In this document: piece by piece, positions 1 to 20,000 of the stretch
How positions within the stretch are numbered: position 1 is the stretch's first letter
How the letters are laid out: each line of letters starts with the position of its first letter
IMG/VR virus record: IMGVR_UViG_3300027832_000011
Span: 56,018-76,017 of that record
Reading direction: 5' to 3' (one strand)
DNA length: 20,000 nucleotides
DNA from: an uncultured virus (IMG/VR IMGVR_UViG_3300027832_000011)
Taxonomy: Duplodnaviria > Heunggongvirae > Uroviricota > Caudoviricetes
Notes under the pieces: generated by a model
What the model was told of the DNA's origin: nothing
The model's input: only the letters and a program-made list of their open reading frames with translations
The model's database searches: none
Program-made: the position numbers and the translations under genes

Positions 1-382
1 TCTCACCATCACCAATCCTAGTAACTCTATTAACACCGTCAACACCAACACCTTTAAAATTAACATAACTCTCATTTTCAACATTAAAACCAGCGATAAA
101 AGGACTTAAAATATTGTAATTCCTAACCTCCTCTAATTTAGAATCAGTAAAACTTCTAACCAAACCAGATTCGACATACCACTTATTAACACCAACACCC
201 TCAATTCTGAAAAACTTATCTAGCGTTGATAACTCCCTATTTACAATTTCTTTAGGTGTGAAATTTAATTCACTAAAATCACCTATATTATCAAAACTTT
301 GTGTTAAGAAAATTTTAAAATACACATATCTATTAGTCTTATTAAAATATTTTAGACTTATTTTTTTCTTAATTATTTCCAT
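1..382 (-). CDS. Hypothetical protein, probably virion-associated; partial, runs off the left edge
   Basis: Not in the ORF track. Manual translation from ATG at 382 gives MEIIKKKISLKYFNKTNRYVYFKIFLTQSFDNIGDF..., open for 127 codons to the window edge. The ATG overlaps the upstream stop (TAATG), suggesting translational coupling. Confidence 0.8.
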   Translation of the reverse strand, partial: MEIIKKKISLKYFNKTNRYVYFKIFLTQSFDNIGDFSELNFTPKEIVNRELSTLDKFFRIEGVGVNKWYVESGLVRSFTDSKLEEVRNYNILSPFIAGFNVENESYVNFKGVGVDGVNRVTRIGDGE

Positions 383-1233
383 TATATCACATTCATTTCA
401 TATAGTTTTATTACACAATCATCATTAATAACACCGTTATTAGTAAAACTACTGTATGTTATATTATTAGAATATGTACTATCCACATTATAATAATACC
501 CATCATTGTTTCTAACTAAAACATATTTAGTGTATAGCATGCTATTTAAGTTACTAATATCTTGCGCCACATTTCCAGTCATAAATGGTATTGTCTCACC
601 ATTTTTAGCGTTGTTAAACTCAGCTTTCATGTATAACACCTTTGGTAACCCAAAGTTCACCTCATCCTTATAATGGTAAATGTAATAACCCTCGGAAAAA
701 CCATCTGGGTATTTTACTGGGTTATTAAGTATAAAATTTACCTTAAAAGCGTTGGCTGGTAATGGTAAATTAATACCGAAACCAGAATTCACAATATCCC
801 TCTTACTTACCCTAGAAAATATACTTAAAAATGATATTAACCTTTGGTTAGTTGCAACGTCATTATCATAAAAACTTAACTTTAAGAATGATTTTGTGAA
901 ATTATTTTTCCTAAATTTTAAATCTGAATTAATAAAACCTAAATCAGAGTAATATGAGTTTGGGTTATATGTATTGGTGTCATTTAAAAAATTTAATTCA
1001 TATTTTATATTTTCCAAATCATCACCTGAATTATTTATTGGTATGAATCTTAACTTTTCGTAATCGATAATTGGGTTAATAAGTTTATCAACCTCCTTAC
1101 TTATAAAGTCTCTAGACACAACCTCATATTGGTCAAAATGAGCAAACTCTAAATTTAATGGTATTTTAATATATGAATTGGGGTCTAACCCATTCAAATC
1201 CTTAATATTCACTTTAATTTTATTAACACTCAT
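382..1233 (-). CDS. Hypothetical protein in the baseplate/tail operon (~283 aa)
   Basis: ORF track gives 382..1314. The likely start is MSVNKIK at 1233 (or 1236/1239), overlapping the end of the upstream gene; the extension to 1314 lies inside that gene. No recognisable motif. Confidence 0.75.
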   Translation of the reverse strand: MSVNKIKVNIKDLNGLDPNSYIKIPLNLEFAHFDQYEVVSRDFISKEVDKLINPIIDYEKLRFIPINNSGDDLENIKYELNFLNDTNTYNPNSYYSDLGFINSDLKFRKNNFTKSFLKLSFYDNDVATNQRLISFLSIFSRVSKRDIVNSGFGINLPLPANAFKVNFILNNPVKYPDGFSEGYYIYHYKDEVNFGLPKVLYMKAEFNNAKNGETIPFMTGNVAQDISNLNSMLYTKYVLVRNNDGYYYNVDSTYSNNITYSSFTNNGVINDDCVIKLYEMNVI

Positions 1234-2911
1234 CATCATTCGTTTTAAAAGTAGTCTTGTCATTAACGCCATTACCAAAAGGGTCTCTAGGTGCTTTTTC
1301 ATAATATAACCCATACTCAGAAAAAGGGTCTTGTCTTTTTAATTGAAAATTAAATAAATCATGCATGTAGTGAACACCATTAACAAATGGGTAGTCTAAG
1401 GTATTTTCATTAATACCGTTAACGCCAATATCTAGTAAATCCCGCCAAATAATTCTCCCATCCTCTAAATCCTCAGCGTAATCTGGTATACCAACAACAG
1501 AAGAATCACCTTGTTCTACATAACTTGAGAAATCTCTAATTTTAATCAAGTGGTGAGGTTTATACATATAACCCTCATATCTTTTACCTAAATCTAAAAC
1601 ATAATTAGTAATACTGTTAACAACACTACCACCAGCATCTCTATTATTAGTGTTGAACCTGTGCCAAACATCGGCTAAGATATTCTCCCTAACCTCATAC
1701 TTATTATATTCCACCAAATCACCAATGAAATCATCATTACCAATCATAACATTACCCTCTAAATGTTCATGTGTAATGAGGCTATTTGATATTCGTCTAA
1801 TATCTGGAATTTTTAAATCCAAATCAATACCACTAATATTCGCCATTGATAAACCAGATTTTACCTTAGAGAAAGTATTTTCAGAATCAGTCTTTATGAA
1901 AGTTAGGTAAACCTCTGATAATGGTCTACCTAAATTATCAAGTAAACCATTAACATCAATATCCTCATTCATGTTAAATTGCGATATAATATCATTGTAA
2001 ATATTTTTACTAAATGCTAAAGGGTATATTTCATAATCATTATTACCAATAACGAAAGTGTTCTTAGTTTTAATTTTACTAAAAACTCTATAGTAATATT
2101 TTGACTCTTGACCACCAAAAACCCTAACCATTCTACTATCATTAGAAATGGTAACTAAATTTGGGTTTAAATCAATTATAAAATAATATTCACTATCATC
2201 ACCATTAGATAAACCCAAACTAAGAACATTATAATCATCATTAAAATTAATTTGGGGTAAACCCTTAATCCTAACTGTTGAACCAACGGATAAACCATGC
2301 TTTACTGGGACCCCAAATATAGTCATTTCCCTACCATTAAAAATGATAGTATCTTTATATATAATCTTTAAACCACCATTAGTTAAATCACTATCAATGG
2401 TACTTTTAGGGTATACAATCGTTATATCCCAATTTTTAACACCATTATTAGGTGTTAAAGTGAATAAATCTCTAGATGGTGACATATCGTAAAATAAGCA
2501 ATTACTAACTTTAGAAATATCTGGGTCGTAATAACCAAACCAACCATGTTTTTCAACTAAGTGGGTTTGAATTGACTCCCCATATTTTAAATCCTCTTCC
2601 TCATCTAAATCAATACCATTAGGTGGGTAACTCCTATCTCTAAATATAGGACCCATAAATGTTGCGTAACTATTTTCACCAGTAACATTAAACAAAGCGT
2701 TAGTGAAGATAGGGTTAATCGTAAAATTGAAACGATATAATTTAGACTTTTGTCTCTCCTTATTGAATACATCCCCAACATTAACAATTTCATTTATATC
2801 ACCAATAGGTAATAACCTACTAGTACTCTTAAAAGGTACTTTTATGAAAGAATCAATATTAACCCTATTAACACCCTTACCATTATTTAAAATTATTTTC
2901 ACATTGTCCAT
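1223..2911 (-). CDS. Hypothetical protein, likely baseplate/tail structural (562 aa)
   Basis: Long ORF coupled to the upstream gene by a TAATG overlap at 2909-2913. Function is inferred from operon context only. Confidence 0.75.
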   Translation of the reverse strand: MDNVKIILNNGKGVNRVNIDSFIKVPFKSTSRLLPIGDINEIVNVGDVFNKERQKSKLYRFNFTINPIFTNALFNVTGENSYATFMGPIFRDRSYPPNGIDLDEEEDLKYGESIQTHLVEKHGWFGYYDPDISKVSNCLFYDMSPSRDLFTLTPNNGVKNWDITIVYPKSTIDSDLTNGGLKIIYKDTIIFNGREMTIFGVPVKHGLSVGSTVRIKGLPQINFNDDYNVLSLGLSNGDDSEYYFIIDLNPNLVTISNDSRMVRVFGGQESKYYYRVFSKIKTKNTFVIGNNDYEIYPLAFSKNIYNDIISQFNMNEDIDVNGLLDNLGRPLSEVYLTFIKTDSENTFSKVKSGLSMANISGIDLDLKIPDIRRISNSLITHEHLEGNVMIGNDDFIGDLVEYNKYEVRENILADVWHRFNTNNRDAGGSVVNSITNYVLDLGKRYEGYMYKPHHLIKIRDFSSYVEQGDSSVVGIPDYAEDLEDGRIIWRDLLDIGVNGINENTLDYPFVNGVHYMHDLFNFQLKRQDPFSEYGLYYEKAPRDPFGNGVNDKTTFKTNDDEC

Positions 2912-5900
2912 TAGTAAATTGTTATTTCATTTGATTCACACCCATCCCTATGACTCACAAGGTATGCTTTATCACCAGCGGTTAGACCATTCGGTGGGAA
3001 TGAATATACCCGTAGGAAAGAATTAGTGTCAAAATTATATACAATACCTATCGTAAACTCATAGAGTTTAACACTTGAACCGACCTTAAATACATCAAAT
3101 TTCTCGCCATCCCCAAACCCATTAAGTTGCCCAGCACGGGGTGAGGTAATACTGATTCTCCTCTTATCTATAATAAAATTTGATTGTTCATTAGTTGCTA
3201 TAGTTTCAAAATTAGATTCATCGAAATTTAACCCATTACCACCATACACACCATACCCACTAACCGAATTTGGTATGAATTTGTGGAAAGCATGTCCCAT
3301 TCCGCTTAGAACCCCACCAGGAAAATAACTATATCTGAAATAATAATCTATATGTTGATTACTTAAATCATGTACAGAATTTTGAGCATTTAAAAAGTTA
3401 GCTAATGCATTACTTGACATAATAGAAATTCGAGATGGTAGAGTTATTACCTTAATCTCATAAAACCTAATTTTTAAAGCTGTTGGCATTACTATAGCTC
3501 CAGAACCAGTAACCACTTGACCAAATAAATCTGTTATAGTGATAGAAAAGGTGCCACTAGGTAACGAAAGATGGTTCATTAATGTTGATGAATATGTTTC
3601 AGTACCACCGCTTTCATTCACAAAAGTTGGTCCAACAGTTTGTACTAAATATGGTGGTATCCCACCGTTTATTCGAATATTAATTTCGGCATCATTATCA
3701 TAATCAGGTGCGTAACATTCTGGCGATGTAAATGTTATGGTGGTCTCTAATTTAGGCGGTTTTAATATCTCAAAAACACTGTTATAAGTCAAAGGTACGT
3801 TACTAGTATCAACGACTGTTAAGGTATATGTACCACTCGCCAACCCAGTAAATGTGAAATTGGGTATTGGGTTATTAACTGTTTGTGTAGTTGGGTTATT
3901 TGTTGGGCCCACTATTGTTACAAAATAATTACCATTACCACCAATAATCGAACTTAAAGTTAATGTACCATCACTACTTAATGGGGTTCTAGTGGTATTT
4001 ACCACGATTTCAACCTTAATTGGTTTTGGTTGGCTAACTATAAACGTCTTTTTAACAACACTACCATTATCATCGGTAACGCTAACGGTGTACTCACCAG
4101 CGGTTAAATTAGATACCCCCTCAGTAATCTCACCATTACTCCAAAGATATGTGAATGGTTCGAAACCATCGATTATTGAGATATTTATACTACCATCATT
4201 ACCACCTAAATACGTTACATCACTAATCACACCCTCAATTATAAACTCATCTTCCACTACTTGTTCACAACTAGTAAAATATTTAGCGTTCATCTTATCA
4301 ATAGCGCTATTATTTGGTGCTGTACCAAAATACATATAGAACGAATTACCCCTAGCTTGCTTTACAGTTCTTTTACCAAAATCTCTATAATTTTTATAAT
4401 GTGAACCATTAAAACCACTATTTAAACCTGTAGTCGTTAAAGATAAAGTATTTGAATTTGAGACAATTAAACAATCCCTAACAAATTGGTTATCAATGTC
4501 TTCATCACCAATACTATTATTTTTAGAAACACCATTAGGTTCATCATTTCTATCTTCATCTAGACCAACACCAATCTCACATAACCTTCTTATATTACTC
4601 ATCTGATTATCACTAGCATTAAGCTTAGTACATGAAAATGTAAATAACAGGCCTCTATTGGGATTACTATCAGCCAATTTAGATACATTAGGTTCATCTG
4701 TATTAGTTAATGGTGGTATCTTATATGATGTAGGTAGTAAGTATTCGTGAAAACTAGGTTTACCTTCCCAATCACATTTATTAATAGCACCTAAGCAAGT
4801 TATATCGGTTGCGTATAAAATGTAATCTCTATCCTTATCATATGGGGCGTAAAATAATTCACCCTTAAAACTTTTAATGAACCCCTTATATATTTTTTCA
4901 CTAGCGTGGTTTTTTAAATTACCATTAATTAAAGTGTCAACAATGTAACTATCCTCACTTACATCAACACTACAGAATTTCTCATTATTCTTCTTTTTTT
5001 TATATTTTAATAAAAATGAAAATAATGTACCGTTAACCCAATCATTATAAAAATCAAACTCAAAAATATTTAAAGCTGAAGCAAGTTGAATTTTATAACA
5101 CTCTTCTAAAGCATCTTTTGATGTACTTTTAGTACCATCAGGTTTTGCACGACTACCGCTACAACCTGGTGCGTACTTAACACCATCACAATCTAAAGCT
5201 ACACACCTAACACGCCCAAACAACCTAACTCTAGTGATAAGACTAAAAGCTCTGTTTGCTAACTCTAAAATCATTAAAATAATACCCACTATTAAACATA
5301 TTATTAAGAATAATGGGTTGAAATCACCATCTAACTTATTAAATGGGAATGGGTTTTTATTACCAACACAATCATCAACATCTTTAACCCCAATCATTCT
5401 TCTGTTATCAGCACAACCACCTGAACAAGCAGATTGTATTCTAGTTATATGGTTTCTAACTGTGTATATTTTATTCCAAGATAAATCAGTAAAGTTATTA
5501 CTTTTAGTGTCACTATTAAAATTATAATCAATATCATCAGCAGTTTTTGGGTTATGAGGGACTAAAAACTTAGCTCTACTTCTAATTCTACCTTCGCCAC
5601 CAGTATCATCCATACCGATTTTAAATCTAACTTTAGCCCTAGTTGGTACACCTTTATTGGTGTCCTCACTAGGAATAAGTTCACCAAATTCATCGGTAAC
5701 AACATAATCTAAGTTCATAGGTATTTGGTAAGCCCAAGCACCGAACTCGTCAATTAAATTACCACCAGAAACATCAAATTTTTGAGTATTACCATCAATA
5801 TCTTTCCTAATCATATTAATAGTACCCGAAGCGGATACCGTCTCACATAATTTACCCAAATCTTTTCTAGGTCTACAATTTTTATTAAGTGAATTTTTCT

Positions 5901-6666
5901 CATTATCACCGAAAATACTACCGACAAATATTGCTGATGGTACTAAATTATAATTTAAATCCATATCAATTCTAGTTATACCAATCTCACCCTCTTCACC
6001 CCAAAATGGTATTATATTGACACCTGCTTTTTGGTTTTTAAGTTGAGTTAGGGAATTTAGATTTTTACTACCTAGAAACACGGTAGATGATTTGAATAAA
6101 TTTTCTGGGTTACCTTGTTCGATAAAATCATAAGGTTTTTGTGAGAATTGACCAATATCCGATAAATCAACATCAATATTTATAATGTGATTACCAACTG
6201 GTACACCAAATAACATAAAATCACCAGCGTTATTAGTTGTTGTCGTGAATTTATAGTACTTGTCATACACCTCAAAAATAATATTATTATCAAGTACCTC
6301 TCTCTTTTTTGGGAACGTACCTACTGGTGTGTGACAATCACCTTGATAGTCTTTTGGTAGAAGATTATACCTAACACCATCAAAATCTTCATCATTAGCC
6401 GTGTTAAATGGATATAAACTTTTAACCTCTTCCGAGTCAGAATCATTTAAAGGTATAAATAAGGATACTTTAGCGTTAGGTACACCCAAACCATTGTTTA
6501 CGATAACTCTACCAACTACAACACCGTAATCAGAGTTAAAACGCCTATAAACATCTTCTTGGGATAACTTTAATGATAATATCTCAAGAAAATCGAAATC
6601 TTGTTCCAAATTAACCTTTAGATATTTATCAACACCTACATCCGTTTTTATCCTAATATTACTCAT
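2911..6666 (-). CDS. Large putative virion protein (~1251 aa): N-terminal carboxypeptidase-regulatory-like beta-sandwich, central hydrophobic helix and Cys-rich region, about 3 SprB-like repeats, unique C-terminus
   Basis: VVVGRVIVNNGLGVPNAKVSLF...TTTTNNAGDFMLFGVPVGNHII fits a CarboxypepD_reg-like pattern. PLFLIICLIVGIILMILELAN is hydrophobic. DVTYLGGNDGSINISIIDGFEPFTYLWSNG...NLTAGEYTVSVTDDNG fits an SprB repeat. Start is probably MSNIRIK at 6666 (track start 6675). Confidence 0.7.
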   Translation of the reverse strand: MSNIRIKTDVGVDKYLKVNLEQDFDFLEILSLKLSQEDVYRRFNSDYGVVVGRVIVNNGLGVPNAKVSLFIPLNDSDSEEVKSLYPFNTANDEDFDGVRYNLLPKDYQGDCHTPVGTFPKKREVLDNNIIFEVYDKYYKFTTTTNNAGDFMLFGVPVGNHIINIDVDLSDIGQFSQKPYDFIEQGNPENLFKSSTVFLGSKNLNSLTQLKNQKAGVNIIPFWGEEGEIGITRIDMDLNYNLVPSAIFVGSIFGDNEKNSLNKNCRPRKDLGKLCETVSASGTINMIRKDIDGNTQKFDVSGGNLIDEFGAWAYQIPMNLDYVVTDEFGELIPSEDTNKGVPTRAKVRFKIGMDDTGGEGRIRSRAKFLVPHNPKTADDIDYNFNSDTKSNNFTDLSWNKIYTVRNHITRIQSACSGGCADNRRMIGVKDVDDCVGNKNPFPFNKLDGDFNPLFLIICLIVGIILMILELANRAFSLITRVRLFGRVRCVALDCDGVKYAPGCSGSRAKPDGTKSTSKDALEECYKIQLASALNIFEFDFYNDWVNGTLFSFLLKYKKKKNNEKFCSVDVSEDSYIVDTLINGNLKNHASEKIYKGFIKSFKGELFYAPYDKDRDYILYATDITCLGAINKCDWEGKPSFHEYLLPTSYKIPPLTNTDEPNVSKLADSNPNRGLLFTFSCTKLNASDNQMSNIRRLCEIGVGLDEDRNDEPNGVSKNNSIGDEDIDNQFVRDCLIVSNSNTLSLTTTGLNSGFNGSHYKNYRDFGKRTVKQARGNSFYMYFGTAPNNSAIDKMNAKYFTSCEQVVEDEFIIEGVISDVTYLGGNDGSINISIIDGFEPFTYLWSNGEITEGVSNLTAGEYTVSVTDDNGSVVKKTFIVSQPKPIKVEIVVNTTRTPLSSDGTLTLSSIIGGNGNYFVTIVGPTNNPTTQTVNNPIPNFTFTGLASGTYTLTVVDTSNVPLTYNSVFEILKPPKLETTITFTSPECYAPDYDNDAEINIRINGGIPPYLVQTVGPTFVNESGGTETYSSTLMNHLSLPSGTFSITITDLFGQVVTGSGAIVMPTALKIRFYEIKVITLPSRISIMSSNALANFLNAQNSVHDLSNQHIDYYFRYSYFPGGVLSGMGHAFHKFIPNSVSGYGVYGGNGLNFDESNFETIATNEQSNFIIDKRRISITSPRAGQLNGFGDGEKFDVFKVGSSVKLYEFTIGIVYNFDTNSFLRVYSFPPNGLTAGDKAYLVSHRDGCESNEITIY
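3485..4245 (-). repeat. About three degenerate SprB-like (Ig-like) protein repeats; boundaries approximate
   Basis: Recurring pattern DG.I.I....GG..PY......L..G.YT.TVTD: NDGSINISIIDGFEPF..LTAGEYTVSVTDDNG; SDGTLTLSSIIGGNGNY..LASGTYTLTVVD; NDAEINIRINGGIPPY..LPSGTFSITITDLFG. Confidence 0.7.
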
Positions 6667-6988
6667 CGTCATCAACCATTTGATAATCCATTAACTCGTA
6701 GTTATCTACATTGTCAATATCAATATCCTCAATTTCATTATCATCATTTAAATTTTCTTTATCTTTATTTTTATTAATAATTTTATATAAAAAAATCATG
6801 GAAGGTATGATGGTGTTATTCTTATTAAGAATAAAACTATTAAATATAAAATAGACCCCAATTAACCAAAAAAATGGTGTTAATATAGTTAGCAAAAATA
6901 AGGTAACAATAAAAACAATAACTCTACTTAATATACTTTCTTTTTCACCATCCAATGGTGAATCCACATTACTTTTACAACAACTCAT
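6659..6988 (-). CDS. Small hypothetical membrane protein (109 aa)
   Basis: MSCCKS N-terminus, long hydrophobic stretch VIVFIVTLFLLTILTPFFWLIGVYFIF, acidic C-terminal tail. Stop overlaps the next start (ATGAGTAA). Confidence 0.75.
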   Translation of the reverse strand: MSCCKSNVDSPLDGEKESILSRVIVFIVTLFLLTILTPFFWLIGVYFIFNSFILNKNNTIIPSMIFLYKIINKNKDKENLNDDNEIEDIDIDNVDNYELMDYQMVDDDE

Positions 6989-6994
6989 AACTTT

Positions 6995-8833
<1,839 letters not shown>

Positions 8834-8847
8834 TTACATTTTTATTA

Positions 8848-8856
8848 ATAAATATA
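8848..8856 (-). promoter_or_regulatory. Candidate late-promoter motif TATATTTAT upstream of the gp6-like gene
   Basis: 14 nt upstream of the ATG at 8833; the same 9-mer lies 12 nt upstream of the gp25-like ATG. The AT-rich background weakens this call. Confidence 0.4.
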
Positions 8857-8920
8857 AAAGATTTTATTTATTTGTAAATATTTATCTTTTATTTAAAATG
8901 TAAACAGATACATAATATGG

Positions 8921-9304
8921 TTACAATTCTATAGTTATAGAATCCCTAACCTCAAATATATCATCACTAACCACATAATCCAACTTAACTATTGTTGTGT
9001 ACTCAGCCTCATTTGATTCCTCAACCGATATTGTAGTGATTTTTAATTTTGGTATATATTTATTAACAGTCTCGTTAATCTCAGCTTTTACGTCTGAGAA
9101 AGTTAAACTATCATTTGGTTCAAAAATGAATTTCCTTAAATTAGTGCCAAAATCTGGTAGGTATAACCTCTCACCTTTATTAGTTAATAATAGGTGCATC
9201 AAATCAGCCTTTATAGCATCAGCATCATTATCATTTAATTTAATAAAATCACCATTTATACTATCTCTAAATGGGAAGTCAATGTTAATAGTTTGTAACG
9301 ACAT
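8921..9304 (-). CDS. Baseplate wedge subunit, gp25/GPW family (~127 aa)
   Basis: IKADLMHLLLTNKGERLYLPDFGTNLRKFIFEP is the gp25 signature (T.KGER...PDFG..L..FEP). Probable start MSLQTINIDFPF at 9304 (track start 9328). Confidence 0.9.
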   Translation of the reverse strand: MSLQTINIDFPFRDSINGDFIKLNDNDADAIKADLMHLLLTNKGERLYLPDFGTNLRKFIFEPNDSLTFSDVKAEINETVNKYIPKLKITTISVEESNEAEYTTIVKLDYVVSDDIFEVRDSITIEL

Positions 9305-9316
9305 ATATCTTTTATG

Positions 9317-9325
9317 ATAAATATA
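9317..9325 (-). promoter_or_regulatory. Candidate late-promoter motif TATATTTAT upstream of the gp25-like gene
   Basis: Lies between the nrdA terminator and the first structural gene, where a new promoter is expected. Repeated at 8848-8856. Confidence 0.45.
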
Positions 9326-9354
9326 CATAATATAATTAAAATTTAAATTATAAG

Positions 9355-9391
9355 CATAAAAAAAAGGGGTTTAAAACCCCTTTTTTTTATG
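9355..9391. terminator. Bidirectional intrinsic terminator at the end of nrdA
   Basis: cataaaaaaaaggggtt-taa-aaccccttttttttatg: perfect 17-bp arms with a G4/C4 core and A8/T8 flanks, overlapping the nrdA stop codon. Confidence 0.85.
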
Positions 9392-11753
9392 AACCACAAT
9401 TATCACAATCAAATTCCGAATTTTCAGCTGAAAACTCTTTATCCTCTTTGACGTATTTCGTCTTGTCGATAGTGAATTTAATAGCTTCAACAGCTGGTTT
9501 ATTTCTAAGGTAATACATACCAGTCTTTAAACCCTTCTTCCAACCATGGAAATGCATGTTGGTTAATTTTTGGAAATTTGGGTTATCCATAAATATATTC
9601 ATAGATTGAGATTGACAAATGAACGCACCTCTATCTGCTGATAAATCTATAACATCACGTTGTGAAATTTCCCAAACAGTTTTATAAATATCTCTAACAT
9701 TTTCAGGGATGTCAGTAAAATTAGCTATCGACCCATTACTAATCATTAACCTATCTCTCATTTCGTCATCCCATAAACCTAAATTTATTAATGTCAAAAT
9801 TAAATGTTTATTTACACAAATAAATTCACCTGATAACACACGTCTAGTGTAAATATTCGTAGTATAAGGTTCGAATGCTTCGTTATTCCCTAGTATTTGA
9901 GAAGTACTAGCAGTCGGCATAGGGGCCATTAAAAGTGAGTTACGGATACCATTCTCAACAACCTCTTTCTTTAACTTATCCCAATCGTACATACCACTAA
10001 AAATAGGTTCATCCCATAAATCAAATTGGAAAGTACCCTTACTAGTCATTGACCCAACAAATGTCTCATAAGGACCATCTACCTTAGCTAATTCCATGGA
10101 AGATTCCATGGCTGCGTGATACATAGTCTCAAAAATAGCAGCATTTAAAACTTTAGCTTCCTTAGATGTGAAAGGAATCCCCATTATTTGAAACGCATCA
10201 GCTAACCCTTGAACACCCAACCCAATTGGTCTATGTTTTTTATTTGAATACTCAGCCTCAATAACTGGGTAATAATTCCTATCTATAACCTTATTTAGAT
10301 TTATAGTTATAAGCTTAACAACCTGATGTAATTTCTTATGGTTGAACACATATTCAAGTTTTTTAGCTTTCCTATCCTTAACCTCAACAAATTTAGGTAA
10401 AGCTACTGATGCTAAATTACAAACAGCAACCTCATCTGGTGAAGTGTATTCAATAATTTCAGTACACAAATTTGAAGAACGAATCGTACCTAAATTATTC
10501 TGATTAGATTTTTTATTTGCAGCATCCTTATATAACATATATGGTGTACCTGTTTCAATTTGAGATTCAAGAATTTTTAACCAAACTTCTTTAGCTTTCA
10601 CAGTTCTTTTACCTTTACCAGCTTCTTCGTAAGATTTATATAAAGCCTCAAAATCATCACCGTAAACATCGGCAAGACCTGGACATTCGTTTGGACACAT
10701 TAAAGTCCAATCACCATCCTCTTGAACACGTTTCATGAATAAATCTGGGGTCCACATTGCGTAGAATAAATCCCTAGCTCTCATATCTTCAACACCATGA
10801 TTCTTTTTTAAATCTAAGAAACTTAAGATATCAGCATGCCAGGGTTCTATATAAATGGCGAAACTACCTTTTCTTTTACCACCACCTTGGTCAACGTAAC
10901 GAGCAGTATTGTTAAACACACGTAACATAGGTGTTAGACCGTTTGAAACCCCATTAGTCCCAGCAATGTAAGAACCTGTAGCTCTTATGTTATGTATTGC
11001 TAAACCAATACCCCCAGCAGATTGTGAAATCAAAGCTGTTTGTTTTAAAGTATCATAAATACCTTCAATACTATCATTTTTCATCGTTAATAAGAAACAA
11101 GATGACATTTGAGGTTTTGGTGTTCCAGCGTTAAACAATGTAGGTGTTGCGTGTGTAAAATACTTCTCACTCATTAAGTTATACGTTTCTATCGCTGATT
11201 CAACATCACCACCATGAATACCTAAAGAAACACGCATTAACATGTGTTGTGGTCTTTCAACTACTTTCCCATCTATTTTTAAAAGGTATGACTTCTCTAA
11301 AGTTTTAAAACCAAAATAATCATAACTAAAATCCCTATCGTTTATAATCGCAGAATTTAAAACTTTAGTATTTTTCTTAACAACCTCATATAACTCATCA
11401 CTAATTAATGGTGAATGTTTACCATTTTTATCATTTATATAGGAATATAATTTTTCAATTGTCTTACTGAAAAATTTCTCAGTGCTTTTATGTAATGCGG
11501 TTATCTCAATTCTAGAAGCTAGTAAAGAATAATCTGGGTGGTGGGATACTAAAGCTCCAGCTGTTTCAGATGCAAGTCTATCTAACTCAATAGTTGTAAC
11601 ACCATCATAAAGACCATCTATAACTTTTTTTGAGACTTCATCATGGTCAACATATAATGTGTCTAAACCATAACATAATTTTTTAATTCTGGTACTAATT
11701 TTATTGAAGTTCACATCTTCTTTAGTAATACCATCTCTTTTTACTACTTTCAT
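9387..11753 (-). CDS. nrdA: Ribonucleoside-diphosphate reductase class Ia, alpha subunit, with N-terminal ATP cone
   Basis: [11 protein letters not shown] cone, [22 protein letters not shown] active site, [28 protein letters not shown]-terminal CDNC. Confidence 0.98.
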
Positions 11754-11790
11754 ATTTTTTTTTATTTATATAATTATCTACTTATAATTA

Positions 11791-11824
11791 ATGTGGTTAG
11801 GGTGAATATTCACCCTAACCACAT
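11791..11824. repeat. Perfect 34-bp palindrome between nrdB and nrdA
   Basis: atgtggttagggtgaat|attcaccctaaccacat, no spacer. Confidence 0.9.
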
Positions 11825-11843
11825 AATTTAATCTAATATTATG

Positions 11844-12833
11844 TTAAAAATCACCATCTTCACTGTCAAAAGTGATAGACTTACTAGAATCAGTGTTGGT
11901 TACACCAGCTTTTTGGTATTCGCCAACTCTCTTCTCGAAGAAGTTGGTTTTCCCTGGTAGGTTAATCATATCCATAAATGGAAATGGGTTAGTAACGTTG
12001 AATTCCTTACCGCAATTTAATGAAACTAATAACCTATCACTAACAAATTCAATATATTGTGACATCATATCTGAATTCATACCAATTAACTTTACTGGTA
12101 ATGCATCTAATATGAACTCTTTTTCAATTTCAACAGCATCTCTAACTATTTCAATAATCCTTTCCTTTGGAACCTTATTAACCACATGATGATTATGTAA
12201 ATGAACCGCAAAATCAGTATGCATACCCTCATCACGAGAAATTAACTCATTGGAGAATGTTAGGCCTGGCATTAAACCACGTTTCTTTAACCAATAAATT
12301 GAACAAAAAGCACCTGAAAAGAAAATACCCTCCACAACAGCAAAGGCAATCAATCTTTCAGCAAAAGAATCCGATTCAATCCATTTTAAAGCCCAATCAG
12401 CCTTTTTCTTAACACAACTTAGTGTTTCTATCGCATTGAATAGTTTATGTCTCTCAGCCTCTTCTTTAACGTATGTATCGATAAGTAATGAATATGTTTC
12501 ACTGTGTATGTTCTCCATCATAATTTGGAAACCATAAAAGAACTTAGCTTCCGTGTATTGTACCTCACTAAGGAAGTTTTCAGCTAAATTTTCATTTACT
12601 ATACCATCAGATGCTGCGAAGAACGCTAAAATATGTTTAATGAAATGTTTCTCATTATCATTTAACTTTTCACTCCAATCCCTTAGGTCTTGTTGTAAAT
12701 CAATCTCCTCAGCAGTCCAAATACTAGCTTGCTGTTGTTTATAAAGTTTCCAAATGTCATCATGTTCAATTGGGAATAAAACGAATCTATTTTGATTTTC
12801 AGTTAGAATCGGTTCTTTTTTTAACTCACTCAT
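11844..12833 (-). CDS. nrdB: Ribonucleoside-diphosphate reductase class Ia, beta subunit
   Basis: [30 protein letters not shown] (iron ligands and radical Tyr), [28 protein letters not shown]. Confidence 0.98.
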
Positions 12834-12850
12834 TTTTTTTTCTTTTTTTT

Positions 12851-13315
12851 TTAACTTTCTTTAATTTTCTTACTAGCATCCATAATCAACTTAACCCTAT
12901 CTAAATCCCTAGAATTTTTATCAAAAGTATTTTGTAAGAACGTTTTAGATTCTTGCTCAACAATCTCAATTTGAACTCTTGAATTATCAAAAATGCAATC
13001 ACTCAACACAATACCATCCTTACCAAATCTAGATTTAAGTATTGCTAAATTAGCGTGACCACTATCTTTTTGCTCATTACTTCTAGCAACTGAAACTATG
13101 AAATGCCCAATTTGCGCTTTCTTAATCGAACCACCCATTTGGTCTGACTCAACAACCTCAGCTTTAATTGAACTATTATGCGTATAAATATCATTAGCGT
13201 AAAACATATGTGTATCATCTACTGTTATATCGATAGTGTCTTCATAACCAATTAACTCAATACTTTCAATCTCATCTAAATCAAAATCTTCTAAATTTAA
13301 TTTATGTTCTTCCAT
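12851..13315 (-). CDS. dnaB: Split-intein C-fragment (47 aa) fused to the C-terminal 107 aa of the DnaB/gp41-like helicase
   Basis: [21 protein letters not shown] is intein block F/G, followed by helicase motif H4-like [15 protein letters not shown] and LAILKSRFG (arginine finger region). Confidence 0.92.
13175..13315 (-). mobile_element. Split intein IntC half
   Basis: Own ATG, ends His-Asn followed by Ser+1; 15 Asp/Glu and 1 Lys in 47 aa. Confidence 0.92.
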
Positions 13316-13361
13316 ACATACTCTAACCCTTTATTATTAACCATTTTAAAACATTATTAAA

Positions 13362-15764
13362 TTATTTTTTAATTAGTAACTTAACACCAATACTTAAACC
13401 ACTTTCAATTGAACTCAAAACCCCATCTGATGTTGGGAAGAAATGTTTTTTACTCACTTTAATTTCCTTACCAGATTTTAATTTTATCTTATACACTGGT
13501 TGCTTTTGAATTGGGAAAATATGTGATACCATTTTGTAACCATCTTTAGTTAAAATTTTATCATTTAACACCACATCTTTTATCTCAATAGTACCTTTAC
13601 CCTCAATATCCACCTTAGTGTCAAGTGCAACACAACGATTACCTTGTACTGCTGTCCATCCAGCCATATCAAACTCATTTAACATGGTTTCAAATTCTCT
13701 CATTACTCTACCTTCACCAACATTAGTATCATCTACTTTTCTTGATGGTTCAACACAGTCGATATAGTCAATTAAAATCATGTCTGGTCTAAAACCGTTA
13801 GCTATTAATTTCCTAACCATTAGTTTTATCTTAGCTATCGTGATATTATCACTATTCATTTTTAACAACCTAAGTTCACCACCAGCTTCTAAATTACTAA
13901 TAACGGTTTTCTTTACTAATTCTTTATGATTAGATAACTCATTTAACTCTATATTGGTCCAACAAGCGTAGTGTTTACGTTGTATGACCTTCTCATTATC
14001 TTCAAAAAATATTTGTAAAACGTTAAAACCTTGATTTAGAGCACTGTTAGCTATCTTGGTAATCATAGTTGTGTTATGTGTAACAATAAAATCGTCAGTA
14101 ACGAATAGTTGTTCCACATTATCAACCATTATACAAGTGGCTTCTTCTTTATGTGAATATTCAATCGATTTGATAAATTTACCGCTATTATAAATACCCC
14201 CAGTAATGAGAAGTTCATTTTTTCTAGCTAATTTAAATGGTTTTATTTTATTTTCACTTGGGAATGATATGATTAATACATAAGCTTCCCAACCAACCTT
14301 CTTAACACCATCGTAACTGTAGTTAGGTGTTCCGATAGATAATTCACAAAAACCACCTAAAGATAATACTAACCATTTAACATCATCAATTAATTTTTTT
14401 GAAACGCTAACGTACTCGATACTACCATTTTTATTCACATTACCATCAGCATCTAACAAACCTCTAAGTATTTCTAACCTATTAGTTTTTGAATTATGAA
14501 GATAACTAATAGGTATGAATTTATTATTAGATTTTTTATTATATAAACTTAACGATTTTAATTTATCGGTAATACCATGAATAGAAACATGAGATAAACA
14601 TTCTTTAACTAAGACATCATCTTTATCAATATCTAAACATTTTTCCTTTATGGATATAACACCACACATTAACCTACTAACCTCATTAACAACTTCTAAA
14701 TCCTTACTAGTAAACGTAGACGACTTCATATTACCATCACGTAGCATTACACCTAAAACATATGGGTCAATTGGTAATTCTTGTTCGTTAAACTCAATTG
14801 GTTCAACCATTGGGATTTTAAAATTCAAATCTTTTCCAGTCCCGAAAGTTAAATTATTGATTAGTTCAGAAGTTTTAACTACTTTAAATGAGTTATCAAC
14901 TTTACAAGATGAGTGATTACGTTGGTCATTAGAATTGACCGCCCATAAATGTTCCTCATCACAAAAAGTACTGGTAGTATCATTAAAAGTAATTTTGAAT
15001 ATTGGTCGAATACCTTGTGGGTAGACACCAATAACATTTGTCTCCTTACCATTTCTACCAAATACTTTATCACCAACATTAATAGACCCCATTAACTTAA
15101 ACCCTTCTGGTGTGTAAATTTTATTTGAATTAGGTAAAGCTTTACCAACACCAAAAGGAGCTAATATAATCCCTAGTTCAGTTTTAGCTAAACCACCATT
15201 CATGTATTCATCAAAACCTTTAATACCAGTCGCTATTGGGTTTCTAAAGTCGTCAGCTAGAACGCCATCAATATCATTATCTAATTGAATACTAAAATCT
15301 TTATTTTCCCCAACTGAAAGTGCTTTCTTTAGTATAACCTCACACTCATCATACTCCTCATAATCACCTCTTTCTAGTATTACGTTTATTTCAGAAACAG
15401 ATTTTTTCAAAGCTTGCTGCTTACAGAATTTCATAGCTATTTCTTGAACCTTGAAGCTATCATTATAGTTAACATCTTTGATTTTATTTAACTGACCTAT
15501 TGCGAAGTCTCTCTGTATTGTATTACTTAATCTTTCTTTCAATCTAAACTCTAAACTTTCAAAGTCTGGTATAACTTGATGAGTATTATAAGCATTTTTA
15601 ATCTCAACAGCTATTAGTTTTAGGTATTCATCACCAAAAAAGTTAACATCTATAATGTCTAATATATCGTTAGCGAATTTTTTATCAGTTATTAGTTGAG
15701 CTATCAGCCTTAACTGATAGTCCTCACCTAAAAAACCTAGATTATCTTTTTCTACTCTAGACAT
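13362..15764 (-). CDS. dnaB: DnaB/gp41-like replicative helicase, N-terminal part, containing a class 3 intein and ending in a split-intein N-fragment
   Basis: IATGIKGFDEYMNGGLAKTELGIILAPFGVGK|T Walker A (interrupted), QIFFED (H1a), MILIDYID (H2), WTAVQGNR (H3), then the Cys-initiated IntN. Confidence 0.95.
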   Translation of the reverse strand: MSRVEKDNLGFLGEDYQLRLIAQLITDKKFANDILDIIDVNFFGDEYLKLIAVEIKNAYNTHQVIPDFESLEFRLKERLSNTIQRDFAIGQLNKIKDVNYNDSFKVQEIAMKFCKQQALKKSVSEINVILERGDYEEYDECEVILKKALSVGENKDFSIQLDNDIDGVLADDFRNPIATGIKGFDEYMNGGLAKTELGIILAPFGVGKALPNSNKIYTPEGFKLMGSINVGDKVFGRNGKETNVIGVYPQGIRPIFKITFNDTTSTFCDEEHLWAVNSNDQRNHSSCKVDNSFKVVKTSELINNLTFGTGKDLNFKIPMVEPIEFNEQELPIDPYVLGVMLRDGNMKSSTFTSKDLEVVNEVSRLMCGVISIKEKCLDIDKDDVLVKECLSHVSIHGITDKLKSLSLYNKKSNNKFIPISYLHNSKTNRLEILRGLLDADGNVNKNGSIEYVSVSKKLIDDVKWLVLSLGGFCELSIGTPNYSYDGVKKVGWEAYVLIISFPSENKIKPFKLARKNELLITGGIYNSGKFIKSIEYSHKEEATCIMVDNVEQLFVTDDFIVTHNTTMITKIANSALNQGFNVLQIFFEDNEKVIQRKHYACWTNIELNELSNHKELVKKTVISNLEAGGELRLLKMNSDNITIAKIKLMVRKLIANGFRPDMILIDYIDCVEPSRKVDDTNVGEGRVMREFETMLNEFDMAGWTAVQGNRCVALDTKVDIEGKGTIEIKDVVLNDKILTKDGYKMVSHIFPIQKQPVYKIKLKSGKEIKVSKKHFFPTSDGVLSSIESGLSIGVKLLIKK
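13365..13634 (-). mobile_element. Split intein IntN half (90 aa)
   Basis: CVALDTKV block A directly after QGNR; VYKIKLKSGKEIKVSKKHFF block B with His; ends SGLSIGVKLLIKK-stop with no block F/G. Confidence 0.92.
14073..15140 (-). mobile_element. Class 3 intein (356 aa) with LAGLIDADG homing-endonuclease domain, inserted in helicase Walker A
   Basis: Starts with Ala (GVGK|ALPNS) and ends VTHN|T. WCT triplet: block B HLW, block F ATCIMV, block G THN. Endonuclease motifs YVLGVMLRDG and LRGLLDADG, plus LIDDVKWLVLSLG. Confidence 0.93.
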
Positions 15765-15773
15765 ATGTTAATA

Positions 15774-16268
15774 TTAATTTACTGGTTGTTCGTTATACAC
15801 TTCACTAATTGCTGTGTATTCTTTCCTAGTCAAAAATTCTCTTATCTCACCAATAATATCAAAAATGATTTCTCTGATATTAACTTGGTATCTAACCCTT
15901 GGCGGGAATAAATTACCACTAAAGTTAGAGCTGGTTATTAATTTACCACCCATTCTCACTTCGAATTGGAAATTATCATCTATCTCAAGTATATCTTGGA
16001 TAAATATATCTTCCGTTTTTTGATGTATATGTGGGTTGTAATTATCCCATAAATAATCATCACTTTTACTTTTTAAGAATTTAGGTATAATACCTAACCT
16101 ACCTAAATCGTTGTTAACACCAGAAATCTCATTCATCATTTCTTTTAACTCATAAGAACCTAAGGAGTCCGCATTAAAACCATAGACATCAAAACTTCTT
16201 TGACATACAATGTTTTTATTAATAAACAACGAAAACTCAAATAACGGCTTTTCAACATTTTTTCTCAT
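15774..16268 (-). CDS. Hypothetical protein (~164 aa) between the exonuclease and the helicase
   Basis: ORF track 15774..16307. Likely start MRKNVEK at 16268, just after the exonuclease stop at 16273. No motif recognised. Confidence 0.75.
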   Translation of the reverse strand: MRKNVEKPLFEFSLFINKNIVCQRSFDVYGFNADSLGSYELKEMMNEISGVNNDLGRLGIIPKFLKSKSDDYLWDNYNPHIHQKTEDIFIQDILEIDDNFQFEVRMGGKLITSSNFSGNLFPPRVRYQVNIREIIFDIIGEIREFLTRKEYTAISEVYNEQPVN

Positions 16269-16272
16269 AACA

Positions 16273-17322
16273 CTAATTTTTGTTAAACATTTTTTTTTCT
16301 CTCTCAATCAATCTATTAAATGGTATTAAGTATTCTGAAACATCAGAAAATTTCTTATCAATACCATCTCTTCTCATTAAATTAATAACGTTCTTAACAC
16401 CCCTGTTTTGTGGGTCAATAACACCATTTTTTAATATTTCTAATTTATTAATACCACTCAAAGTAATTTGAGGCGTGGTTAAATCAACTAGAAGTTTATT
16501 AATTTTATAAATATCCTTTCCTTGTATCCCATCTGTAACGCTATTGATTAAATTATCAAATACTTTTAATGGTTTCTTTTTCTCCACTAATCTTTGATTC
16601 TGTAATTTTTTAGCATCATTAATAATCTCAACTAAGGTGCAACTTCTTTCAGCTATAAACGGAAAGTACTTTAAAAGTGAAGGTTCTTTAACTCCTTTGA
16701 TACCTTTAATATTATCACTATTATCACCACTGATGATTTTAACTAAAGCTGAATTTGTATGGTGATGTTTAAAAAACTCATTATAATTACAAACTGAGAC
16801 ATATCTTTTCTTATCACATAAATAAATCGTAATATCAGTATCTATTAATTGACATAAATCTCTATCATTAGTGCATATAGTTATTTTCTCATTTAATCCT
16901 TTAGTTTTACAAAAATACGAAATAAAATCATCACTTTCAACTATTTCATCCTCTAATTGTCTAATAAATAATTCTTCTAGGTACTCTTGAACTATCAAAC
17001 GTTGTAATATTTGGTCCTTATCATCTGGTATTGTACCATTTATATAATCTTTATTCCGATTACCTTTGTAATCGGAATAAAGATTATATCTTAATTTACC
17101 ACTAAATTTACCATCCCAAAAGACGAAAACTCTATCATAATACTTCTCATCGATTAACTTTCTCATGATGACCACAAATTGGTAAATACCCCCTATAGTC
17201 CTCCCATCATCGTTATAATCGTTTATAGCACCATGATAACCCGTTTTAAACAGAGCGTTACCATCTATTAGTAATGTTTTAATTTCTTTCCCAAGATTAT
17301 CTTTTCTAGGTGCTCTTCTCAT
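16273..17322 (-). CDS. 5'-3' exonuclease / flap endonuclease (PolA N-terminal / T4 RNase H-like)
   Basis: LLIDGN, VFWDG, YKGNR, ESDD, TNDRDLCQL, GDNSDNIKGIKGV (H3TH) motifs. Confidence 0.93.
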   Translation of the reverse strand: MRRAPRKDNLGKEIKTLLIDGNALFKTGYHGAINDYNDDGRTIGGIYQFVVIMRKLIDEKYYDRVFVFWDGKFSGKLRYNLYSDYKGNRNKDYINGTIPDDKDQILQRLIVQEYLEELFIRQLEDEIVESDDFISYFCKTKGLNEKITICTNDRDLCQLIDTDITIYLCDKKRYVSVCNYNEFFKHHHTNSALVKIISGDNSDNIKGIKGVKEPSLLKYFPFIAERSCTLVEIINDAKKLQNQRLVEKKKPLKVFDNLINSVTDGIQGKDIYKINKLLVDLTTPQITLSGINKLEILKNGVIDPQNRGVKNVINLMRRDGIDKKFSDVSEYLIPFNRLIEREKKMFNKN

Positions 17323-17327
17323 ATATT

Positions 17328-18434
17328 CTATTCTATAATATCATCACCTTCAAGTTGACCGTCCTCACTTAAATACTCAATCACTGTATCGTAATCAACA
17401 TTTAAAGCGTCATGAATGAATTGTCTATGTTCTTTCTTATACTCATCCAATTCATTTGGGTTAATATAACCATGTGGTGTGGAAGCTATCGTACCATTTC
17501 TCTCAATACCAGTAACATGATTTTTCTCACATCTAATTTTAGCTTCAGTTCCATATTGGAAATCTTGATTTAAAGCTTTAGCTGTTAGTTTTTTAGTACC
17601 ATGTGTTAATATACCACCAACATGGACTATAATCCTAGAATTGAAGAACATAAACTCACCACCTTTGTGTTTAATCACAGTACCATTCATATTATCTAAC
17701 CATATTTTCTGAACGCAAATCATTGTATTGATATATAAACTATCTACTGCTCTACTAGATGGTATTTTAAAGTTGACAATAGCTTGGAAGGCACCCATTG
17801 CACCAGCATTCCACATATTATTACTAGAATTAGAACAAGCTGATTTGTAGCAATTTAATGTACCAATTGAATCCCAAAGGAATACAATGTTTTTTCTTAT
17901 TAAACCATCTTCTTGTTTTTGAATCATTTCACTAATAAAAAGTGAAACATCCTCAATAACTGGCTCACCTCTAGTTGGTTTGGTCATCATCTTACTATCT
18001 TGATGATTGTAACATTTATACTTATCGTAAATATCCTTACTTCTCATAAGAATAAAACCATCTGGTTTTTCAGTTATCTCACCAGTTTTGGCATCAACAA
18101 ATTCTTTGAATTTAACACCTATTTTCTTAGCATGGTCAACATTCCAATTACCTTCGGTTTCAATTACTATTGCAAGGTCACCAATTTTTTGAGTACCTGC
18201 GATAGCCTCATAAAAAGCGGTTGATTTACCAGTATTTGAGTAGCCTCTTACAAGACTAACGAATCCTCTTGGGAAACCTGGTAGTTTAATCGCATCATGC
18301 CAAGCTTTAGATAGTGGAACCCAAGATAATTCTTTATCTTGTGATACAGTTACTATATTTTCAGACTCTAAGAATGCATCTAAATCGAAATCATTTTTAT
18401 CTATAACATTAGTTTTTTTCGGTGCTTTACCCAT
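17328..18434 (-). CDS. recA: RecA/UvsX-like recombinase
   Basis: Walker A GYSNTGKST, IETEG catalytic Glu, Walker B VFLWDSIG, KGG loop, KIRCEKNHV. Confidence 0.85.
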   Translation of the reverse strand: MGKAPKKTNVIDKNDFDLDAFLESENIVTVSQDKELSWVPLSKAWHDAIKLPGFPRGFVSLVRGYSNTGKSTAFYEAIAGTQKIGDLAIVIETEGNWNVDHAKKIGVKFKEFVDAKTGEITEKPDGFILMRSKDIYDKYKCYNHQDSKMMTKPTRGEPVIEDVSLFISEMIQKQEDGLIRKNIVFLWDSIGTLNCYKSACSNSSNNMWNAGAMGAFQAIVNFKIPSSRAVDSLYINTMICVQKIWLDNMNGTVIKHKGGEFMFFNSRIIVHVGGILTHGTKKLTAKALNQDFQYGTEAKIRCEKNHVTGIERNGTIASTPHGYINPNELDEYKKEHRQFIHDALNVDYDTVIEYLSEDGQLEGDDIIE

Positions 18435-18478
18435 TTTATATTTATATTTAAACTTATTATTTTTAAAATTTTAAGATA

Positions 18479-18514
18479 AAATAAGGTAAAACCATATATG
18501 GTTTTACCTTATTT
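18479..18514. repeat. Perfect 36-bp palindrome between ssb and recA (possible terminator or processing hairpin)
   Basis: aaataaggtaaaaccata|tatggttttaccttattt, 18 nt after the ssb stop; extends a few more bases with one bulge. Confidence 0.85.
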
Positions 18515-18532
18515 ATCATTAAATTACTTACC

Positions 18533-19402
18533 TTAAAACGGTAAATCATCTGGTGAGTCATTACTAGATGAACTAGATGAACTAGATGTGTTATTAGTTG
18601 CAAAACTTTCTTTAGTAATCGTTAAACCACTACCATAATCAGCGTCAGATAAATCGTTACCTTCTTTGATATTTTTCTTATCAACATATTTCTTAGCGTC
18701 TTTATCATAAAATGGAATACCACCAGACACTATTATAAATAAATAATCATAAGATTTAACTGCGTAGATATCTTCCCAAGTTCTTTCGTCTGATAAAAAA
18801 GTTTTAGATAACTCTGGGTTAGTTGATAAAGGTGAAATGTCTTTGTGTATAATTGACGAAACGAATGGCTTTTTCAATTGGTCTCTTGAGATGTTAACTG
18901 ATAAATCTCTACCAACTTCAGGGTGCATTATTTCCCCAACACCAGACTTAAGTAAATCTACAATTTTGTCGAAAACACCAGTTTTTCTAAAGTCATGGTT
19001 AAATCTCCAGAACTTAGGACCTTCCTCCTCAAATTCTCTATCGATTAATTTAACTATGTACATCTTTCTAGCGTTGTATTTTTTAGCTAACTCCTTGTCG
19101 CTTTCTTTACCAGATGCTAATAAAAGTTCCCTAGCTTCGCAAAATGGACAAGGTTCATTTTTTTGGTGTTTTGGACACATAAATTTTCTCCATGCCCCAT
19201 CAACTTGAATAGAATGTCCGTAAACTTCTACGAACGGTGATGAGCCATCTGCCATAGGTAAAATTCTAATCGTTTTAGTTTTTGAATTTTGACCATCAGG
19301 TAAATAAGTTGTGAAATAATCTTTTAAATCTGTAACTTTTCTCCCACTTGATGGTCTCTCGTTTTTTTCGTACTGTGCTAATATAGCATCTAATGAACTC
19401 AT
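18533..19402 (-). CDS. Single-stranded DNA-binding protein, T4 gp32-like
   Basis: IRILP...SPFVEVYGH, putative Zn site CPKH...CPFCE, GRDL motif, Ser-rich linker and acidic DDLPF tail. Confidence 0.85.
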   Translation of the reverse strand: MSSLDAILAQYEKNERPSSGRKVTDLKDYFTTYLPDGQNSKTKTIRILPMADGSSPFVEVYGHSIQVDGAWRKFMCPKHQKNEPCPFCEARELLLASGKESDKELAKKYNARKMYIVKLIDREFEEEGPKFWRFNHDFRKTGVFDKIVDLLKSGVGEIMHPEVGRDLSVNISRDQLKKPFVSSIIHKDISPLSTNPELSKTFLSDERTWEDIYAVKSYDYLFIIVSGGIPFYDKDAKKYVDKKNIKEGNDLSDADYGSGLTITKESFATNNTSSSSSSSSNDSPDDLPF

Positions 19403-19489
19403 AATGATAATTTTATTTTATTTTATTTATTTATTTATTAAAATATACTTTAAAAGTTTTAAAAGTAAAGTGTTTATTCTAATACTTAA

Positions 19490-19520
19490 CAAATATACCA
19501 ACTTTTATTTTAAATCACAA
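19490..19520 (-). promoter_or_regulatory. Bacteroidota-type housekeeping promoter (-33 TTG / -7 TAnnTTTG) upstream of ssb
   Basis: Minus strand reads TTG-tgatttaaaataaaagttgg(20 nt)-TATATTTG, just downstream of a terminator and about 90 nt before the ssb ATG. Confidence 0.7.
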
Positions 19521-19537
19521 GTTAATGAAATAAGATA

Positions 19538-19569
19538 TAAAAAAAACCGCTATTTAGCGGTTTTTTTTA
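19538..19569. terminator. Bidirectional intrinsic terminator
   Basis: taaaaaaaaccgcta-tt-tagcggtttttttta: GC-rich stem with A8/T8 flanks, 25 nt after the stop of the upstream ORF. Confidence 0.85.
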
Positions 19570-19594
19570 ATATATGTAGTATTTTTTTTACTTA

Positions 19595-20000
19595 TTAAAT
19601 ATCTTCCTCCTCGAATTCATTATCGTTATTTGAGTTAAATGATGCCTTTATTTTACCATCACTATAACCAGAATCAACATCGTTTTTAGTTAAGACATAC
19701 TCTTTAGGTTTATTTTCCTCTTTATTACCCATAACATCGTAAGTACCTTCTTTATCAAACCAATAATCAGTAAGTTTTTGATTATAAGGGTAAGAACTTA
19801 AAGACCTCATTTCCAATTTTTCTTGGTCAGTAGGTAATCTTTTCTCCATTTCAGCACTAAGACCTTCAATTCTATTTGATATATTATCTATATTAGATAT
19901 CTTATTTGTTAATTCATCAAATTGGTTCATTAACATATCAATCTTTTGATTAGATTGTTGGGCTAACATTTTAGCATCCTCAGTACCTTGAACTAATTGG
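19595..20000 (-). CDS. Hypothetical coiled-coil protein; partial, starts beyond the right edge
   Basis: The frame stays open upstream of the track's Met at 19969 (...QLVQGTEDAKMLAQQ...). Heptad-like segment followed by an acidic tail. Confidence 0.8.
   Translation of the reverse strand, partial: QLVQGTEDAKMLAQQSNQKIDMLMNQFDELTNKISNIDNISNRIEGLSAEMEKRLPTDQEKLEMRSLSSYPYNQKLTDYWFDKEGTYDVMGNKEENKPKEYVLTKNDVDSGYSDGKIKASFNSNNDNEFEEEDI

Follow-up and report, generated by a model that had tools for sequence, protein, structure and literature searches.

A probable naturally split class 1 intein in the DnaB/gp41-type helicase of an uncultured freshwater T4-like phage

Described inteins of gp41 and DnaB helicases

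Fractured gp41 genes with split inteins, noted as described from metagenomes in the initial annotation of the locus presented here, have been in print since 2009 (PMC2677866), and hundreds of relatives of the present intein exist in metagenomes. Among these systems, gp41-8 is a class 1 split intein with Cys1 and Ser+1 from a fractured phage-like gp41 locus; its host is a DnaB/gp41-like helicase from a freshwater metagenome. Its halves of 89 and 45 aa are separated by a putative endonuclease gene (PMC2677866), and its native exteins are SQLNR and SAVEE (PMC11168065, Supplementary Table 1). In practice, gp41-8 serves as a fast orthogonal split intein (PMC11168065, PMC7090010). The insertion sites of gp41-1 to gp41-7 differ from that of gp41-8 (PMC2677866). 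For example, gp41-1, which like gp41-7 belongs to a cyanophage-like gp41, has the native N-extein TRSGY (PMC11168065). The halves of gp41-7 have no endonuclease gene between them, and a hairpin is located upstream of its C-terminal part (PMC2677866).

Cellular DnaB helicases carry inteins in the P-loop (site b) and in motif H4 (sites a and c), and the b+a combination is found in some Actinobacteria and Cyanobacteria (PMC4760082). The class 3 inteins, such as the Mch and Msm DnaB1 inteins, have neither Cys nor Ser at position 1 and are characterized by the WCT motif, which comprises the block B Trp, the block F Cys and the block G Thr (PMC7664689).

We analyzed a 20,000-nt stretch (hereafter, the window) of a 76-kb viral record from IMG/VR (IMGVR_UViG_3300027832_000011). 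With a probability of about 0.88, this locus harbors a true class 1 intein, naturally split, within motif H4 (Q-x-N-R/S, with the slash marking the splice junction) of the DnaB/gp41-type helicase encoded by an uncultured T4-like phage from freshwater, and trans-splicing of its halves is predicted from homology.

Organization of the helicase locus

The replicative helicase is encoded by two adjacent genes, each carrying one half of an intein (Table 1). The upstream gene, in which the Pfam domains DnaB_C, LAGLIDADG_3, Hom_end_hint and Intein_splicing are recognized, comprises in this order an extein part, a complete intein (intein 1), a second extein part and the N-terminal half of the split intein (IntN), and its stop codon falls 90 aa into this Cys1 intein. 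The downstream gene begins with the C-terminal half (IntC) followed by the third extein part. Upstream of its ATG, the frame of the C-terminal gene is open for five codons only (open frame of 159 aa), and it contains TAA TAA TAA within the intergenic gap. Stops close the gap in both frames, so a fused product can arise neither by read-through nor by frameshifting at the A-run. The annotated coordinates and sequences of both ORFs, the TAA and the out-of-frame gap were all reproduced, whereas the claim of a full phage genomic context proved too strong, as the record is a fragment estimated by CheckV to be 22% complete.

Table 1. Features of the helicase locus, with positions given in window coordinates
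Feature	Position	Strand	Evidence
N-terminal helicase gene, 800 aa, TAA at 13362-13364	13362..15764	-	ORF list; Pfam; mapping against L008
Extein part 1, aa 1-208, ends ...APFGVGK in the P-loop	15141..15764	-	L008 comparison
Intein 1, 356 aa, predicted class 3 (WCT) with LAGLIDADG domain, in the P-loop (DnaB site b)	14073..15140	-	PDB and Pfam matches
Extein part 2, aa 565-710, 146 aa, ends ...WTAVQGNR (motif H4)	13635..14072	-	L008; gp41 structures
IntN, 90 aa, CVALDT...LLIKK, Cys1, block B S-K-K-H	13365..13634	-	PDB 6qaz match
Intergenic gap, 46 nt	13316..13361	-	Sequence; independent contig
C-terminal ORF, 154 aa, in a different frame from the N-terminal ORF	12851..13315	-	ORF list
IntC, 47 aa, MEEHK...IYTHN, block F D and H, terminal His-Asn	13175..13315	-	PDB 6qaz, 1mi8
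Extein part 3, 107 aa, SSIKAE..., with stop codon; putative nucleophile Ser+1	12851..13174	-	L008 comparison

The boundaries of both inteins are fixed by a close relative, L008, which has the same neighboring genes and encodes an uninterrupted helicase of 461 aa with the continuous junctions GVGK/TTMITK and AVQGNR/SSIKSE. The extein parts demonstrate 90% (L008 residues 1-208), 81% and 87% identity to this protein, respectively, and the previously proposed product of 208+146+107 = 461 aa has the same length and junctions. Relative to the T4-type gp41 structures 8dtp and 8due, the H4 intein site aligns within WTAAQ.... A blastn search of isolated phages with the locus returned no match, and a protein search with the first extein part retrieved from isolated phages only helicases of ~27% identity.

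A predicted class 3 intein in the P-loop

Intein 1 extends from ALPNS to VTHN and is followed by TTMITK; thus, it begins with Ala and ends in THN/T. Its Trp (EEHLW), Cys (TCIMV) and VTHN segment correspond in alignment to W, C and T of gp41-1_WCT (PDB 6riz, E 1.2e-9), where the W and C are engineered, and it also matches the class 3 DnaB inteins 6rix and 6bs8, as well as the Pfam family LAGLIDADG_3 (E 3.5e-8). With its Ala1 and Trp-Cys-Thr motif, intein 1 falls by sequence into class 3 (WCT), the class of the Mch and Msm DnaB1 inteins; it is predicted to splice in cis and contains a LAGLIDADG endonuclease domain. Together, the P-loop and H4 inteins reproduce in one helicase the bacterial b+a combination mentioned above. 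The H4 intein differs from those of cellular DnaB proteins at sites a and c by its split into two genes, and it resides in a gp41-like phage helicase with only a distant relationship to cellular DnaB.

The split intein in motif H4

The best match of the H4 intein among solved structures is the experimentally characterized gp41-1 split intein (PDB 6qaz), which is homologous to both IntN (E 3.7e-13) and IntC (E 6e-4). In the alignment, IntN ends exactly where gp41-1 IntN does, so that both inteins are broken at the same position, which bears out the initial proposal of a naturally split intein. IntC is also similar to the Ssp DnaB intein (1mi8, E 1e-3), and its N-terminus is ten residues longer than that of gp41-1 IntC. 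In block B, residues S61-K-K-H64 of IntN are aligned to SEEH of gp41-1. All 21 aligned relatives share the catalytic residues C1, S61 and H64 of IntN and D29, H36, H46 and N47 of IntC. The locus therefore displays the sequence features of class 1, namely Cys1, the block B Ser-x-x-His, the block F Asp and His, the terminal His-Asn and Ser+1; the break between its two ORFs falls in the endonuclease-insertion loop, the canonical split site; and its joined exteins form a continuous conserved helicase.

The initial annotation had noted a resemblance of both halves and of the insertion site to gp41-8. The insertion site, compared by the flanking extein residues, is indeed common to both (SQLNR/SAVEE versus VQGNR/SSIKA), as are class 1 membership, Cys1, Ser+1, the DnaB/gp41-like host protein and the freshwater origin, and the halves are of similar size. 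The net charges of +7 for IntN and -14 for IntC match the published pattern for gp41-1 and gp41-8, in which the N-half is basic and the C-half acidic (Dassa et al., PMC2677866). The halves themselves are divergent, with an identity of ~47% (42 residues out of 88 aligned in IntN and 21 out of 45 in IntC, by a hand count on Fig. S1 of PMC2677866), which is barely above the ~40-45% identity to gp41-1, even though the gp41-1 insertion site is unlike that of the window. Two further differences from gp41-8 are the P-loop class 3 intein of the same helicase and the lack of an endonuclease gene between the halves, a feature that the window shares with gp41-7. Judged by these identities, the H4 intein is a divergent member at the gp41-8 site, not a near copy.

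The gap between the two halves contains a purine-rich AAAGGGTTAGAG stretch, which ends 6 nt upstream of the ATG of the C-terminal ORF. No hairpin was predicted within the 46 nt, where folding is no better than that of shuffled sequences (z-score +0.53), unlike the region upstream of the gp41-7 C-part, and no terminator-like element was found in the gap. A single terminator-like site lies within the IntN coding region and corresponds to the chance level (one found versus 0.8 expected). The free-standing homing endonuclease gene that marks a fractured gene is absent from between the halves: the gap contains neither an ORF nor an endonuclease remnant (best tblastn E 0.23), and no endonuclease homologue was detected in the whole 76-kb record.

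Distribution of related inteins

A search with the C-terminal side yielded 423 homologues at E ≤ 1e-3, and the best 120 of them were classified as 118 stand-alone C-halves (Met...THN/S) and two intein-free fragments; Ser+1 is present in all 118 C-halves among the matches listed. The N-terminal side gave 888 homologues at E ≤ 1e-5. Classification of the best 120 by pattern assigned at least 69 as stand-alone N-halves, ending 89-97 aa after Cys1, four as cis inteins and 33 as lacking an intein at the site, with 14 left unclassified by pattern. The split arrangement is therefore real but already well known and very common in metagenomes.

Among IMG/VR sequences, we collected 44 distinct loci, many of which are near-duplicates, so that locus counts do not equal independent lineages. 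One locus (L003) is identical to the window, and four are split with a short gap (63 nt or a 4-nt overlap). Splits with an insert of 1.07-1.26 kb were found in 18 loci; each of the 13 inserts inspected contains an ORF of 348-410 aa, and all five insert ORFs scanned match DUF559/MTES_1575 (Vsr-like endonuclease). Two more loci retain endonuclease remnants in their gaps (E 1e-13 to 1e-19). The remaining loci comprise 11 contiguous mini-inteins, seven helicases without an intein at the site and one locus cut by the contig end. One of the cis alleles (L026) has Tyr in place of Cys1.

Across 35 of these loci, the median identity is 84% for IntC and 66% for IntN versus 40-49% for the exteins. In all 35, IntC is more conserved than any of the extein pieces, and in 30 of them this holds for both halves. 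This excess conservation of the intein halves over their exteins fits a horizontal spread of the intein.

Predicted splicing and alternative readings

The two helicase genes are probably co-transcribed; only 46 nt separate them, with no intervening terminator. By homology with characterized inteins, the C-half would be translated from its own start downstream of the purine-rich stretch, and the basic IntN and acidic IntC would associate into one HINT domain. Cys1 would then form a thioester that is passed to Ser+1, and cyclization of the IntC Asn47 would leave a peptide bond joining ...AVQGNR to SSIKAE.... Independently, the P-loop intein is expected to splice in cis by way of a branched intermediate at the block F Cys in the WCT motif, restoring GVGK-T. 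The 461-aa helicase would exist only once both splicing events have been completed.

The locus might instead be a decaying, non-functional helicase whose halves no longer splice, with replication relying on another helicase. The splicing activity is predicted from homology, and the family does include dead copies, as the Cys1 substitution in L026 indicates. The 76-kb record yielded no second helicase, although at ~22% completeness one could lie elsewhere in the genome. This reading is nevertheless distinctly unlikely: all catalytic residues are intact in both inteins, the exteins retain their 81-90% identity to the uninterrupted L008 protein with neither frameshifts nor internal stops, and the intein halves are strongly conserved across the relatives.

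Still less probable is a two-chain helicase held together non-covalently by its intein fragments, without ligation. Split intein halves bind tightly, and the complementary charges of +7 and -14 would support association by themselves, whereas association alone would not need the nucleophiles and the terminal Asn, which are strictly conserved. Moreover, a 137-aa intein retained in the DNA-binding motif H4 would probably block function, given the role of H4 (PMC4760082), and the homologues gp41-1 and gp41-8 are reported to ligate efficiently (PMC11168065, PMC7090010).

The sequence of the split was checked on assembled Logan contigs from four runs, three of which may derive from the source sample. 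These three possible source runs each contain a 6287-base contig identical to the window over positions 12600-14100. In the independent run X4, a 187-base contig over 13282-13468 spans the stop, the gap and the start with no differences and no indels; the verification of the TAA and gap that had been called for in the initial annotation thus succeeded at the contig level. Contigs of runs X1 and X3 were also considered as a co-occurring endonuclease-bearing variant and were rejected, since their matches flanking the gap (27 and 18 bases, ~0.9 kb apart) are too short. An assembly or sequencing error that conceals a contiguous cis-splicing mini-intein, for which one could cite the 11 of 44 contiguous relatives at the same site and the inspection of contigs instead of raw reads, is already largely refuted and extremely improbable, considering that the independent contig reproduces the split, that the gap comprises 46 nt of unrelated sequence, with both frames closed by stops, and not a single indel, that the cis forms carry a linker of four to eight residues in its place, that the same break point recurs in relatives whose gaps are different, and that stand-alone halves form the majority among the database matches listed.

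Origin and use of the split pair

The naturally split class 1 intein thus remains the preferred reading, and the most likely origin of its short-gap layout is the end state of a fractured gene after the loss of a Vsr-like homing endonuclease gene, a direction argued only from the remnants in relatives. A further proposal is that the class 3 cis-splice and the class 1 trans-splice would together act as a post-translational gate coupling the onset of phage DNA replication to the concentrations of the halves and the redox state of the cell, and that the endonuclease-free short-gap form is kept for this function and is not a mere selfish relic; we regard this as speculative and unlikely.

The understanding of how split inteins work is unchanged by the present locus. 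It adds a divergent natural split pair at a site of proven fast splicing, with ~47% identity to gp41-8 and known native exteins. The large metagenomic family to which it belongs, in which the C-intein core is almost invariant, offers a possible source of new orthogonal split inteins. This family also includes every stage of the 2009 gene-breaking model, from the empty site through the cis mini-intein, the endonuclease-bearing split and the decayed endonuclease to the clean short-gap split.

Organization of the split helicase locus

The replicative helicase in the window is encoded by two ORFs, which carry the N- and C-terminal halves of a split intein (IntN and IntC) and lie in different frames with a spacing of 46 nt; a separate cis intein (intein 1) resides further upstream in the P-loop. 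This two-ORF anatomy, claimed in the initial annotation, agrees in every detail with the ORF list, the translations and the gap sequence. Upstream of the IntC ATG, which is preceded by AAAGGGTTAGAG, the C frame is open for 5 codons only, the gap contains TAA TAA TAA in the same frame, and a frameshift out of the IntN frame at the A-run leads to a stop after 5 codons. Joining of the ORFs by read-through or frameshifting is therefore impossible.

Features of the split helicase gene (window coordinates) and of the second split intein locus L002 (locus coordinates)
Feature	Position	Strand	Length	Description
N-terminal helicase ORF	13362-15764	minus	800 aa	from the ORF list
First extein piece			208 aa	cut at boundaries set by intein-free L008
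Intein 1	14073-15140	minus	356 aa	inserted in the P-loop at GVGK/T
Second extein piece			146 aa	C-terminal WTAVQGNR; cut by L008 boundaries
IntN		minus	90 aa	CVALDT...LLIKK, then TAA at 13362-13364
C-terminal helicase ORF	12851-13315	minus	154 aa	from the ORF list; other frame than the 800-aa ORF
IntC		minus	47 aa	MEEHK...IYTHN; opens the 154-aa ORF
Third extein piece		minus	107 aa	SSIKAE...; cut by L008 boundaries
L002 upstream ORF	2008-2643	minus		ends with P-loop ...GGK and a 29-aa IntN (CVRANT...PDELK), then stop
L002 gap	1981-2007	minus	27 nt
L002 downstream ORF	from 1980	minus		opens with a 124-aa IntC, terminal SHN/T

The related IMG/VR locus L008 has the gene order of the window, in which the helicase is preceded by a 177-aa ORF and followed by NrdB, and its helicase is a single uninterrupted 461-aa ORF that lacks inteins both at the P-loop (...APFGVGK/TTMITKIANSA...) and at the second site (...WTAVQGNR/SSIKSEVVESDQ...). 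Because L008 runs uninterrupted through both junctions, both intein boundaries are fixed to the residue, providing an exact empty-site junction. The three extein parts of L008 are 90%, 81% and 87% identical to the first, second and third pieces of the window, and the product length predicted earlier (208+146+107 = 461 aa) equals that of the uninterrupted helicase. Two T4-type 'DnaB-like replicative helicase' structures, 8dtp and 8due, align with the L008 protein over residues 20-406 (E 7e-8).

The window forms the final 20 kb of its IMG/VR record, which spans 76 kb and has a rated completeness of 22%; the runs containing the window are labeled freshwater metagenome. The genes around the helicase encode a gp32-like protein, a RecA-family protein (Pfam RecA) of the kind called UvsX in T4, a 5'-3' exonuclease, NrdB, NrdA and gp25, which together form a T4-like replication module. 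No close isolated phage was found (no nucleotide match, helicase identity at most 27%), nor was a second helicase in the 76-kb record, from which most of the genome is missing. Downstream of gp25, a 1254-aa ORF (2911-6675, minus strand) has weak SprB-repeat and carboxypeptidase-regulatory-like matches below the Pfam cut-offs and probably encodes a baseplate or fibre protein.

Authenticity of the split

The split is real and not an error. Assembled Logan contigs from four sequencing runs, three of which possibly represent the source sample, were compared with the window. Each of the three possible-source runs contains one 6287-base contig identical to the window over 12600-14100. Run X4, from another study and with another habitat label, contains a 187-base contig over 13282-13468 that spans the IntC start, the gap, the stop codon and the IntN end with 0 differences and 0 indels, thus reproducing exactly both the TAA at 13362-13364 and the 46-nt gap. 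An indel or miscalled stop fusing both ORFs, named beforehand as the finding that would overturn the split, is absent from the contigs of all four runs. Contigs of another organism in runs X1 and X3 match window positions 13270-13296 and 13357-13374, spaced ~0.9 kb apart vs 60 nt in the window; they may come from a relative in the same samples whose intein halves flank an insert, but matches this short are unreliable.

Conservation of the split form among relatives is stronger evidence than the contigs. A search with the C-half yielded 423 proteins (84-270 aa) at E<=1e-3; among the best 120 of these, 118 start with Met and have THN/S inside the first 75 residues, with an IntC of 47 aa in 87 of the 118, and the remaining two are intein-free fragments (...QGNRSSIKSE...). 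A search with extein 2 plus IntN yielded 888 proteins at E<=1e-5. Among the best 120 of these, 69 end 89-97 residues past Cys1, the intein is contiguous in 4 and missing from the site in 33, and the pattern used left 14 unclassified, most of the latter also having an IntN-like tail at the end.

Relationship to the gp41-1 and gp41-8 inteins

Both halves are homologous to validated split inteins. In a PDB search, IntN matched the gp41-1 intein (6qaz) with E 3.7e-13, the final residues of the two N-halves being aligned, and IntC matched 6qaz (E 6e-4) and the Ssp DnaB intein 1mi8 (E 1e-3); the window IntC is 10 residues longer at the N-terminus than that of gp41-1. The catalytic residues are intact: in alignments of 21 sequences (the window and its IMG/VR relatives), Cys1 and the block B Ser and His (S61, H64) of IntN are invariant, as are the block F Asp and His (D29, H36) and the terminal His-Asn of IntC. 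The computed net charge is +7 for IntN and -14 for IntC, the same basic/acidic polarity as that reported for gp41-1 and gp41-8 (Dassa et al., PMC2677866). By these features, the split element is assigned to inteins of the gp41-1/gp41-8 kind.

The native extein pentamers are SQLNR and SAVEE for gp41-8, and TRSGY on the N-side of gp41-1 (PMC11168065, Supplementary Table 1). The window pentamers are VQGNR and SSIKA, and the insertion junction Q-x-N-R/S is common to gp41-8 and the window. SQLNR is presumably the H4 consensus of cellular DnaB. Of the known DnaB intein sites, a and c correspond to the DNA-binding motif H4 and b to the P-loop (Novikova et al., PMC4760082). The resemblance to gp41-8 proposed in the initial annotation holds for the insertion site; it does not extend to close sequence likeness of the halves, which share 42/88 (IntN) and 21/45 (IntC) identical aligned residues with gp41-8, as counted manually in Fig. 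S1 of PMC2677866. Since the corresponding values for gp41-1, from printed HMMER alignments, are ~35/87 and ~18/40, the window element appears to have diverged considerably at the site it shares with gp41-8 rather than being a close allele.

A LAGLIDADG domain (Pfam E 3.5e-8) lies within intein 1, which begins with Ala and ends with THN/T. In the PDB, this intein matches gp41-1_WCT best (6riz, E 1.2e-9), with wild-type gp41-1 ranking behind; its EEHLW and TCIMV segments align with the engineered Trp and Cys of 6riz, and other matches include the class 3 DnaB inteins 6rix/6riy and 6bs8. Class 3 inteins are defined by the lack of a position 1 nucleophile and by a Trp-Cys-Thr motif (PMC7664689), all three residues of which were found in intein 1, a predicted class 3 intein with a LAGLIDADG endonuclease domain. 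It is present in 8 of the 35 split-intein-bearing loci (43-68% identity) and absent from L008, the closest host gene. Some cellular DnaB proteins bear site b and site a inteins together (Novikova et al., PMC4760082); the phage gene has the same pairing, but its H4 intein is split.

Intein states among relatives

The IMG/VR scan gave 44 distinct loci, many of them near-duplicates. One (L003) is identical to the window, four have a short-gap split (L004, L006, L007 with 63 nt, and L014 with a 4-nt overlap), 18 are split with an insert of 1.07-1.26 kb, and two have gaps of 239 nt (L037) and 314 nt (L015). The intein is contiguous in a single frame in 11 loci (9 followed to the helicase stop, 2 leaving the locus) and absent from the site in seven; one locus is cut off by the contig end. 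Every one of the 13 inserts inspected (of 18) contains, on the same strand as the helicase, an ORF of 348-410 aa, and all five insert ORFs scanned match DUF559 and REase_MTES_1575, corresponding to the Vsr-like endonuclease family of Dassa et al. Broken remnants of the Vsr-like endonuclease gene (E 1e-13 to 1e-19) occupy the gaps of L037 (3756-4000), as a C-terminal nuclease core interrupted by a frameshift and stops, and of L015 (338-660), as an N-terminal piece, suggesting that these loci are intermediates between the endonuclease-bearing and short-gap layouts. No remnant was found in the 46-nt gap of the window (best E 0.23), and no homologue of the endonuclease in the whole 76-kb record. 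Since relatives keep remnants, the window layout looks like the end state of Dassa's fractured-gene model; a layout without endonuclease between the halves was seen once, as gp41-7, in that study (PMC2677866). The relatives display every stage of the fractured-gene cycle, the order of events being inferred from intermediate loci among many near-duplicates.

In the 35 loci with both halves, the median identity to the window reaches 84% in IntC and 66% in IntN, as against 40-49% in the three extein pieces; IntC is closer to the window than each extein piece in 35/35 loci, as are both halves in 30/35. The nearest host gene, L008, has no intein whatever. The identity pattern fits a mobile element moving among diverged helicases, strong constraint on the intein being an alternative reading of the same pattern.

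In L026, a contiguous mini-intein has Tyr for Cys at position 1 (QGNR/YVSLDT, at ~3590-3595); the intein is dead, or else this 4.3-kb contig contains a sequencing error. An inverted repeat seen by eye in L016 (2734-2800, CCCCCATCTAA...TTAGATGGGGG), located just upstream of the endonuclease start codon and overlapping the start, recalls the translational hairpins of Dassa et al.; similar repeats occur near the endonuclease start in L019, L033, L013 and L044.

Proposed mechanism and a second split intein

Both helicase genes would be co-transcribed, and no terminator-like site was found in the 46-nt gap. The C-half would be translated independently from its own ATG; folding predicted no hairpin upstream of it, unlike the gp41-7 C-part (Dassa et al., PMC2677866). 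The halves may then associate electrostatically, and a standard four-step class 1 reaction would yield ...QGNR-SSIK.... Natural split inteins in the gp41/DnaB helicases of phages have been described since 2009, with gp41-1 and gp41-8 now established tools of protein engineering (PMC11168065, PMC7090010); no later descriptions of this particular family were found in the open-access literature searched. The window's intein is a sound, well-supported further case of a known arrangement. It is of interest for how large and complete the surrounding natural series is, and its halves could possibly be used as a new split-intein pair.

Another, atypically split intein is located outside the window in the same phage record (L002 = G000:C1:34832-38047). 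Beyond IntC, its downstream ORF encodes a Rad50/SbcC/gp46-like ATPase that has a CPTC zinc-hook-like motif. Among solved structures, this IntC best matches the atypical split intein VidaL (6vgv, E 3e-8), aligned from VidaL residue 24.
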